Shown one piece after another: positions 1 to 64,000 of a DNA stretch of 64,000 nucleotides. Numbering within the stretch: position 1 is the first letter of the stretch; every line of letters begins with the position of its first letter. This DNA comes from a virus. A model generated the notes under the pieces. It made no database searches. It was not told the origin of the DNA and saw only the letters and a program-made list of their open reading frames with translations. The stretch lies in the IMG/VR virus record IMGVR_UViG_3300008261_003175; one strand, given 5' to 3'. Made by a program: the position numbers and the translations under genes.

Positions 1-246
1 AACGCGTCTATCACAAAACGCATATATAACAATCTGAAAATGTTGATAAGCAAAAATAAGCCTGTTGCTGGTTCTCCTGGTAGAGCTGATATGCCTCAAA
101 CAGATAAAGGTGGAGCTCCTACAGATAAATTAACACTGCTTCAAAAAGGAATGGTAAATTTCAAAGATCCAAAATCAGGTGACGTGAAAAAAGAATCTCT
201 TCAAGAAATCCGCAGAATGCAAAAATTATCAGGAATTAGAAAGTAG
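1..246 (+). CDS. 3' part of a hypothetical protein, probably head-associated (frame open from position 1)
   Basis: Frame 1 is open from base 1 to the TAG at 244-246; the C-terminus ESLQEIRRMQKLSGIRK resembles the scaffold C-terminus RWQKIAGIK. Confidence 0.6.
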   Translation, partial: NASITKRIYNNLKMLISKNKPVAGSPGRADMPQTDKGGAPTDKLTLLQKGMVNFKDPKSGDVKKESLQEIRRMQKLSGIRK

Positions 247-274
247 TAATAAACAAACTATCACATAATTGATG

Positions 275-304
275 GGGAGCTCATGGTAGCTCCCTTTCTT
301 TTTG
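275..304 (+). terminator. Rho-independent terminator
   Basis: GGGAGCT-catggt-AGCTCCC stem followed by TTTCTTTTTT, directly after the ORF stop. Confidence 0.8.
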
Positions 305-403
305 TCCTATGGTTACTATTAATGAGCTTTTTTGACAGAATGGGGACTAATGGGTGAGCTCCAAATGAGACAGGTAACTCATTGACAATCAACGCGTTGC
401 AAC

Positions 404-862
404 TTATTGGTTTTCATTGAGTTGCTTAACGTCCCGTCTGAACCATTTGCCTTGAATATTCTCATTGTACGAATCAGTAGACAGCACTTCGTATACCATT
501 TGATAGAACACTTCGTAGTACGATAATTGTTTTTTTGAGAAGCAAAATTCGATAATTTCTCTTTTGAACTTGTGTGGACCCAAAACTTTAACGTCTTCCA
601 AAAGAGGTTTACAACTGCCATAGTATTTATTCCAATCTGATTCTTTTACTACTTTGGTTTTGTTGGGAACTTTTCCTGGTTTCGACCAAGATTCTTTTTC
701 TTTGAGAGTAAGTTTCTTTGTGAGTAAGTTTCGTAGTATTTTCTTACCTATGTATATTTTTCCCGTGTCTATGTTATAGATCTTGTAAACGAATCCGATA
801 CAGTTTTCAGGAAAATCTTCTAGAGTCAAGTACTCTTGACCTTGATGCAACCAATTTGTCAT
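404..862 (-). CDS. GIY-YIG (Seg-like) endonuclease family protein
   Basis: GFVYKIYNIDTGKIYIGKK, YYGS, conserved E (YYEV) and YNENI motifs. Confidence 0.75.
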   Translation of the reverse strand: MTNWLHQGQEYLTLEDFPENCIGFVYKIYNIDTGKIYIGKKILRNLLTKKLTLKEKESWSKPGKVPNKTKVVKESDWNKYYGSCKPLLEDVKVLGPHKFKREIIEFCFSKKQLSYYEVFYQMVYEVLSTDSYNENIQGKWFRRDVKQLNENQ

Positions 863-881
863 AGCCTTTTATTATAAATAT

Positions 882-1709
882 CTATGTATCGTATCTAACT
901 ACGAAAGTCATATCTGTATTTGGAGGAATTGGATATGGCCTTGAAAGTTTACCTACAACAAGCAAATCATTTCTTTCGTTGTAAAGTCCAACGCATGTAG
1001 TGTATGGCCTAAAATCTGAGCCCGTTACGTTGTCCGAAAGAGATCCAGTTCCACCTATTTTTACAGCGCTAAGATTCTGAGTATAGTTGAAATCGTTCTC
1101 ACTTATGTGACACCTATGTTCTTTTTGATAGATCGTTGTCTCTGCTAAGAAAGATATTATTGAGATTTGAAAATCCTTGGGAATAGCAGATAAATTTTGA
1201 GAAGTGATTATTATCAAACCTTGAGAGTAGATAACATTCCCAGCTTTTTGATTATTAGAATCATATATATTGCCGTTTCCATCATCTGTATAGGTCTCGA
1301 AGGTCGCATCATCATTAATCGTCAAACTATTCCTAGAAATCTGTTCTCCAAAAACTATAGGAGGTATAGATATGACTTGTATAGTTGCGTTAGATTCAGT
1401 AGGAAAATATCGATTCTCGTAATCAGAAGACCCAGAAAAAGCCGTTGATTGTTGATTTGAATCCCAATAACTAGCAGAAAACAATAAAGATCCCGTCAAA
1501 TAGTTTTGATAGTATAATTGACGAATGGTTCTAAAATTAATAGTATCTTGTTTGACTGATCCTGTTATTGTGACAGGTCCATTAGATCCTGTAATAACAT
1601 TTATTCCATATGCGCTAAAGTCAGCAGCTTCTATACCTACTAGATATTTTAATTTTATAGGCGTAGTAGATATATCGGATGCCTTTAACGTATTATACGC
1701 TCTACTCAT
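882..1709 (-). CDS. Putative baseplate/tail structural protein (paralog of 1755-2783)
   Basis: C-terminal NYTxN...VGLYNERNDLLVVGKLSRP shared with the neighbouring ORF; baseplate operon context. Confidence 0.55.
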   Translation of the reverse strand: MSRAYNTLKASDISTTPIKLKYLVGIEAADFSAYGINVITGSNGPVTITGSVKQDTINFRTIRQLYYQNYLTGSLLFSASYWDSNQQSTAFSGSSDYENRYFPTESNATIQVISIPPIVFGEQISRNSLTINDDATFETYTDDGNGNIYDSNNQKAGNVIYSQGLIIITSQNLSAIPKDFQISIISFLAETTIYQKEHRCHISENDFNYTQNLSAVKIGGTGSLSDNVTGSDFRPYTTCVGLYNERNDLLVVGKLSRPYPIPPNTDMTFVVRYDT

Positions 1710-1754
1710 GATTTACAATTTTCTCTCGTTAATGAGACAATTAGAGATATTTTT

Positions 1755-2783
1755 TTACCAATCTAATTTTACTCTAATCAACGCTTCTTTGGTGAAATCT
1801 TTTACGAGAGGCTTAGAAAGTTTTGCCACCGCCAACAATTCGTTATTGTTGTTATACATACCAACAGTAGTCATATAAGTTTGTGGACTGTTTATATAAT
1901 TAGAGTATAACAAATCTCCCGAACCAGTTATGAAAGAAGGATTCGTTGTGTAATTGTATTCTGAGTTCTTTATTCTAACGAATACATAATCTGAAGATAT
2001 TGTCTCTTGAGAGCTTAACGTAAAGTTACTACCTGAAACTATTGTTTTATATACTTCTAAATTGTTGTAAGAGTTATTAGCTGAACTACCTACTGCTGTA
2101 GAAAATGCCATTCCCAATCCACCTTTATCTGTAGAAGCTCTCAATGCTGAAGGATTAAGCAAAATTAATCCAACATCAGGCAAAAACGTACCATAGGACC
2201 CAGTAAGAGTGTATCCTTTTCCAGGAGCTCCTGAGATTAGTGGGGAATTAGCTGCAGTTCCAAAAGTTCCAGAAACTATGTTATATGCTCTTCCGCAATC
2301 TAAATAAGTTACAACAGACGTGTCTAATGAATCGTCGGTTAACTTAAGAGTAGTGGATCCTGACGTAAGAGTCAAGTTGAAACTACCCGGAAACAGAGCT
2401 TCTTTATATCTATTACGATCCACAGCTATAGCTATAAGATCAGAAGAAGAAGTTACTGCTGCTCCAAATTCTACTCTAGATTCGTTATCTCCATATACTA
2501 TATTTCTGAATTGACCATAATTCGTTCTTGAAGGAGTATTTTGCGGAACTAAAGAATTTAATGGCACAGATCCTGTTCCATTTATATGACCGTATGCTAT
2601 ACAAAATTGAATAGCTGAATTACTGCCTGTTGGATTAGCATTATATACTGCTAAATAATAATCGTTGCTAACAGATGAAGTAAAAAAGGTTGATAGCCTT
2701 GGTATATTTGTACTCCATGCTGGAGCTGTTACAGCATCTGAAGATACTACGAAATCTGTTGCGTCTAATCTAGTATATGACAT
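1755..2783 (-). CDS. Putative baseplate/tail structural protein
   Basis: C-terminal NYTTN...VGMYNNNNELLAVAKLSKP; S/T/G-rich; operon context. Confidence 0.55.
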   Translation of the reverse strand: MSYTRLDATDFVVSSDAVTAPAWSTNIPRLSTFFTSSVSNDYYLAVYNANPTGSNSAIQFCIAYGHINGTGSVPLNSLVPQNTPSRTNYGQFRNIVYGDNESRVEFGAAVTSSSDLIAIAVDRNRYKEALFPGSFNLTLTSGSTTLKLTDDSLDTSVVTYLDCGRAYNIVSGTFGTAANSPLISGAPGKGYTLTGSYGTFLPDVGLILLNPSALRASTDKGGLGMAFSTAVGSSANNSYNNLEVYKTIVSGSNFTLSSQETISSDYVFVRIKNSEYNYTTNPSFITGSGDLLYSNYINSPQTYMTTVGMYNNNNELLAVAKLSKPLVKDFTKEALIRVKLDW

Positions 2784-2789
2784 AGTTTA

Positions 2790-3449
2790 TTATTGTGTTA
2801 CTTTTGTGATTTGTACTGGTATTGAAATTCTCGCTCCTGAATCTCTTCCTACTATTGTTAAAGTAGTGAATAAAGACGTATTTGTTCCAAATAAGGTGTT
2901 TACAGTCGTTGCAGACATGTTAACAGTAGTTCCTATTACTGTGGAGCTCACGTTTGTTCCAACTGTAGTGGTAGTATTTAGCGCAGAAGCTTCTGGTGTG
3001 TTTATACCCACTCCCGTAAATGTAGACATTGTTCTAACGTCTCCTATTGTAGCTACGTACCCAGATTGTTCGAAAGTAGTGGTAGCGCCTATATAATTTA
3101 GAGTTTGCGGAGTTACAGATATAGAAGAGCCTTGTTTGATTACTATATTGCTATAACCTACATCTATTACTGGTATTTTAGCGGTTCCTCTAGGAAGAGT
3201 TATAAGTTTAGATCTCATTATCTCTTGATCGTTCGGATAAGCTTGTAATACGGGCATATTTTCTATCGCTTCACCGTAGAAAGCCGATCCAGAAGGATGA
3301 TTTGGGTTATACAAACTATAATCTACCTCATCGTCAGATACGGAAAACTGAGTTATTTGAAAAGATCCATCGTTTCTAGCCAGTAATTCTCTACCTTTTT
3401 TGGTGAGAATTGCGTCTACGACTACGGAAGTGTTACTTAAATAAGACAT
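2790..3449 (-). CDS. Putative virion structural protein
   Basis: DAILTKKGRELLA...FSVSDDEVDYSLY N-terminus; T/S-rich beta character; own upstream ATATTTAT motif. Confidence 0.55.
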   Translation of the reverse strand: MSYLSNTSVVVDAILTKKGRELLARNDGSFQITQFSVSDDEVDYSLYNPNHPSGSAFYGEAIENMPVLQAYPNDQEIMRSKLITLPRGTAKIPVIDVGYSNIVIKQGSSISVTPQTLNYIGATTTFEQSGYVATIGDVRTMSTFTGVGINTPEASALNTTTTVGTNVSSTVIGTTVNMSATTVNTLFGTNTSLFTTLTIVGRDSGARISIPVQITKVTQ

Positions 3450-3507
3450 AATTGTATTCTATTTTATTATAAATATTAGTTTTTAAAAAATTAATTCGTT
3501 ATATATT

Positions 3508-4218
3508 TTATTGCTGAGATAATAGCTGAGTTTGAACATTAGATTGAATGGTTGATATTTTATCCAATACATCTAAAGTGATGTCTTCAGGTATGGTAAA
3601 CCCGTAGCCTGTATATCCAAATTTTATATCCAATGGAATTATTATATTTTGCTCATCTTGTAATTTTTTTACTATTAGCAATTCGCTAATTTGATCTGGA
3701 TTATTTTGAAAATACACATCTAAATCTGGATTAACCGTTATTTGTAGAACGTTAGCGATATTAGAAACAGTTCGAATAGTTAATATTTGAACGCGACCAT
3801 CGTAAGATTTTATAACTATTTTATCGTTAAACTTTGGAGAGAACGCTTGAGTGATATTTCCATACGTTGTATATAGACTATTTTGAAATTCAGGAGTTGC
3901 GTCTGGAGATATTGCATAAAACGGAATTTGTCGATAATCGTCTGTAAAAGAACTAAGAATTGTATTGAATACAAGAACGTTTGGAGGTTGTACAGAATAA
4001 ACAAAATTTCCGTAATCAGCGCTTGAAGTTGCGTAAGGATAACCACCGATACTAACTGGTTGTATATCTACTGTTAAACTGCCAGTGCTAACTGATCCTG
4101 TCCAATTTCCACTCGTAGGTTGATACTCACTCACGAACTCAAAAGTAAATTCATCCCCCGCGTAACAGTTACTAAGCGTAGTTGAAATAGAGTATTTTAA
4201 TGATCCTGATGTTGCCAT
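3508..4218 (-). CDS. Putative baseplate protein; possibly the detached C-terminal part of 5129-8719
   Basis: N-terminus SGSLKYSISTTLSNCYAGDEFTFEF resembles the final strands of a C1q/TNF-like sandwich. Confidence 0.45.
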   Translation of the reverse strand: MATSGSLKYSISTTLSNCYAGDEFTFEFVSEYQPTSGNWTGSVSTGSLTVDIQPVSIGGYPYATSSADYGNFVYSVQPPNVLVFNTILSSFTDDYRQIPFYAISPDATPEFQNSLYTTYGNITQAFSPKFNDKIVIKSYDGRVQILTIRTVSNIANVLQITVNPDLDVYFQNNPDQISELLIVKKLQDEQNIIIPLDIKFGYTGYGFTIPEDITLDVLDKISTIQSNVQTQLLSQQ

Positions 4219-4222
4219 GTTG

Positions 4223-5110
4223 TTAATTAAATATATTAATACTTTCGATTACTATTTCTTCTAAATTTCTATTAATTATGATGTCTCCTATAAGTAATTC
4301 CTCAGACGTTATATTACTCCATTCGTTGTTTCTTTTTATTACGTGTTTATGAGAATCAGAACATCTAATCAATCCATTGTTAAGTAAATAAAGTTTGTCT
4401 ACTTCATGGAAACTTTTAGATGTTATTATAGATTCTTCGTATTGCATTGTTTCAGGATCTATAGAAAGTAGACTATCTCCAATATTTACGTCTTTTAAAA
4501 ATATATTTTTTCCATCATATAGTTCTATTAAAGTATCGGGTGTTAAACAATTTTTCTGCAAACTTCCATTCTTAAATGAATACTCTCCGTATGGAAATCT
4601 ATTTGTAGCTGATCTGCCCGTTGCATCTGTTGCTGTCATTACAGCTTGCCAATAAAAAGTTCCATCAGATGTATTAAATAGTGTTTGTACAGAAAATGAT
4701 ATCGGATTATTTGCTTGCCAACCAAAAAACGACGGCTGGTACGTCATTGCGCCTTGAGTACTTATACCTAAAGTGTTGTTATATGTAAGTCTTCCATTTT
4801 GGAATTGTAATTTTACCATCGGATATGCTTGAGTACCCGCGCACCTAGCACCGCCATCTGCGAACTCAAAATAATTTTCGTTTGTATTAGACGATACTAT
4901 TATTTGTATGGGTAAACTTGGCACGTAACTACTTTGATAAAATATTTTAGGTTTTACAGTACCGCCAAAATTTTCAATAGTTCTAGAAGAATAGCTAGTT
5001 CCAATCGGACATTCGATCGTGTCAGGATTTTTAACGTAGTTGTGAGTTAATACTCCATTGGCTATATATCTTTGCGTTGTCGTAGATATATTTATTACTT
5101 TATATTTCAT
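4223..5110 (-). CDS. Circularly permuted Hint/intein protein: IntC (aa1-24), payload (aa25-187), IntN (aa188-295)
   Basis: N-terminal KVINISTTTQRYIANGVLTHN (blocks F/G); C-terminal CLTPDTLIELYDG (block A), IRCSDSHKH (block B), ELLIGD, then IESINIFN-stop. Confidence 0.85.
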   Translation of the reverse strand: MKYKVINISTTTQRYIANGVLTHNYVKNPDTIECPIGTSYSSRTIENFGGTVKPKIFYQSSYVPSLPIQIIVSSNTNENYFEFADGGARCAGTQAYPMVKLQFQNGRLTYNNTLGISTQGAMTYQPSFFGWQANNPISFSVQTLFNTSDGTFYWQAVMTATDATGRSATNRFPYGEYSFKNGSLQKNCLTPDTLIELYDGKNIFLKDVNIGDSLLSIDPETMQYEESIITSKSFHEVDKLYLLNNGLIRCSDSHKHVIKRNNEWSNITSEELLIGDIIINRNLEEIVIESINIFN

Positions 5111-5128
5111 TTTTTGTAATAATTTTTT

Positions 5129-8100
5129 TTATATTCCGTAAGGCTCTCCAAAAGTGATATAGTAAGAATTTCCTGGATAATTTCCTCCTGATCCGCCACC
5201 TGTTCCATCTGCATTAAATATATAACTTTGAGAAGCCGCAATAGTTCCATTTCTTTTAATTAACATGGTAAATGATCCGCTTTCTGCATCATTAGACGCT
5301 GTCAAATTCAAATCAAATCTTAAATTAATAACATAATTACCAGCATTTCTAACTAAATAATTTGTATAATCTAAAGAACCTGTATCCCCAGCTGAGTGAG
5401 CGCCTGATTGATCAATTACTTCTACATCAAATAGATTGTATATTGAACCAGTCATACCAGATCCAGAAGGAATAAGAGGGTATCTCAGATTTGTAGATCC
5501 AGAAACATAATTATCAGGAAACGGATTATTTCTTGCTAATACGTATGAATTGCTTGTTCCTAAATAAGAAAAATAAACTCTTTTATCGTTTGCCGCATTA
5601 AAATAAAGCATTGGAGTGTAACTATATCCGCTTTCATAAATGGTGTGAACTGCATTGATAGACGGCTGTTCGTTATCGAAAAAGTTGTTTTTACTATCGA
5701 ATTGTTTTACAGTTAAAGTTTTACCTGCTTTAAAAGTGTTTTGAACTTCGAACCAATTGTTGTTTGATTGATTCAATTCATTAATTCCGCTGACTCTATC
5801 AACCAAGTAAACCATTGTAACATCAGTATACCCAGGAAAAAATATATTAGATTTTATTTGAGAAAATAGACCCAACTTCTGAGTTCTAAGATCTATAACT
5901 GGGAATTTTCCGTACGATTTATCTCCCGCATATCCAAAAGACGCTGTTGTGTATATATTATATTGTCTACCTTCTAATTTAGATCCAAAATATCTCGGTA
6001 TAGTGCTTCTTTGAGAAAAATAATTAAAATCCTGTAATTGCGCGTAAGGATTATTTTTGTTAGTGTATGTATTGAAATTATCTGATACCGAATTATCTAT
6101 TGATTGGGTTATTAATCCAAAATTAACTGGTACAATCGAATTATACGAATAATCTAAATCTAAATATTTTGTAGATCTAACAGAAGCTGTTACGTTATTT
6201 ATAAGAGTATCTAAATAAACGACACTAGATGTCAGAGCATTGCTTGATTTTTCCGTTTGGTTTCCTAAACTAGTCAAACTAGTTGCAACAACTTGTGTGC
6301 CCATATATTCTCCCGTAAATTTCTCGACTCCAAAAGATTGAGTTACTGATATGTAACCTATCGAAGACGGTACATCTTGGTAAACGGTAGTGTCAGCAGA
6401 ATAACTTGTGGCCGCGAAAGCTGAAATTGTTCCTATATCTATAGATTCAGAATAGTTAGCAAACGCAATTTCAGGCTCGTGACGAGCATACTTACTTCTC
6501 TCTAATATATGTGGCTTTATAACAATTCCAGTAGAAACGTTAGATCTTGCTGGCACAAAATCTTTTACCATTTTGAATAAAGAATTATTATAATACTTTA
6601 TTAATCTGATGTATTCCCATATAGAATGGGAGTAGTTATAAGTGCTAAAATAATTATTTCTATAATTGTCTAAACTGTTATACGATGCTGAATAAAGATT
6701 TTTTGGATCTCCTATATATTGATCAATGTTAAAAACGTTTGCTAATGAAGACGATAGGTTGCTATTAATTTTGTCTGAAGGAGAAAATCCTATTTCTAAG
6801 TTATAACTGCTTAATCTATTTAAATCGTTGTATTTTTGTATAGTTGTATACGGACTTAAAATAGATTCAGATAGATATAGAGCTGAGCTTTGACTAACTA
6901 TCGATATTTTATCATTATTTATAGAATCTATGCCTGAAACAGAATTTCTATTGTATCCTCCAAATTCATTTACAGTTAATATGCTATTGGGTATTCCATA
7001 ACATGCTATTAGAGCTTTTATGCCCCTTTGTGTGCCTCTAGTTTTTAATAAGTAGGGTAAATTATGATATATGCGTTTGTATACCTCTTTTTGCACTTGA
7101 TCGTAAGGAAGTATATAAGGTCTTCCTGATCCCGAAATGCTCGAAGTCACATACGTAGTAATCTTTTCAGAACCTGTAGGAGGCAACAGGGAATTTTGAT
7201 TATTTGTGCCGAATAAAGAATAGTATACGTCGTTAGATAGATTTGTATTGGTGTATAATTCTATACCAAATCCCTTTAAAGCATCGGATACAAGATCTAA
7301 AGATATTCCTTCGTAAGGATTATTTGAAGCATTGTATCTATTTGTGATGTCTTTATAATATATCCATATATTATCGAAATATTGACCAATCATGTCAATA
7401 AACGTTATATATGATTCATTGCTATTATCGTCTCTTAGATATTGAGGTATAGACAATCTTAGTATGTCTTTATTAGTGCTATCGTAAAAAGATGCAGAGA
7501 ATAAAACAGATGCTGTAGTTGCATTAGGCGTAGTTGTCGGCGATCCTAACCAAGAAATAGCTTTAGAAGACGTAACAGAGTGTAGAGAGTAGGGTTTTGT
7601 GCTAGTAGATTTAGGCCAAGCAAAAGATTCAGATTCGTAGTATAAATAATATTCGTACGGATCAAATTTTTCTATTACGTTAGAAATATACGTATTTAGT
7701 AAATTTACAGACGAAGTCACTGTTGCTTGATTAGCTGTTCCAACAACAAGACTTTGAGAATATATTTGCTTGTTATAATCTTCTATTAATCCAAGTTTAT
7801 ATACAAAATTATTTACTCTCTCCTCAGCGCTTGAAAAGTGAATAAAATTATCAAAACTTGAATAATCTACATTTATTGATAGTGCTTTATCTTCGTAGTA
7901 AGACATTAGTTGTCTAATTGACGAAGTTAAATTTGAAGAAAATAATGTATTGTACGAATAATATTGAGTAGTTTGTCCAATTGATTGTTTATCTTTCACA
8001 TTATAGTTTGGGCCTCTTAATTTAAAAGAGGTATCAACTGCTACTGATTCTACCTGTATATCAACTTTGTAACTAACAGAATTTCCTAATTTTTCAACAA

Positions 8101-8719
8101 TTGATAATTGACTTTTTAATTCAATATCAATAGGAAGAGGTTCATATAATTTTATTAGAAGATAACTATTACCATCGGACTCTGTTATTACAATGGCATT
8201 GACTGCTATGATTAAATTATTTCTACCAAAATTCAAATAAAAATCAGGATAGTAGTTTTTTTGGCTTATATAATTTTCAAATTCATCGAAACCTGCTACG
8301 ATAGATGTACTAGAAAGATCTTGAGATGCTAATTTTAATTCTAATCTAGAATTAGAAATTTCTTTAATAAAATATTGAAAAGTGACCGAATCTGATCCAA
8401 ATAGATTTTTTAAAAAATTATATTGTATATTGATAACACCTCTATTATATCCCATCGATTTTACATCTGCCTCAGGATCAATCAATACTCTACTGTATCT
8501 ATTTCCTACAATATTCGATGTTGGATCTAGTGAATATGGAGCGTTATATCTATAATCTAATAAAAAATTAGAATCGTCCGTGATGAAATACTCTACTGTG
8601 TCAACTCCGTCTTCAAATGTATTATTGATATTGTTATTAGTGATTAATTGTAAATCTCTAGTACTGTATCTCTGAATCTCAGATCCGAATCCGGTGTATG
8701 ATATGTTAACAATTTCCAT
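5129..8719 (-). CDS. Large baseplate wedge-associated structural protein
   Basis: 1196 aa; FIDMIGQYFD and LLKTRGTQRGIKALIACYG (P2 gpI / T4 gp7-like segment), MVKDFVPAR; downstream of the gp6-like gene. Confidence 0.6.
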   Translation of the reverse strand: MEIVNISYTGFGSEIQRYSTRDLQLITNNNINNTFEDGVDTVEYFITDDSNFLLDYRYNAPYSLDPTSNIVGNRYSRVLIDPEADVKSMGYNRGVINIQYNFLKNLFGSDSVTFQYFIKEISNSRLELKLASQDLSSTSIVAGFDEFENYISQKNYYPDFYLNFGRNNLIIAVNAIVITESDGNSYLLIKLYEPLPIDIELKSQLSIVEKLGNSVSYKVDIQVESVAVDTSFKLRGPNYNVKDKQSIGQTTQYYSYNTLFSSNLTSSIRQLMSYYEDKALSINVDYSSFDNFIHFSSAEERVNNFVYKLGLIEDYNKQIYSQSLVVGTANQATVTSSVNLLNTYISNVIEKFDPYEYYLYYESESFAWPKSTSTKPYSLHSVTSSKAISWLGSPTTTPNATTASVLFSASFYDSTNKDILRLSIPQYLRDDNSNESYITFIDMIGQYFDNIWIYYKDITNRYNASNNPYEGISLDLVSDALKGFGIELYTNTNLSNDVYYSLFGTNNQNSLLPPTGSEKITTYVTSSISGSGRPYILPYDQVQKEVYKRIYHNLPYLLKTRGTQRGIKALIACYGIPNSILTVNEFGGYNRNSVSGIDSINNDKISIVSQSSALYLSESILSPYTTIQKYNDLNRLSSYNLEIGFSPSDKINSNLSSSLANVFNIDQYIGDPKNLYSASYNSLDNYRNNYFSTYNYSHSIWEYIRLIKYYNNSLFKMVKDFVPARSNVSTGIVIKPHILERSKYARHEPEIAFANYSESIDIGTISAFAATSYSADTTVYQDVPSSIGYISVTQSFGVEKFTGEYMGTQVVATSLTSLGNQTEKSSNALTSSVVYLDTLINNVTASVRSTKYLDLDYSYNSIVPVNFGLITQSIDNSVSDNFNTYTNKNNPYAQLQDFNYFSQRSTIPRYFGSKLEGRQYNIYTTASFGYAGDKSYGKFPVIDLRTQKLGLFSQIKSNIFFPGYTDVTMVYLVDRVSGINELNQSNNNWFEVQNTFKAGKTLTVKQFDSKNNFFDNEQPSINAVHTIYESGYSYTPMLYFNAANDKRVYFSYLGTSNSYVLARNNPFPDNYVSGSTNLRYPLIPSGSGMTGSIYNLFDVEVIDQSGAHSAGDTGSLDYTNYLVRNAGNYVINLRFDLNLTASNDAESGSFTMLIKRNGTIAASQSYIFNADGTGGGSGGNYPGNSYYITFGEPYGI

Positions 8720-8721
8720 TA

Positions 8722-9057
8722 TTATTGTAGCTGACTAATGTTTAAATATGTTTGAGATAGATCAACAATTTGTTGTCTAAGCGAGTTTATCTCTTCAATT
8801 AAAGCGGCTTTTTCTTGATCTATTACTAATGATCCTATATATTGTTGACTTCTTTCAATTAAGCTTTCATGAGAGTTTTCTCCTGATATTGGAATATCAT
8901 AAAATAATGTTTCATACAATGAAAAAAAATCAGATACAGTAGGAGTAGTATCAGGAATATCAGTAGGTTGTGTAAATAACTCCCTAAATTCCGTATCAAC
9001 TACATTTTCGTAAGTATTTACGCCTTTTATATTTTTAATAATATCTACTTTTATCAT
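8722..9057 (-). CDS. Hypothetical protein with C-terminal coiled coil
   Basis: Tightly packed in the baseplate operon. Confidence 0.55.
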   Translation of the reverse strand: MIKVDIIKNIKGVNTYENVVDTEFRELFTQPTDIPDTTPTVSDFFSLYETLFYDIPISGENSHESLIERSQQYIGSLVIDQEKAALIEEINSLRQQIVDLSQTYLNISQLQ

Positions 9058-10127
9058 TATCTTATAATTTTAAAAATACAATTACCATCGCTTACAACAG
9101 TTTCTCCAGAATTTAATATACTTTTTATTAGTATCTTATAATATCTTTCAGGTTCTAAACCGTTGATATACAGATTAAAATAACTTCCGTTAGTATCGCA
9201 GCTTACTTTTGTGTATGAATTATCAAAATCGATAATCATATCTTCTGTTTTTACGTCTTGTATCCCCCAATAAGAGCTACTAGGTAACGCTTTATTTACT
9301 GTGTATATAGACGCTGTGGAGAAAGTTCTAACGGGATATTTATCTCTTGCGGTTATTCTAAAAACGTATTTTTCCGATTTGTTTTTTATGTAATACGGAT
9401 TATTAGATACATTCAAAACAGTATTGGAACTATTAATAACCTGCAAACTTCCAGTATCGTACACTGAATCATCCCATCGCATTTCTAAGCAAGGAGGAAA
9501 TATAGTTCTAGTGTCTATACTAAAGAAACTTAAAGCTATATATGAATCGCTATTGTTTTCTACACTTGAAGTATGCTTTATTAATATTCCGTAGTTATTT
9601 TGTCCATTAACCCAATTAGAAAATATACTTGTGACGTTTACTTCTACATCTTTATTATCATTATAAGAAAAACTTTGAGTGGTAGGAGACGTTGTCCAAG
9701 AACCTCCACCAGGCGTTATATAGTAAGAAGTGTTTGTCCAATTATTTGAAGACCCAGAATAAGACGCTGTGCTATACCAAGAAACTCCGTTAAAGATAGA
9801 TGGATTATCTAAGTACTTACCAGTACCCATAATCCAAGAATTGTTTATCTGGTGAAAATTTAAAGTATATGGCGACGTTAAATTCTCAGCATTAGATAGA
9901 TATAGTTTTAAATATACATTGTAAGCATTTGAACTTCTTAATGTATTAATTTTCTGAATGTCAGAATCGCTAAATTTTATTAGAGATCTTCTAATATCAT
10001 CTGACCCAGCCGCTACTAGTGAATTTTTTACAGATACTTCTAAAATTTCATCTAATCCAGTATTTTTAGTTGGATATGCAGAATATATAGTAGAGTCTGC
10101 CTCAGGAAATATTTTATATACTGACAT
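9057..10127 (-). CDS. Putative virion protein (DNRLRE-like beta domain)
   Basis: ADSTIYS...N.G.D.ILEV...RRSLIKF...P.LE pattern. Confidence 0.5.
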   Translation of the reverse strand: MSVYKIFPEADSTIYSAYPTKNTGLDEILEVSVKNSLVAAGSDDIRRSLIKFSDSDIQKINTLRSSNAYNVYLKLYLSNAENLTSPYTLNFHQINNSWIMGTGKYLDNPSIFNGVSWYSTASYSGSSNNWTNTSYYITPGGGSWTTSPTTQSFSYNDNKDVEVNVTSIFSNWVNGQNNYGILIKHTSSVENNSDSYIALSFFSIDTRTIFPPCLEMRWDDSVYDTGSLQVINSSNTVLNVSNNPYYIKNKSEKYVFRITARDKYPVRTFSTASIYTVNKALPSSSYWGIQDVKTEDMIIDFDNSYTKVSCDTNGSYFNLYINGLEPERYYKILIKSILNSGETVVSDGNCIFKIIR

Positions 10128-10145
10128 TTAAATATTTTTTTATTG

Positions 10146-11999
10146 TTAAAAAGTAACTACTCTGCCTTGAATATCTTTATCTAGATATTTAACTTCAAAA
10201 ATGCTCGGATCTAAAGAAGGATATAGTATATCATTTATTGTTGCGCCTGGTATATCGTAAGAATATTTAGAATAACCAGAAGATTCTCCATATAGATTGG
10301 TTATTTGTACATTTTGAGTAGTTTGTACGCCTTGAACTTGATCTAATAATGAATACACATTAGATAATATTATAGGTTGATTTATTTGGAAATTGTCTAT
10401 ATTAAAATAATCTTGTAAAGCAGTTATACATCTAGCAATAACGTCTTGACCTGAGAAGTTTGGTCTAATTATCACATCAAAAATACAACCGATATTGATA
10501 ATAAAAGCGCTTTTTATATTTATAGTATCCGTCATCATTCTATATTCGGATAAATATGTATCTATATTTTGAGAAAGCGCTTGAGATGGCTGAGCTAGAT
10601 TAGCATTTGAATCTAATCCAAGTACGTATAAACTAACTAGTGATTGATCTCTATTTGCTGGGCTATTTTTTGAATATTGTACGAATGTAGAATCATCTTT
10701 TGTTACGTATACTTTAGCGACTTTTCCAAATTTAGGATGCATCGATAACACTCTTGACATATAGTCTTGTTGTGTAACTGCTCTTAATTGGCTTGAATAT
10801 TGCACCATTGAGTTCATTCTCAATTCTTCTATCGTATCTCCATCTCCGCCACCTGCTGCAGGAAGAGGGTTATTTGTAACTATAGTATTTTGTTGAGAAG
10901 TATTATTTCCAGTCACTGTAAAAGAAACAGGAACCGTTAGTTGATTGGATTGCGCATTAGATGATGCTCCACCTCCAACTAAATATTGAACTGTTAGAGT
11001 TGTATTTTTTGGAGTTAATCCGTAAGTTTGCGTGGTTACAAAATTAGTAGGATCGAAAGCTGTATTTAGAAGAGTTAAACCGTTTGTCAAACCCATTCCT
11101 ACTGTACTTGGATCTGGTATTATTGCGGAATCTGCTACTGAATTTATACCTGATCCAAATTCTAATACTAGAGATTGATTAGATAAAACTCTACTAATAA
11201 ATCTACGAGGAACGCTTATCTTGTCTATTATATAAGGTACTTGATTGCTAAACTGATTTAAACTTGGGTAATTAGTCGATGTATTTTGTACGGGATTAAA
11301 TATATAATCTTGAGCCAAATAAGGAACCTCATACCAAATATTGCCATCGCTATCAGTTACTTTAACTATAGATATAATATTAGAATCATTTATAGTTATT
11401 CTAGGAAATCTGTCTGAATTACCAAAGGTGAATGTTTGAGATTTTAATTGTCCCGAGATCGCTTTAGCTGATTTCTTTAGAAGATACTTGTCAGGATTTC
11501 CAGAGCTTAAACTATAAATAGAAATATCTGTTGGATCATAAGATGAAGAAATAGTAAAATCTACTTTTTCTGGTATATAGAAATAAGCTGTAGTAGAAAC
11601 ATTAGATTGAACCTGCATTCCGGGTTGAACTACCAATGCGTAATCAAAATCTGGATAATATTGTCCGCCGACTATTTTTGAAGGAACTGTTTGAAACACA
11701 TCTAGATCTGCTATAGCTGCTGAAGTTATTTTAGGTCTATATCCTAGCATGTATGCTAGAGAATATAAATTATTTGGCTGCTTTGCGTATTGTAAAAAAG
11801 TTTCTTGTAATTGATTGTCTAAATAATAAGACAATACGTCGCCAACGTATGCAGCCATTTCTATAAACATAGATCCTGGTGAAGCTTGGCTGAAATCATT
11901 ATATACAGTAGGAAAATAAGATTTAGCGTACTCTATCAAATCTGACTTGAAAGTAGAAAAATCTTTATTTAAATAATTTATTTGTTTATTATTTGCCAT
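10146..11999 (-). CDS. Baseplate wedge subunit (T4 gp6 / baseplate J-like)
   Basis: YLNKDF...DFSQASPGSMFIEMAAYVGDVLSYYLD, LEFGSG, GGGDGDTIEELR, RAVTQQDY. Confidence 0.9.
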   Translation of the reverse strand: MANNKQINYLNKDFSTFKSDLIEYAKSYFPTVYNDFSQASPGSMFIEMAAYVGDVLSYYLDNQLQETFLQYAKQPNNLYSLAYMLGYRPKITSAAIADLDVFQTVPSKIVGGQYYPDFDYALVVQPGMQVQSNVSTTAYFYIPEKVDFTISSSYDPTDISIYSLSSGNPDKYLLKKSAKAISGQLKSQTFTFGNSDRFPRITINDSNIISIVKVTDSDGNIWYEVPYLAQDYIFNPVQNTSTNYPSLNQFSNQVPYIIDKISVPRRFISRVLSNQSLVLEFGSGINSVADSAIIPDPSTVGMGLTNGLTLLNTAFDPTNFVTTQTYGLTPKNTTLTVQYLVGGGASSNAQSNQLTVPVSFTVTGNNTSQQNTIVTNNPLPAAGGGDGDTIEELRMNSMVQYSSQLRAVTQQDYMSRVLSMHPKFGKVAKVYVTKDDSTFVQYSKNSPANRDQSLVSLYVLGLDSNANLAQPSQALSQNIDTYLSEYRMMTDTINIKSAFIINIGCIFDVIIRPNFSGQDVIARCITALQDYFNIDNFQINQPIILSNVYSLLDQVQGVQTTQNVQITNLYGESSGYSKYSYDIPGATINDILYPSLDPSIFEVKYLDKDIQGRVVTF

Positions 12000-12415
12000 T
12001 ATTGAGTATTTTGAATAGCTATAGTTACCGTATCAGAATCTCCAGTATTTAAGATAGTGTAAAAAAATTTTATATTTATTGAATTATCGTCAATATTAGA
12101 TAGTATATCTATATTTTGTACTTCAATGTTAGGAAAATTGCTTTTTACTTGACTAGCGATTCTTAATTTTATTTGATCAAAATTTTCTTGGTTTATTTGT
12201 TCGAATAGTATCAATCTCAATCCACAACCAAAATTAGGATTCTGAGGCCTTTCATACTTATCTGTTAATAAAAAATTAATCAAATTATATTTCAATTGAT
12301 CTTTTGTATTATAGACAGTACTAAAAGCAGATGGTGATTCAAAAGGAATACTTACGCCAACCCCAGTTGAAGTTCGTAGATCGAGTGGAGAAATATTTTT
12401 TATTCCGTAAGCCAT
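11999..12415 (-). CDS. Baseplate protein, gp25/GpW-like
   Basis: QLKYNLINFLLTDKYERPQNPNFGCGLRLILFE. Confidence 0.88.
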   Translation of the reverse strand: MAYGIKNISPLDLRTSTGVGVSIPFESPSAFSTVYNTKDQLKYNLINFLLTDKYERPQNPNFGCGLRLILFEQINQENFDQIKLRIASQVKSNFPNIEVQNIDILSNIDDNSINIKFFYTILNTGDSDTVTIAIQNTQ

Positions 12416-12873
12416 TATATTGCGCCTTTTGATATTAAGTTTTTCATTAATCCTGAATAATCAGGCACCTCGTTTATTTGTACCATAGATATATCAGAGC
12501 TTGGTCTAGCTGTCGCTAACATGCTATTTACATCTCCAATATTAGCTTCTTTTGGTTGAAAAAAATCTATTGGATTTATGTTATCTGTAGTATATGATAA
12601 TGTATCATAATCTTCTCCTTGCATAGACATTGCTGTTTCATTTAATATTGAATTTAAAGGAGAAGAATTTGTAAATTGCAAATTAGATTGTTTTTTGTAT
12701 GTTTCTGCTGTATTTAATGTCATTGGGAATTGAGATTTTTTCATCTCTTTTATAACATTACTTACTCCGGTACTAGACTGTTTATTTTCATGTAGTATCT
12801 TTGGCAGCTCTTCTCTTAGAGCCGCTTTAACTTCCTCTCTAATTAATTTTCTAAGTAAATCTATTTTTGCCAT
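12415..12873 (-). CDS. Hypothetical protein with LRKLIREEV N-terminal motif
   Basis: ORF with an ATATTTAT motif 5 nt upstream of the ATG. Confidence 0.6.
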   Translation of the reverse strand: MAKIDLLRKLIREEVKAALREELPKILHENKQSSTGVSNVIKEMKKSQFPMTLNTAETYKKQSNLQFTNSSPLNSILNETAMSMQGEDYDTLSYTTDNINPIDFFQPKEANIGDVNSMLATARPSSDISMVQINEVPDYSGLMKNLISKGAI

Positions 12874-12895
12874 ATATTATAAATATTATTTTTAA

Positions 12896-15007
12896 TTATT
12901 TTAACGAAGCATTTTCATTCTTTAATTGAGTATTTCTTTGTTCCAATTTTTTTATCTTGTCTTTTAGATCTTTTATTTTTCTTCTCAATAATATTACTGC
13001 AGCTGGATTGGCGACTGTTGCAACTATTGCGGCTGTGTATCTCTTTATTCTAGAATTATGGAAATTAATTTGTTCTAAATTTGCTTTTATTTCGTCTTCA
13101 TTCGCAGATCTCTTAATTTTAGCCACTTTTTTATTTTTGACTTTATTATTCGGATCTGATTTCGCTAAAGAATCTGCAAGTTGTCGTTTTTGTTTTGCCA
13201 TCTGTATTCTCATACGACGACGTAAACGTTTTCCTCCCTTTAGTTTATTTACGAATGCATTTAAATTTAAAGAATCGTCTTCTTCATCTTCTTCCTCATC
13301 TTCGTCTTCATTATCAGGATCGTCATTAATGACATCAATATTCAATTCATCTATCGTGTCTATAGATACAGTGGGATCTTCCAAATAATTAGAAGCCTCC
13401 TCGTAAATATTTAATTCAGCAGCAGATGTAGTTCCTTGTACGGATTTTACTAGATTTTTACTAATTAATAATAACTTTACTTCTTGAATAATAACATTGT
13501 CGTCAGATGCAAAAGTAGGTGTAGATTGAACAATTACGTTTCCGTCTTTATCTAATGCAACGCCGTATCTTCTTTTTCTCGGAATATTTTCATCAGTTAA
13601 TTTTTCGTCTAATATCGAAATGCTATATCCGCCAAATGTTTTTTGTTTGTTTTGTTTATTATTATTGTACGTGTCTAAGTAATTTTTAAAAATAGCTACA
13701 GTTGAATCTAGCTTATTTATAGAATCTTTCATCTCAGAAACCAGAGAAGGATCCATATTATCACAATTTTCTAAATTTAACAAAGATATTTTTAGATTAT
13801 CAGATATTTCTTGTAGTTTAATTATTATGCCATTTATTAAATTAAAAATAGAATCAAGTACAATGCTTATTTCTTGTAATCTATTTTGAAAATACTTTAC
13901 TGTATCTACAATTTTTCCATTAGCTTCTGACATTAATGTTGATAATCCCAAAATCGTAAATATATTAGGCACTGCCAATAATTTTAAAAACTTGTTAATT
14001 ATCTTTAGTACAAAAACTAGTATTAGACAAACCTGTACAATAGTTCTACCTAAATTAACGTAAGATATTATTTGATTACAAACGTTTTGAATGCTAGTTA
14101 AAGTTCTCAAAATACTCTTAATAGTTCTCGCTATTTTCTTTGGATCAATTAATTTATCTAATTTTTTTAGCTGCTCTTGTATTTTACCACCTGCAATATT
14201 ATTTGCAAAACTAACTAAGTCTTTTGGAGTAGATAGCGCTTGTATTGCAATACACACATTTCTTGTTTTATCTATATAATCTAGTGCTTTTTTTACATCT
14301 GCAGAAGCTAGATTTCTCGGATCAGAATATTGAGCGAAAAAAGACAATATATTATTTATGCCATTTTCAAATATTGTAATTTGAGGAAATGCTTGTAGAA
14401 GCTCTGGATTTTTAAATATTTCTTGAGAGTTTACTCCAACAATATTCTCTAAAAACTGTCTTACATCTGTGATTAAATCGCCTAAAGCTGTTGAGCTTGC
14501 AACAGAATTAAAATCTGTATATTCGCTATAGTATCTATCTATTACTCCTTGTACGTCATACGCAGTTTTTTGTAACGTATATTTTACCCTACCATAAGTA
14601 GTATTAATCTCTTGTTTATTTTTTTCTGGATCAAAATTAGAGCCTTGCACTGCATTGGAAGAAGCAATATAGGTGAATAAAGAACATAAATCAATAGATG
14701 AAAATAATTTTACTATGTTTATAAGACCGTAATCTAAAGGATTACTAAATTTTCCGTTTTTTAAACCAAACTCAGAAGTGCCTTTTCCGTAATAGTATTG
14801 ATCTATCTTGTCTTCGATTTTTGTTACTATATCTTGTATAGTGTGACTTATTTTTCCAAATCCTTCTGCAAGACTTGTACCAGGCGGTGGAGGAGTTTTA
14901 ATGGCTCCTTCTAAAGTTTGCGCATTAACAGGATTATTCGGCGCAGAAATGGCGGGTGGCGCGCTACTTACTGATACAGGTGGTTTATTTACAGAATTAT
15001 TTCCCAT
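12896..15007 (-). CDS. Large helical protein with a hydrophobic segment and acidic tract (baseplate hub or ejection candidate)
   Basis: 703 aa; IVQVCLILVFVLKII hydrophobic helix; D/E tract; follows the spike-like genes. Confidence 0.5.
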   Translation of the reverse strand: MGNNSVNKPPVSVSSAPPAISAPNNPVNAQTLEGAIKTPPPPGTSLAEGFGKISHTIQDIVTKIEDKIDQYYYGKGTSEFGLKNGKFSNPLDYGLINIVKLFSSIDLCSLFTYIASSNAVQGSNFDPEKNKQEINTTYGRVKYTLQKTAYDVQGVIDRYYSEYTDFNSVASSTALGDLITDVRQFLENIVGVNSQEIFKNPELLQAFPQITIFENGINNILSFFAQYSDPRNLASADVKKALDYIDKTRNVCIAIQALSTPKDLVSFANNIAGGKIQEQLKKLDKLIDPKKIARTIKSILRTLTSIQNVCNQIISYVNLGRTIVQVCLILVFVLKIINKFLKLLAVPNIFTILGLSTLMSEANGKIVDTVKYFQNRLQEISIVLDSIFNLINGIIIKLQEISDNLKISLLNLENCDNMDPSLVSEMKDSINKLDSTVAIFKNYLDTYNNNKQNKQKTFGGYSISILDEKLTDENIPRKRRYGVALDKDGNVIVQSTPTFASDDNVIIQEVKLLLISKNLVKSVQGTTSAAELNIYEEASNYLEDPTVSIDTIDELNIDVINDDPDNEDEDEEEDEEDDSLNLNAFVNKLKGGKRLRRRMRIQMAKQKRQLADSLAKSDPNNKVKNKKVAKIKRSANEDEIKANLEQINFHNSRIKRYTAAIVATVANPAAVILLRRKIKDLKDKIKKLEQRNTQLKNENASLK

Positions 15008-15450
15008 TATTTTGTAAATGTTACTTTTGATAATGGATACTGAGGATTATCTTTATTTTGCAACCTCGGTATCAAATTTTTACATGTAGTATATAATTTA
15101 TCTCCTGCTGCTTTTATTGCCAAAAAAGATGCTGCTGGAGAAGTATCAGATACGCGTTGAAGTTGAGAAGCTAACGATTGTAAATCTGTAACGATATTTA
15201 AAAATTGTAACAAAAAAGTTTGACCTAATATAATAGGTTCTCCTTGAGTTGACGCCTTATGTCCCAATTCTATTTTATCAGAATCTATCAAAATAGCATT
15301 TTTAGCATCAAAATTTATAGTATCAGTAGAAGATAATGCTACCATCTTTTTACCAAATAAAAAAATACCTTCATTTTTAGAGTGAAGAAGGACTCTATCT
15401 GATGATAATATAATTTGTCTCCCTTTATATGGAAAATTTGGATCTAACAT
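15007..15450 (-). CDS. Baseplate spike (gp5-like) C-terminal beta-helix-type fragment
   Basis: QIILSSDRVLLHSK...INFDAKNAILIDSDKIELG...EPIILG. Confidence 0.55.
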   Translation of the reverse strand: MLDPNFPYKGRQIILSSDRVLLHSKNEGIFLFGKKMVALSSTDTINFDAKNAILIDSDKIELGHKASTQGEPIILGQTFLLQFLNIVTDLQSLASQLQRVSDTSPAASFLAIKAAGDKLYTTCKNLIPRLQNKDNPQYPLSKVTFTK

Positions 15451-15464
15451 ATTTTATTTTTTTA

Positions 15465-16430
15465 TTATTCACTATCGTTTGTAATTTCTTGCGCACTATC
15501 TTGAAAATTATTAGTGACAGTGTTTATGTTTACCGCATTTTTATCCTGATCAGCTGCGGATACAAATTCATTGGTTTTAAAATATCTTTCAGGACGCTTA
15601 GCATCTGCCACTTGAGGATTGTTAGAATTACTAGTAGCATACGATCTTTTTGGAAATAGATTAATGTCAGTCATTATAATGCTGTGATCTTCTGTTAAGT
15701 AAATTGAAGATCCGTCTTTATTAATGTCTTCAAAAAATGTTGGTGAATCTATCTCAGCACTAGTAGGAAATCTTTGTTTATTAGAAATAATAGTAATAGG
15801 TTTTCCATTATCAGTATTATCTGACCATGTATTGTACTTATTCATGTTTGGCACACTTGATCCGAATCTAATTGATTGACCAAACCGGCCTTGAATTATT
15901 ATGTCGCCTTCAAAAGGTCTAAGTTGTTTTATGTTTTCTTGTTCGTCAAAAGTGAAACCTTGTGCAACTGGAATATTACCTACTGGACCTTCAGAATCAT
16001 AATCGGAAGAAATTCTAGTATTTTTAATTTGAGCAGCGTATTGTTCCAATCTTGGAAATACATTATGATGAGCATCTCCCCATGTAGCAAATGGTGGAAG
16101 ATAGTAATAATCTTGCTCTTTTGATCCATCATTCATATTTGAAGAAGGTCCTGAAAAGATTAAAACTTGCTCTCCAATATTAGGATAGTGTCTTATATTT
16201 CCAAACATTGGATACGCTTTTCTTGAATTGTTTGAACTTGCGTTAGTTCCTGATTTATTTATAAATAAAGGTTCGTAGTATATTGCGCCTATATCTTTTT
16301 CGCATGTGAAATCTAAATCCTGAATGGTATTAGTTTTTTGAGACCCTAATATAATTCTATTTACTCTACCCACAAAAAATGGAGGTAATGAACCCTCAGC
16401 GCTTGCACCATTATATACATCAAAAGCCAT
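15465..16430 (-). CDS. Baseplate hub/spike (gp5-like) N-terminal OB-type protein
   Basis: AYPM...YPNIGEQVLI, PFEGDIIIQGRFGQSIRFGS, EDINKDGSSIYLT. Confidence 0.6.
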   Translation of the reverse strand: MAFDVYNGASAEGSLPPFFVGRVNRIILGSQKTNTIQDLDFTCEKDIGAIYYEPLFINKSGTNASSNNSRKAYPMFGNIRHYPNIGEQVLIFSGPSSNMNDGSKEQDYYYLPPFATWGDAHHNVFPRLEQYAAQIKNTRISSDYDSEGPVGNIPVAQGFTFDEQENIKQLRPFEGDIIIQGRFGQSIRFGSSVPNMNKYNTWSDNTDNGKPITIISNKQRFPTSAEIDSPTFFEDINKDGSSIYLTEDHSIIMTDINLFPKRSYATSNSNNPQVADAKRPERYFKTNEFVSAADQDKNAVNINTVTNNFQDSAQEITNDSE

Positions 16431-16435
16431 ATTAA

Positions 16436-16792
16436 TTAATTAATTAGTTTTTTATCGTCTTTTGGAATAATAGAGTTAACTTCACTAAATAATTGAGCTA
16501 TGTCCTTTTCAGATAATAGGCTAGTATCGCCTTCTGCAGATTGAGCTTTCTCAGCAGCTTTTTGAAATAGTTGAAGTATCTTCATAAGAACCTCATCATT
16601 TTTAATACTAGAATCAAAAAAGGCTTTTAACAAAGGCACTATAATAATAGCATCTCCAGGAGAAGATATTAATTCTGACAACCTCTCTATTTCTCCAGTA
16701 AGTCTGCTGTCTTGCGACTTGTGTTTATCGTAGACTTCTTTTACTAGATCAGAGATTTTTTTTCCTTTGAATATTTCTTTATCTAAATCCAT
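16436..16792 (-). CDS. Hypothetical protein
   Basis: 118-aa helical ORF with an upstream ATATTTAT motif. Confidence 0.6.
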   Translation of the reverse strand: MDLDKEIFKGKKISDLVKEVYDKHKSQDSRLTGEIERLSELISSPGDAIIIVPLLKAFFDSSIKNDEVLMKILQLFQKAAEKAQSAEGDTSLLSEKDIAQLFSEVNSIIPKDDKKLIN

Positions 16793-16808
16793 TGTTTTTA
16801 TATAAATA

Positions 16809-17558
16809 TCAATGGTCTATATTTTGAATGTAGTGTTCTAATATACGTTTATATACAGATTTTAATTTTTTTATAACCTTTGTTATTGTTATACTTGGAA
16901 CATCTGCAATTTCTTTTACATAAATAAAAATAGCTTTTTTATTAAAAATATCTATGTTGTTTCTTTTCCTAAAGATTTCAAGTATAGCATCAGCGGTTTT
17001 TAGATCTTCAGCTTTATCGAACATTTCAAATATTTTATCTTCTATTTCTTTAATAAACATGTCGATTACTCCCAATCTATCTATATCGTTAGATTCTGGT
17101 TTTTCAATAAGTAGATCTATTGTCTTCTCTTCGTTGTGTATCTCTTGAAAATCCGTTTTTGAAAGTATTTTTTTATAGTTCTTTTGATTATATAAAATCA
17201 AATACCTTTTTACAATAGTTCCAAAATAAGAATACGCCTTTCCCTTAGATTGATCGTAGAGATCTATCTTTTGAAGTAGAAACGATATTACCTCATATTT
17301 AAGATCTTCGATGTTATCTACATCAGTATAATAGAATTTAAAAGTATGAATTATATTTTCAGCTAATTTATAAAAAGCATTATGAATTTTTTCATTATAC
17401 AATCTATTTTTTTCATCGTATGTTTTAGCAACTCTGTATGCCAATATAGCATTTTCTGTGTCCTCAGTAAAATATACATTTTTTGTTTTAGGCTTTCTTT
17501 TTCTAGGAACTCCTTTTTTAGTCAATTGGACTATTTCTACTTCTTTATTATCACTCAT
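16809..17558 (-). CDS. Late-transcription sigma factor, T4 gp55-like
   Basis: YF...AFYKLAENII...DLKYEVISFLLQKIDLYDQSKGKAYSYFGTIVKRYLI resembles the sigma region 2 of the gp55 family. Confidence 0.7.
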   Translation of the reverse strand: MSDNKEVEIVQLTKKGVPRKRKPKTKNVYFTEDTENAILAYRVAKTYDEKNRLYNEKIHNAFYKLAENIIHTFKFYYTDVDNIEDLKYEVISFLLQKIDLYDQSKGKAYSYFGTIVKRYLILYNQKNYKKILSKTDFQEIHNEEKTIDLLIEKPESNDIDRLGVIDMFIKEIEDKIFEMFDKAEDLKTADAILEIFRKRNNIDIFNKKAIFIYVKEIADVPSITITKVIKKLKSVYKRILEHYIQNIDH

Positions 17559-17823
17559 TTGTTAAATAGTCTTTTATTTGAGATTGTATTTGTTTTACGG
17601 AATCGAATAAGGCATGCAATTCAGGATCTGACTGAACCCATATAGTAGAATCTATTTTTTCTACTGCTTTATCTATTTCTTTAATAGTTAAAAGCATAGA
17701 ATCTATAAAATTATTCTGTTTGATGACAGCATTTTCTAACTTTTTATTCTTATTATATAAATTATATATAACGTAACTTAAAATTGTTAGGGGCCATAGT
17801 ATGACCATTATTAGTGTAAACAT
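17551..17823 (-). CDS. Small membrane-anchored coiled-coil protein
   Basis: N-terminal TM helix MFTLIMVILWPLTILSYVIY. Confidence 0.6.
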   Translation of the reverse strand: MFTLIMVILWPLTILSYVIYNLYNKNKKLENAVIKQNNFIDSMLLTIKEIDKAVEKIDSTIWVQSDPELHALFDSVKQIQSQIKDYLTNE

Positions 17824-17826
17824 ATT

Positions 17827-18465
17827 TTATTTATTTTGATTTTCTATTCGTGATGCTGCTAAGTCAGCTTGATGGACAATATACGGTAGATTGGTTTTTA
17901 ATTCCGCATCTGGAGAATACGTTATGTAGTAAGCCTTATTTGCTTCTTCATATAACCCATCATGCAATTTGATTGTCAAGAATTCATTTTCAGAAACTGG
18001 AATATTAGCTTGTTGGAGGTAGTATAGACTTCTATCAGCTATTCTCATATGAGTCATATTGCTATTGTACTTGTAATGAGCTCCTTGGTTTTTAATATGC
18101 CATTCTGAATCATTAGGAACATAGAAAGGTTGATCATTTGTGCCTAATTTTCCAAGATCGTGATTCAAACACGAGAATACTAACTCTTCAAGAGTGTAAT
18201 TTTTCTTTTGATTGAATTTATCCCACACTCTATCGATTACTAATGCTAATTCTGTAACTCTTAATACGTGATCTAAGTAACCTCCTGGGAAACAATTATG
18301 ATGAGCATCTTTTGTTGATGCTGGAGAATCCACTAATGTCTGCTCTATTGATTTATAGAAGTTTATAAGTTGATCTTTCCTAGATCCAGTAATGTACTTG
18401 TCAATATACTCATAGAATTTATTAACGTTTTCAAGCATTTGTTCAGCTGTTAATTTGAATTTCAT
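17827..18465 (-). CDS. HD-domain phosphohydrolase
   Basis: PAS...HHNCFPGGYLDHV, LNHDLGK, HDG, HQAD. Confidence 0.85.
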   Translation of the reverse strand: MKFKLTAEQMLENVNKFYEYIDKYITGSRKDQLINFYKSIEQTLVDSPASTKDAHHNCFPGGYLDHVLRVTELALVIDRVWDKFNQKKNYTLEELVFSCLNHDLGKLGTNDQPFYVPNDSEWHIKNQGAHYKYNSNMTHMRIADRSLYYLQQANIPVSENEFLTIKLHDGLYEEANKAYYITYSPDAELKTNLPYIVHQADLAASRIENQNK

Positions 18466-18483
18466 AACTCTTTTTATTTTAAT

Positions 18484-18804
18484 TTACGCATTTTTAATGA
18501 TAGTTAACATATTATCTATCGAGTGTACATACGTTAATATAGTTGTGCTATTTAAATTTTTAATTTGATTCAATTGATTAGATTCTTTAGCAAAACAAAT
18601 TAATATTTTTCTATTTGGAAAAGATTCAATAATACACATTGGATAGATATTAGATTTTGTCGCGTTTTCTAATTTTTCGCATGCTAATTGATCAGTTGCG
18701 TATGATACCTCTTTATACTTTATAAAAGAATGATTCAATTCGTTTTTTAACCTATCACAAACAGAGCATCCTTGAAGTGTATATATCGTTATTTTATTCG
18801 TCAT
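18484..18804 (-). CDS. Glutaredoxin/thioredoxin-like protein
   Basis: ITIYTLQGCSVC (CxxC) and cis-Pro YP motif. Confidence 0.75.
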   Translation of the reverse strand: MTNKITIYTLQGCSVCDRLKNELNHSFIKYKEVSYATDQLACEKLENATKSNIYPMCIIESFPNRKILICFAKESNQLNQIKNLNSTTILTYVHSIDNMLTIIKNA

Positions 18805-18810
18805 AAAAAA

Positions 18811-18972
18811 TTAAGTAGTTTCGTTATCTAATTGATCATCATCAAATTCGGGATCATAAATAGCTAATAGAAGAGTCCACATTTTTTGCTCTTCGTCTGT
18901 CATTCCATCGTAAGAAATAGCTAGATATTTGTATATTGCATCTAGTTGTTCTTCTGTTAGTTGTTGCTGCAT
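18811..18972 (-). CDS. Small acidic protein (53 aa, not in the ORF track)
   Basis: MQQQLTEEQLDAIYKYLAISYDGMTDEEQKMWTLLLAIYDPEFDDDQLDNETT*; ATATTTAT 4 nt upstream (alternative ATG at 18978). Confidence 0.6.
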   Translation of the reverse strand: MQQQLTEEQLDAIYKYLAISYDGMTDEEQKMWTLLLAIYDPEFDDDQLDNETT

Positions 18973-18986
18973 AAGCATAAATATGA

Positions 18987-19247
18987 TTACAGGGTATTTG
19001 GCCCAATTTTCTAGTGATGATGATCTTGTTTTTTGTTTTTAACTTATTTTCCAATGCCCTGCGGAAATTTTACCCCCGTCGATTTAATATCATGTCGAAA
19101 TTCATCGGCTTTTTATTAAAAACTATATTTTTATACCTGACGCATTGTTACCTTGATCTTAGCGCCGAGTAGCGAAATGCTTCTTTATTCTACGACTCGC
19201 TCATGGAATCACACCAAGCTACGGTATAGAGCATAAAGTTTCGCAAT
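18987..19247 (-). ncRNA. Putative structured non-coding RNA of unknown class
   Basis: No convincing ORF; several helices with G.U pairs on the minus strand; downstream of an ATATTTAT motif (19252-19259). Confidence 0.5.
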
Positions 19248-19348
19248 TTACATAAATATACAACAATATTTCTATAAAAAAAAATAATTTTTAAAGTACA
19301 TAGAAAAAAAAGTTTTTTATTTCGAGATAAAAACAGTATATTAGTATT

Positions 19349-20284
19349 ATGGATAATAGTAAATACGTACTTGGCTTATTGGAATCTGTTCTAGGTAAAG
19401 CAAAACCCGACAAAAATAAAATGGATCACATATTCCATTGTCCTATATGCAAACATAAGAAGCCTAAACTCGTTGTAAACATATCAACTGGACAATATAA
19501 CTGTTGGACATGCCATCCAGCGACAAAGGGTAAAACTCCAGTAACGTTATTTAAAAAACTAGAAGTCTCGGCTGATAAAATACTAGAAATGAAACAGTAT
19601 TTTAAAGGAGATAGAACGTCTCTTGAGAACTATAATCCTACTAAAGTAACATTACCAGAAGAATTTGTACCACTAAGTAATATTCCTAAAGGTATCAATA
19701 TAGAATACAGACACGCAATGGTTTATTTAAAACAAAGAGGAATAACTACAGAAGATATAAAGAAATACAATATGGGATACTGCTCCTCTGGAAGATTTAG
19801 AAATCGCATCATTGTGCCTTCATACGATAAAAATGGACAGCTTAATTATTTTATTGCTAGATCATTTGAAAAAGAACCATTCTTAAAATATGATGCTCCA
19901 AGCTGCTCCAAAACAGAAATTATAGGCTTTGAATACCTTATAAATTGGAAAATACCCGTAATTCTATGCGAAGGATCTTTCGATGCTATTGCAATTAAAA
20001 GAAATGCAATTCCTTTATTTGGTAAAACTATTCCAAAAGCGCTAATGATGAAATTAGTAGAATCTGATGTAAAAACTGTATATATAGCATTGGACAACGA
20101 CGCTCTTAAAGAGTCTATGACTTACGCAGAGAGTCTAATTAATATGGGCAAAGAGGTTTATCTAATAGAATTAGAAGGAAAAGATCCTGCAGACATGGGA
20201 TTTGAAACAATCACTAAACTTTTACATAGAGCAAAGCAGCTCACATTCACAGATTTATTAATTAAAAAAATGCAACTAGCATGA
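19349..20284 (+). CDS. DNA primase (DnaG/gp61-like: zinc finger plus TOPRIM)
   Basis: CPICKH...CWTC zinc finger, YLKQRGI, RIIVP, ILCEGSFDA, ALDND, KDPAD. Confidence 0.9.
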   Translation: MDNSKYVLGLLESVLGKAKPDKNKMDHIFHCPICKHKKPKLVVNISTGQYNCWTCHPATKGKTPVTLFKKLEVSADKILEMKQYFKGDRTSLENYNPTKVTLPEEFVPLSNIPKGINIEYRHAMVYLKQRGITTEDIKKYNMGYCSSGRFRNRIIVPSYDKNGQLNYFIARSFEKEPFLKYDAPSCSKTEIIGFEYLINWKIPVILCEGSFDAIAIKRNAIPLFGKTIPKALMMKLVESDVKTVYIALDNDALKESMTYAESLINMGKEVYLIELEGKDPADMGFETITKLLHRAKQLTFTDLLIKKMQLA

Positions 20285-21069
20285 TAAACAAATCAAGTAA
20301 CGTCTTTAAAGACAAGCGCTTAAAAATGATGGTCGAAACAGACCCCGATCTAAGACAAATCACACTTCCCGATGCCAGATACTACCAAAGATCGCCAGGC
20401 ATATTTTATCCTTCAGTGACAACTATATTAGGTTATTTTCCCAAAGGAGCATTTTTCGAAACATGGTTAAAAGATTCTGGTCACAATGCTGATTTTATAA
20501 TGAGACGTGCAGGAGATGAAGGCACTCAAGTTCATAATGCAGTAGAAGATATTTTAAGAGGAAAAGAACTTAGATGGATAGAGGCCGACGGCCATGTAAA
20601 CTATAACACTCATGTTTGGAGAATGATTTTAAGTTTCTACGATTTTTGGAGTACGTACAAACCAACTCTTTTGCTTTCTGAAGAGTTTATGTTTTCAGAC
20701 ACACATAAATATTCTGGAACATTAGATCTTTTGCTAGAGTTAAATGGAAAAAAATGGATTATAGATATAAAAACCTCAACAGCTATTCACACTAGTCACT
20801 TTTTACAAATGTCTGCGTATGTAAAAGCTTACGAAGAAAGATATTTACAAAATATAGATAATGTTGGTATATTGTGGTTAAAATCTCCAAAAAAAGGAGC
20901 TGATAAAACTGGCAAAAGAATACAAGGAGCTGGTTGGGAATTAAAAGAGGGAGATAAAAGCATAGATGATTACTTTCAAATGTTCCTACATACGTACGAA
21001 ACATATAAAATGATGCACCCGGAACAAGAAATAGAGATGTTAACTCTACCAAACTCTATAAAGCTCTAG
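20281..21069 (+). CDS. PD-(D/E)XK exonuclease
   Basis: YPSVTTIL, GTQVH, E...YSGTLD...IIDIKTS, QMSAY. Confidence 0.85.
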   Translation: MINKSSNVFKDKRLKMMVETDPDLRQITLPDARYYQRSPGIFYPSVTTILGYFPKGAFFETWLKDSGHNADFIMRRAGDEGTQVHNAVEDILRGKELRWIEADGHVNYNTHVWRMILSFYDFWSTYKPTLLLSEEFMFSDTHKYSGTLDLLLELNGKKWIIDIKTSTAIHTSHFLQMSAYVKAYEERYLQNIDNVGILWLKSPKKGADKTGKRIQGAGWELKEGDKSIDDYFQMFLHTYETYKMMHPEQEIEMLTLPNSIKL

Positions 21070-21087
21070 GTTTAAATATTTATAAGC

Positions 21088-21888
21088 ATGATAAGGTTAA
21101 GTAGTCTACTTTTAGAAGCTATCGGCAATCCCATAGCCATATTTTTAGCAGGTTCTGCTGGAGCGGGTAAATCTACATTTAGAAGGGAATTTTTGGATTC
21201 TATTGCAGATTTTACCATTTTAAATATAGATGATGAATACGAACCTTTATTACAAAAAGCTAATCTTCCATTAGATTTTAGAAAATTTAAAGGACCAGAA
21301 GATCTATCTGCAGCAGGCACAGCGATGTCTCAAGCTCAAAAAACTCATAGGTTTAAATACGAGAAGTCAAAAGCAGACATGTCTCATATAATAATTGACG
21401 GAACTGGAGGTTCATCTAGAGAAATTATAAAAAAGAAAAAAGAATTAGAAGATTTGGGATATAGAACAGCCATGGTTTTGATATTTGTTCCACCAGATAT
21501 ATCGCTTTATAGAAACATTAAAAGGGGCGATGAAGGAGGAAGAACTCTTATGCCTTCAATAATACTGAGAAGTTGGTCATCTATGTTTTCTAATATTGAT
21601 GTATATAAAAAAGAATTTGGAGACAACTTTATGTTGTATAAAGCGTATAAACCGGGTGAAGAAATATTTCCAGATTTTGATCCATCTAATCCTGAAATGA
21701 AAAAACAATTTTTCGATCCATTTCAAGTAAAAGGAAAAGAAAAATCTCCAGAGGAAAGAGCTAAAATGAATAAAAACATTAAAGATCTAAATAATCAAAT
21801 ATTATCTCAAATGCAAAAGATAAAAGATCTTGATTTCGATGATCCTTCTGAAATTAAAATAAAGATAAATAGATTGGCAAATGCGTGA
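21088..21888 (+). CDS. P-loop kinase (zeta toxin/AAA_33-like)
   Basis: AIFLAGSAGAGKST, LNID, IIIDGTG, RNIKR; MIRLSSLLLE leader. Confidence 0.8.
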   Translation: MIRLSSLLLEAIGNPIAIFLAGSAGAGKSTFRREFLDSIADFTILNIDDEYEPLLQKANLPLDFRKFKGPEDLSAAGTAMSQAQKTHRFKYEKSKADMSHIIIDGTGGSSREIIKKKKELEDLGYRTAMVLIFVPPDISLYRNIKRGDEGGRTLMPSIILRSWSSMFSNIDVYKKEFGDNFMLYKAYKPGEEIFPDFDPSNPEMKKQFFDPFQVKGKEKSPEERAKMNKNIKDLNNQILSQMQKIKDLDFDDPSEIKIKINRLANA

Positions 21889-22471
21889 TTATAGTCAAAT
21901 AGGCGTAGAAATAATCAAAGAGATTCTTAAAGAGGTGGATGATAAGACAGGACCTTGTTTTTTTCCTGGTAAATTTAAACCACCTCATAAAGGTCATTTT
22001 GAAGCCGCTAAGTACCTAACTCAAAGACCCTATATAAATAAAGTATACGTTGTCATAAGCAATGTAACAAAATTTGGAATAACAGCTAATGATAGTCTTA
22101 CAATATGGCAAGATTACTTAGCTGCTGAACCAAATAATAATATAGAAGTAAAAATTTCTACAGAAGGCACACCAATAAAAGATATATTTAGATTTGCAGC
22201 ACAAAATCCTGAATTAAAAAGTATATATGTTGCATCAGCAAAAGAGGAAGCAGACAATCTAGGATATTTTGATAAATTGCAAGAGCAATTTCCTAATATT
22301 AAAAAAGAAGTTGTTCCCGACCAATTTGGTAGAATATCAGCAACTCAAATGAGAAACGCGGTAAAAGACGGAAATTTTGATGAGTTTGCAAAATTTGTAC
22401 CAACAAGCGCATATAATAAAGGAAAAGCAAAAGAAGTTTTTGGATTGCTAACAAAAATTCTAGAAAAATAA
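21881..22471 (+). CDS. Cytidyltransferase-like (HIGH) nucleotidyltransferase
   Basis: FPGKFKPPHKGH and ISATQMR motifs. Confidence 0.8.
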   Translation: MRDYSQIGVEIIKEILKEVDDKTGPCFFPGKFKPPHKGHFEAAKYLTQRPYINKVYVVISNVTKFGITANDSLTIWQDYLAAEPNNNIEVKISTEGTPIKDIFRFAAQNPELKSIYVASAKEEADNLGYFDKLQEQFPNIKKEVVPDQFGRISATQMRNAVKDGNFDEFAKFVPTSAYNKGKAKEVFGLLTKILEK

Positions 22472-23365
22472 ATGGATTCTCAACAAAGATTAGGTATAAT
22501 AAACGATTTCATTGAGTATTGTCAGACTAATTTAGAAATAGAAGACTTACCAGAAATAAATTTCACTGAAGAAAGAGAGTGGGCTACATCAATCCACAGC
22601 TTTGGACAATACGCAAACAATCAAAAATCTCTAGAAGTCTATATTGGAAATAGAAATTTAGCCGATATACTAAGAACACTTTCTCATGAACTAGTTCATC
22701 ACAGACAGAACGAATTGGGAATGTTAGATTCAAGATCTGGAGACACAGGATCAGAAATTGAGAACCAAGCAAACTCAATATCAGGCATTTTAATGAGAAA
22801 CTACGGAAAAATGAACGAATTAATATACGAATCAAAATTGAAATTTATGGCTGAGTCCATAATAAAGTCAAGATTCACTATATATTGCGATATGGACGGA
22901 GTTTTAACTGATTTTGAAGTACAATTTGATCACTATTACGGAATGAGCGCTAGAGAATTTTCAAACGCAAAAGGTCCAACAATAATGAAAAAAGCCGTTG
23001 ACGATGTGGGACTGGATTTTTGGGCTAAAATGCCTCTATTTCCTGGAGCGCTTGAATTATGGTCATACATATCTAAATATCAACCTATAATATTGTCTAG
23101 TCCAAGTACTTTTAAATACGCTAAACAAGGAAAAGATATATGGATTGCTAATAATTTAAGACCATCGCCTAGCGAAATAATATATAAACAAACCGGTCAC
23201 AAAGAAGAAGCTATCCAGGGACTGCCAGAAACTGAAATAAAGAGATCTATACTCATAGACGATTACTACAAAAACCTAGCACCATGGAAAGAGCTGGGTG
23301 GCATAGGAATCACTCACAGAAGCGCTGAACAAACTATAAACATATTAAAAAAGTTTCGATTATGA
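22472..23365 (+). CDS. Fusion of an HExxH zincin-like domain and a HAD 5'(3')-nucleotidase-like domain
   Basis: TLSHELVHHRQ...EIENQAN; IYCDMDGVLTDF, ILSSP, ILIDD. Confidence 0.8.
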   Translation: MDSQQRLGIINDFIEYCQTNLEIEDLPEINFTEEREWATSIHSFGQYANNQKSLEVYIGNRNLADILRTLSHELVHHRQNELGMLDSRSGDTGSEIENQANSISGILMRNYGKMNELIYESKLKFMAESIIKSRFTIYCDMDGVLTDFEVQFDHYYGMSAREFSNAKGPTIMKKAVDDVGLDFWAKMPLFPGALELWSYISKYQPIILSSPSTFKYAKQGKDIWIANNLRPSPSEIIYKQTGHKEEAIQGLPETEIKRSILIDDYYKNLAPWKELGGIGITHRSAEQTINILKKFRL

Positions 23366-23931
23366 ATCAATCAACACTGAAAAAAGAATTCTCTCAAAGC
23401 ACAGTACAGAGAATGAGAAATATCATTACCGGAAAAGCAGGTGATAGGACACAAGTACAAACTGGTTGGGAAAAACACAAACAAGACTATCAAGAAGGCG
23501 ATGTATGGGAAGAAAGCGGTAAGAGATGGACAATAAAAAATGGAATAAAACAAACTATCACTAAATTAGATAATCTAAAAAAGCTAGTAGTTCTACCATT
23601 GACTTGTCCAAATTGTAAAACTCCATTCAAAGCGCACGATGTTAATAAAAAAATGTATTCTATTCACGGAATGTGTTTAAATTGCGTAACGGAAATGGAA
23701 ACCAAGTTAAAAATAGAAGGAAAATACTCGGAATATGAAAAAAATATTTTAAACCAAAATAAAAATGCTTCTTTAGAAGAATTTGAAATGGGTTTAGAAG
23801 CTTGGTTGAAAGAAAACGATTCGTTTGTTACAGAAGCAGGAGACGTGGAGAGCTGGGGAAAGGTGGACAAGACTAAAATGTACGAAGAAATAAAATCAAA
23901 TATAGAAAAACTTAAAAAGATCGATATTTAA
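23362..23931 (+). CDS. Hypothetical zinc-binding protein
   Basis: CPNC...HGMCLNC; EGDVWEESGKRWTIKNG. Confidence 0.65.
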   Translation: MNQSTLKKEFSQSTVQRMRNIITGKAGDRTQVQTGWEKHKQDYQEGDVWEESGKRWTIKNGIKQTITKLDNLKKLVVLPLTCPNCKTPFKAHDVNKKMYSIHGMCLNCVTEMETKLKIEGKYSEYEKNILNQNKNASLEEFEMGLEAWLKENDSFVTEAGDVESWGKVDKTKMYEEIKSNIEKLKKIDI

Positions 23932-23954
23932 AATATTTATTAAAAAGCAAAAGC

Positions 23955-24824
23955 ATGCCATATTCTATTGACTACAAAAATAAGTGTATATATAAGAAAA
24001 AAGAAGATGGTTCTCGTGGAGAAAAGGTAGGCTGTACTAAAGGCAATTTAAAATCATACATTGCGGCTGTTCAAATTCACGCAGAATCCAAAAAATATAA
24101 CACAAAAAAAATGATAAAAGAAACAGACGAAATGAATCCTGAGATTATTGAACCAATCGATGGAGCTATCGCTCAATTATATGTGGTTCAAAAACCATAT
24201 GTTGGCTGCGAATTAACTAGCCTCGTAAAACCTATAGATCCACTTATGGGAATAGGAGCAGGTCATTCTATAGTTCCAGATCAAGTGCATGCTGTTTTTG
24301 CTGACGAACCTACTGCTCAAAAAATAGCTACTGAATTGTACGAAACTTATTTGGAAGGTCAAGCTGCTTTGGAAGAGAAGAAAGAGACTACTACAAAAAA
24401 AGTTAAATCAGCTATAGATGCTCTAGAAAAGAAAAGAAAAGAGCACATGGACATGGCAAAAGAAGATCCTAAAAATGCAAGTAAACATCGTCAAGAAATT
24501 GCTGTATTGGCTAATAAAATAGACGATCTTATGACTAAATTAGAAAAGATCGAGAAGTCCAAAAAACCTGCAGAAGAAAAATTAGATGAAAACTTTTTTA
24601 AGAAATTAAAAGAGAGCATAAAAATGCAAAAATCTATTAAAGAAATAGGAAATACTTCTAATGTTCATCCTTGGGTATTAAGAGCTATGGAAGAACTAAA
24701 AGACGATTTAGATTTTTATTTAGGAAAAAATAATCAATATGCAGGATCTAGTATAGATTTTCAGTTACTTAAAACCAAAATGAATCATTTAACCAAAATG
24801 ATTAATACTTACAATAAACAATAA
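23955..24824 (+). CDS. Putative internal head protein (modular)
   Basis: Charged modules separated by IKE/LEE/LDE/LKE; upstream late motif. Confidence 0.5.
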   Translation: MPYSIDYKNKCIYKKKEDGSRGEKVGCTKGNLKSYIAAVQIHAESKKYNTKKMIKETDEMNPEIIEPIDGAIAQLYVVQKPYVGCELTSLVKPIDPLMGIGAGHSIVPDQVHAVFADEPTAQKIATELYETYLEGQAALEEKKETTTKKVKSAIDALEKKRKEHMDMAKEDPKNASKHRQEIAVLANKIDDLMTKLEKIEKSKKPAEEKLDENFFKKLKESIKMQKSIKEIGNTSNVHPWVLRAMEELKDDLDFYLGKNNQYAGSSIDFQLLKTKMNHLTKMINTYNKQ

Positions 24825-24833
24825 TACATAAAA

Positions 24834-25196
24834 ATGGAACAATACGTAAAATTTATATCTACGCTATTCGCTAGTCGCACGCAAGCTCATATTTTTCATT
24901 TACAAACAAATTCTTTCGCAGCGCATAAAGCTCTCAACGAGTATTACGATGGGATCATAGATTTTGTTGATGGTCTAGCAGAAAGCTTTCAAGGACGATA
25001 CGGTATTATGAGAGGATATACAAGTCCAACAACATTTAAAGAAGACGATCAAGTGATAACTTATTTCGAAGCTCTTTGTAAATATGTTGAAAGCACTAGA
25101 CAATCTTTGCCGCAAGACAGTTATATACAAAATGAGATAGATAATGTAGTTGCTTTGATAGAATCAACTAAGTATAAACTTAAATTTTTGCATTAA
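24834..25196 (+). CDS. Ferritin/Dps-like four-helix protein (DUF5856-type)
   Basis: QAHIFHLQT.SFAAHKALNEYYDGI...D.LAE.FQG...QNEID...YKLKFL. Confidence 0.75.
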   Translation: MEQYVKFISTLFASRTQAHIFHLQTNSFAAHKALNEYYDGIIDFVDGLAESFQGRYGIMRGYTSPTTFKEDDQVITYFEALCKYVESTRQSLPQDSYIQNEIDNVVALIESTKYKLKFLH

Positions 25197-25199
25197 TAT

Positions 25200-25526
25200 A
25201 TGCATAAGCATGAATTAAACGAAGGCGAATTTTGCCCAATGTGTTTGAAAGAGTATATCTTAGAACACGCTAATAAATTAGAAGAGGCAGAATACAAAGG
25301 CAGAGACGTACCTTTAGGAAAACCAATGGCAGGAGACGTAAAGAAATTTAAAGTATACGTTAAGAATGACAAAGGCAATGTAATTAAAGTTAATTTTGGT
25401 CAAAAAGGGGTTAGGATAAAAAAGAATAATCCAAAAAGACGTAAAAGTTATAGAGCTAGACACGGATGCGATAAAAATCCTGGACCTCGTTGGAAAGCAA
25501 ATTATTGGTCTTGTAGAAAATGGTAA
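25200..25526 (+). CDS. Basic conserved phage protein
   Basis: LEEAEYKGR...KKFKVYVKN..GNVIKVNFG...SYRARHGC...ANYWSC. Confidence 0.65.
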   Translation: MHKHELNEGEFCPMCLKEYILEHANKLEEAEYKGRDVPLGKPMAGDVKKFKVYVKNDKGNVIKVNFGQKGVRIKKNNPKRRKSYRARHGCDKNPGPRWKANYWSCRKW

Positions 25527-25539
25527 ATACAATAATATT

Positions 25540-25827
25540 ATGCATAGCTTAAAACAATTATTAGAAATAGGAGATTATACCGCTGCAACCACAGTTCAAA
25601 CAGGAGTTGATCCTGAAACAGGTAAAATTTCTTGGGACGTATCTTATAAGCCCGATTTTAATATAATATTTAAAAAATTAGACGAGGTTATAAAAAATAT
25701 TCAACAAGCAGAAGCAGACGAACATATAAAAGATCCTGTTATAGAGCAGAGTTTAAAAGCTTTAAAAGCAGCTAGAAAATCAATGGAGTCAAGAATAATG
25801 GATAAATATCCAGAGTTTTTAAAATAA
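25540..25827 (+). CDS. Hypothetical (putative head cargo) protein
   Basis: MHSLKQLLE leader. Confidence 0.55.
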   Translation: MHSLKQLLEIGDYTAATTVQTGVDPETGKISWDVSYKPDFNIIFKKLDEVIKNIQQAEADEHIKDPVIEQSLKALKAARKSMESRIMDKYPEFLK

Positions 25828-25833
25828 AAAACT

Positions 25834-26091
25834 ATGATAAAATTAATAGCTCTATTATTAGAAGCAGAAAGAACAAAGTCTGGCGTAAAAGTTAAAGCCG
25901 CGTATTTAACAAAAGATAAAGCGGCGATGAAAAAAGAAATAGACAGAGTAAAAAAATTGAAATCAGATGATCCCTCAGCTTACAATAAATGGGACGCTGA
26001 TTACTCAGATAAAGAAAAAACAAAAAAATACAAAACAAAAAAGTCTGCAGCAACTACTGCATACGAAAAAAGATTTGGTAAAAGCAAATGA
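25834..26091 (+). CDS. Basic hypothetical (putative head cargo) protein
   Basis: MIKLIALLLE leader; Lys-rich. Confidence 0.55.
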   Translation: MIKLIALLLEAERTKSGVKVKAAYLTKDKAAMKKEIDRVKKLKSDDPSAYNKWDADYSDKEKTKKYKTKKSAATTAYEKRFGKSK

Positions 26092-26369
26092 TAAGCCTAC
26101 TTAAACTTCTTTTAGAATATGACGATAACGTAGAAAAAGCTTTATCTAATAAAGCAAAAGCTACAAAAATATCGAAAACTATACTTAAGCAGGTGTATGA
26201 AAAGGGCTTAAGCGCATGGAAAGGCGGACACAGACCAGGTGTTGGTCAACATCAATGGGCAATGGGAAGAGTCAATTCATTCGTAACAGGTCAAGGAGGA
26301 TCAAGAAAAGTAGACAAAAAGTTATGGCAAAAAGCGAAAAAAAGCAAAAAGAAAAAAGCCAAAAAATGA
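26088..26369 (+). CDS. Basic conserved phage protein (DUF5824-like)
   Basis: MISLLKLLLE leader; LKQVYEKGLSAWKGGHRPG..QHQWAMGRVNSFV. Confidence 0.6.
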   Translation: MISLLKLLLEYDDNVEKALSNKAKATKISKTILKQVYEKGLSAWKGGHRPGVGQHQWAMGRVNSFVTGQGGSRKVDKKLWQKAKKSKKKKAKK

Positions 26370-26875
26370 TAAAATTAAAAAATCTATTAAACGAAGTATC
26401 TTACGAAAAGTCTGGATTAAAAAAACCAGAACTCGCAGATAGAGACAAAGATAAAAAAATATCTTCTTGGGAAAAGAAAGTAGGTCAAAAAATAGAAAAA
26501 AATCTAGACGAAACTGCTCCTCAAGACGAATATTCTATAGGAATGAAAAAATATTCAGTGGGCAGACCTCAACAATATCCAGATTCTTGTCAAGAGTGCG
26601 GAGGAATGGTTTACGAAGGATCTTGTATGGAATGTGATTCCGTAAATCAAAATCAAATGACTTCTTATGATGGAGGATACGAACATGAAGAAGAATCTCA
26701 TGATCATGAAGTTGGAATGGCTCAAAATCTTTTAAAAGACATCATAAGTAACGCATCTCAATTGATGGATAAAATAGGTCAAGAAGAAATTAATTTACCG
26801 GGTTGGATCCAAGATCACATATCGAAAGCTCAAAACTATATTAGTCAAGCAAACGTGGGATACCATGAACTATAA
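26366..26875 (+). CDS. Hypothetical head-cargo protein with a CxxC-CxxC motif (start revised from 26216)
   Basis: The ATG overlapping the upstream TGA gives an MIKLKNLLNE leader; CQEC...CMEC; LPGWIQDHISKA. Confidence 0.6.
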   Translation: MIKLKNLLNEVSYEKSGLKKPELADRDKDKKISSWEKKVGQKIEKNLDETAPQDEYSIGMKKYSVGRPQQYPDSCQECGGMVYEGSCMECDSVNQNQMTSYDGGYEHEEESHDHEVGMAQNLLKDIISNASQLMDKIGQEEINLPGWIQDHISKAQNYISQANVGYHEL

Positions 26876-28802
26876 TATGCAAAATCTAGACATACTAAAA
26901 AAATTATTACTTCAAGAGGAAGAAGATTCTAAAAGAATGGAAAAATCTCCAAAGACTTTCGAAGACGATCCTATGAATTTTATCTTGAATAAGTACGATA
27001 CTCTAAAAGAGATAATGGCTGAGTTGATGTCTGAGAATTTTGAAGAACTCTTAACGGGAATTTATATATTAGCATATAAACCCAGTCAATTTAAAATAGT
27101 TCTTCACAACGGTCAATATTTCTTTATGACCTTTATGGGAGAAGCATATCAAGCTACAGTCTCTGGTAAAAACTATTTCTTATTAAATACAGGAGAGAAA
27201 CAAAGAGCGATGTTGGCAATATCTAGATTGCTTAGATGGGGAAGTCCTCTAAAAGTAAAAGGTCCTGAAAGCGCTGAACAAGGGACAGAATCAGGAACAG
27301 AAGAAACACCAGTAGAAACTCCACCAGCAGAAGGAGGAGAAGAAACAGGAGAAGAAGGCGGCACATTAGAAGAATCATTGATTTTACGTAAGCTATTATC
27401 AGAATCAATAGAAGACGATATATCTAATATTTTAAAAAAAAATAAAAATATATCATCTTTAGGAATACAAAAGATAGAAAAAACTGGTAAAAACACATAT
27501 AAAGTGTATTTTAGCGGTGTAAATACTAGAGATAAGAAAGCTAGATTAGACGCAATGAAGCAATTAATATCCACTAAAGGTATTAACGCTAGCATATCTA
27601 GAGGTCTTTCTTCTATAGGAAACGTAAAATTGTCAACCAAATCTGGAGACGTAAATCTATTATTTAAAGGATCATCAGAAACAGCCACTTCAACTAACGT
27701 AAAAGAAGGATTGGTAATATTATTTTTCTACTCTAAAATATCAAAGCCTGTAACAAAAACAAATTTTGATAGTATTGTAACCACGTTAAAAAAAGTATTG
27801 GCTAAATCCTCAGGAATAAGTGATAGTACAAAATCTGAATTAGATTCATTTTTGACGAGTATAAAAAATACGCCAGAAGCAATAAGTAATTTAAATCAAC
27901 CATTATCTCAAGCAACAACTATAAAAAGTAAATATTCCACTTTTAATTTAACAAGAACTGGAATATTTGATGAGATTAGATCTGTTGCGCATGAAAAATT
28001 AGGCATGCCCGCAGATAAGTGGTGCCCTGGCGATGTTTACGTAGTCATTAATGAAAAGAAAGCTCAAAGTATTTTACAAAAAGCCAAATCTGAAGATTCT
28101 TCTCAAACAGCCGGCATATTAAATAATGCATTCGTTTCAAAATGGGGATCAGTAAATGCTCCATTGGTTGCGGTGTCATTAAAATTTGAAAAAGCCCAAG
28201 GAGGAAAAGCGAAAGCATATTTTGATAAGTTTAAAAAAGCGAAAACAGAGTATAACTTAACATCAGACGAACAAAATTATAACGAAAAGAAATACAGAGA
28301 GGGCATAGAAAGGTTAAGAAAGTCTATATTATCGTACGTAAAAAGCAACAAAAATATAAAATACGATATACCTGAAACAGATGTAAAAAATATAAAAGTA
28401 GAACAACTTAGAGGAAAGTATGCTGCATTGAAATCATTAAATTTCTTTTTTACTCAAATAACAAACGATGAAGGCGTACAATCTATAGATGATGCTTTAC
28501 TGGCATTAGCCGCTTTTGCAATGTCTCTCGGAGATGTTTCTCCTACGTTCTATAAAGTTATAGCATCAAGTACAGGAGAATCTGGAAAAATAGAAACTTT
28601 CGAAGCTGGTAGTGCTCTTTCCTTATATGTTGAAGACAAAATACAACCTATAAAAATAACAGACACATCTACTTTTGGGGGATTGGTCATAGAGATATTA
28701 GCGTCCAAGAAGAAAGATGATAATATTAAAATAACATTGAATGCCAGAAATAATGGAACAACACAAGGCACTATAGAAATTTCAAAAATTCAACACATAT
28801 AA
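26865..28802 (+). CDS. Multidomain protein: conserved N-domain, acidic linker, putative PD-(D/E)XK-type nuclease
   Basis: NVKEG...DKWCPGDVYV...LVAVSLK; internal LEESLILRKLLSE. Confidence 0.5.
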   Translation: MNYNMQNLDILKKLLLQEEEDSKRMEKSPKTFEDDPMNFILNKYDTLKEIMAELMSENFEELLTGIYILAYKPSQFKIVLHNGQYFFMTFMGEAYQATVSGKNYFLLNTGEKQRAMLAISRLLRWGSPLKVKGPESAEQGTESGTEETPVETPPAEGGEETGEEGGTLEESLILRKLLSESIEDDISNILKKNKNISSLGIQKIEKTGKNTYKVYFSGVNTRDKKARLDAMKQLISTKGINASISRGLSSIGNVKLSTKSGDVNLLFKGSSETATSTNVKEGLVILFFYSKISKPVTKTNFDSIVTTLKKVLAKSSGISDSTKSELDSFLTSIKNTPEAISNLNQPLSQATTIKSKYSTFNLTRTGIFDEIRSVAHEKLGMPADKWCPGDVYVVINEKKAQSILQKAKSEDSSQTAGILNNAFVSKWGSVNAPLVAVSLKFEKAQGGKAKAYFDKFKKAKTEYNLTSDEQNYNEKKYREGIERLRKSILSYVKSNKNIKYDIPETDVKNIKVEQLRGKYAALKSLNFFFTQITNDEGVQSIDDALLALAAFAMSLGDVSPTFYKVIASSTGESGKIETFEAGSALSLYVEDKIQPIKITDTSTFGGLVIEILASKKKDDNIKITLNARNNGTTQGTIEISKIQHI

Positions 28803-28803
28803 T

Positions 28804-29151
28804 ATGTCATTCGACTTACAAAAATATCTAATAGAAAACAATCTTACCTTAACAGGAAAAATAAGAATGTTTGAAGACAAAGATACTGAAGAGCCTACAG
28901 AAGAAGATATGAAATCTACTGATAAGGACATGAAGGATTTAGATAAGAATAAAAAAGAATTGGCGCAATTACAAGCAAAGGCAAAAGACATAATTTTTAA
29001 ATACACTGAAGATACGCCGCAAGGCAGAAAAGTCAAAGGCAGCATTTCTGATTATAAAAAAGCGATAGGAGACATTCCAAATAAAATAAAACAACTAAAA
29101 GATAAAATCAAAGCAGTTGAAAATCCCACAGATACCGATACAGAAGATTAA
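28804..29151 (+). CDS. Hypothetical (putative head cargo) protein
   Basis: MSFDLQKYLIENNL leader shared with 36991. Confidence 0.55.
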   Translation: MSFDLQKYLIENNLTLTGKIRMFEDKDTEEPTEEDMKSTDKDMKDLDKNKKELAQLQAKAKDIIFKYTEDTPQGRKVKGSISDYKKAIGDIPNKIKQLKDKIKAVENPTDTDTED

Positions 29152-29482
29152 TTATAAAACAGTGCTATATATAGTATTAGGATTTGTTTTACTATACGGA
29201 GTTATATTACTTGCAACACGTAAACCACAAATTCCCGCTGATATTAAAGCAACAATCGACTCATTAACTAATCTTAATAAACAATTAATAGAACATCAAA
29301 AACAAATTGATAGTACTATTCATGTTTATGAAACTGAAGTTAAACAAGTTGATGATAAAATTGATAATATAAAAGAAAAAACAACAATTATTAAAGAATA
29401 TTATCATGAAATAAGTCAGCAAGTTAATAATTATACTCTTACTGAATTAGATTCATTTTTTAAAAAAAGATACAACTACTAA
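29117..29482 (+). CDS. Membrane-anchored coiled-coil protein (i-spanin-like)
   Basis: N-terminal TM VLYIVLGFVLLYGVILLA followed by a coiled coil. Confidence 0.5.
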   Translation: MKIPQIPIQKINYKTVLYIVLGFVLLYGVILLATRKPQIPADIKATIDSLTNLNKQLIEHQKQIDSTIHVYETEVKQVDDKIDNIKEKTTIIKEYYHEISQQVNNYTLTELDSFFKKRYNY

Positions 29483-30060
29483 TGAAACAACATCTTAACG
29501 AAATTAAAAGAATGCAGAAATTAGCGGGAATCATTAAAGAAAACTATGATGATGATTCTTCAGGATATTCTTATGAATATAAAGAAGGACCAGGTGCTAA
29601 TCCTCAAGAAATTGTAAATACAATAAAACAATATAAAAAAGATAAATTTACTTGGGAAAAACTAGCTAAAAATGATTTTTACTCGATGGCGCAAGGAAAA
29701 TCAGCTGATATAAAATCAGAATACTACCCAGAGTGGAAAAAAGAAGATTTTCAAACAGTTATAGACGCGTTAGAGTCTTCTTCTTTAAATGAAGATAAGA
29801 ATGATACTGGAGAAGAATTAGCTAATTTTTTAAATCAAAATCAAGCTGAAGTAGAACGTAAAATAAATAGACCTGATTTACATCTAGATAAATTTTTACC
29901 TAATGGGGACTATACTAAGGGTACCGCGGTAGATGATGTATTTGATCCTCCTTTTAGAGGTATAATATTATCGTTTAGTAAAGATGCAATTGATTATGAT
30001 GATATAGAAAGTATAGAAGTACAAGGTAAGACTATATATTATTCTGCTTTCAATAATTAA
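29482..30060 (+). CDS. Hypothetical (putative head cargo) protein
   Basis: LNEIKRMQKLAGIIKE leader. Confidence 0.55.
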   Translation: MKQHLNEIKRMQKLAGIIKENYDDDSSGYSYEYKEGPGANPQEIVNTIKQYKKDKFTWEKLAKNDFYSMAQGKSADIKSEYYPEWKKEDFQTVIDALESSSLNEDKNDTGEELANFLNQNQAEVERKINRPDLHLDKFLPNGDYTKGTAVDDVFDPPFRGIILSFSKDAIDYDDIESIEVQGKTIYYSAFNN

Positions 30061-30071
30061 TAATAAAAAAA

Positions 30072-30512
30072 ATGAAACAAATACTAACTATACTATTAAT
30101 AATATTATCACTTTCATCTAAAGGACAACATGTACCTACATATGATAGTTTAGGTAATGTCACTTACTATACAGAAGATACAATTCACTTACCATACTCA
30201 GTTGCTAAAAAAATAGCTAAAGAATTAGTAGGATGTGATAGCACTAAAGCAATACTTGAATTAACTAAAGAACAACTTACTTTAACTGAACAAAAAGTAA
30301 CATTAAAAGATAGTGTTATAGCCCAACATATAAAAAAAGGTGAAATATACGAAGATCGTATCAAAAACGAGCAACTAAAATTCGATATGCAAGGTAAATG
30401 GGTAGATCAGTTACGTAAGCAAAATAAAAAACTTAAAGTAAAACTACTATTCACTAAAATAACATTAAGCGCTATTATAGGCGGACTAACATATTTATAT
30501 ATAACAAAATAA
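30072..30512 (+). CDS. Secreted coiled-coil protein with C-terminal TM (spanin-like)
   Basis: Signal peptide MKQILTILLIILSLSSKG|Q; C-terminal ITLSAIIGGLTYLYI. Confidence 0.5.
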   Translation: MKQILTILLIILSLSSKGQHVPTYDSLGNVTYYTEDTIHLPYSVAKKIAKELVGCDSTKAILELTKEQLTLTEQKVTLKDSVIAQHIKKGEIYEDRIKNEQLKFDMQGKWVDQLRKQNKKLKVKLLFTKITLSAIIGGLTYLYITK

Positions 30513-30519
30513 AAGTAAA

Positions 30520-30729
30520 ATGAAAAACGAAATCAAACTTGGATTACTAACAGATAATTTTATGTTAGGATTAATTTTAGCTTTGCAAGCTGTAGCTGGA
30601 CAATCTCTTGATGAACTAACAAGCGATGCAGCACAATCAGCAGTAAACGACCATCCAGGAGTTAAGGATATTCCAGAATTGGTTGGTTATGCTGGAGATT
30701 TTATTCGTGTGCAATTAGGAATTCAATAA
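30520..30729 (+). CDS. Small hypothetical protein
   Basis: 69-aa ORF on the operon strand with an A-rich leader. Confidence 0.5.
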   Translation: MKNEIKLGLLTDNFMLGLILALQAVAGQSLDELTSDAAQSAVNDHPGVKDIPELVGYAGDFIRVQLGIQ

Positions 30730-30819
30730 GAATAGAAATATTCTATTTGTTTTGTCACTTAATAAATATACAGTTGCATTGACCGAATAAAATATATATT
30801 TATAAATTAAAAGCAGTTC

Positions 30820-32418
30820 GTGTCTGAGCAAATAAGTATAAAAGAAAAGATAAAAGAGGAGTTCATTAAATGCGCTCAAGATCCTGTGTACTTCATGAAG
30901 AAGTATTATACGATCCAACACCCACAAAGAGGTCGACAATTGTTTGATCTCTATCCTTTCCAAGAAAAAGTACTTCGCTTATTTCAAAAATATCCTGACT
31001 CCGTTATTAATAAATCCAGGCAGTTAGGTATCTCTACTCTGGTTTCTGCATATTCATTGTGGTTGATGATTTTCAATAAGGATAAAAATATCCTTGTAAT
31101 CGCTACCAAACAAGATACTGCAAAGAACATGGTAACCAAAGTAAGATTCGCTTACGATAATCTACCAGTTTGGTTAAAAATAGGAACAGGAGCCACAGAA
31201 AATAACAGACTTAGTTTGCGTTTAGCAAACGGTTCTCAAATCAAAGCAGTATCAGCGGCAGGCGACTCAGGTCGTTCTGAAGCAGTTTCTCTTCTAGTAA
31301 TAGATGAGGCAGCGTTTATCGATAATATAGATACTATATATACTGCTGCTAAAATGACTCTTGCTACAGGAGGAGGATGCGTAGCACTTTCTACTCCAAA
31401 TGGTGTTGGTAACTGGTTTCACAAAACATATATAGCTGCTCAAAAAGGAGATAATAATTTTATACCTATATCACTACCATGGACTGTTCATCCTGAGAGA
31501 GATCAATCTTGGAGAGATATGCAAGACATAGATTTAGGAAAAAGAAATGCTGCGCAAGAATGCGATTGTGACTTTCTTAGTTCAGGCAACACAGTTATAG
31601 ATCCAGAAGTGCTTACTTGGTATGAGAAGAACTTTATATGCGAACCTCAAGAAAGAAGAGGTCCAGATAAGTCTTATTGGATTTGGGAATATCCTGATCC
31701 AATGAAATATTATACAGTTATTGCTGACGTTGCTCGTGGAGATGCATCAGATTTCTCAGCTTTTCACGTTATAGATATAGAAACAATGACTCAAGTCGCT
31801 GAGTATAAATCGCAAATTGGAACTAGAGACTACGCAAATGTACTTATAGCAGCCGCTACTGAATATAATCAAGCTCTATTAGTTGTAGAAAACGCAAATA
31901 TTGGTTGGGACGTAGTACAGTCTATTATAGAAAGCGGATACACCAATATTTATTATAGTCTAAAAAGTGAAGGCAATTCAGATTTTAGTACTTATTTGAG
32001 TAAATTCGAAAGATCAGACGGTCTAGTGCCAGGTTTTACAATGTCTCAAAGAACTCGACCTTTAGCTCTAGAAAAAATGAGAGAAGTCATAGAGACTAAA
32101 ATAGCTGTAATAAAGTCAATAAGATTATTAGAAGAGCTTAGAGTTTTTATTTGGAAAAATAACAAACAACAAGCAATGAACGGCTATAATGACGATTTGG
32201 TAATGAGCTTTTCAATGGCTATGTATTTAAGAGAGACATCATTACGATATAAAAAAACAGCAGAGAGTCTAACTTATAGCGCTTTAAACAATTATTCAAA
32301 AACTAATGGCGATATGCCGTTATATAACTCAAACAGCAATTTTAATCAGAACCCTTGGTCTATGCAAATAAATAATTCGCAAGGTCAAGAGACTCAAGAT
32401 TTAACTTGGCTCATATAA
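30820..32418 (+). CDS. terL: Terminase large subunit (gp17-like)
   Basis: LYPFQ, KSRQLGIST, LLVIDEAAF, STPNG, ADVARGD..DFS, VENANIG, DDLVMS; GTG start. Confidence 0.95.
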   Translation: MSEQISIKEKIKEEFIKCAQDPVYFMKKYYTIQHPQRGRQLFDLYPFQEKVLRLFQKYPDSVINKSRQLGISTLVSAYSLWLMIFNKDKNILVIATKQDTAKNMVTKVRFAYDNLPVWLKIGTGATENNRLSLRLANGSQIKAVSAAGDSGRSEAVSLLVIDEAAFIDNIDTIYTAAKMTLATGGGCVALSTPNGVGNWFHKTYIAAQKGDNNFIPISLPWTVHPERDQSWRDMQDIDLGKRNAAQECDCDFLSSGNTVIDPEVLTWYEKNFICEPQERRGPDKSYWIWEYPDPMKYYTVIADVARGDASDFSAFHVIDIETMTQVAEYKSQIGTRDYANVLIAAATEYNQALLVVENANIGWDVVQSIIESGYTNIYYSLKSEGNSDFSTYLSKFERSDGLVPGFTMSQRTRPLALEKMREVIETKIAVIKSIRLLEELRVFIWKNNKQQAMNGYNDDLVMSFSMAMYLRETSLRYKKTAESLTYSALNNYSKTNGDMPLYNSNSNFNQNPWSMQINNSQGQETQDLTWLI

Positions 32419-32427
32419 TTTTAAATT

Positions 32428-34329
32428 ATGGCAGAACAACAAAAACAGAATAATTTATTTTCTACACTTAGAAGATTATTTTCTACCGATGTGATAATTA
32501 GAAACGATGGCGCAGGATCCCTCAAAGTAATTGACGTTGATCGTATTCAAAATAACGGTGTAATTCAAACCAATTCTTTGGTTGATAGATTTCACAAAAT
32601 TTATACAACATCGACAGCTTACGGCGTTAATCTTAATCTAGCACAGAACTACCAATCTGCCAGGGTTCAAATCTATGCTGATTATGACGCTATGGATACT
32701 GATGCAATAGTAGCATCAGCCTTAGATATTATAGCTGACGAATGTACGCTTAAAAACGAACAGGGAGAGGTTTTACAAATCAGATCCTCAGACGAGAATA
32801 TACAAAAAATTCTATATAACTTATTTTATTCGGTGCTCAACATAGAATTTACTATGTGGTCCTGGATTAGAAACATGTGTAAGTACGGAGATTTTTATTT
32901 AAAAATGGAAATCGCTGAAAAATTCGGTGTATATAATGTTATTCCATTTTCTGCATATAATATAATCAGACAAGAGGGATACAATCCAACCAATCCCAAC
33001 GAAGTTCGTTTTAAATATGATCCACTTGGAGCTTTGGGAACTACTTCTGGATTCTCATCGGCGTATAACAATGAAGATCCAGGAATTTATTTTGATAATT
33101 ATGAAGTTGCTCACTTTAGATTAACTGGAGATGTAAACTATCTACCTTATGGAAGATCTTATTTGGAACCAGGAAGAAAGCTATTTAAGCAATACACTCT
33201 TATAGAAGACGCGATGTTGATTCATCGTATTACGAGGGCCCCAGAGCGTAGAACATTCTATGTTAACGTAGGAGCTATTCCTCCGAATGAAGTAGAAAAC
33301 TACATGCAGAGGATGATTGGTAAAATGAAAAAAACGCCTTTGATAGACCCTAATACAGGAAACTATAATTTAAAATACAATCAACAAAATCTATTAGAAG
33401 ATTTCTTTATTCCAGTTAGAGGCGGAGACAATACTACAAGGATAGACACAGCTAAAGGATTAGAGTATAATGCAATTGAAGACGTTACATATTTTAGAGA
33501 AAAACTATTTGCTGCTTTAAAGATTCCAAAAGCTTTCATGGGATACGAAAAAGATTTGTCTGGTAAAGCTACTCTAGCGGCAGAAGATATTAGATTCGCA
33601 AGAACTGTAGAAAGAATACAGAGAATTATAATATCTGAATTAACAAAAGTTGCATTGGTTCATCTATACGCTCATGGATATACTAATGAATCCGCAGCTA
33701 ATTTCACGCTATCATTAACTAATCCATCAATAATATACGAACAAGAGAGAATCGCTTTATTTAAAGAAAAAGTCGCTCTTGCAAAAGACGCTATAGATGG
33801 TAATTTACTTCCTAAAGATTTTATTTATGATAAAATATTCCAATTCTCTGAAGATCAATATGCAGAAATGGAAGATTTAATAGCTGAAGACAAGAAAAAA
33901 GCATTTAGACTCAAACAAATAGAAGAAGAGGGTAATGATCCAGCAGAAACTGGCCAAGTATTTGGAACACCGCATCAATTAGCAAGTCTATATGGAGGCA
34001 AAGGAGATAGTCCAGTAGATTTACCGATTGGATATGATGAAACAAACGTACAAGATGGACCAGGTAGACCAAAAAAATATCAATCTAAAATCGGTACAGA
34101 TGCATCAGCATTTGGAAGAGATGCATTGGGTAAAAAAGATATGAAATCAGGAAGCTCTCCCGAAGATTCTATGAAAGTTCAATATAAAGGCGGTCCATTA
34201 ACATATGAAAGCGCTATGGGAGAATATATTAGAAACAAAGCGATGCTTGATGCTATGGGCAGAAAAACAAAATTATTTAATGAACCATCTTTATTGAGCG
34301 AAGATAATATAAAATCTGATTTACCTTAA
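32428..34329 (+). CDS. Portal protein (gp20-like)
   Basis: SALDIIADE, EDAMLIHRITRAPERRTFY, EDFFIPVRGG, LFAALKIPK, EDIRFAR. Confidence 0.95.
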   Translation: MAEQQKQNNLFSTLRRLFSTDVIIRNDGAGSLKVIDVDRIQNNGVIQTNSLVDRFHKIYTTSTAYGVNLNLAQNYQSARVQIYADYDAMDTDAIVASALDIIADECTLKNEQGEVLQIRSSDENIQKILYNLFYSVLNIEFTMWSWIRNMCKYGDFYLKMEIAEKFGVYNVIPFSAYNIIRQEGYNPTNPNEVRFKYDPLGALGTTSGFSSAYNNEDPGIYFDNYEVAHFRLTGDVNYLPYGRSYLEPGRKLFKQYTLIEDAMLIHRITRAPERRTFYVNVGAIPPNEVENYMQRMIGKMKKTPLIDPNTGNYNLKYNQQNLLEDFFIPVRGGDNTTRIDTAKGLEYNAIEDVTYFREKLFAALKIPKAFMGYEKDLSGKATLAAEDIRFARTVERIQRIIISELTKVALVHLYAHGYTNESAANFTLSLTNPSIIYEQERIALFKEKVALAKDAIDGNLLPKDFIYDKIFQFSEDQYAEMEDLIAEDKKKAFRLKQIEEEGNDPAETGQVFGTPHQLASLYGGKGDSPVDLPIGYDETNVQDGPGRPKKYQSKIGTDASAFGRDALGKKDMKSGSSPEDSMKVQYKGGPLTYESAMGEYIRNKAMLDAMGRKTKLFNEPSLLSEDNIKSDLP

Positions 34330-34365
34330 CCTACCATATATTTATTAGTAGTATAATCTAAATAA

Positions 34366-35217
34366 ATGATTAAACATTCAAAATATCGTAATACTGGCAT
34401 TTTATTTGAATTGTTAGTTCGACAAACGACATCTGATTTACTTAATAACAAAGATTCAAAATCTGTAAAGATACTAAAAAAGTATTTTACTAATACAGAA
34501 TTAGGAAAAGAGTATAGCTTATATAATACTTTAGTAACTAGCCAAAAACTAAGCGAAGCAAAAGCTGAAATTCTAATTTCTACTTTAATAGAGCAGTATA
34601 AAAAATTAGATTGCGAAAAGATAAATAAATTAAAATATAATCTTATAAAAGAAATCAAAACAAGTTACGAATTGGAAGATTTCTTTAAAGCTAAAATTTC
34701 TAATTACAAGCAATACGCTTCTCTATATACAATATTTGAATCTCAGAATAGCAAATCTATAGATACAAAACAATTGATTCTCAATAAAATAACTCTATTA
34801 GAGCAATTAACAGACGAATCAATAATAGACAAAAAAGCTCCTCAGTCTATCATGGAAGATTTTATGAAAGAAGACAAAGAGGTTAGACTGTTGGCATATA
34901 AAATGTTGGTTGAAAAATTCAATGACAAATATGAAAGTCTTAGTGATATTCAAAAATCTATACTAAAGCAGTATATAAATAGCATATCAGATACTAAATC
35001 ACTTACTCAATATTTAAATGAGAGAGTTATTGAAGTGAAAGCTGAATTGACAAAATTGTCCAAATCAACGCCTGATAAAGTTTTAAAGATAAAGTTGCAA
35101 GAAGTGTTAAAGCTTGTAAAACCTTTAGAAGAAAATAAGTCTATAAAAGACGAACAAATAGTCGGTATTCTTCAGTGTTATGACTTAATTGAAGAAATAA
35201 AAAGAGCAAATGCCTAA
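34366..35217 (+). CDS. Conserved head-assembly-region protein
   Basis: KHSKYRNTGILFELLVRQ N-terminus; located between portal and protease. Confidence 0.6.
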   Translation: MIKHSKYRNTGILFELLVRQTTSDLLNNKDSKSVKILKKYFTNTELGKEYSLYNTLVTSQKLSEAKAEILISTLIEQYKKLDCEKINKLKYNLIKEIKTSYELEDFFKAKISNYKQYASLYTIFESQNSKSIDTKQLILNKITLLEQLTDESIIDKKAPQSIMEDFMKEDKEVRLLAYKMLVEKFNDKYESLSDIQKSILKQYINSISDTKSLTQYLNERVIEVKAELTKLSKSTPDKVLKIKLQEVLKLVKPLEENKSIKDEQIVGILQCYDLIEEIKRANA

Positions 35218-36991
35218 AAAACAAAAATACGAATTTAATCAACAATTCGCTACGCTTAGATTAAGAGAGCCTATCAATGAGGGTCGAGTGATGTTTACGA
35301 TAGATGATGAGAATATAGATAGCTTATTCAATAAACAATTTGAAGCTGATGTAGACTATATCCATGATGGTCCTGACGTATACTACGTAACGGATCAAAA
35401 TGATCTTGAAAGATTCGTAGATTATGTAGAAAGCATGGGATTGGATGCGGATAGAATACAGATTCAACAATACATGAAAGAAGAAGGTAGTGTAACCGGA
35501 GGTGAAGCATATCTTCCTGCTATGAACGTGTCATCAAAAAAACAAAACCCTTTTAAAGAAGGCGAACAAGAATATTTTATTCAAGTAGATGTGAGAGATG
35601 CTAAAAATGCGCTTGCAATTATTGATGATTCTTATTCATTAAGTAACTCTATAAAAAAGAGAGGAACAGATGTTTATACAACATTTGACGTAATGGCCGC
35701 AGAAGAGTTGATAGATTCTTTAAAGCAAAATGGAATACGTAATAAAAATAATGTTGAAGGATATGTCGAAGAAGATGTTTTATCGGGTTATACTCAAGAT
35801 AAAAACTTTCGTCCTGGACACACAAAAGACACGGGTGGATTCCAATATAAAGATCTTTGGGGATTAAATGAAGCATATACTCCATCTACAACTAACGTTG
35901 AAGAGCTAGCTAGAGTAAAAGAATTATTAACTCAAGCGCATAGAGATAACGCATACTCAGTAATGAGTTCTTATGAATTTAAAATCAATGCACTCAGATT
36001 GCTAGTATCCCTAGAGAAAAAATACGGCAAGATATTGCCTCTTTTGCCATTCGCGATGGATTTTGTTGATTATCTCGATAAATATTTCCCAGGATTTAAA
36101 GGTAAATTTGGCCCATACAATCAAAAATGGAGATCAGTCGCAGATCATATAGAAAAAACAATGCAGTCTCAACAATCAATAGATGAAGATGCATGCTGGT
36201 CTGGCTATGAAATGGTTGGAATGAAAGATAAAGGTGGTAAACAAGTTCCAAACTGCGTGCCTGTAGAAGAATCAAAGTTTATAACTTTATCAGAAATGAA
36301 TAAAATTATAGATGAAGTTTTTTCGCCTGAAGACTATAAAAAAGTACTTAAAATAATCGATAAGATAAAATATACAAATACTAGACTGTATAATGCTATA
36401 TTAGATATGATGGATGATATATATCCACACGATTACGGAGAGGTCGAAGCTCAAATGGCAATGAATGAATCTATCATTCCTGATAACATCATGAGTTTCG
36501 CTAAAAGAAAAGGAGTTACTGAGATTGTAAAACAAGTATCTCGTTGGGTACAAAAAGCAGGTAAACGCATCGTAGGAGGTACTGCTATAGGAAAAAACTA
36601 TAATACGTTAATACTGGACATAACTTATCAAGGTGGAGAAATACGTATTAATTTAGAAGACAGCACAATATCTGTTAACGGTGTAGATTACATATATGAT
36701 TATGATGAATTTATTGATGCATTGTCAGGAGATCAAATAAATGAAAATTATTCTCGTTTTAAGAACGAAACCAAAACTCGTACAAAGCCTGAACAATTTC
36801 ATCAAGCCGTTAAATCAGTTAAGCGCAAAGTAGAAGAGATTCACAAGCTCTACGAATACATGGAGAGACTAAAATTGGAATTGAGTGAAAATTCAGATGG
36901 ATTAAAATATAAAAAGTATACAGAAAACGCAATACAAAAAATTAAAGAAGCTGTAAAAGCTTTACACATAAAAACTAAAAAATTAAAATAA
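35210..36991 (+). CDS. Modular putative internal head polyprotein
   Basis: Modules delimited by INE/LNE/IDE/VEE/MNE; contains CWSGYEMVGMKDKGGKQVPNCVP. Confidence 0.55.
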   Translation: MPKKQKYEFNQQFATLRLREPINEGRVMFTIDDENIDSLFNKQFEADVDYIHDGPDVYYVTDQNDLERFVDYVESMGLDADRIQIQQYMKEEGSVTGGEAYLPAMNVSSKKQNPFKEGEQEYFIQVDVRDAKNALAIIDDSYSLSNSIKKRGTDVYTTFDVMAAEELIDSLKQNGIRNKNNVEGYVEEDVLSGYTQDKNFRPGHTKDTGGFQYKDLWGLNEAYTPSTTNVEELARVKELLTQAHRDNAYSVMSSYEFKINALRLLVSLEKKYGKILPLLPFAMDFVDYLDKYFPGFKGKFGPYNQKWRSVADHIEKTMQSQQSIDEDACWSGYEMVGMKDKGGKQVPNCVPVEESKFITLSEMNKIIDEVFSPEDYKKVLKIIDKIKYTNTRLYNAILDMMDDIYPHDYGEVEAQMAMNESIIPDNIMSFAKRKGVTEIVKQVSRWVQKAGKRIVGGTAIGKNYNTLILDITYQGGEIRINLEDSTISVNGVDYIYDYDEFIDALSGDQINENYSRFKNETKTRTKPEQFHQAVKSVKRKVEEIHKLYEYMERLKLELSENSDGLKYKKYTENAIQKIKEAVKALHIKTKKLK

Positions 36992-37389
36992 TGGATAATT
37001 TCAACTTTAAAAAGTATTTAACTGAAAACAATCTTGGACCATTCTCAAAATTTCAACAACCAAACGAAGGTAAAGTAGTTGATGTTGATAAAACATTGAG
37101 AGCATTACAAGCAGCAGTAAAATCTGGCGCTATTGTGACCATCGAAGGAGAAGAGGTTTTTAAAATGCCAATGATTAATATGGCAACATTCAAAGCCGGT
37201 GGTAGAGTTTCTCTTCCAAGAGATCCTGAAGATTTGGCATTTGCGGCTAGCGAGATTTTAGTGGATGGAGAGCCGTTAGAGTTAATATACAAAGACGCTC
37301 CTACTAGTATGCCAAAAGCGCAATCAAAACCATTCGATACGTCTGCTTATACAGATCCAGAATCAATATACTATCGCGGAGGAGATTAA
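36991..37389 (+). CDS. Hypothetical (putative head cargo) protein
   Basis: MDNFNFKKYLTENNL leader. Confidence 0.55.
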   Translation: MDNFNFKKYLTENNLGPFSKFQQPNEGKVVDVDKTLRALQAAVKSGAIVTIEGEEVFKMPMINMATFKAGGRVSLPRDPEDLAFAASEILVDGEPLELIYKDAPTSMPKAQSKPFDTSAYTDPESIYYRGGD

Positions 37390-37399
37390 TAAATAAAAG

Positions 37400-37531
37400 A
37401 TGGCAAAAGCAATTACAAGAGGCGGAACTTCAACAAAAATAACTTTCGGTAAAAGAAAAAAAGGTAAAGCGAAAAAAAGTTTTAATAAACGCGACCATAG
37501 AGAAAAAAACTACTGCGGACAAGGCAGATAA
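37400..37531 (+). CDS. Small basic protein (43 aa, not in the ORF track)
   Basis: MAKAITRGGTSTKITFGKRKKGKAKKSFNKRDHREKNYCGQGR*; fills the intergenic gap. Confidence 0.65.
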   Translation: MAKAITRGGTSTKITFGKRKKGKAKKSFNKRDHREKNYCGQGR

Positions 37532-37546
37532 CACATATTTATTAGT

Positions 37547-38881
37547 ATGAAAAACATAAGCAAACAATATCAAGATCTTTTAGAAGGTAAAATTAGCAGA
37601 GACTATTTCGTTAGAAACTGTCGTCAACAATTTCCTCAATTCGTATCTCCTGTAACATCAGTAGATGACGCTATTAAGATTCTTAAAAGCAAGAGAATCA
37701 TAGCAGAATCAATCTCAGAAAATGTAGATTATAAAGATCCGTATGTGAAAGGATATATAGATAACGAAAATGGGCGTTCTCTTGATGATTGCCCATATGA
37801 CGAGCGTAGGGCTGTCGAATTATGGAAAAATGGTTGGATGGACGCAGAAACAGAAAAGCAAATGGATCACGATGAAGAAACATATAATAGAGAGACAGGC
37901 GGATACGGAGATCTATATAAAGAATCGTTAAACGAAGCTGAAGAAAAAACTGAAGGTCGTTGGAAAGAAGCTACGGGCCAAGGGCAATACGAAAGATTTA
38001 AAGACATGGACAATGTCAATTTTACAACTTTCTTGAGAGCTGTTGCTTTTGAAGTATCTAAAGATCCTATTATTGACGATAGCGAATTACCCGCAATCAT
38101 GGATAAAGTAGCGAAAGCCATGAAAAAAGATCCAATGGCGTACAGAGATCTTGTTATCTCTAATACAGCAGATATTGCAAAGCAAGACGAAACTCTTAAA
38201 ATGAGAGAAGTTAAACCTGGCAATATGGTTGACAAAGATAACGGAATGAAAGAAATAAAAGGACAACCAAAATATAAAGCAGACAGCGCGCCAAAAACAG
38301 AATACAAGAAAGGCAAACCTGCAGGAGTTAAAGAAATGGGAGTTACTCCTAAAAAAGCTCCTGGAATCAAAGACGTAATGGACATACCAGGAAAAGAAAA
38401 GGTGCTAGATCAATTAAAAGAGTCTTTAAAAAAAAGTCTAACCGAAGACACGCATTATAAATACACTCCTGGCAAAGAAGTAGAGACTCCTATGGGAACA
38501 GGAATTGTAACTGATATAGTGGGAGGAACGATCACAGTTCAATTAAGTAATGGTCAGCCCGCTGATTTTCAAATAAACGTTTTAGATGCTATAGAAGCAA
38601 AAAAACAGAGAGACTCTCAATTTGGAGCTCTTCCAGATTTAGGAAAAATTGGTCAAAATTGGCTGAGTAGTCAAGTCAACGAGGAGGCTAAAGATAAAAA
38701 AACAGAAAAGAAAGATAAATATAGCAAATTAAAAGAGTACTTAAAGAAAGTTCTCAAAAAAGAAGCTATTAAATTTAAAGCTGGAGGAGAGACAATATTC
38801 AAAAATAATTCTGAAGCTGGATCTTATGAAATGGACTTAAAAAAATCTGGAGTTAAATATACAAAAACAAACGTATCCTAA
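37547..38881 (+). CDS. Putative prohead core/internal protein
   Basis: Highly charged; many LxE/IxE sites; directly upstream of the protease. Confidence 0.55.
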   Translation: MKNISKQYQDLLEGKISRDYFVRNCRQQFPQFVSPVTSVDDAIKILKSKRIIAESISENVDYKDPYVKGYIDNENGRSLDDCPYDERRAVELWKNGWMDAETEKQMDHDEETYNRETGGYGDLYKESLNEAEEKTEGRWKEATGQGQYERFKDMDNVNFTTFLRAVAFEVSKDPIIDDSELPAIMDKVAKAMKKDPMAYRDLVISNTADIAKQDETLKMREVKPGNMVDKDNGMKEIKGQPKYKADSAPKTEYKKGKPAGVKEMGVTPKKAPGIKDVMDIPGKEKVLDQLKESLKKSLTEDTHYKYTPGKEVETPMGTGIVTDIVGGTITVQLSNGQPADFQINVLDAIEAKKQRDSQFGALPDLGKIGQNWLSSQVNEEAKDKKTEKKDKYSKLKEYLKKVLKKEAIKFKAGGETIFKNNSEAGSYEMDLKKSGVKYTKTNVS

Positions 38882-39513
38882 TGAATAAAGATCTTTTAAT
38901 AGAATACAGCGTATTCACGCCTACGAAACACGGATTGTCTGAAGGCACAAGAAACGGCCGCGGGAATATGATTGTTTCAGGTCTTGTACAAGCGTGCGAT
39001 AAGCCAAATGCTAATAGAAGAATATATCCATACGAAACTCTAAAACAACAGGTAGAATTGTATGTAAAAGGACCCATCGCAGAAAATAGAGCGCTTGGAG
39101 AATTAGACCATCCAGAAACTTCAGTTATAAATTTAAAGAACGTATCTCACAATATATTAAAACTTTGGTTTGACGGAAAGAATCTGTACGGAGATATAGA
39201 GATACTTCCAACCCCTTCAGGAAATATACTTAAGCAACTATTTGCTAACAATATAACAGTCGGAATCTCTTCAAGAGCTATGGGTACTGTATCTCCAATA
39301 GGAGAAGGTCTAGTTAGAGTCGAAGACGATTTAGAATTGATTTGTTGGGATTTCGTATCTACTCCATCTACATTTGGAGCGTACGTTAGACCAGTATCAG
39401 GAATAAACGAATCTTATAATCCATCCAATCGCGCTCAAGGCAAATACGATAGAGCAAATAGAATGGTATCAGATATAATATGCAGCATGTCAGGAGTTTG
39501 CTGCATAAACTAA
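38881..39513 (+). CDS. Prohead core protease (gp21-like)
   Basis: NANRRIYP, ALGELDHP, NVSHNI, LPTPSG, VGISSRAMG, DFVSTPS. Confidence 0.95.
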   Translation: MNKDLLIEYSVFTPTKHGLSEGTRNGRGNMIVSGLVQACDKPNANRRIYPYETLKQQVELYVKGPIAENRALGELDHPETSVINLKNVSHNILKLWFDGKNLYGDIEILPTPSGNILKQLFANNITVGISSRAMGTVSPIGEGLVRVEDDLELICWDFVSTPSTFGAYVRPVSGINESYNPSNRAQGKYDRANRMVSDIICSMSGVCCIN

Positions 39514-39652
39514 TTTTTTAGTAGTTTACACTTTTATGTAAATACTCGGTATTTATTGTTACGATGCCTCGATTTCTATTGCGAGGCTATACAACTTAAT
39601 ACTTATATTGCTTCCCTCTACAATAAGCAATCAAAACAATCAAGAAAACAAA

Positions 39653-40681
39653 ATGGAAGACATGTACAAGCAGGCGATTTTAGACGCCAAAGCAGTTCGT
39701 GCTAGCGCTATGGCGAATGCCAAAGCAACACTCCAAGAGGCTTTCGAACCAAAAATTCAAGAAATGATTCGTTTAAAACTTTCCGAGGATTTGGAAGAGG
39801 ATTACGAAGAAATGGAAGAAGGTGACACTTACGATGAAGCTTACGCCGAAAAAGTAAAAGAAGAAGGCGAAGAGCAAATGGAAGGAGATGACACCAAAAT
39901 GGACGAAGCATCATTGGAAGAAATTCTCGCTGAATTAGATGAGCTTGCAAAAAGCGAAGAAGACGACAACAAGATGATGGAAGCTGAAGATGATGAAGAA
40001 GAAACAGAAGAAGACGAAGAAGAATCAGATGATGATTCTGAAGAGTCTGACACTGAAGATTCAGAATCTACAGAAGAAACTCCTGGAGACGACACAAAGG
40101 TGATCGATATCACTCTTGGCGATCTTAAGCAAGTGCTTCAATCTATTAACGGTGGAGACTCGGGAATGGAAGACATGGGAGGAGATGAAGAATCTGAAAC
40201 TGATGATGAATCAGCTGAAGACGAAGAAGAAAACATCGACTTGCAAGAAATCCTCGACAGTCTCGAAGAAGCTAAAGACAAGGACATGAAGAAAAAAGGC
40301 ATGAAAGAAAAGAAAGAAGAAAAAGACGAAGCCAAAGAAAGTTTGAAAGAAGCTGTTAAGACAATTAACATCTTGCGTAAAGAACTTAACGAGGTTAATC
40401 TTTTGAACGCTAAACTTCTTTACATGAATAAAATCTTCAAGTCTAAGAATCTTAGCGAATCACAAAAAGTAAATGTAGTTTCAGCTTTGGATCGTGCAAC
40501 GAATACCAAAGAGGCTAAAAATATTTACGAGACTTTGAAAGAAAACATTTCTCAAAAGAAATCTCAAATTCAAGAGTCAAGAGGCTTCGCTTCCAATCCA
40601 GCGGGCGTAGCACCTAAAAAACCTATTTTAGAATCAGATGCTTTTGTAAGCAGATGGCAGAAAATAGCTGGTATAAAATAA
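39653..40681 (+). CDS. Prohead scaffold protein (gp22-like; start revised to the ATG at 39653)
   Basis: Very acidic coiled coil between protease and capsid; NEVNLLNAKLLY; C-terminal RWQKIAGIK. Confidence 0.8.
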   Translation: MEDMYKQAILDAKAVRASAMANAKATLQEAFEPKIQEMIRLKLSEDLEEDYEEMEEGDTYDEAYAEKVKEEGEEQMEGDDTKMDEASLEEILAELDELAKSEEDDNKMMEAEDDEEETEEDEEESDDDSEESDTEDSESTEETPGDDTKVIDITLGDLKQVLQSINGGDSGMEDMGGDEESETDDESAEDEEENIDLQEILDSLEEAKDKDMKKKGMKEKKEEKDEAKESLKEAVKTINILRKELNEVNLLNAKLLYMNKIFKSKNLSESQKVNVVSALDRATNTKEAKNIYETLKENISQKKSQIQESRGFASNPAGVAPKKPILESDAFVSRWQKIAGIK

Positions 40682-40711
40682 TTTTAAAAACAAAAAACAA
40701 AATTTAAAACA

Positions 40712-42412
40712 ATGGCAAATTTAGTACAATCTCTACTAAACGAGTCTGCTCAAACAGCATTCTCTGACCAGTTTTCAGTTGCCAACAAACTTACAAAAAA
40801 GTGGGCAAAATCTGGTCTGCTTGAAGGTCTTAGCGACCACGATCGTTCGTCTATGGCGGTGATCCTTGAAAATCAAGCAAAACAATTGGTTATCGAAACT
40901 TCTCAAACCAATGCTAATTTAAATAGTGGTGGTTCAACTTTTACTGCTACTAATGGCGAACAATGGGCTGGTGTAGCTCTTCCTTTGGTGCGTAAAATAT
41001 TTGGTCAAATTGCAGCGAAAGAATTCGTTTCAGTTCAACCAATGAACTTGCCTGCTGGATTGGTGTTCTTCTTGGATTTCCAATACGGTACCTCAGGTAA
41101 TCCTAACTTCCCGGTAAATACGTCTATGTACGGTGCTCAAACTACTAACTTCGGTAATGCGGCTTCTGGCGGTCTTTATGGTGGTGGTCAGTTCGGATAC
41201 TCTTTGAACTTGTTTAGTGCGTCTGTGACTTCGTCAAATGCAGGTCTATTTGTGAGCACATCAGCGGCATGGTCAGATATTAACTTTGACTCAGCTCTTT
41301 CAGCATCTATAGCGACTAACTCACTTACGAAGATAGCCATACCTCAAGCAGCATTCTCAGGATCTGATGCTAATGCAGTTAGATCATTCACAATTGCTCC
41401 TGCTGCAGCAAATGCTGTTCAGTTCGGTGATGGTGAAGTATTATCTAATTTCACTACAGTATCTGCTTCTAGCGTAGTATTTATATTGAATAGAACAGCT
41501 CCTGCAACACCAGGTCAAAATGCCAACTTCGTTTTCTATTGGAATAAATCAACTGATTTCAACACTCGCGGTGATTTTGAAGATCGTTCAGGCGCTCCTT
41601 CAGTTCCTAACGCGTATTCACCGTCTGCAATAAGTATTCCTGAAGTTAACGTTGGTATGAGATCAGAAACCATTTCTGCAAAAACTCGTAAGTTGAAAGC
41701 ACAATGGACTCCAGAATTTGCGCAAGATCTAAATGCTTACCACGCTCTTGATGCTGAAGCTGAATTGACTGGTATCCTTTCTGAGCACGTTTCTTTGGAA
41801 ATTGATTTGGAAGTTATGGATATGTTGATTCAAAATGCTCCAACAACAGAATACTGGTCAGCAAGAGTGGGTGCTACTCTCACAGTTAATGCAGCGGGTA
41901 CAGTAACATATAACCCAACAACATCAACAAGTGCGGCTGGACAATACTACACTCAAATGACTTGGTTCCAAACTTTGGGTATCAAGCTTCAAAAGATTTC
42001 TAACTTGATTCACCAACGTACTTTACGCGGTGGTGCTAACTTCATGGTAGTATCTCCTACAATTGCTACAATCTTGGAATCAATTCCTGGATTCGCTGCT
42101 GATACTGACGGAGCTGCTGATACAATGAAATATGCATTCGGCGTACAGAAAATTGGTGCTTTGAATAGCCGTTACAAAGTTTACAAGAACCCATACATGA
42201 CTGAAAATGTTATCTTGATGGGCTTCCGTGGAACTCAATTCTTAGAGTGTGGAGCAGTTTACGCACCATACGTTCCATTGATCATGACTCCTCTTGTGTA
42301 CGATCCAAATACCTTCACTCCAAGAAAAGGTATCATGACTCGTTACGCATTGAAGATGGTTCGTCCTGAATTCTATGGTAAAGTGATTGTGGCTGATACA
42401 AACATCATCTAA
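40712..42412 (+). CDS. Major capsid protein (gp23-like)
   Basis: VILENQ, VSVQPMNLPAGLVFFL, AKTRKLKAQWTPEFAQDL.AYH, YAPYVPL, FTPRKGIMTRY. Confidence 0.97.
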   Translation: MANLVQSLLNESAQTAFSDQFSVANKLTKKWAKSGLLEGLSDHDRSSMAVILENQAKQLVIETSQTNANLNSGGSTFTATNGEQWAGVALPLVRKIFGQIAAKEFVSVQPMNLPAGLVFFLDFQYGTSGNPNFPVNTSMYGAQTTNFGNAASGGLYGGGQFGYSLNLFSASVTSSNAGLFVSTSAAWSDINFDSALSASIATNSLTKIAIPQAAFSGSDANAVRSFTIAPAAANAVQFGDGEVLSNFTTVSASSVVFILNRTAPATPGQNANFVFYWNKSTDFNTRGDFEDRSGAPSVPNAYSPSAISIPEVNVGMRSETISAKTRKLKAQWTPEFAQDLNAYHALDAEAELTGILSEHVSLEIDLEVMDMLIQNAPTTEYWSARVGATLTVNAAGTVTYNPTTSTSAAGQYYTQMTWFQTLGIKLQKISNLIHQRTLRGGANFMVVSPTIATILESIPGFAADTDGAADTMKYAFGVQKIGALNSRYKVYKNPYMTENVILMGFRGTQFLECGAVYAPYVPLIMTPLVYDPNTFTPRKGIMTRYALKMVRPEFYGKVIVADTNII

Positions 42413-42436
42413 TTACTAAAGTAATATAGAAAATTA

Positions 42437-42465
42437 AAGGCCCAACTTCGGTTGGGTCTTTTTTT
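42437..42465 (+). terminator. Rho-independent terminator with a UUCG tetraloop
   Basis: AAGGCCCAAC-TTCG-GTTGGGTCTT followed by a T run. Confidence 0.9.
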
Positions 42466-42480
42466 ATTCCTGTTAGTTCG

Positions 42481-42488
42481 ATATTTAT
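42481..42488 (+). promoter_or_regulatory. Late-promoter motif ATATTTAT (representative of about 20 copies)
   Basis: Sense-oriented intergenic copies: + at 21076, 23933, 30796, 34338, 37535, 42481, 45749, 55456, 55512, 55849, 56142, 60478, 61115, 62170; - at 874, 3469, 12879, 16802, 18977, 19252. Confidence 0.7.
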
Positions 42489-42514
42489 TCTAAATAGCTC
42501 ACCAAAACTAATTT

Positions 42515-43168
42515 ATGGAAAAGCCTAAGAAAGTTTTAAAAAACGAAATAAAGTACGAAATAACTTTAAATGACGAACAGAAAGAGGCAAAGAGATTAAT
42601 AAGAGAGAATCAGATAGTAATAATAACAGGTCGAGCAGGTTGCGGAAAGAGTCTAGTATCTGCTCAGACTGCTCTTGATTTTCTTTTCAAGAAAGAATGC
42701 GAAAACATATTCGTCACAAGAGCGGCCGTTGAAGTGGGTCATAGTTTGGGATTTTTACCAGGTTCTTTAGACGAAAAATTTAATCCGTATTTGGAGGCTT
42801 TTCAAGAGAATCTTGTGAAGTGTTATAATAAAGAAAAAATAGAAAACCTAATATCGGATAAAAAAGTTATAGCTTTGCCAGTTCAGTTTATTAGAGGCAA
42901 AACAGTAGATGACGTCTTGGTAGTAGAAGAAGCTCAAAATCTCACTAAAGCTGAGATGCTAGCTATTCTTACACGACTTGGAAAAAATGGTAAAATAATC
43001 ATAAATGGAGATAATGAGCAGAAAGACATTAAAGATCCATATAATGGACTAAGTTACGCAATAGAGCTATCAAAAAAGATCGAAGAGATTAAATGGGTCA
43101 AACTCAAACACAATCATAGATCAGATCTTGTAGGCAAGATATTAGATTACGAATATAGCGGAAAATAA
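42515..43168 (+). CDS. phoH: PhoH-like ATPase
   Basis: GRAGCGKS, TRAAVE...LGFLPG, FIRGKT, EEAQN, LTRLG, GDNEQKD, NHRS. Confidence 0.92.
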   Translation: MEKPKKVLKNEIKYEITLNDEQKEAKRLIRENQIVIITGRAGCGKSLVSAQTALDFLFKKECENIFVTRAAVEVGHSLGFLPGSLDEKFNPYLEAFQENLVKCYNKEKIENLISDKKVIALPVQFIRGKTVDDVLVVEEAQNLTKAEMLAILTRLGKNGKIIINGDNEQKDIKDPYNGLSYAIELSKKIEEIKWVKLKHNHRSDLVGKILDYEYSGK

Positions 43169-43179
43169 AAAATAAATAA

Positions 43180-44346
43180 ATGGCAAATCCACAAATATAT
43201 GATGGCAGTCCTATTGCGATAAGCGGAAATACTCCATTTGGATTGTATGACAGCGATCCTCAATTTCAAGCCAATGGTCCTAAAGTTGCTAATTTTGTAG
43301 CAAGAAAATTAGGCTATCCTGTAATGGACGTTGAATTAGACGATTTGAATATATACGCGTGTTTCGAAGAAGCAGTATCTACATATTCTGAATTACTCTA
43401 TCAATTATCTATAAAAGACAACTACTTGTCTTTGATTGGAGCTTCGACAGGATCTAATTTAAACAATCAAGTAATAGTGCCCACTCTTAATAGCGTGGTC
43501 GATATGGCAGATGCTTATGGATCTCTAGCTGGAGTTGGTGGACTAACAGAGTGGTATACGGGATCTCTAATGCTAAGCGCTAGTCAACAAGTGTATGACT
43601 TGCAAAGTTGGGGAATAAGTAACGGATATATTCAACAAGGCGATAGAATGGTCGTAAATAGAATTTTCTACGAATCTAATCCTGCTATAAATCAATATTA
43701 CGATCCTTACATAGGTGGATCTATAAATTATCAAGGCGCAACAGAAAATTTTGGTTGGGCAAGCTATTCTCCTGGATTGAATTTTACGTTGTTTCCAATT
43801 TATTGGGACATACAAAGAATTCAAGAGATCGAAATGTCAAATCAAGTTAGAAGATCAGCTTTTACTTTTGAATTAATAAATAATAAACTTAGAATATTTC
43901 CAGTACCTGAAATTGATGGCATACCACTATTTATTCAGTATTCTAAGAAAAGCGAAATGGCTAGCGTTGCGTCGAACAGTCCCTACTCTTCAAGTACTTC
44001 GTTGGTCACTAATCCATCTAATGTTCCGTATACCGTAATTCCGTTCGGCCAAATAAATGGGCCAGGAAAAAACTGGATATTTGAATACACCTTAGCATTA
44101 TGTATGGAGTTATTGGGAATTATTAGAAATAAATACACAACTGTGCCAATTCCCGGAGCTGAAACTACTTTAAATGGAGCTGATCTGTCTAGCGCAGGCA
44201 GAGACATGCAAACTAAATTAAAAGAAGCTTTAAAAGGAGATTTAACTGAATTGTCTAGACAAGCTCAATTAGAAAAGCAACAAAAAGAAAACGAATCTAT
44301 ACAAGAAACGTTGAGTAAAGTACCACTTTTAATATACATAGGATAA
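43180..44346 (+). CDS. Neck/head-tail adaptor (gp13-like)
   Basis: RKLGYPVMDVEL, WIFEYTLALC.E.LG.IR.KY..PIPG...TLNG. Confidence 0.8.
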   Translation: MANPQIYDGSPIAISGNTPFGLYDSDPQFQANGPKVANFVARKLGYPVMDVELDDLNIYACFEEAVSTYSELLYQLSIKDNYLSLIGASTGSNLNNQVIVPTLNSVVDMADAYGSLAGVGGLTEWYTGSLMLSASQQVYDLQSWGISNGYIQQGDRMVVNRIFYESNPAINQYYDPYIGGSINYQGATENFGWASYSPGLNFTLFPIYWDIQRIQEIEMSNQVRRSAFTFELINNKLRIFPVPEIDGIPLFIQYSKKSEMASVASNSPYSSSTSLVTNPSNVPYTVIPFGQINGPGKNWIFEYTLALCMELLGIIRNKYTTVPIPGAETTLNGADLSSAGRDMQTKLKEALKGDLTELSRQAQLEKQQKENESIQETLSKVPLLIYIG

Positions 44347-44347
44347 C

Positions 44348-44839
44348 ATGGCATTATTTGGATCATCAAGAGACATAACTACTTTTAAAAGTATTTCCAA
44401 AGAATTAGTTGGAGATATTATAAGTCAACAGTGCGGTTATTATAAAGCTATGTTGTCAGACACAGTTCCAAATATATACGGAGAAGCTGCTCAAAAATAT
44501 TTTATTGGACCAGTATTGTTAGATTGTCTTATAGAAAGAGGAGATTTCTCTTTTGATCGAGAGGATTTTGGACCAGATGTTAAACGTCCAGTGACTTTTA
44601 GATTTTTAAAAGAAACTATAGTTGAAGCAAATGTGCATCCAGAACCGGGAGATATTATAATGTACAATGAAGTTTATTATCACGCTGATAATATTAACGA
44701 AAATCAATTAATACTTGGTAAAGATCCTGATTACACATATTCTAATGGATTAGAGAATTTTGGTTCTTCTTATTCTGTTGTTATAGTGTGTCATTACACA
44801 TCTCCTGACATTCTTGGCATAACTAAACAAAGAATATAA
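44348..44839 (+). CDS. Head closure protein (gp14-like)
   Basis: NIYGE, PEPGDII motifs; synteny. Confidence 0.6.
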   Translation: MALFGSSRDITTFKSISKELVGDIISQQCGYYKAMLSDTVPNIYGEAAQKYFIGPVLLDCLIERGDFSFDREDFGPDVKRPVTFRFLKETIVEANVHPEPGDIIMYNEVYYHADNINENQLILGKDPDYTYSNGLENFGSSYSVVIVCHYTSPDILGITKQRI

Positions 44840-45708
44840 TGAGCATACAAACTACTAGACCGCAAAACAAACGAGAATTCATGGATAAACTAGTAATTCC
44901 GTATGATTCTAGGTATCCAAATACAAATAATATTTTTTCTGAGCCTTACAAAGCAGGTCAACCTGAGCAAAATAGAGCGCTAGAAGTTTCTCTAAGAAAC
45001 GATTCTGACAAAGATTTTTCTATAGGAATAAAAGACATCAATGAAGCTGTGCACTACTATTTTACGCAAATTTTAAAGCTATCAGTGGTGCAAAACAACA
45101 CAAAAGTCGAGGTTCCAATACTGTATGGAAACGAAGAGAGTTGGAAATCAGTGCAAACAGACGGGTATTATAGAGATTCAAATTCAAAATTAATGGCGCC
45201 TTTATTGATGTTTAAGAGAACTAATCTAACTCAAAATAGAGGTTTAGCAAATAAATTAGACGGCAATTACGCTAGAAACGTGCAAGTATTCGAGAGAACA
45301 TTTAATCGTAGAAATATATATAGTAATTTTAATGCGATAAACAATCGAGTACCTGAAAAAGAATATGTTGTTGCTGTGTCTCCCGATTATGTTACTGTGG
45401 AGTACACCTGTATTATCTGGACTCATTTTGTAGAACAGATGGATAAACTTATTGAATCATTAAATTATGCGTCCAGAGCTTATTGGGGCGATCCCAATAG
45501 ATTCCAATTCTATAGTTCTATAGAATCTTTTCAAGACGCAACAACATATAACACAGGAGACGATAGATTAATTAGAAGCAATTTTACTTTGACCTTAAAC
45601 GGTTACCTAATTCCAGAAACAATCAATAAAAGTCTGTCTACTGTAAATCGAGTATATGGAGGGTCTAATATCATTTTTGGTTTAGAAACTTCTACAAATA
45701 TACAATAA
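44839..45708 (+). CDS. Tail terminator/sheath stabiliser (gp15-like)
   Basis: VPILYG..E.W, P.YVTVEY...WT..EQM..LIE, FTLTLNGYL. Confidence 0.7.
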   Translation: MSIQTTRPQNKREFMDKLVIPYDSRYPNTNNIFSEPYKAGQPEQNRALEVSLRNDSDKDFSIGIKDINEAVHYYFTQILKLSVVQNNTKVEVPILYGNEESWKSVQTDGYYRDSNSKLMAPLLMFKRTNLTQNRGLANKLDGNYARNVQVFERTFNRRNIYSNFNAINNRVPEKEYVVAVSPDYVTVEYTCIIWTHFVEQMDKLIESLNYASRAYWGDPNRFQFYSSIESFQDATTYNTGDDRLIRSNFTLTLNGYLIPETINKSLSTVNRVYGGSNIIFGLETSTNIQ

Positions 45709-45764
45709 TTTGCTAAGAGTATAATCATCTAGCAAAGTAAGTTTTTTAATATTTATATTAGACA

Positions 45765-48700
45765 ATGAGTTTATTACCAATAAAATATAGCGATATACCG
45801 GGCAGGTCTCCATCGCTTTTGTTGATAGGAGAATTAGCGGTAAATATCGCAGATGGCAATCTCTATTACGGATCGAAAAACGGAGTGAGACTATTCTCTT
45901 TTAGTGGAAGTTCGTCTACCAATACAGGCAGTCTGTTGCTAACAGCGTCCGTTAATTTAAATACAATAACTTTTACAAAAGGCAACGGATCTACGTTTGC
46001 CATTACTGTAGACACCGGATCTGGATCTCCAGGAAGCGGAACAGTTACTTCTATAGCTACAGCAGGACTTATATCGGGAGGGACTATTACCACTACTGGT
46101 ACGATCAGCACTTCTATGAATACAAATAGACTTGTAGGTAGAAGCACAGCTGGTGTAGGTATTATGGAAGAGATTACGATCGGATCCGGACTTTCTCTTT
46201 CAGGAGGAACTCTTAGTGCTACTGGAGGTGGAGGAACATTTCCTTTTGATGGTTCTGCTGTAATTACAGGTTCCTTACTTGTATCCGGTAGTGGAATAAC
46301 TATTACCGGATCACTTAATATATCAGGTTCATTAAATGCAACATCAAGTTGGGCTATTAATGCTTTAACTTCATCAAATATACAAGGTGGAGCTGCAAAT
46401 TATATACCATTATGGAAAACTGATACTAGTTTAACTAGTAGTTTTTTATATCAAAATAATAATGTATTAACAGCTCGATCTAATAGTATAGATAATGGAT
46501 TAATGATTGATTTTGGAAGTAATCAATATAGAATAGGAGGTTTTGGTGCTTCTCCCTTTAATTACATAGGTATTGATCCTAATTTTACACAATTATTTGG
46601 CAGTAATGTAATCCTAGATGCATCTTCAGCTACTTTAGAAATATCCTCAGGGTTAATAAAAACAACATCTGGAGCATCAAATATTAAAGGATTAAAACTT
46701 GATTTTAATAATAACGTATATAGTTTAGGAGATACTGATGATTTAAATACTCTTACAAAAATAAAAGTAGACGAAAGTAGTCAATCTGTTATTATAACTG
46801 GCTCACTTACTACAACAGGATCAGTATTTTTTCCGTTTTTAATAGAACAATCTCAAAATAATGTTGTATTAATAGATACATCAACTGGCCAGCTTTATTA
46901 CACAGCATCATCAGCAATTGGAGGAGGTGGAAGTGGAACTCCAGGTGGAACAGATCAAACAATTCAATTTAATTCAGCATCTGTATTTAGCGGCTCTGCT
47001 AAATTAAAATACGACTATACTAACAGCAATATAATATTAACAGGTTCATTATTAGTAACTCAATCATATATCTCTAAAGTAGATTATGTTGAGTTTACAT
47101 CAGCATCAGATCAACTCACAGCAGTAGGTAGATTAGGATGGAATAATAGTGATGGTACATTAAGTTTAGGATTAAAAGGTGGTAATGTTGATCTTTTAGT
47201 TGGTGAAACTGAAGTAGCATATGTTTATAATGCTGAGGCAACAACATTAACAAAAGGTGAAGTTGTTTTTATAACAGGATCACAAGGTAATAGAGTATCC
47301 GTTAAAAGAGCAGCAGCCTCCTCTGATCCAGTCTCTGCAGGTACATTAGGATTTGTAGCGGAACCTATAATTTCAGGTCAAACTGGATTTGTAATAACAA
47401 GCGGAGTAATAAATAAACTAGATACTTCTGCTTATACAGAAGGAGCACTAGTATATTTAAGTAGCTCAGCAGGTCAGTATACAACAGTTAAACCAGTATC
47501 CCCAATCCACGAAGTACGTCTTGGATATATACAAAGATCACATCCCACAGTAGGTTCAATCTACGTTAAAGTAGATAATGGATATGAAATAGGAGAACTA
47601 CATGATGTATTAGATAATACAACATCTTCATCCTATGGAGATTTACTTGTTAAAAGTGGTAGTTTATGGATTAATTCAAAACAACTAACTGGATCATACG
47701 GATTAACAGGTAGTTTAACTGTAACTCAAAACATATCAGCAAGCTCATTTACAGGATCATTGTTTGGTACAGCAAGTTGGGCACACAGCGCTTCTAATGC
47801 TATAAATGCACAAACAGCATCCTATGTTACTTCATCAAATGTATTTGGTCCTTATGGTTCAAATTCAATATTAAGTGCATCATTTGCTTTAACAGCATCA
47901 ATAGCAACAACAGCTATAACATCATCATACCCAATATCAGTAACAGGTAGTGGTACTACTTTATATTCTGTAAGTCCTCTTGCTAATCCTAATTTTGGTG
48001 AGGGTGCTACACATTCTATATTTTTTGGACAAGAAGCAGGATATTTAGTATCAGACGCATATTATGCAAACTTTATAGGCAGACAAGCAGGATATACAGC
48101 ATCATATGCTGAAGATTCAAATTTCTTAGGATATAGAGCAGGATTTAATGCTACTTATGCTAATCGCTCAAATTTCTTAGGATCATCAGTTGGAAGTAAT
48201 GCTACCTATGCATCTCAATCTAATTTCTTTGGTCATCAAGCCGGATTTGAAGCATATACTGCATCTAACTCAAATTTCTTAGGTTACCAAGCAGGATTTC
48301 AAGCCTATTTATCAAATGACTCAACATTTATGGGTTATCGGGCAGGTTATTTAGCTACCACTGCAAGCGATTCAGTTTTTATAGGATACGAAACAGGCAG
48401 ACAAGCCTCAAGAGCTAATAATTCTATTTTTATAGGCAGCGGATCAGGAAATGGGGCTACTAATTCTAATAATTCTGTTTTTTTAGGTTCAACAGCAGGA
48501 AAAAATGCTAGTAGCGCTCATTCTATTTTTATAGGAACTAATGCAGGTAGTAGCACTAGTGGAGGTAATTCTATTATTATAGGTCGAGATGCAGGAAGTA
48601 CTATAAGTAGTACATCAAATTCTATTTTAATAGGTTATCAAGCTGGTAAAAGAATAACAGGCACCGGCATTGGTAATAATAACATTATTATTGGTACAAA

Positions 48701-51700
48701 CATCACTTTACCAAACGGAACTAGTAATGCTGTTAATATAGGAGGCGCATTATATATAACAGGAATTTATGGAAATACAACAGGAGACCCACTAACTGGC
48801 TCATACATCGATGTACTAACACAACCTAAAGTAGGTATAGGCACATTTTCTCCATCCGCGTTATTACATATTAATCAAATAGAGAGAGGTAATCCTCAAT
48901 TTATCGTCTCTAATAGGGAAAGCGGAAGCGTATTTAGAGTAGATGAAAATTCAATATTTGCACCTCAATTAAGATCTTTACCTGTAGGATCGTACGAGAT
49001 AGTAGTAAGAGATACAGCCACAGGTCAATTATACGTAGTTTCGTCTAGCAATTTTATAACCGGAAGCGGAAGCGGAACTACTCCTCCAGGCGGTGCAGAT
49101 ACTCAAATACAATATAATAACGGTGGAGCTTTCGGCGGAAGTAGTTATTTTATATATAATTACGTAAATAATAGTTTAAAACAAGGAAATACAATAACAG
49201 CACGAGGAGCGTATTCTCACGGAGAAGGATGCAATACTTTTGTAGGACAATTTGGATACCATGCCTCTGATGTAACATCAGGAGTAATAACGCTTGATGT
49301 TGCGTATGGAGATGTTAAAAATACAGGGGTCGCCGAAGCTGATGGATTCATAATATTAGACGACACAGCGTATTCTAATACTTACGGTGTTAGAGCATTT
49401 ACTATAGCAAGTGTTGCAGGTGGACCGCCTACTACAATAACATTAAATAATGCGGGAATAACCACATCAGAGGCGATAATATATATACCTGGAAGAGCTG
49501 AACCTCTAAGAGCAGATATACTTTTACCTGGTGATTGCGCTCACTCTGAAGGATCGAGCTCTATAGCGTCTGGAAATGCTTCTCATGCCGCTGGTATAGA
49601 AACAAATGCATTCGGCAATTATTCATACGCAGGCGGCCAAGGAACAGTGGCAACATCTGTGGGTCAAACCGTAGTAGGTAAATACAATTTACCAAATTCT
49701 GATATCGTCAGTTACGGTAACTCTTTTATAATTGGTAAAGGAACAAGTACAAGTGCGAGAACTAATATGTTTGAAGCTGTTCCTTCAGCAGATACTCTTA
49801 CAATATCTGCATCTTATGTTGCAATTAAAGGCATACCTAGATTTGATGCACAACCTTTTCTATTGGCTTATGAAACTTCATCTGGTCAGATATACTTCTC
49901 AACAGCATCTCTTGTTGGTGGTGGTAGTACTACAACAACATTATCACGAATAACAACAGGTTCAGTTACGGCTAGTACAAATGTAGGTACAGGAAATGTA
50001 TTTACTGTTACAAGTGCTAGTATAGCAGAATTTGCTGTAGCAGGAACTGGCGTTACAATAGGTAACGTTATAACAGATCAACATACCGTAACAGGATCTC
50101 TATCAATATCAGGCTCCACTACAATAACAGGTTCATTAAGAGTAAGAGACGGCATAACAGGATCATTGTTTGGTACTGCTAGTTGGGCTACTAATGCTTT
50201 AACTGCATCTTATGTCTTAGCAAGTAATATTGCAGGAGACATATCAAGAATAGCAATAGGATCGGTAACTGCAAGCGTAGGAAATAGCTCAGGAAATATA
50301 TTTAATATTATTAGTGGTAGTAGTACGTTTGTGAATATTACTAATAATGGCGATGTTGGCATAGGAGCCCCAGCAACTTCTACCACTAAATTACAAATAT
50401 CATCTAGTACTAATCTTTCATTGGGTATAGTAAGATCTACGACAAATGCAGGTTATTTATCTTTAGATAATGCTACGTTTGCTATAGCTGTTAATCGTAA
50501 TCCTGTAGGTTCTTTTATAGATACGTCAAAAGCATCATCTCAAATTAATTTATTTACAGGAGTATCTGATTCGAATATCAAATTTTATACGACTACTGCA
50601 AATAATACATTACCTAGTGAAAGAATGATTATTACTAAAGACGGTAATGTCGGTATTAATAGAACGGCTCCGATATATACACTAGATGTAAGTGGTAGTA
50701 TTAATTTTATTGGAGATACTATCGTAACAGGATCGTTTACGGTAATAACAGGTAGCTCCGTAGAATTTCAAGTTATAAATACTGGAGTTAGGATAGGTAA
50801 TATAATTACCGATACTCATACTGTAACAGGTAGCTTCAATATATCAGGCTCAACAACTATAAGAGGAAATACAAGAATAAGCGGCAGTGTATTCATCAGC
50901 GGTTCATTAATACCAAACGTTAATGGAACTCAAACTTCAAGCTTTAATCTAGGATCTCCAACAGCAGCATGGAAAGCGCTTTATGTAGCAACAAGAAGTA
51001 TTCACTTTGTTGATGTTGATGGAATTGAAGTAGCAAATATATCTGTAGAACCAAATGGTGGTGGTGGGAGTTTTATTAATATAGGCGATATTAGAACCTA
51101 TGACGAAAATGAGTTAGCTTTTAGAGGTATTGAAGTTGATAGACAACAAGGATTTGTTTTTTTAGGAGATTATAATAAAACTTTACCATTTCCAATATCA
51201 CTTAATTTAATACCGGATGCTAATCAAAAAATTTATACTGAAGGTTCTTCATCAGGTGAAAGTGGATTTAAAGTAGATTTTGTAAATGATCCATTCCCTA
51301 GAGTATGGTTAGGAGATTTTAATGGAACTGGAAAAAGTACATCTTTAATAATAAATGACTTTTTCCAAACAATAACTACTAGCGGTAGTTTTATAATGTC
51401 TGGTTCGTTAAATGTAACTCAAGGTATAACAGGATCATTACAAGGAACATCATCCTTTGCTTTAACAGCATCTCATGTTTTAAATGGTGGAACATCAACA
51501 ATTCCAACACAAATAGTAACTGGTTCAGTTACAGCTAGTGTAACACTAACACAATTTAGCGTTACAAGTGGTAGTATTACTGAATTTAGTGTAGCAGGAA
51601 CAGGAGTTACAATAGGTAATACGGCATCAGATATACATAAAGTAACTGGTTCATTTAATATAAGTGGTTCAACAACAGTAAATGGTCAATTATTTCTTTC

Positions 51701-52202
51701 TAGATATACTAGTGCAACCGCTTTTACAAGCTCAACAACAACAGCTAGTTTAGCCGTTGATACAGATGGTAATGTAGTAACCTCTCCATTTTATGATAGT
51801 GGAGAAAAAACATATACTGGAACAGTAACATGGACAGGAACGACTGCCCCATCAGGAGCAACTACTCACTCCTATCATTGGAGTCGAGTTGGAAATCTAG
51901 TAACAGTAAGGTTAAATTTAGCATACGCAGTAGCAGGAAACTCTTTAACATTAGCGTCTGCTACATTACCTACGGATTGTCCAATTCCTATTTCTCCTAG
52001 TGGCGTAACAGCGGCTAGTGAAGCAATATCTTATGGAACAGGTATTTTAGTAACTGTAAAAACAGTTCCAGCTTTTACTACTGTAGGCGCTGGTATGTCT
52101 GCATTAAGAAGAAATTCTGGAAATAATGGATACGATATAGCTATTATAAGAGCGTCAGCAAATTACCAATATGGTTACGCAACAATACAATATTATGCAT
52201 AA
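45765..52202 (+). CDS. Long tail fibre / receptor-binding protein
   Basis: 2145 aa, G/S/T-rich; GELAVN.ADG.LY N-terminus; YadA-like F[IL]GxxAG repeats; TGSLFGTASWA modules. Confidence 0.8.
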   Translation: MSLLPIKYSDIPGRSPSLLLIGELAVNIADGNLYYGSKNGVRLFSFSGSSSTNTGSLLLTASVNLNTITFTKGNGSTFAITVDTGSGSPGSGTVTSIATAGLISGGTITTTGTISTSMNTNRLVGRSTAGVGIMEEITIGSGLSLSGGTLSATGGGGTFPFDGSAVITGSLLVSGSGITITGSLNISGSLNATSSWAINALTSSNIQGGAANYIPLWKTDTSLTSSFLYQNNNVLTARSNSIDNGLMIDFGSNQYRIGGFGASPFNYIGIDPNFTQLFGSNVILDASSATLEISSGLIKTTSGASNIKGLKLDFNNNVYSLGDTDDLNTLTKIKVDESSQSVIITGSLTTTGSVFFPFLIEQSQNNVVLIDTSTGQLYYTASSAIGGGGSGTPGGTDQTIQFNSASVFSGSAKLKYDYTNSNIILTGSLLVTQSYISKVDYVEFTSASDQLTAVGRLGWNNSDGTLSLGLKGGNVDLLVGETEVAYVYNAEATTLTKGEVVFITGSQGNRVSVKRAAASSDPVSAGTLGFVAEPIISGQTGFVITSGVINKLDTSAYTEGALVYLSSSAGQYTTVKPVSPIHEVRLGYIQRSHPTVGSIYVKVDNGYEIGELHDVLDNTTSSSYGDLLVKSGSLWINSKQLTGSYGLTGSLTVTQNISASSFTGSLFGTASWAHSASNAINAQTASYVTSSNVFGPYGSNSILSASFALTASIATTAITSSYPISVTGSGTTLYSVSPLANPNFGEGATHSIFFGQEAGYLVSDAYYANFIGRQAGYTASYAEDSNFLGYRAGFNATYANRSNFLGSSVGSNATYASQSNFFGHQAGFEAYTASNSNFLGYQAGFQAYLSNDSTFMGYRAGYLATTASDSVFIGYETGRQASRANNSIFIGSGSGNGATNSNNSVFLGSTAGKNASSAHSIFIGTNAGSSTSGGNSIIIGRDAGSTISSTSNSILIGYQAGKRITGTGIGNNNIIIGTNITLPNGTSNAVNIGGALYITGIYGNTTGDPLTGSYIDVLTQPKVGIGTFSPSALLHINQIERGNPQFIVSNRESGSVFRVDENSIFAPQLRSLPVGSYEIVVRDTATGQLYVVSSSNFITGSGSGTTPPGGADTQIQYNNGGAFGGSSYFIYNYVNNSLKQGNTITARGAYSHGEGCNTFVGQFGYHASDVTSGVITLDVAYGDVKNTGVAEADGFIILDDTAYSNTYGVRAFTIASVAGGPPTTITLNNAGITTSEAIIYIPGRAEPLRADILLPGDCAHSEGSSSIASGNASHAAGIETNAFGNYSYAGGQGTVATSVGQTVVGKYNLPNSDIVSYGNSFIIGKGTSTSARTNMFEAVPSADTLTISASYVAIKGIPRFDAQPFLLAYETSSGQIYFSTASLVGGGSTTTTLSRITTGSVTASTNVGTGNVFTVTSASIAEFAVAGTGVTIGNVITDQHTVTGSLSISGSTTITGSLRVRDGITGSLFGTASWATNALTASYVLASNIAGDISRIAIGSVTASVGNSSGNIFNIISGSSTFVNITNNGDVGIGAPATSTTKLQISSSTNLSLGIVRSTTNAGYLSLDNATFAIAVNRNPVGSFIDTSKASSQINLFTGVSDSNIKFYTTTANNTLPSERMIITKDGNVGINRTAPIYTLDVSGSINFIGDTIVTGSFTVITGSSVEFQVINTGVRIGNIITDTHTVTGSFNISGSTTIRGNTRISGSVFISGSLIPNVNGTQTSSFNLGSPTAAWKALYVATRSIHFVDVDGIEVANISVEPNGGGGSFINIGDIRTYDENELAFRGIEVDRQQGFVFLGDYNKTLPFPISLNLIPDANQKIYTEGSSSGESGFKVDFVNDPFPRVWLGDFNGTGKSTSLIINDFFQTITTSGSFIMSGSLNVTQGITGSLQGTSSFALTASHVLNGGTSTIPTQIVTGSVTASVTLTQFSVTSGSITEFSVAGTGVTIGNTASDIHKVTGSFNISGSTTVNGQLFLSRYTSATAFTSSTTTASLAVDTDGNVVTSPFYDSGEKTYTGTVTWTGTTAPSGATTHSYHWSRVGNLVTVRLNLAYAVAGNSLTLASATLPTDCPIPISPSGVTAASEAISYGTGILVTVKTVPAFTTVGAGMSALRRNSGNNGYDIAIIRASANYQYGYATIQYYA
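48010..48700 (+). repeat. About 13 degenerate ~17-aa S[NI]F[LI]GxxAG beta-roll repeats in the fibre
   Basis: SIFFGQEAG, ANFIGRQAG, SNFLGYRAG, SNFFGHQAG, SNFLGYQAG, STFMGYRAG, SVFLGSTAG and others; boundaries approximate. Confidence 0.75.
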
Positions 52203-52381
52203 TGAGACACATAGTACAATCTAATACAATAGGAACAGATTTATACACGATAGTTGTAACAGATGATTGGAACGATACATTAGAAAATCATCCATCTATA
52301 GTAGAACATCCTGAATGGTTTGAAATAGTAGATACACCAATCCCAGAACAACACCAATTTTTAATTTATCAATCGTCTTAA
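52202..52381 (+). CDS. Small acidic protein, possible fibre assembly chaperone (59 aa, not in the ORF track)
   Basis: TAATG coupling to the fibre stop; MRHIVQSNTIGTDLYTIVVTDDWNDTLENHPSIVEHPEWFEIVD... Confidence 0.6.
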   Translation: MRHIVQSNTIGTDLYTIVVTDDWNDTLENHPSIVEHPEWFEIVDTPIPEQHQFLIYQSS

Positions 52382-52446
52382 GATAAGAATGCTTCTTACT
52401 TAAAACTATAATTTTATAAATTGCGAAATAATTCATATATTTCAAT

Positions 52447-52845
52447 ATGTTAGTAGCAACGCAAATATCTTGGGACAAAGCCAATTACTTGTGGAGCGAT
52501 TTTCAATTCGGAAGTCTCTATGCTCAATACCTCTTAGAAACATATGGTATAACTGTAGAAGCTTCAGGCAGAGAAATCTGGAATCACGTGCTTTCTATAG
52601 AAGTAATAGTTTCCCCAGTAATTTTTGGAGGAGCAGGAGATAGCACATTGGGAATTGGCGGCAGAAAGAAAAAAGTAAAAAACAAGATAAAGCTGATATT
52701 TATAATGGGTGAAGTTCGCAAAGACGAAATTAAAGAAGTCAACGATACTGTCTCCGCAAAATTGGTTTCCGATATACAAAACAAAATAGAGGAACAATTG
52801 CAAACTAAAATATCACTTAGCGATGTACAAATTATTAAAGGATAA
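52447..52845 (+). CDS. Hypothetical protein
   Basis: ORF on the operon strand. Confidence 0.5.
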   Translation: MLVATQISWDKANYLWSDFQFGSLYAQYLLETYGITVEASGREIWNHVLSIEVIVSPVIFGGAGDSTLGIGGRKKKVKNKIKLIFIMGEVRKDEIKEVNDTVSAKLVSDIQNKIEEQLQTKISLSDVQIIKG

Positions 52846-53377
52846 AAACAACGAGTTTCAGTGCGAAATAAGATTAGAAGGCACAACATCGAAAAACGCA
52901 AAAGCTAGATTGTTTTTGGAAGCAGACGGTTGCGAATATGTATTCTCAGGACGCATCCAGAACGAAAGGTGCGTCATTCCAATGGGCAGATTAAAGAAAT
53001 ACGCAAACCTATTAGAAAGCGGAAATATCAGACTGGAGATCATCGCAGAAGACACGGTATTCACCCCATACGAGAATACTTACGAATTGGACGAAGAAAG
53101 AAAAGTGACTGTAGAAGTAATTCAGCCTGATTATTCTATAAAGAAGCCAATAGTCGAGGTAAAAGTCGAACAACCAAAAGTTGCTAAAAAACAAAAATCC
53201 AAATTGGATCCAGTAAAAGAAATAAAATCTTATTTGCAAGAAATATCTGGATTCGATGGAACTATTAAAAGTTTTAAATCCGCTATAAAAAACGAATCGA
53301 ATAAAAAATTTATAAACGTAGTTTGCGAAACTTTTAAATTAGACAAATCAGAGGTTATCAAGCAGCTCATAAAATAA
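52823..53377 (+). CDS. Hypothetical protein
   Basis: ORF on the operon strand with a beta-rich N-domain. Confidence 0.55.
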   Translation: MYKLLKDKNNEFQCEIRLEGTTSKNAKARLFLEADGCEYVFSGRIQNERCVIPMGRLKKYANLLESGNIRLEIIAEDTVFTPYENTYELDEERKVTVEVIQPDYSIKKPIVEVKVEQPKVAKKQKSKLDPVKEIKSYLQEISGFDGTIKSFKSAIKNESNKKFINVVCETFKLDKSEVIKQLIK

Positions 53378-53390
53378 GTTATGAATAATT

Positions 53391-55439
53391 ATGTCAATAC
53401 CTTCATTATCAGGATCTTATATTGATCAAACGTACCAAAGGCTTGTACAAACTAACGATACAGGTACAGAGTTTGCAGACGGTTTAGGTCGAGTTATTGC
53501 TTTCGGAGGAGCCACCATCCCAGGAGGTCCAATAAATTCTTTACAATTCAACAAAGACAACACGAACTTTAGTGGTTCTGCTAATTTGACTTTTAGCGGA
53601 TCAAATACCCTAACGTTAACTGGTTCACTTAATATAAGCGGATCAACTCTACAAATAGGTAATAATACACTAATTGGAAATACAACTCTATCAGGCAGTA
53701 TCATAATGTCTGGATCAACTACAACTCCTACAACACCAACAATTAAGATATATGGTGATATGGAAACGGATGGTGTGATTAAATTCATGCCAGTATCTAA
53801 AAACATAGATACATCAATATCTGCATCGTATATATTTGTATCTGGTTCAACAAACGATTTATACTTCAGCCAAAACGGTAACGGATATAATAATGTAACT
53901 CGTCTACGTTGGTTAGAAAGTAATTTATATACGGGTTTATTGCATGGCGGTATCATATCGCAAGTAAATTCAAACACATATAGAATAGGAAGCGGTAGTG
54001 GTATTATTGTTGATTTGAATGTAACAGTACCAGATGATCCGTATCCTACAGTACAATTTTTAGAATGGGGAAATTTAACTAATACTATTGATGCTTTAAG
54101 TGGATCATTTGACCAACAATTTGTTGCTATAAATTCATCAAATCAAATATACGCTCAAGGAATACCATATAATAATGGCGATTATAATACATTAATACCA
54201 ATCGGTATTGTACTCCATCAGAATAGATCCACAATAAATGGTGTTCAGACTTTTCCAGGCGTAGCATATGGATGGAAACAAAGATCTTTTGATTTCATTA
54301 AAGCATTTGGAGCATTAAAAATATCAGGATATACATTATCTCAAAGCGGATCTTCTGCTAGAGGCTTATTATTAAGTGGTGGTACATCTTGGGTAGACGG
54401 CAGAAATTATACAATAAACCCAACCCAACCCAGCTATATTGAAGAAGCAGTAGGTACACCAACCTCTAAAATATTTAGATACTATCAATCAGGATCTGAT
54501 TTCGTTTACAATACAAACGGTGGAGCTGGATTCACAGACATAGACCCAACACAGTATTCAAATGCAGGTACATTAGCAACAGTAGATGCAAATAAATGGA
54601 CAATACAGAGAGTATTCTATTTTCCAAATAGTGCTACAAAAGCATTATTTGTTTATTATGGAAATGCTCAATATGCAAATGAAGCTGATGCTCTTGCAGC
54701 TGTGACTACTGAAACATTTACTGAAGCACCTAACACAGCAGCTAGTGCTATTTATATCGGTTTTATGTTATTAAGACATAATGCTGATTTTAATACAGCG
54801 GCCTCCTATGAATTTTATGCTGCAGGATTGTTTAGAGGTTCTGGTGCTGGTGGCGGAGGCGGTGTAGGTGGAGGTGCAACATCATTAGCAGGATTAACTG
54901 ACGTACAATTAACATCACCTACTAATGGACAACCATTAGTATATGATACATTATCTACTAAATGGATTAATAGTAGTGCACTAACAGCATCACTATTTGG
55001 TACTGCTAGTTGGGCTACTAATTTTGTATCTGCTTCCAATTATGTTTTAAATATCGCTACTAGTTCATTTGCAACTACAGGCACAAATACGTTTATAGGA
55101 AGTCAAACAATAACAGGTAGTATAATATTACCTACATTAGTAGAAGTAACTGATGTTAATGTAAGCTTTGCTATGCCATCTAATCCTAGTGGAATATATA
55201 AAGTTACTGCTCAAGAAGATCCCGGAACTATAGATATGGGATCAATCATTTTCCCACCAGTAGTAGAAGGCACAAGTTTTACTATAATAGTTACTGGTAA
55301 TACTAATGATGTTATTGTTTCTTCTCCATATCCTATTAATGCAAGAAGTCAAGATGTTACCCTTCTTGGTAATCAAAAAATATATAATTTTTATGGTATA
55401 AGCGGATATTGGTACGCAGGAAGTTTAAGTTTACCATAA
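53391..55439 (+). CDS. Second tail fibre-like protein
   Basis: SGS/TGS-rich; LAGLTDV...NGQPLVYD...KWIN module; TASLFGTASWA shared with the long fibre. Confidence 0.7.
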   Translation: MSIPSLSGSYIDQTYQRLVQTNDTGTEFADGLGRVIAFGGATIPGGPINSLQFNKDNTNFSGSANLTFSGSNTLTLTGSLNISGSTLQIGNNTLIGNTTLSGSIIMSGSTTTPTTPTIKIYGDMETDGVIKFMPVSKNIDTSISASYIFVSGSTNDLYFSQNGNGYNNVTRLRWLESNLYTGLLHGGIISQVNSNTYRIGSGSGIIVDLNVTVPDDPYPTVQFLEWGNLTNTIDALSGSFDQQFVAINSSNQIYAQGIPYNNGDYNTLIPIGIVLHQNRSTINGVQTFPGVAYGWKQRSFDFIKAFGALKISGYTLSQSGSSARGLLLSGGTSWVDGRNYTINPTQPSYIEEAVGTPTSKIFRYYQSGSDFVYNTNGGAGFTDIDPTQYSNAGTLATVDANKWTIQRVFYFPNSATKALFVYYGNAQYANEADALAAVTTETFTEAPNTAASAIYIGFMLLRHNADFNTAASYEFYAAGLFRGSGAGGGGGVGGGATSLAGLTDVQLTSPTNGQPLVYDTLSTKWINSSALTASLFGTASWATNFVSASNYVLNIATSSFATTGTNTFIGSQTITGSIILPTLVEVTDVNVSFAMPSNPSGIYKVTAQEDPGTIDMGSIIFPPVVEGTSFTIIVTGNTNDVIVSSPYPINARSQDVTLLGNQKIYNFYGISGYWYAGSLSLP

Positions 55440-55471
55440 ATTATATTAAAATTCTATATTTATATTAGACA

Positions 55472-55525
55472 ATGAGTAGTTTAATAAGATTAAAATATTC
55501 CAAATTTCTATATATTTATAAATAA
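55472..55525 (+). pseudogene. Relic 5' end of a fibre-gene paralog (17-aa stub)
   Basis: 22-bp identity with 45749-45770; MSSLIRLKYS versus MSLLPIKYS. Confidence 0.55.
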
Positions 55526-55532
55526 ACAAAAT

Positions 55533-55799
55533 ATGACACTAACACTAATTCTATTGCTAGCTATAATTGCAACAACAATTCTAGTAGTAAACAAAAAATC
55601 AAAATCTCAAAAAGAACAAGTTTTAAAAATCGAAGACGTAGTTCTACCTGAAGTAGATTTGTCTTCTATTCAAGAGGAAAAACCTGTAGTTGTAATAGAA
55701 CAACCACAAGAGGTAACTCAACTAGCAGAGCAACAAAAAAAGAAAAGAAAGTATTACAAGAAAAAGCACCCTAAAAAAATGGACGCTAATAAAAAATAA
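55533..55799 (+). CDS. Small membrane-anchored protein with a basic tail
   Basis: N-terminal TM; KKKRKYYKKKHPKK. Confidence 0.6.
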   Translation: MTLTLILLLAIIATTILVVNKKSKSQKEQVLKIEDVVLPEVDLSSIQEEKPVVVIEQPQEVTQLAEQQKKKRKYYKKKHPKKMDANKK

Positions 55800-55806
55800 A
55801 AAAATC

Positions 55807-55830
55807 ACTCCTCAAAACAGAGGAGTTTTT
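55807..55830 (+). terminator. Rho-independent terminator
   Basis: ACTCCTC-aaaaca-GAGGAGT-TTTT. Confidence 0.75.
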
Positions 55831-55885
55831 AATTACGCAAAATACAATATATTTATTTAAAAAACCAAGTTTTAAAATCAACGTT

Positions 55886-56125
55886 ATGGGAAAAATTACA
55901 GATGAAGAATTAGGACAAATAGAATTGATAAAGCAACAGAGTTTGGAAGTTGCGTCAATTCTTGGAGAACTAACTTATCAAAAACTCAGTTTGGAAAACC
56001 AAATAGAAGAACAGAGACACAAAATAGTAGAAATAAAAAAATCAGAATCCGAACTATTTTTACAACTGAGAGAAAAATACGGAAATATCACCATAAATAT
56101 CGAAACTGGGGAATTCAATCAGTAA
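55886..56125 (+). CDS. Small coiled-coil protein
   Basis: LGEL...L.EKYG...INIETGEF pattern; upstream late motif. Confidence 0.65.
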   Translation: MGKITDEELGQIELIKQQSLEVASILGELTYQKLSLENQIEEQRHKIVEIKKSESELFLQLREKYGNITINIETGEFNQ

Positions 56126-56183
56126 TTTGACCAAAGCGGCGATATTTATTATCAGATCCAAAACTATAAATTAATATAAAAAC

Positions 56184-57941
56184 ATGGCTGAAACATTAAT
56201 ATCACCAGGAGTTTTCCTAACGGAAAACGATATGAGTCAAATAACTCAAGGTCCAATAGCAGCAGGAGCTGCGTTGTTAGGTCCCACAGTTACAGGTCCA
56301 GTAAACATACCAACTCAAGTTACTTCGTATTCTGAATATAAAGCGATATTCGGAGCCGCATTCGTCTCTGGAGGCACTTCTCAAGAGTATTTAACGAGCA
56401 TGGCGGCTTTGAATTACTTTGAACAAGGCGGAGATTCTCTTCTTGTAACCAGAGTAGTTTCTGGAACTTATACAGCTGCAACGGCTTCTATTGGAAACTT
56501 TGCAGGCACTACGTCTTTTCAACTAGAGGCTTTATCATTTGGTGTAATAATGAATAACGCAACAGCTTCAGCGCCCTCTGGATTATTACAATCTGGATCA
56601 ACGTCTAACATTCGTTGGGAAGTAGTAAGTTCAAACTCAGGATCAGGTATATTCAGCTTAATCATAAGAAGAGGAGACGATTATAACAATAGTAAAACTA
56701 TTTTAGAAACGTGGAATGGACTTTCTTTAGATCCAAATCAACCAAACTATGTATCATATATCATAGGAGACCAAACTCAAACAGTACAAACTGACGAATT
56801 TGGCAATAGTTATTTACAATATAGCGGATCATACACAAATAAATCAAAATACGTTAGAGTAAGAGCAGTTAACACTCCAATGCCTAATTATTTTAATACA
56901 GCAGGAGTTGTAAATAGCGCTTATACGGCTTCTATGCCAAGAGTAGGTAGCGGATCTTTAAATGGAGGTTTCGCAACGGCTACAGGAAATATTTGGGGTT
57001 GTTTTAATCAAGCTGCTTTAAATTTATATGAAGCAGTACCTAATACCACATCAACAGTTAGTACAACCACAACAAATATTCAAGGCGTATTCCCTGATTC
57101 TTACACTGTTCCACTTAGTTTGTTATCGAATCAAGACGCTTACGATTTTAACGTGATATATGCACCAGGTTTAACCATGGTTAATGCAGCTTCGACTGTA
57201 AATAGCATAATTACTTTAGCTCAAGATAGAGGCGATTGTATCGCAGTGGTTGATACAGTTGGATACGGTCAAAGCATGACACAAGCGACTACTCAAGCGC
57301 AATCGTACGATAATTCGTATGCTGCAACATATTGGCCGTGGGTGCAACTTAGAAGTCGAGAAACGGGAAAACTTAATTTTGTTCCTCCTTCTACATTGAT
57401 CCCAGCTATTTACGAATATAACGATAAAGTATCTGCAGAATGGTTCGCACCAGCGGGTCTCAACAGAGGAGGTCTTTCGACCGTATTGCAACCAGAAAGA
57501 AGGTTGAGCGTTAATGATAGAAACTTCTTGTACGCAGGAAAAGTAAATCCAATCGCTACATTCCCTGGAGTTGGAACGGTTGTATACGGTCAAAAAACTT
57601 TGCAATCAAAAGCATCAGCTCTTGATAGAGTGAACGTTAGAAGATTGTTGATTTCTCTTAAGAGGTATATAAAACAAATATCAAATAACCTTGTATTCGA
57701 ACCAAATACAACTGTAACTAGAAATAAATTCTTGAATCAAGTTAATCCATATTTGGAATTTGTACAACAAAAGCAAGGTCTTTACGCATTCCAAGTTGTA
57801 ATGGACGAAACAAATAATACTCCTGACGTAATAGACAGAAATCAATTGGTAGGAGCTATATATTTACAGCCTACAAGGACTGCAGAATTCATTCAACTAG
57901 ACTTTAACATTTTGCCAACTGGAGCATCATTTGGACAATAA
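56184..57941 (+). CDS. Tail sheath protein 1 (gp18-like)
   Basis: SPGV..END.S, YWPW, EWFAPAGLNRG, KVNPIATFPG, GQKTL, DRVNVRRL, FEPN. Confidence 0.95.
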   Translation: MAETLISPGVFLTENDMSQITQGPIAAGAALLGPTVTGPVNIPTQVTSYSEYKAIFGAAFVSGGTSQEYLTSMAALNYFEQGGDSLLVTRVVSGTYTAATASIGNFAGTTSFQLEALSFGVIMNNATASAPSGLLQSGSTSNIRWEVVSSNSGSGIFSLIIRRGDDYNNSKTILETWNGLSLDPNQPNYVSYIIGDQTQTVQTDEFGNSYLQYSGSYTNKSKYVRVRAVNTPMPNYFNTAGVVNSAYTASMPRVGSGSLNGGFATATGNIWGCFNQAALNLYEAVPNTTSTVSTTTTNIQGVFPDSYTVPLSLLSNQDAYDFNVIYAPGLTMVNAASTVNSIITLAQDRGDCIAVVDTVGYGQSMTQATTQAQSYDNSYAATYWPWVQLRSRETGKLNFVPPSTLIPAIYEYNDKVSAEWFAPAGLNRGGLSTVLQPERRLSVNDRNFLYAGKVNPIATFPGVGTVVYGQKTLQSKASALDRVNVRRLLISLKRYIKQISNNLVFEPNTTVTRNKFLNQVNPYLEFVQQKQGLYAFQVVMDETNNTPDVIDRNQLVGAIYLQPTRTAEFIQLDFNILPTGASFGQ

Positions 57942-57959
57942 ATAAAATAAATTATTTAA

Positions 57960-60056
57960 ATGGCTGAAACATTAATATCACCAGGAGTTTTCCTAACGGA
58001 AAACGATATGAGCCAAATAACTCAAGGTCCAATAGCGGCAGGAGCCGCTCTTATAGGACCGACAGTATTTGGTCCGGTGAATATACCCACAGTAGTAACC
58101 TCTTATTCAGAATATAAAGCTCTATTTGGAACTGCGTTCATATCAGGTGGCACTAACTATGAGTATCTAACTAGTATAGCAGCTTTAAATTATTTCGAAC
58201 AAGGAGGAACATCTTTACTTATAACAAGAGTTGTATCAGGATCTTATACTCCAGCAATTGCTGAAATTCCATGCGGTATTGCTGGAAAATATGCAAATGC
58301 TTCTGCAACTCCTACATTCGATGATGGTGCGTTTTTTCAATTAACTGGCTCAAGCCTGGGTAGATTTTATGTGACTTCTAGTCGAACGCAAATAGACTCA
58401 GCTCCGAACTACTACGTTGTAACTGGAAGTACAGCTACTTTAACTGTACAAAATATAGCAAGCAAAATAAATTCGCTATCGTCTATTTTTAATATAATAG
58501 CTACAGGCAGTTCTACTAATCTATTTTTAACATCGAGTTTAATAGGAACAATAGGAAATAGCTTTAGATTTGTAACTGCGTCTAGCGCGACTAATTTAGT
58601 TGGTGGTGTAAATCCTAGTGCTAGTTTTGTGTTAGAAACTGTATCTGTAGGACAAGGTATGGATAATTGGGCAGGAACAGGTAGTATATCTAATCAGATA
58701 TTGCCTAGCGGATCTAATATGAACATTCGTTGGGAAGTAGTAAGTTCAAACTCTGGATCTGGTGTATTTAGTTTGATTATAAGAAGAGGAGACGACTACA
58801 GTAATAGCAAAACTATTTTAGAAACATGGAATGGTCTTTCTTTGGATCCAAACCAGCCTAACTATATAGCGGCTGTGATAGGAGATCAAACTCGAACAGT
58901 GCAGACTGACGAGTTCGGTAATAGCTATTTGCAGTTGAGTGGAAATTATAGAAACGTTTCTAGATACGTTAGAGTGAAAAGCGTAAATTATCCAACTCCT
59001 AACTATTTTGATGGTTCAGGAACTGTACAATCAAATTATACGGCTTCTATGCCTTTGGTCGGATTGGGTTTAGCAAATGGAGCATTTTCAGGATCTCTTG
59101 GACCTATATATGGATGCTATGAAAAAGCAGCATTAAATATGTTTGAAGCAATACCAACAGTTACATCTGTTGGAACTAACGCATCAACTAATATACAAGG
59201 CATATCGGAAACAGATTATTCTACAGCTATAAGCTTGTTATCGAATCAAGACGCTTACGATTTTAACGTCTTATTTGCGCCTGGATTAAATTCACAGAAC
59301 GCAACTTCTACTATATCGAGCTTGATAAGTTTATCTCAAACAAGAGGAGATAATATTTCTATAGTAGATATGACTTCATACGGTCAAAGCATGACACAGG
59401 CCACTATTCAAGCTCAATCATACGATAATTCCTATGCAGCAGTATACTGGCCGTGGGTACAAATCAGAAGCAGAGAAACAGGCAAATTAAATTTCGTTCC
59501 AGCTTCTACTCTTATACCTGCAATTTATGAATATAATGATAAAGTTTCTGCTGAGTGGTTTGCTCCTGCTGGATCAAATAGAGGAAAAATATCTATAGCA
59601 ATCAAACCAGAGAGATCGTTAACTTTGAATGATAGAAATTTCTTGTACTCAGGAAAAGTAAATCCTATAGCAATATTTCCAACAGACGGAGTGGTAGTAT
59701 ATGGTCAAAAAACCCTACAAGCAAAAGCTTCTGCTCTAGATAGAGTAAATGTAAGAAGATTGTTAATCTCTTTGAAGAGAGCAATAAAGCAAATATCAGA
59801 AAATTTGGTATTCGAACCAAATACAACTGTAACTAGAAATAAATTCTTGAACCAGGTTAATCCCTATTTAGAATACGTTCAACAAAAACAGGGGTTGTAT
59901 TCTTTTCAAGTTGTAATGGACGAAACAAATAATACTCCTGATGTAATCGATAGGAATCAATTAGTGGGAGCTATATATTTACAACCTACGAAAGTGGCAG
60001 AATTTGTACAACTAGATTTTAATATCTTGCCTACAGGCGCAACATTTGGACAATAA
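57960..60056 (+). CDS. Tail sheath protein 2 (paralog with a ~110-aa insertion)
   Basis: Same motifs as sheath 1; first 31 aa identical. Confidence 0.93.
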   Translation: MAETLISPGVFLTENDMSQITQGPIAAGAALIGPTVFGPVNIPTVVTSYSEYKALFGTAFISGGTNYEYLTSIAALNYFEQGGTSLLITRVVSGSYTPAIAEIPCGIAGKYANASATPTFDDGAFFQLTGSSLGRFYVTSSRTQIDSAPNYYVVTGSTATLTVQNIASKINSLSSIFNIIATGSSTNLFLTSSLIGTIGNSFRFVTASSATNLVGGVNPSASFVLETVSVGQGMDNWAGTGSISNQILPSGSNMNIRWEVVSSNSGSGVFSLIIRRGDDYSNSKTILETWNGLSLDPNQPNYIAAVIGDQTRTVQTDEFGNSYLQLSGNYRNVSRYVRVKSVNYPTPNYFDGSGTVQSNYTASMPLVGLGLANGAFSGSLGPIYGCYEKAALNMFEAIPTVTSVGTNASTNIQGISETDYSTAISLLSNQDAYDFNVLFAPGLNSQNATSTISSLISLSQTRGDNISIVDMTSYGQSMTQATIQAQSYDNSYAAVYWPWVQIRSRETGKLNFVPASTLIPAIYEYNDKVSAEWFAPAGSNRGKISIAIKPERSLTLNDRNFLYSGKVNPIAIFPTDGVVVYGQKTLQAKASALDRVNVRRLLISLKRAIKQISENLVFEPNTTVTRNKFLNQVNPYLEYVQQKQGLYSFQVVMDETNNTPDVIDRNQLVGAIYLQPTKVAEFVQLDFNILPTGATFGQ

Positions 60057-60077
60057 ATAAAAATAAAATAAAAAACA

Positions 60078-60455
60078 ATGAACGATAACACAAGAATCAG
60101 AATCGCAGTACCAGCTCACCTTTACGAGAGCGTTAAGAAACAATTAACTCTAAAAGAAGCCAAGCAAAACTTCGGTGCAGGGTATACTCCTGTAAAAGAA
60201 AAGAAAATGCCAAGCGAATCTAAACCTAAAGTTGAAGGTATGAAATCTTCTAAAGCTCAAAAAATGGAAGGAGAAAAAACAGAAAAAACCATTGAAGAGA
60301 GATTAGGTCTTTTGGAGAAATTGGTTAAAGCAATGTCAAAAGGCAAATCAAAAAAGCAAGAGGGAATGGAAGACGAAATTGGCTACGAAGCAGGAGAACA
60401 ACACCCAGACGATAAACCAGGAATACCAAAATCTTTGGCAGGCGAAAAAGATTAG
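60078..60455 (+). CDS. Hypothetical charged protein
   Basis: ORF between sheath and tube; LYE/LKE sites. Confidence 0.55.
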   Translation: MNDNTRIRIAVPAHLYESVKKQLTLKEAKQNFGAGYTPVKEKKMPSESKPKVEGMKSSKAQKMEGEKTEKTIEERLGLLEKLVKAMSKGKSKKQEGMEDEIGYEAGEQHPDDKPGIPKSLAGEKD

Positions 60456-60529
60456 TCTGAGAAAAAATAAAAACGTAATATTTATTATTACATAACAAAA
60501 TTAATAAAACAATATAAATTATAAATAAC

Positions 60530-61015
60530 ATGCCAGTATTGGATCCAAATGAAATCATGTTTACAGCTTTTGAACCTACTGTTAATAACAGGTTCATCAT
60601 GTATATCGACGGCATTCCGTCCTACTTGATTAAAAAAGCTGATGCTCCCGGTATTACTTTAAACGAGATCAAGATAGATCACATGAATGTATACCGTAAG
60701 TTGAAAGGAAAAGCGGAGTGGAAGGACTTGAGTCTTTCTCTTTACAACCCGATTTCTCCTTCCGGTCAACAAGCCGTTATGGAATGGGTGCGTTTGCATC
60801 ACGAGTCAGTAACTGGAAGAAACGGTTACTCAGACTTCTACAAGAAAGATTTGAACTTGTCGATCATCGGTCCTGTTGGAGATGTTGTATCTGAGTGGAT
60901 CATCAAAGGAGCATTCATTAAAGAAGCGTCTTTCGGATCTTACGATTGGTCTAACTCAGATCCTACTGAATTGGCAATCTCAATCGGAATGGATTATTGT
61001 ATTTTGAACTACTGA
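60530..61015 (+). CDS. Tail tube protein (gp19-like)
   Basis: FEP...NRF, KGKAEWKDLSLSLY, VMEW, YKKD, EWIIKGAF. Confidence 0.9.
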   Translation: MPVLDPNEIMFTAFEPTVNNRFIMYIDGIPSYLIKKADAPGITLNEIKIDHMNVYRKLKGKAEWKDLSLSLYNPISPSGQQAVMEWVRLHHESVTGRNGYSDFYKKDLNLSIIGPVGDVVSEWIIKGAFIKEASFGSYDWSNSDPTELAISIGMDYCILNY

Positions 61016-61065
61016 TGCTTAATTATTAGAATATTTGCATACTTAATTACTAACGAACTAAAAAG

Positions 61066-61092
61066 AAAGCCTTCCACTTGGAAGGTTTTTTT
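61066..61092 (+). terminator. Rho-independent terminator
   Basis: GCCTTCC-actt-GGAAGGT followed by a T run. Confidence 0.8.
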
Positions 61093-61139
61093 ATGCGGGA
61101 AACTTTAATAGTTTATATTTATAAATAAACAAATAATTT

Positions 61140-61895
61140 ATGACACATCAAGGTTTTACACTTCCCACAGAAACGGTAAAATTACCATCAAAGGGACTAG
61201 TTTACGCAAAAGAAAATCCCCTATCCTCAGGAGAAATAGAAATGAAATACATGACAGCCAAAGAAGAGGATATTTTAACAAATCAAAACTATATATCGCA
61301 AGGCATAGTTTTTGATAAACTGTTTCAATCAATGATCGTTAGCAAAATTAACTACGACGATTTGATCGCAGGAGACAAGAACGCTATTCTCATGGCAGCA
61401 AGAATTTTAGGTTATGGAAAAGATTATCCCATTACGTATCCTAATCCTGAAAATGGCAAGAACGAGGAGTTCGTGGTTGATTTAACAAGATTTGATCACA
61501 AAGAAGTAGATTTTTCTATATTCAATAACAAGAATGAATTCGAATATACTTTGCCAAAATCAGGAAACACTGTTACTTTTAAATTATTAGATGGATCTGA
61601 CGATAGAACGATAGAGAGAGAAATAAAATCTCTAAAAAAAGCAAATATATCTAACGAAATGACTCTTAGATTAAAACAGCAAATTCTATCTATAAATGGA
61701 AATCCTGATAAAAAAATTATTAGAGAATTCGTAGACACAGGGCTTCTAGCGGCAGATGCTTTAGCTCTTAGAAAATATATCAAAGAAATATCTCCGGACA
61801 TCAATATGACGTTTACGTTCGTCGGATCTACAGGATACACAGAGGAGGGTGTATCTTTGCCAGTTGGACTTTCCTTTTTTTACCCTCAACTCTGA
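61140..61895 (+). CDS. Baseplate hub / tail assembly chaperone (gp26-like)
   Basis: LPSKG..Y, MTAKEEDIL, GDKNAILMAARILGYG, LPKSG; upstream of the tape measure. Confidence 0.8.
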   Translation: MTHQGFTLPTETVKLPSKGLVYAKENPLSSGEIEMKYMTAKEEDILTNQNYISQGIVFDKLFQSMIVSKINYDDLIAGDKNAILMAARILGYGKDYPITYPNPENGKNEEFVVDLTRFDHKEVDFSIFNNKNEFEYTLPKSGNTVTFKLLDGSDDRTIEREIKSLKKANISNEMTLRLKQQILSINGNPDKKIIREFVDTGLLAADALALRKYIKEISPDINMTFTFVGSTGYTEEGVSLPVGLSFFYPQL

Positions 61896-62160
61896 GTATA
61901 GAAAAAACGTATTTGAGTCGATTCACGATATCGTATTTCATGGAAAAGGAGGATACGATTGGCAGACTGCGTACAATATGCCCATTTGGCTTAGACGATT
62001 TACTCACAAATCTATATCGGACTTTTATGCAAAAGAAAAAGAAGAGTACGAAAAACATTCTGGAAAAAAGAAAATCGATCCAAATAATCCAATAAAAGAA
62101 AATTTACCAAATGTAAATGTTCCAGATTTTGTTTCTAAATTAAAATCCTCAAAAAAATAG
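61876..62160 (+). CDS. Tail chaperone extension, probably reached by a frameshift
   Basis: +1 frame open across the T7 run: FTLNSEYRKNVFESIHDIVFHGKGGYDWQTAYNMPIWLRRF. Confidence 0.6.
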   Translation, partial: FFTLNSEYRKNVFESIHDIVFHGKGGYDWQTAYNMPIWLRRFTHKSISDFYAKEKEEYEKHSGKKKIDPNNPIKENLPNVNVPDFVSKLKSSKK

Positions 62161-62199
62161 TTTTGCAAAATATTTATATGAAACGAACTATTAATATAA

Positions 62200-64000
62200 A
62201 TGGCAGAAAATAGTAATAATCCTCAGCAGTCAGCAGCAAATGCGGCTAAATTTACGAAACAGCAATTTGAAGAGTTAAGGGTCTTATCTAAAAAACTTGG
62301 AGATGAGTTAACAGAGAGTTTTGAGCAATATACAAAAAGAATGCCGACTGAACAAGCATTAAAAGATTTACGATCAATGCGTAAAGAAGTTAATGATATG
62401 CAAAGCGATTTTGGCGGAGCGGTTAGAATTTTTAAAGACGCTGTAAAAGAATTCAAAAAGGGAGATCAATATCTACATGATTCTGTTAGTGCCATGAAAA
62501 AATTGTCAGACGTTGCAGAAGAATTAAGAAATGACCAATCGGGAATAACACAACTGCATCAAAAAGATTTATCTAAAATAATAGAAAAAATTCAAAAGCA
62601 GCAACTTCAGTTAACATTGGCTAATAAATTTGGAAAATTATCAGAAGCTCAAAAAAAAGAAAATGAGAATACTCTAAGATATACTGATTTAATATTAAAA
62701 GGTGCGCAACGAAGATTAGCAGAAGAAAAAGATATAGAAAAAAGAATGGGTATAGCTGGAGTCGCAATGAAAGGATTATCTACGGCTTTAGATAAATTCG
62801 GAATGGGCGGCTTACTTCAAATGGATCAGATCTCTGAAAAAATGGACGAAGTCGCAAGGGATGGAGGCAGCAAGTGGAAAGTATTGGGAGCCGGGTTAAA
62901 AGAATCTTTTAAGTCCGTAGGAGAAGCGTTAAAAGATCCAACAGTGCTTATAACAGGCATATTCGGTATGCTAAAGGGCATAGTAGATCTAGCATTAAAA
63001 TATAGAGATCTTCAATTTGAAACAGGCAAAGCTTTGGGAATGGGAGTGACCGAAGCAGGAAAACTTAGATCAGAATTTAGGCAGATTGCACAAGCAAATA
63101 ATGATCTGGGTTTGACAGCAGGTCAGTTAGTTGAAACATACGGTCAATTAAATGATCAGTTGGGTTTTATGGGTCCTACGAATGCAGAATTTCTAACAAC
63201 TACTGCTGGTATACAAAGAAGAATAGGCGCTTCAGCAGAGCAGATGGAAAGACTTCAAGCTTTTGCTATGGGCGCTCATAAATCTCTACAAGCAACCTAC
63301 GCCTCGGTTGTAAATTCAGCTAAAGCAATGGGAGCAAGATTGAAATTGAACATGTCAGAAAAGCAAATTCTTGATGGCATTAGCAAAGTTTCCGCTGGGG
63401 TTCTTTTAAACATGAAGGGAAATATTCCTGCACTTGCAGCCGCTGTTGTTCAAGCCAAAAAACTTGGCACAACTCTAGACGAAATAAATTCTCAAGGAGA
63501 ACAAATGCTAGATTTTGAAAGTAGCATGCAGAAACAGATGGAGTTTCAATTGTTGACTGGTAAAGAAATCGATCTATCGAAAGCTAGGGAACTAGCGTTA
63601 AACAACGATACGGTTGGGTTAATGCAAGAATTGAATAGATTGGGTTTGAGTCAAACTGAATACGAAAAAATGAACTTCGAGCAAAGAAGATCGTATGCTG
63701 AATTACTTGGATTATCTAAAGATAAGGTAGAAGAAATATATCATCAACAAAGTTTAACGAACGAATTAGGAAAGGAAGCGGGAGAACAATTAAAAGCAGA
63801 GTATGATGCTAAAGGAAATTTAATAGGTCAACAATCAGCAGCCGATGCTTTAAAAGCCTCTGCTCAAGAAAAGATGACAGCCGCTATAGAAAACATGAAA
63901 GAAAAATTAGGAGAAATGCTACAACCTGTAGCTAAATTAGCAGAACAGTTTTTAGGATGGATAACTAATATAGACAATTTAAAGATGGTATTAGCTGGAG
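62200..64000 (+). CDS. Tape measure protein (partial, runs off the window end)
   Basis: ATG at 62200, open to the end; helical A/K/E/L-rich, MLDFESSMQKQMEFQLLTGKEIDLSKARELAL; follows tube and chaperone. Confidence 0.85.
   Translation, partial: MAENSNNPQQSAANAAKFTKQQFEELRVLSKKLGDELTESFEQYTKRMPTEQALKDLRSMRKEVNDMQSDFGGAVRIFKDAVKEFKKGDQYLHDSVSAMKKLSDVAEELRNDQSGITQLHQKDLSKIIEKIQKQQLQLTLANKFGKLSEAQKKENENTLRYTDLILKGAQRRLAEEKDIEKRMGIAGVAMKGLSTALDKFGMGGLLQMDQISEKMDEVARDGGSKWKVLGAGLKESFKSVGEALKDPTVLITGIFGMLKGIVDLALKYRDLQFETGKALGMGVTEAGKLRSEFRQIAQANNDLGLTAGQLVETYGQLNDQLGFMGPTNAEFLTTTAGIQRRIGASAEQMERLQAFAMGAHKSLQATYASVVNSAKAMGARLKLNMSEKQILDGISKVSAGVLLNMKGNIPALAAAVVQAKKLGTTLDEINSQGEQMLDFESSMQKQMEFQLLTGKEIDLSKARELALNNDTVGLMQELNRLGLSQTEYEKMNFEQRRSYAELLGLSKDKVEEIYHQQSLTNELGKEAGEQLKAEYDAKGNLIGQQSAADALKASAQEKMTAAIENMKEKLGEMLQPVAKLAEQFLGWITNIDNLKMVLAG

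Follow-up and report, generated by a model that had tools for sequence, protein, structure and literature searches.

A probable natural circularly permuted Hint domain of the BIL kind, wrapped around an Ig-like payload in a family of phage proteins

Circularly permuted inteins, as used in SICLOPPS, are a workhorse of protein engineering. The known routes to large cyclic proteins run through asparaginyl endopeptidases, sortase-like enzymes and conjugation-pilin peptidases. To our knowledge, the order IntC-target-IntN was previously known only from engineered constructs that cyclise proteins. Full-text literature searches found no earlier description of a natural permuted intein or Hint domain, and SICLOPPS-type permutation appears in the reviews consulted only as an engineering method (PMC8114279). 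Known BILs are contiguous. Those of type A, such as the one from Clostridium thermocellum (2lwy), sit in variable regions of non-conserved surface proteins and yield mostly cleavage products; ligation via a freed amine has been proposed for them and they can splice that way, and a BIL with Tyr at +1 failed to splice until this residue was mutated to Cys (PMC4031507). BIL2, from the BUBL1 polyubiquitin-like locus of Tetrahymena thermophila (6tmm/6y75), is eukaryotic, contiguous and zinc-regulated, has ubiquitin-like flanks, and joins its N-extein to lysine epsilon-amines on other proteins as a Lys isopeptide (PMC8616854). In naturally split inteins (DnaE, gp41-1, NrdJ-1), the break falls between blocks B and F and the halves are carried on two polypeptides, each bearing one half of a single host protein.

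The phage protein described here is encoded on the minus strand at positions 4223..5110 of the window (the whole 64-kb stretch of DNA that was analysed), as a 295-aa ORF running from ATG to TAA with both start and stop clean on codon inspection. Its first 24 residues (5039..5110, minus strand), delimited by profile matches and invariant residues, are an IntC-like Hint half that holds blocks F and G and ends in His23-Asn24 (codons 5042-5044 and 5039-5041). The 163-aa payload (aa 25-187; 4550..5038, minus strand), recognised in structure models as a fast-evolving Ig-like beta-sandwich, opens with the C-junction flank Tyr25-Val26-Lys27, positions +1 to +3 in the family alignment (5030..5038, minus strand; Y25 at 5036-5038, K27 at 5030-5032), and closes with N187 (4550-4552). 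An IntN-like half of 108 residues follows (aa 188-295; 4226..4549, minus strand), assigned from profile and fold matches; it begins Cys-Leu-Thr-Pro with the Cys188 codon at 4547-4549, contains block B as Ser251-x-x-His254 (4349-4360; S251 at 4358-4360, H254 at 4349-4351) as well as Gly275-Asp276, and runs directly into the TAA stop (4223..4225), all on the minus strand. Every coordinate of the preliminary description, which had read the ORF as an IntC-like start, a 163-aa beta-rich payload and an IntN-like end, was borne out. Blocks A, B, F and G are not contiguous in that order here: F and G (aa 1-24) stand ahead of A and B (aa 188-295), which is the permutation itself. The protein is a stand-alone gene product, not an intein inserted into a conserved host protein whose parts it joins.

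A profile built from de-permuted and normal-order relatives matched the ORF as two exactly complementary pieces, with profile positions 1-107 on the C-terminal half and 107-132 on the N-terminus, so that the joined termini make up one Hint domain, as had been proposed. In the closest normal-order relatives, the same Hint sequence is contiguous and has no gap at the position of the permuted protein's termini; in P0021, P0023 and P0059 the IntC profile follows the IntN profile with zero gap. The de-permuted Hint is 131-132 aa long, equal to the Hint length of the normal-order relatives. The 24 N-terminal and 108 C-terminal residues are thus two parts of one 132-residue Hint domain, both wrapped around the Ig-like payload, and the break falls in the loop that is also the split site of natural split inteins. 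That the protein is a genuine, naturally occurring permuted Hint domain of the BIL kind we regard as very probable.

The normal-order phage relatives (P0021-P0028, P0033-P0038, P0044) form the sister clade of the permuted family in the tree and share with it the motifs V-I-N-I-S-T and Y-I-A-N-G-I-L-T-H-N/K (the slash marks the junction), together with an Ig-like domain ahead of Cys1. They differ in carrying a contiguous Hint at the extreme C-terminus of Ig-bearing structural proteins, followed only by a 4-7-residue K-x-x-C(-P) tail; 20 normal-order relatives end in HN/K-x-x-C, then 0-3 residues, then the stop. Conservation of both the Asn and this short tail makes little sense unless the tail stays on the protein through ligation. 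The cysteine pattern of these relatives followed no clean pairing rule. In two proteins the break point differs, which suggests that permutation occurred a second time, independently.

Structure models were compared with solved chains at full length and by half. Among 48,161 solved chains searched with VIA-align, the top match to the full model was 5ol6_A, the engineered Npu SICLOPPS intein (Z 12.2, rmsd 2.4, 120 residues aligned), with model residues 1..283 laid on chain residues 11..142 in the permuted sequence order, in agreement with the earlier expectation that the termini would form one Hint fold. The next matches were BIL 2lwy (Z 12.1) and BIL2 6tmm (Z 11.9); Z was at least 8 for 28 chains, and the 29 best-ranked rows were all Hint or intein entries. 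For the IntN half, Foldseek returned BIL2 as the best match, along with BIL, Hedgehog 1at0, gp41-1 and NpuDnaB (prob 1.00, TM by target 0.55-0.65), and both methods recovered the beta-fold of the Hint superfamily. The models predict a single IntC-target-IntN chain that refolds as one Hint, as in SICLOPPS; the full-length model reaches a moderate pLDDT of 66 (below 50 at junction residues 19-31) and, as a monomer, cannot tell cis from trans pairing. The two halves given as separate chains were predicted to form a complex (score 0.88, best control 0.04), with at least 93% of contacts agreeing between runs, a partner pLDDT of at least 73, and Cys188 and His254 at the interface with residues 1-25. 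Among 80 solved complexes 58 attain this mark, as do 2 among 110 mismatched pairs, and the pass may reflect solved split inteins already familiar to the predictor.

HMM scans gave matches below curated cut-offs at both segments that the preliminary description had expected them to hit, aa 188-295 and aa 1-24. Residues 3-25 matched positions 313-335 of NCBIfam NF038136, and aa 188-295 weakly matched Pfam Hint (positions 10-44) and Intein_splicing (13-94). P0001 scored 14.7 bits against a cut-off of 29.7 for Pfam Hint and 14.5 against 35.8 for Intein_splicing; the TIGR01443 cut-off was reached only in P0016 (16.0 vs 15.6), with the other Pfam and NCBIfam matches under their curated cut-offs. Poor scores against contiguous models are what split halves of a divergent clade would give. 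The best PDB sequence match was BIL2 6y75 (E 0.007), found with both parts in permuted order: its residues 9-118 match aa 188-295 and its residues 138-149 match profile positions 14-25.

Compared with SICLOPPS (PDB 5ol6, Npu DnaE), the phage protein has the same single-chain order of IntC, target and IntN and likewise a break at the natural split-intein site, but it is natural and its Hint part is BIL-like rather than DnaE-like (17% identity). In the phage proteins the target begins with Tyr or Lys, in SICLOPPS with Cys or Ser, and the phage target is a folded Ig-like domain of 107-186 aa, unlike SICLOPPS targets, with cyclisation here only proposed. With the type A BIL 2lwy it shares the Hint fold (Z 12.1), Cys1, the block B His, the terminal His-Asn and the lack of a +1 nucleophile; its slot is likewise variable, differing between phages, and payload mean identity is 25%. 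Unlike type A BILs, the phage protein has its two parts reversed around the payload and the phage sequences score under curated Hint model cut-offs. The Lys ligation of BIL2 has a counterpart in the near-invariant C-junction Lys of the phage family, for which similar Lys chemistry is proposed. As in naturally split inteins, the pieces are predicted to re-associate, but here they lie on one polypeptide in reverse order without a +1 nucleophile, and no split host protein was found in the window.

The permuted order recurs in related phages, which the preliminary description had named as a point to check: 18 cluster representatives, reaching down to about 35-45% identity, share it in the same baseplate slot, and fragments show the order too. 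The IntC-payload-IntN order and the ends of the protein are unchanged among these 18 diverged members, even with payload identities of 11-80%, and synteny around the gene is kept in diverged phages. Two doubts that the preliminary description had raised against itself did not hold, namely a misassembly and a decaying copy of a domain otherwise found in ordinary order. The identical protein, with identical neighbours, is present on at least 22 independently assembled contigs (ENA, JGI, NCBI, Logan), an agreement between assemblies that serves here in place of read coverage at the gene ends, and dN/dS is 0.09-0.14 in all three parts (payload 0.14). Mean pairwise identity is 75% for IntC, 52% for IntN and 25% for the payload. 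V5, A17, N18, L21, T22, H23 and N24 are invariant (19 sequences), and Cys1 (Cys188), block B [S/T]-x-x-His (Ser/Thr251-x-x-His254) and the C-terminal His-Asn (His23-Asn24) are each kept in 18 of 18 members, while positions around them vary. Purifying selection maintains the permuted arrangement across a clade of uncultured phages, in a variable slot of the baseplate/fibre module. No match was found by tblastn of the protein against 50,697 GenBank phage records, and no relative in a scan of 185,579 species genomes.

The baseplate context that had been claimed for the gene was confirmed, with gp25-like (11999-12415) and gp6-like (10146-11999) genes lying upstream. The upstream neighbour encodes a 1196-aa baseplate/fibre-module protein (5129..8719, minus strand), and the downstream one, which begins 4 nt past the Hint-gene stop, a conserved 236-aa protein (3508..4218, minus strand); neither carries a Hint half, and the flanking genes carry none in every relative. 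BLAST detected no similarity between the neighbour genes and any Hint-bearing relative. A search of the window in all six frames, covering 64 kb of a phage genome of ~160 kb, turned up no further IntN- or IntC-like segment, as had been reported, and related IMG/VR fragments hold a single IntN apiece. The slot differs among related phages: the Hint gene is missing from L008 and L011, whose big upstream protein has a further ~190-360 aa at the C-terminal end (relatives lacking the Hint gene have 1387 or 1554 aa, against 1196 aa here). A role of the payload as substitute for a fused distal domain lacks sequence-level support, the 190-aa C-terminal extension in L008 having no detectable sequence similarity to the payload. 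Likewise unsupported is the suggestion of a C1q/TNF-like domain divided between two ORFs by the cassette, since L008, without the cassette, still has separate flanking genes. The upstream ORF and the Hint ORF are here in the same frame with one TAA and 18 nt between them, but read-through fusion was rejected because the frame is not conserved (spacing of 17, 12, 15 and 25 nt in relatives).

The emphasis of the preliminary description on Tyr at +1 did not carry over to the family, although its permuted-Hint structure is upheld by family conservation, continuity with normal-order relatives, profiles, fold, predicted complex and catalytic residues. Tyr at +1 is true of the 295-aa protein but exceptional, as 15 of 18 members have Lys at this position and one has Ser; the Cys, Ser or Thr that class 1 inteins carry there is generally replaced. 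The C-terminal His-Asn of class 1 inteins is present throughout. Lys occurs somewhere within +1 to +3 in all 18, at +3 (K27) in the 295-aa protein. The His-Asn end and Cys1 without a +1 nucleophile are the combination seen in type A BILs, and the family-wide Lys suggests a reaction through an amine, as in BIL2 (PMC8616854). A conserved Cys at +4 was considered as nucleophile and rejected, as it is absent from P0013 and at variable distance in others; it is more likely half of a disulfide.

The permuted Hint probably still autoprocesses. In the mechanism that we propose, the halves would fold together in cis and bring Asn187/Cys188 and Asn24/Tyr25 into one active site, where Cys188 would form a thioester by N-S acyl shift and cyclisation of Asn24 would free the 24-residue IntC. 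The thioester would then be attacked by an amine at the N-terminal end of the payload. This could be the newly freed alpha-amine, in line with the proposal for type A BILs, or, in line with BIL2, the side-chain epsilon-amine of the conserved Lys (K27 in this protein, K+1 in most members). The outcome would be a payload self-closed by a peptide or isopeptide bond and a discarded non-covalent Hint complex. We give a closed, ligated payload as the main product slightly less than an even chance, and hold the full statement, a permuted and catalytically intact BIL-type Hint including closure of the payload, just as guardedly. Candidate products would include a cyclic payload, a head-to-tail polymer and thioester coupling to another protein. 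Somewhat more tentative is the wider reading that these phages have an enzyme-free, amine-based macrocyclisation that closes a 107-186-residue Ig-like virion domain, that the sister clade splices its K-x-x-C tail by the same Lys-directed chemistry, and that the permuted design arose more than once.

The same catalytic residues would also serve double self-cleavage, with thioester hydrolysis at N187/C188 and Asn cyclisation at N24/Y25, in which the Hint is a cis-folded removable clamp or intramolecular chaperone that holds the ends during folding or assembly and lets out a linear Ig-like domain. This fits the predominantly cleaving type A BILs, the Tyr+1 BIL that did not splice (PMC4031507) and the Tyr at +1 of the 295-aa protein, but simple removal needs no permutation, and cleavage leaves unexplained both the family-wide Lys at +1 to +3 and the K-x-x-C tails and His-Asn of the normal-order relatives, in which N-terminal cleavage alone would free the protein; we consider it unlikely, if a serious competitor to closure. 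A trans reaction is less plausible still. Here, within an oligomeric baseplate or fibre assembly, the IntC of one subunit would complete a neighbour's IntN to give covalent head-to-tail payload rings or chains, or the thioester would be passed to a Lys of another virion protein, for example decorating the 1196-aa neighbour with the Ig-like domain as BIL2 dispenses ubiquitin-like domains. The isolated halves are predicted to bind (0.88, perhaps through the predictor's familiarity with solved split inteins), BIL2 attaches its N-extein to lysines on other proteins (PMC8616854), and the big protein of L008 and L011 is longer by ~190-360 aa, as though a distal domain were fused. Yet the L008 extension does not resemble the payload in sequence, junction linkers suffice for cis closure, the monomer model closes in cis like SICLOPPS, and transfer to another protein would need neither permutation nor cleavage at Asn24.

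A non-catalytic, high-affinity structural clasp, in cis or between subunits and with no bond broken, would draw on the same predicted association of split halves (0.88 vs control 0.04, with the same caveat about familiar split inteins), but a clasp could do without Cys1, [S/T]-x-x-His and His-Asn, which do not vary among the 18 members, and we consider it improbable. We find it highly improbable that the protein is the middle piece of a three-part trans-spliced protein with partner halves beyond the window. IntC-extein-IntN is the order that such a fragment would show and only 64 kb of the genome is covered, but the window's six frames hold no other halves, each related IMG/VR fragment has one IntN, and flanking genes are without halves in every relative; moreover, both halves belong to the same domain, as the contiguous relatives indicate, there is no +1 nucleophile, and in the relatives BIL-like domains sit at the C-termini of Ig-bearing structural proteins, unlike inteins in conserved enzymes. 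An assembly error, a miscalled gene or a rearranged intein in decay can be practically dismissed, given the identical protein in at least 22 independent contigs, the same ends in 18 diverged members, dN/dS of 0.09-0.14 in all three parts and a clean start and stop.

A conserved natural family of this kind means that evolution reached the SICLOPPS design, possibly twice. If the product is closed, it would represent a new natural route to large cyclic proteins and a new means of hardening a surface domain of the virion. The family also offers ready-made parts independent of Cys, Ser or Thr at +1, and the conserved junction Lys would ease the limits that present cyclisation and ligation tools place on the junction sequence. 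The comparison also brought to light a large clade of Hint domains, so far unannotated, at the C-termini of Ig-like structural proteins of phages.

A fold search with the payload alone returned only generic Ig/pilin-like matches (PDB Z at most 6.3, BFVD E at least 0.028). In the model, the payload is an Ig-like beta-sandwich with a probable Cys34-Cys90 pair, and across the family, in which payload length ranges over 107-186 aa, the payloads have the motifs Y-x-P-x-x-P and A-x-D in common.

The Hint ORF (minus strand, 4223..5110) opens with an ATG, closes with a TAA and encodes 295 residues. Its N-terminus reads M-K-Y-K-V-I-N-I-S-T-T-T-Q-R-Y-I-A-N-G-V-L-T-H-N, the IntN half opens at residue 188 with C-L-T-P-D-T-L-I-E, block B (C-S-D-S-H-K-H) occupies approximately residues 250-256, and the C-terminus is 108 residues past Cys188. 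Catalytic codons were verified by eye on the minus strand, with His23 at 5042-5044, Asn24 at 5039-5041, Tyr25 at 5036-5038, Lys27 at 5030-5032, Asn187 at 4550-4552, Cys188 at 4547-4549, Ser251 at 4358-4360 and His254 at 4349-4351. Every coordinate in the preliminary description is correct. The ORF shares a frame with the upstream 1196-aa ORF, with one TAA and 18 nt between them inside an A-rich run (5111-5131). Two of four relatives have a gap that is not divisible by three, and the shared frame is probably chance.

Curated libraries detect this Hint domain weakly. Pfam Hint and Intein_splicing matched the C-terminal half, both under their cut-offs, while positions 313-335 of NCBIfam NF038136, a model containing a contiguous intein, aligned to residues 3-25. 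In the relative P0007, it was the C-terminal half that aligned to the same model, at positions 75-130. In a search of PDB sequences, a ten-homologue profile matched Tetrahymena BIL2 (PDB 6y75) in two pieces, with profile positions 187-288 corresponding to chain residues 9-118 and positions 14-25 to residues 138-149. Foldseek assigned the C-terminal half a Hint fold (BIL2, C. thermocellum BIL, Hedgehog, gp41-1 and NpuDnaB). Exhaustive VIA-align of the full model against 48,161 chains ranked 5ol6_A, an engineered Npu SICLOPPS intein solved by crystallography, at the top (Z 12.2, rmsd 2.4, 120 residues), aligning model residues 1..283 with chain residues 11..142. Both ends of the model are therefore arranged as in this engineered, permuted construct, and in the AlphaFold model the termini form one Hint fold, as had been anticipated. 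Predicted independently as separate chains, the IntN and IntC halves obtained a score of 0.88 (best control, 0.04), a mark that 58 of 80 solved complexes and 2 of 110 mismatched pairs also attained. Runs agreed in at least 93% of contacts with partner pLDDT of at least 73, and residues 1-25 were all predicted to contact the other half, including the stretches with Cys188 and His254. This pass shows likeness and may reflect memory, since split-intein complexes have already been solved.

The permuted order is real, conserved and unusual. A word-indexed search returned nine full-length homologues (36-80% identity) and an exhaustive profile search 658 proteins at E ≤0.001. With separate profile segments for IntC, payload and IntN scored against all 158 retrieved proteins, IntC came first and IntN last in 18 complete representatives (P0001-P0017 and P0019), as well as in fragments. 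Mean pairwise identity across the 18 was 75% for IntC, 52% for IntN and 25% for the payload, and dN/dS against the 80% homologue was 0.09, 0.12 and 0.14, respectively. At least 22 contigs, assembled independently (ENA, JGI, NCBI and Logan), encode the identical 295-residue protein, and its neighbours are the same in every case. These contigs, the low dN/dS and the diverged members exclude misassembly, a wrong gene call and decay as sources of the ORF, leaving artefact a negligible prospect.

The nearest normal-order relatives (P0021-P0028, P0033-P0038 and others) carry the same Hint motifs uninterrupted at the very C-terminal end of larger proteins, and in several (P0021, P0023 and P0059) the final position of the IntN profile abuts the first of IntC. 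De-permuted domains measure 131-132 residues in 16 of the 18 members (149 and 145 in P0015 and P0017, owing to an N-terminal extension), compared to 119-154 residues for normal-order Hint domains. A profile of all these domains matched the window ORF as two complementary pieces meeting at position 107, and the break is in the loop before block F, the site where natural split inteins are split. It is very improbable that the ORF is the central fragment of a protein split in three: its IntC and IntN halves belong to one domain, and no further Hint half was found in related fragments or, as the preliminary description held, in the window.

A maximum-likelihood tree built from 76 Hint domains placed the 18 permuted proteins in one clade (support 93/83) adjoining normal-order relatives with K-x-x-C tails. 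Two further complete genes, each with its own stop, are also permuted: P0115 from a SRR30923182 contig and P0155 (L012:926-1660). Their break is about 15 residues earlier, giving C-termini of G-D-I-L-P-Q-[Y/I] and a longer IntC at the N-terminus, and their payload differs from that of the main clade. Pfam hits in P0155 cover residues 5-38 (Intein_splicing positions 122-155, E 1.7e-7) and residues 132-184 (Hint positions 11-63). Because both branch apart from the main clade, the arrangement probably arose at least twice, which is suggestive rather than proven given long branches and an alignment of only 140 columns. Two to four tandem Hint domains occur in P0032, P0046, P0049, P0057, P0108, P0133 and others, some joined solely by H-N/K-G-G-G-G-C linkers (slash, junction after His-Asn); such arrays could be raw material for permutation through duplication and truncation.

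The payload is predicted to be a beta-sandwich (pLDDT 66 in the full model; pLDDT 67 and pTM 0.63 alone), with generic Ig-like and pilin-like matches only (Z ≤6.3) and no viral structure match found. All payloads share Y-x-P-x-x-P and A-x-D motifs but vary from 107 to 186 residues through large insertions and deletions. Most contain a Cys pair, probably a disulfide outside the mechanism, since P0013 has no Cys. In normal-order relatives an Ig-like domain directly precedes Hint (G-G-x-x-P-Y and V-T-D-S-x-G motifs), with weak PKD, fn3, He_PIG and SprB matches, and one relative starts as a major tail protein. P0021-P0028, P0033-P0038, P0042, P0044, P0047, P0048, P0052, P0059, P0076 and P0144 represent a large unannotated clade of contiguous Hint domains at the very C-terminal end of phage Ig-like structural proteins, all ending T-H-N/K-x-x-C plus 0-3 residues before the stop; a Cys about 55 residues ahead of Cys1 is nearly universal, and every member falls under Pfam cut-offs.

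All 18 permuted members retain Cys1, the [S/T]-x-x-His of block B and the closing His-Asn, beside which a non-catalytic clasp is a distinctly improbable reading. The +1 residue is Lys in 15; two (the window protein and its nearest relative) have Tyr there and Lys at +3, and one has Ser there and Lys at +2. The Tyr+1 emphasized previously is thus correct for this ORF and exceptional in the family; Lys+1 is also the rule among the listed normal-order and tandem Hint domains. Twenty close normal-order relatives terminate HN/K-x-x-C with 0-3 residues before the stop, and permuted payloads open with the same motif (K...C-P), as if the tail had been turned into the payload start. P0003 (L003:5467-6423) has a proline-rich insertion of about 22 residues immediately after Lys+1 (residues 25-50), which shows the C-junction flank to be a flexible linker whose length varies.

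Type A BILs likewise have His-Asn without a +1 nucleophile; they can splice by Asn cyclisation followed by attack of the freed amino group on the N-terminal thioester, though cleavage dominates, and a Tyr+1 BIL did not splice until mutated to Cys (PMC4031507). Cutting of both junctions without ligation is accordingly a real if unlikely alternative. BIL2, the best PDB match of this family, links the N-extein to a lysine epsilon-amine (PMC8616854, section 2.4), and by analogy with both systems the conserved Lys near the C-junction may be, or position, the acceptor amine. Ligation or decoration in trans is a rather doubtful use of such chemistry. In the normal-order clade, the conserved Asn and short tail argue that the tail is retained, i.e. 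ligated, since otherwise cutting at the N-terminal junction would be enough. The payload of the permuted form would, by homology, be joined to itself. The preliminary reading stands for the permuted intein-like architecture, whereas its chemistry is something we infer. IntC-target-IntN is presented solely as an engineering strategy in one review (PMC8114279), and in the full-text literature searched no circular permutation of an intein or Hint domain was described from nature; most subscription journals lie beyond that coverage, and a prior description cannot be fully excluded.

The window is phage DNA encoding a large terminase, portal, major head protein and baseplate wedge proteins, and the baseplate setting proposed earlier was confirmed by gp25-like and gp6-like genes ahead of the Hint gene. 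Next come genes of 356, 111 and ~1190-1205 aa, then the Hint gene and after it genes of ~236-253, 219 and 339-345 aa, and diverged members hold the same locus. The related phages L008 and L011 have no Hint gene and instead have longer homologues of the 1196-aa protein (1387 aa, L008:3712-7875; 1554 aa, L011:3358-8022), so what separates that protein from the conserved 219-aa gene is a variable slot, of the kind typical of distal, host-facing parts. Similarity between the L008 extension and the payload was not detected. The structural operon ends, here and in relatives, with a SegE-like GIY-YIG homing endonuclease (404-862, minus strand; Pfam E 1.5e-27), shortened to 118 aa in the related locus L017, and a 2145-aa ORF lies downstream of the head genes (45765-52202, plus strand).
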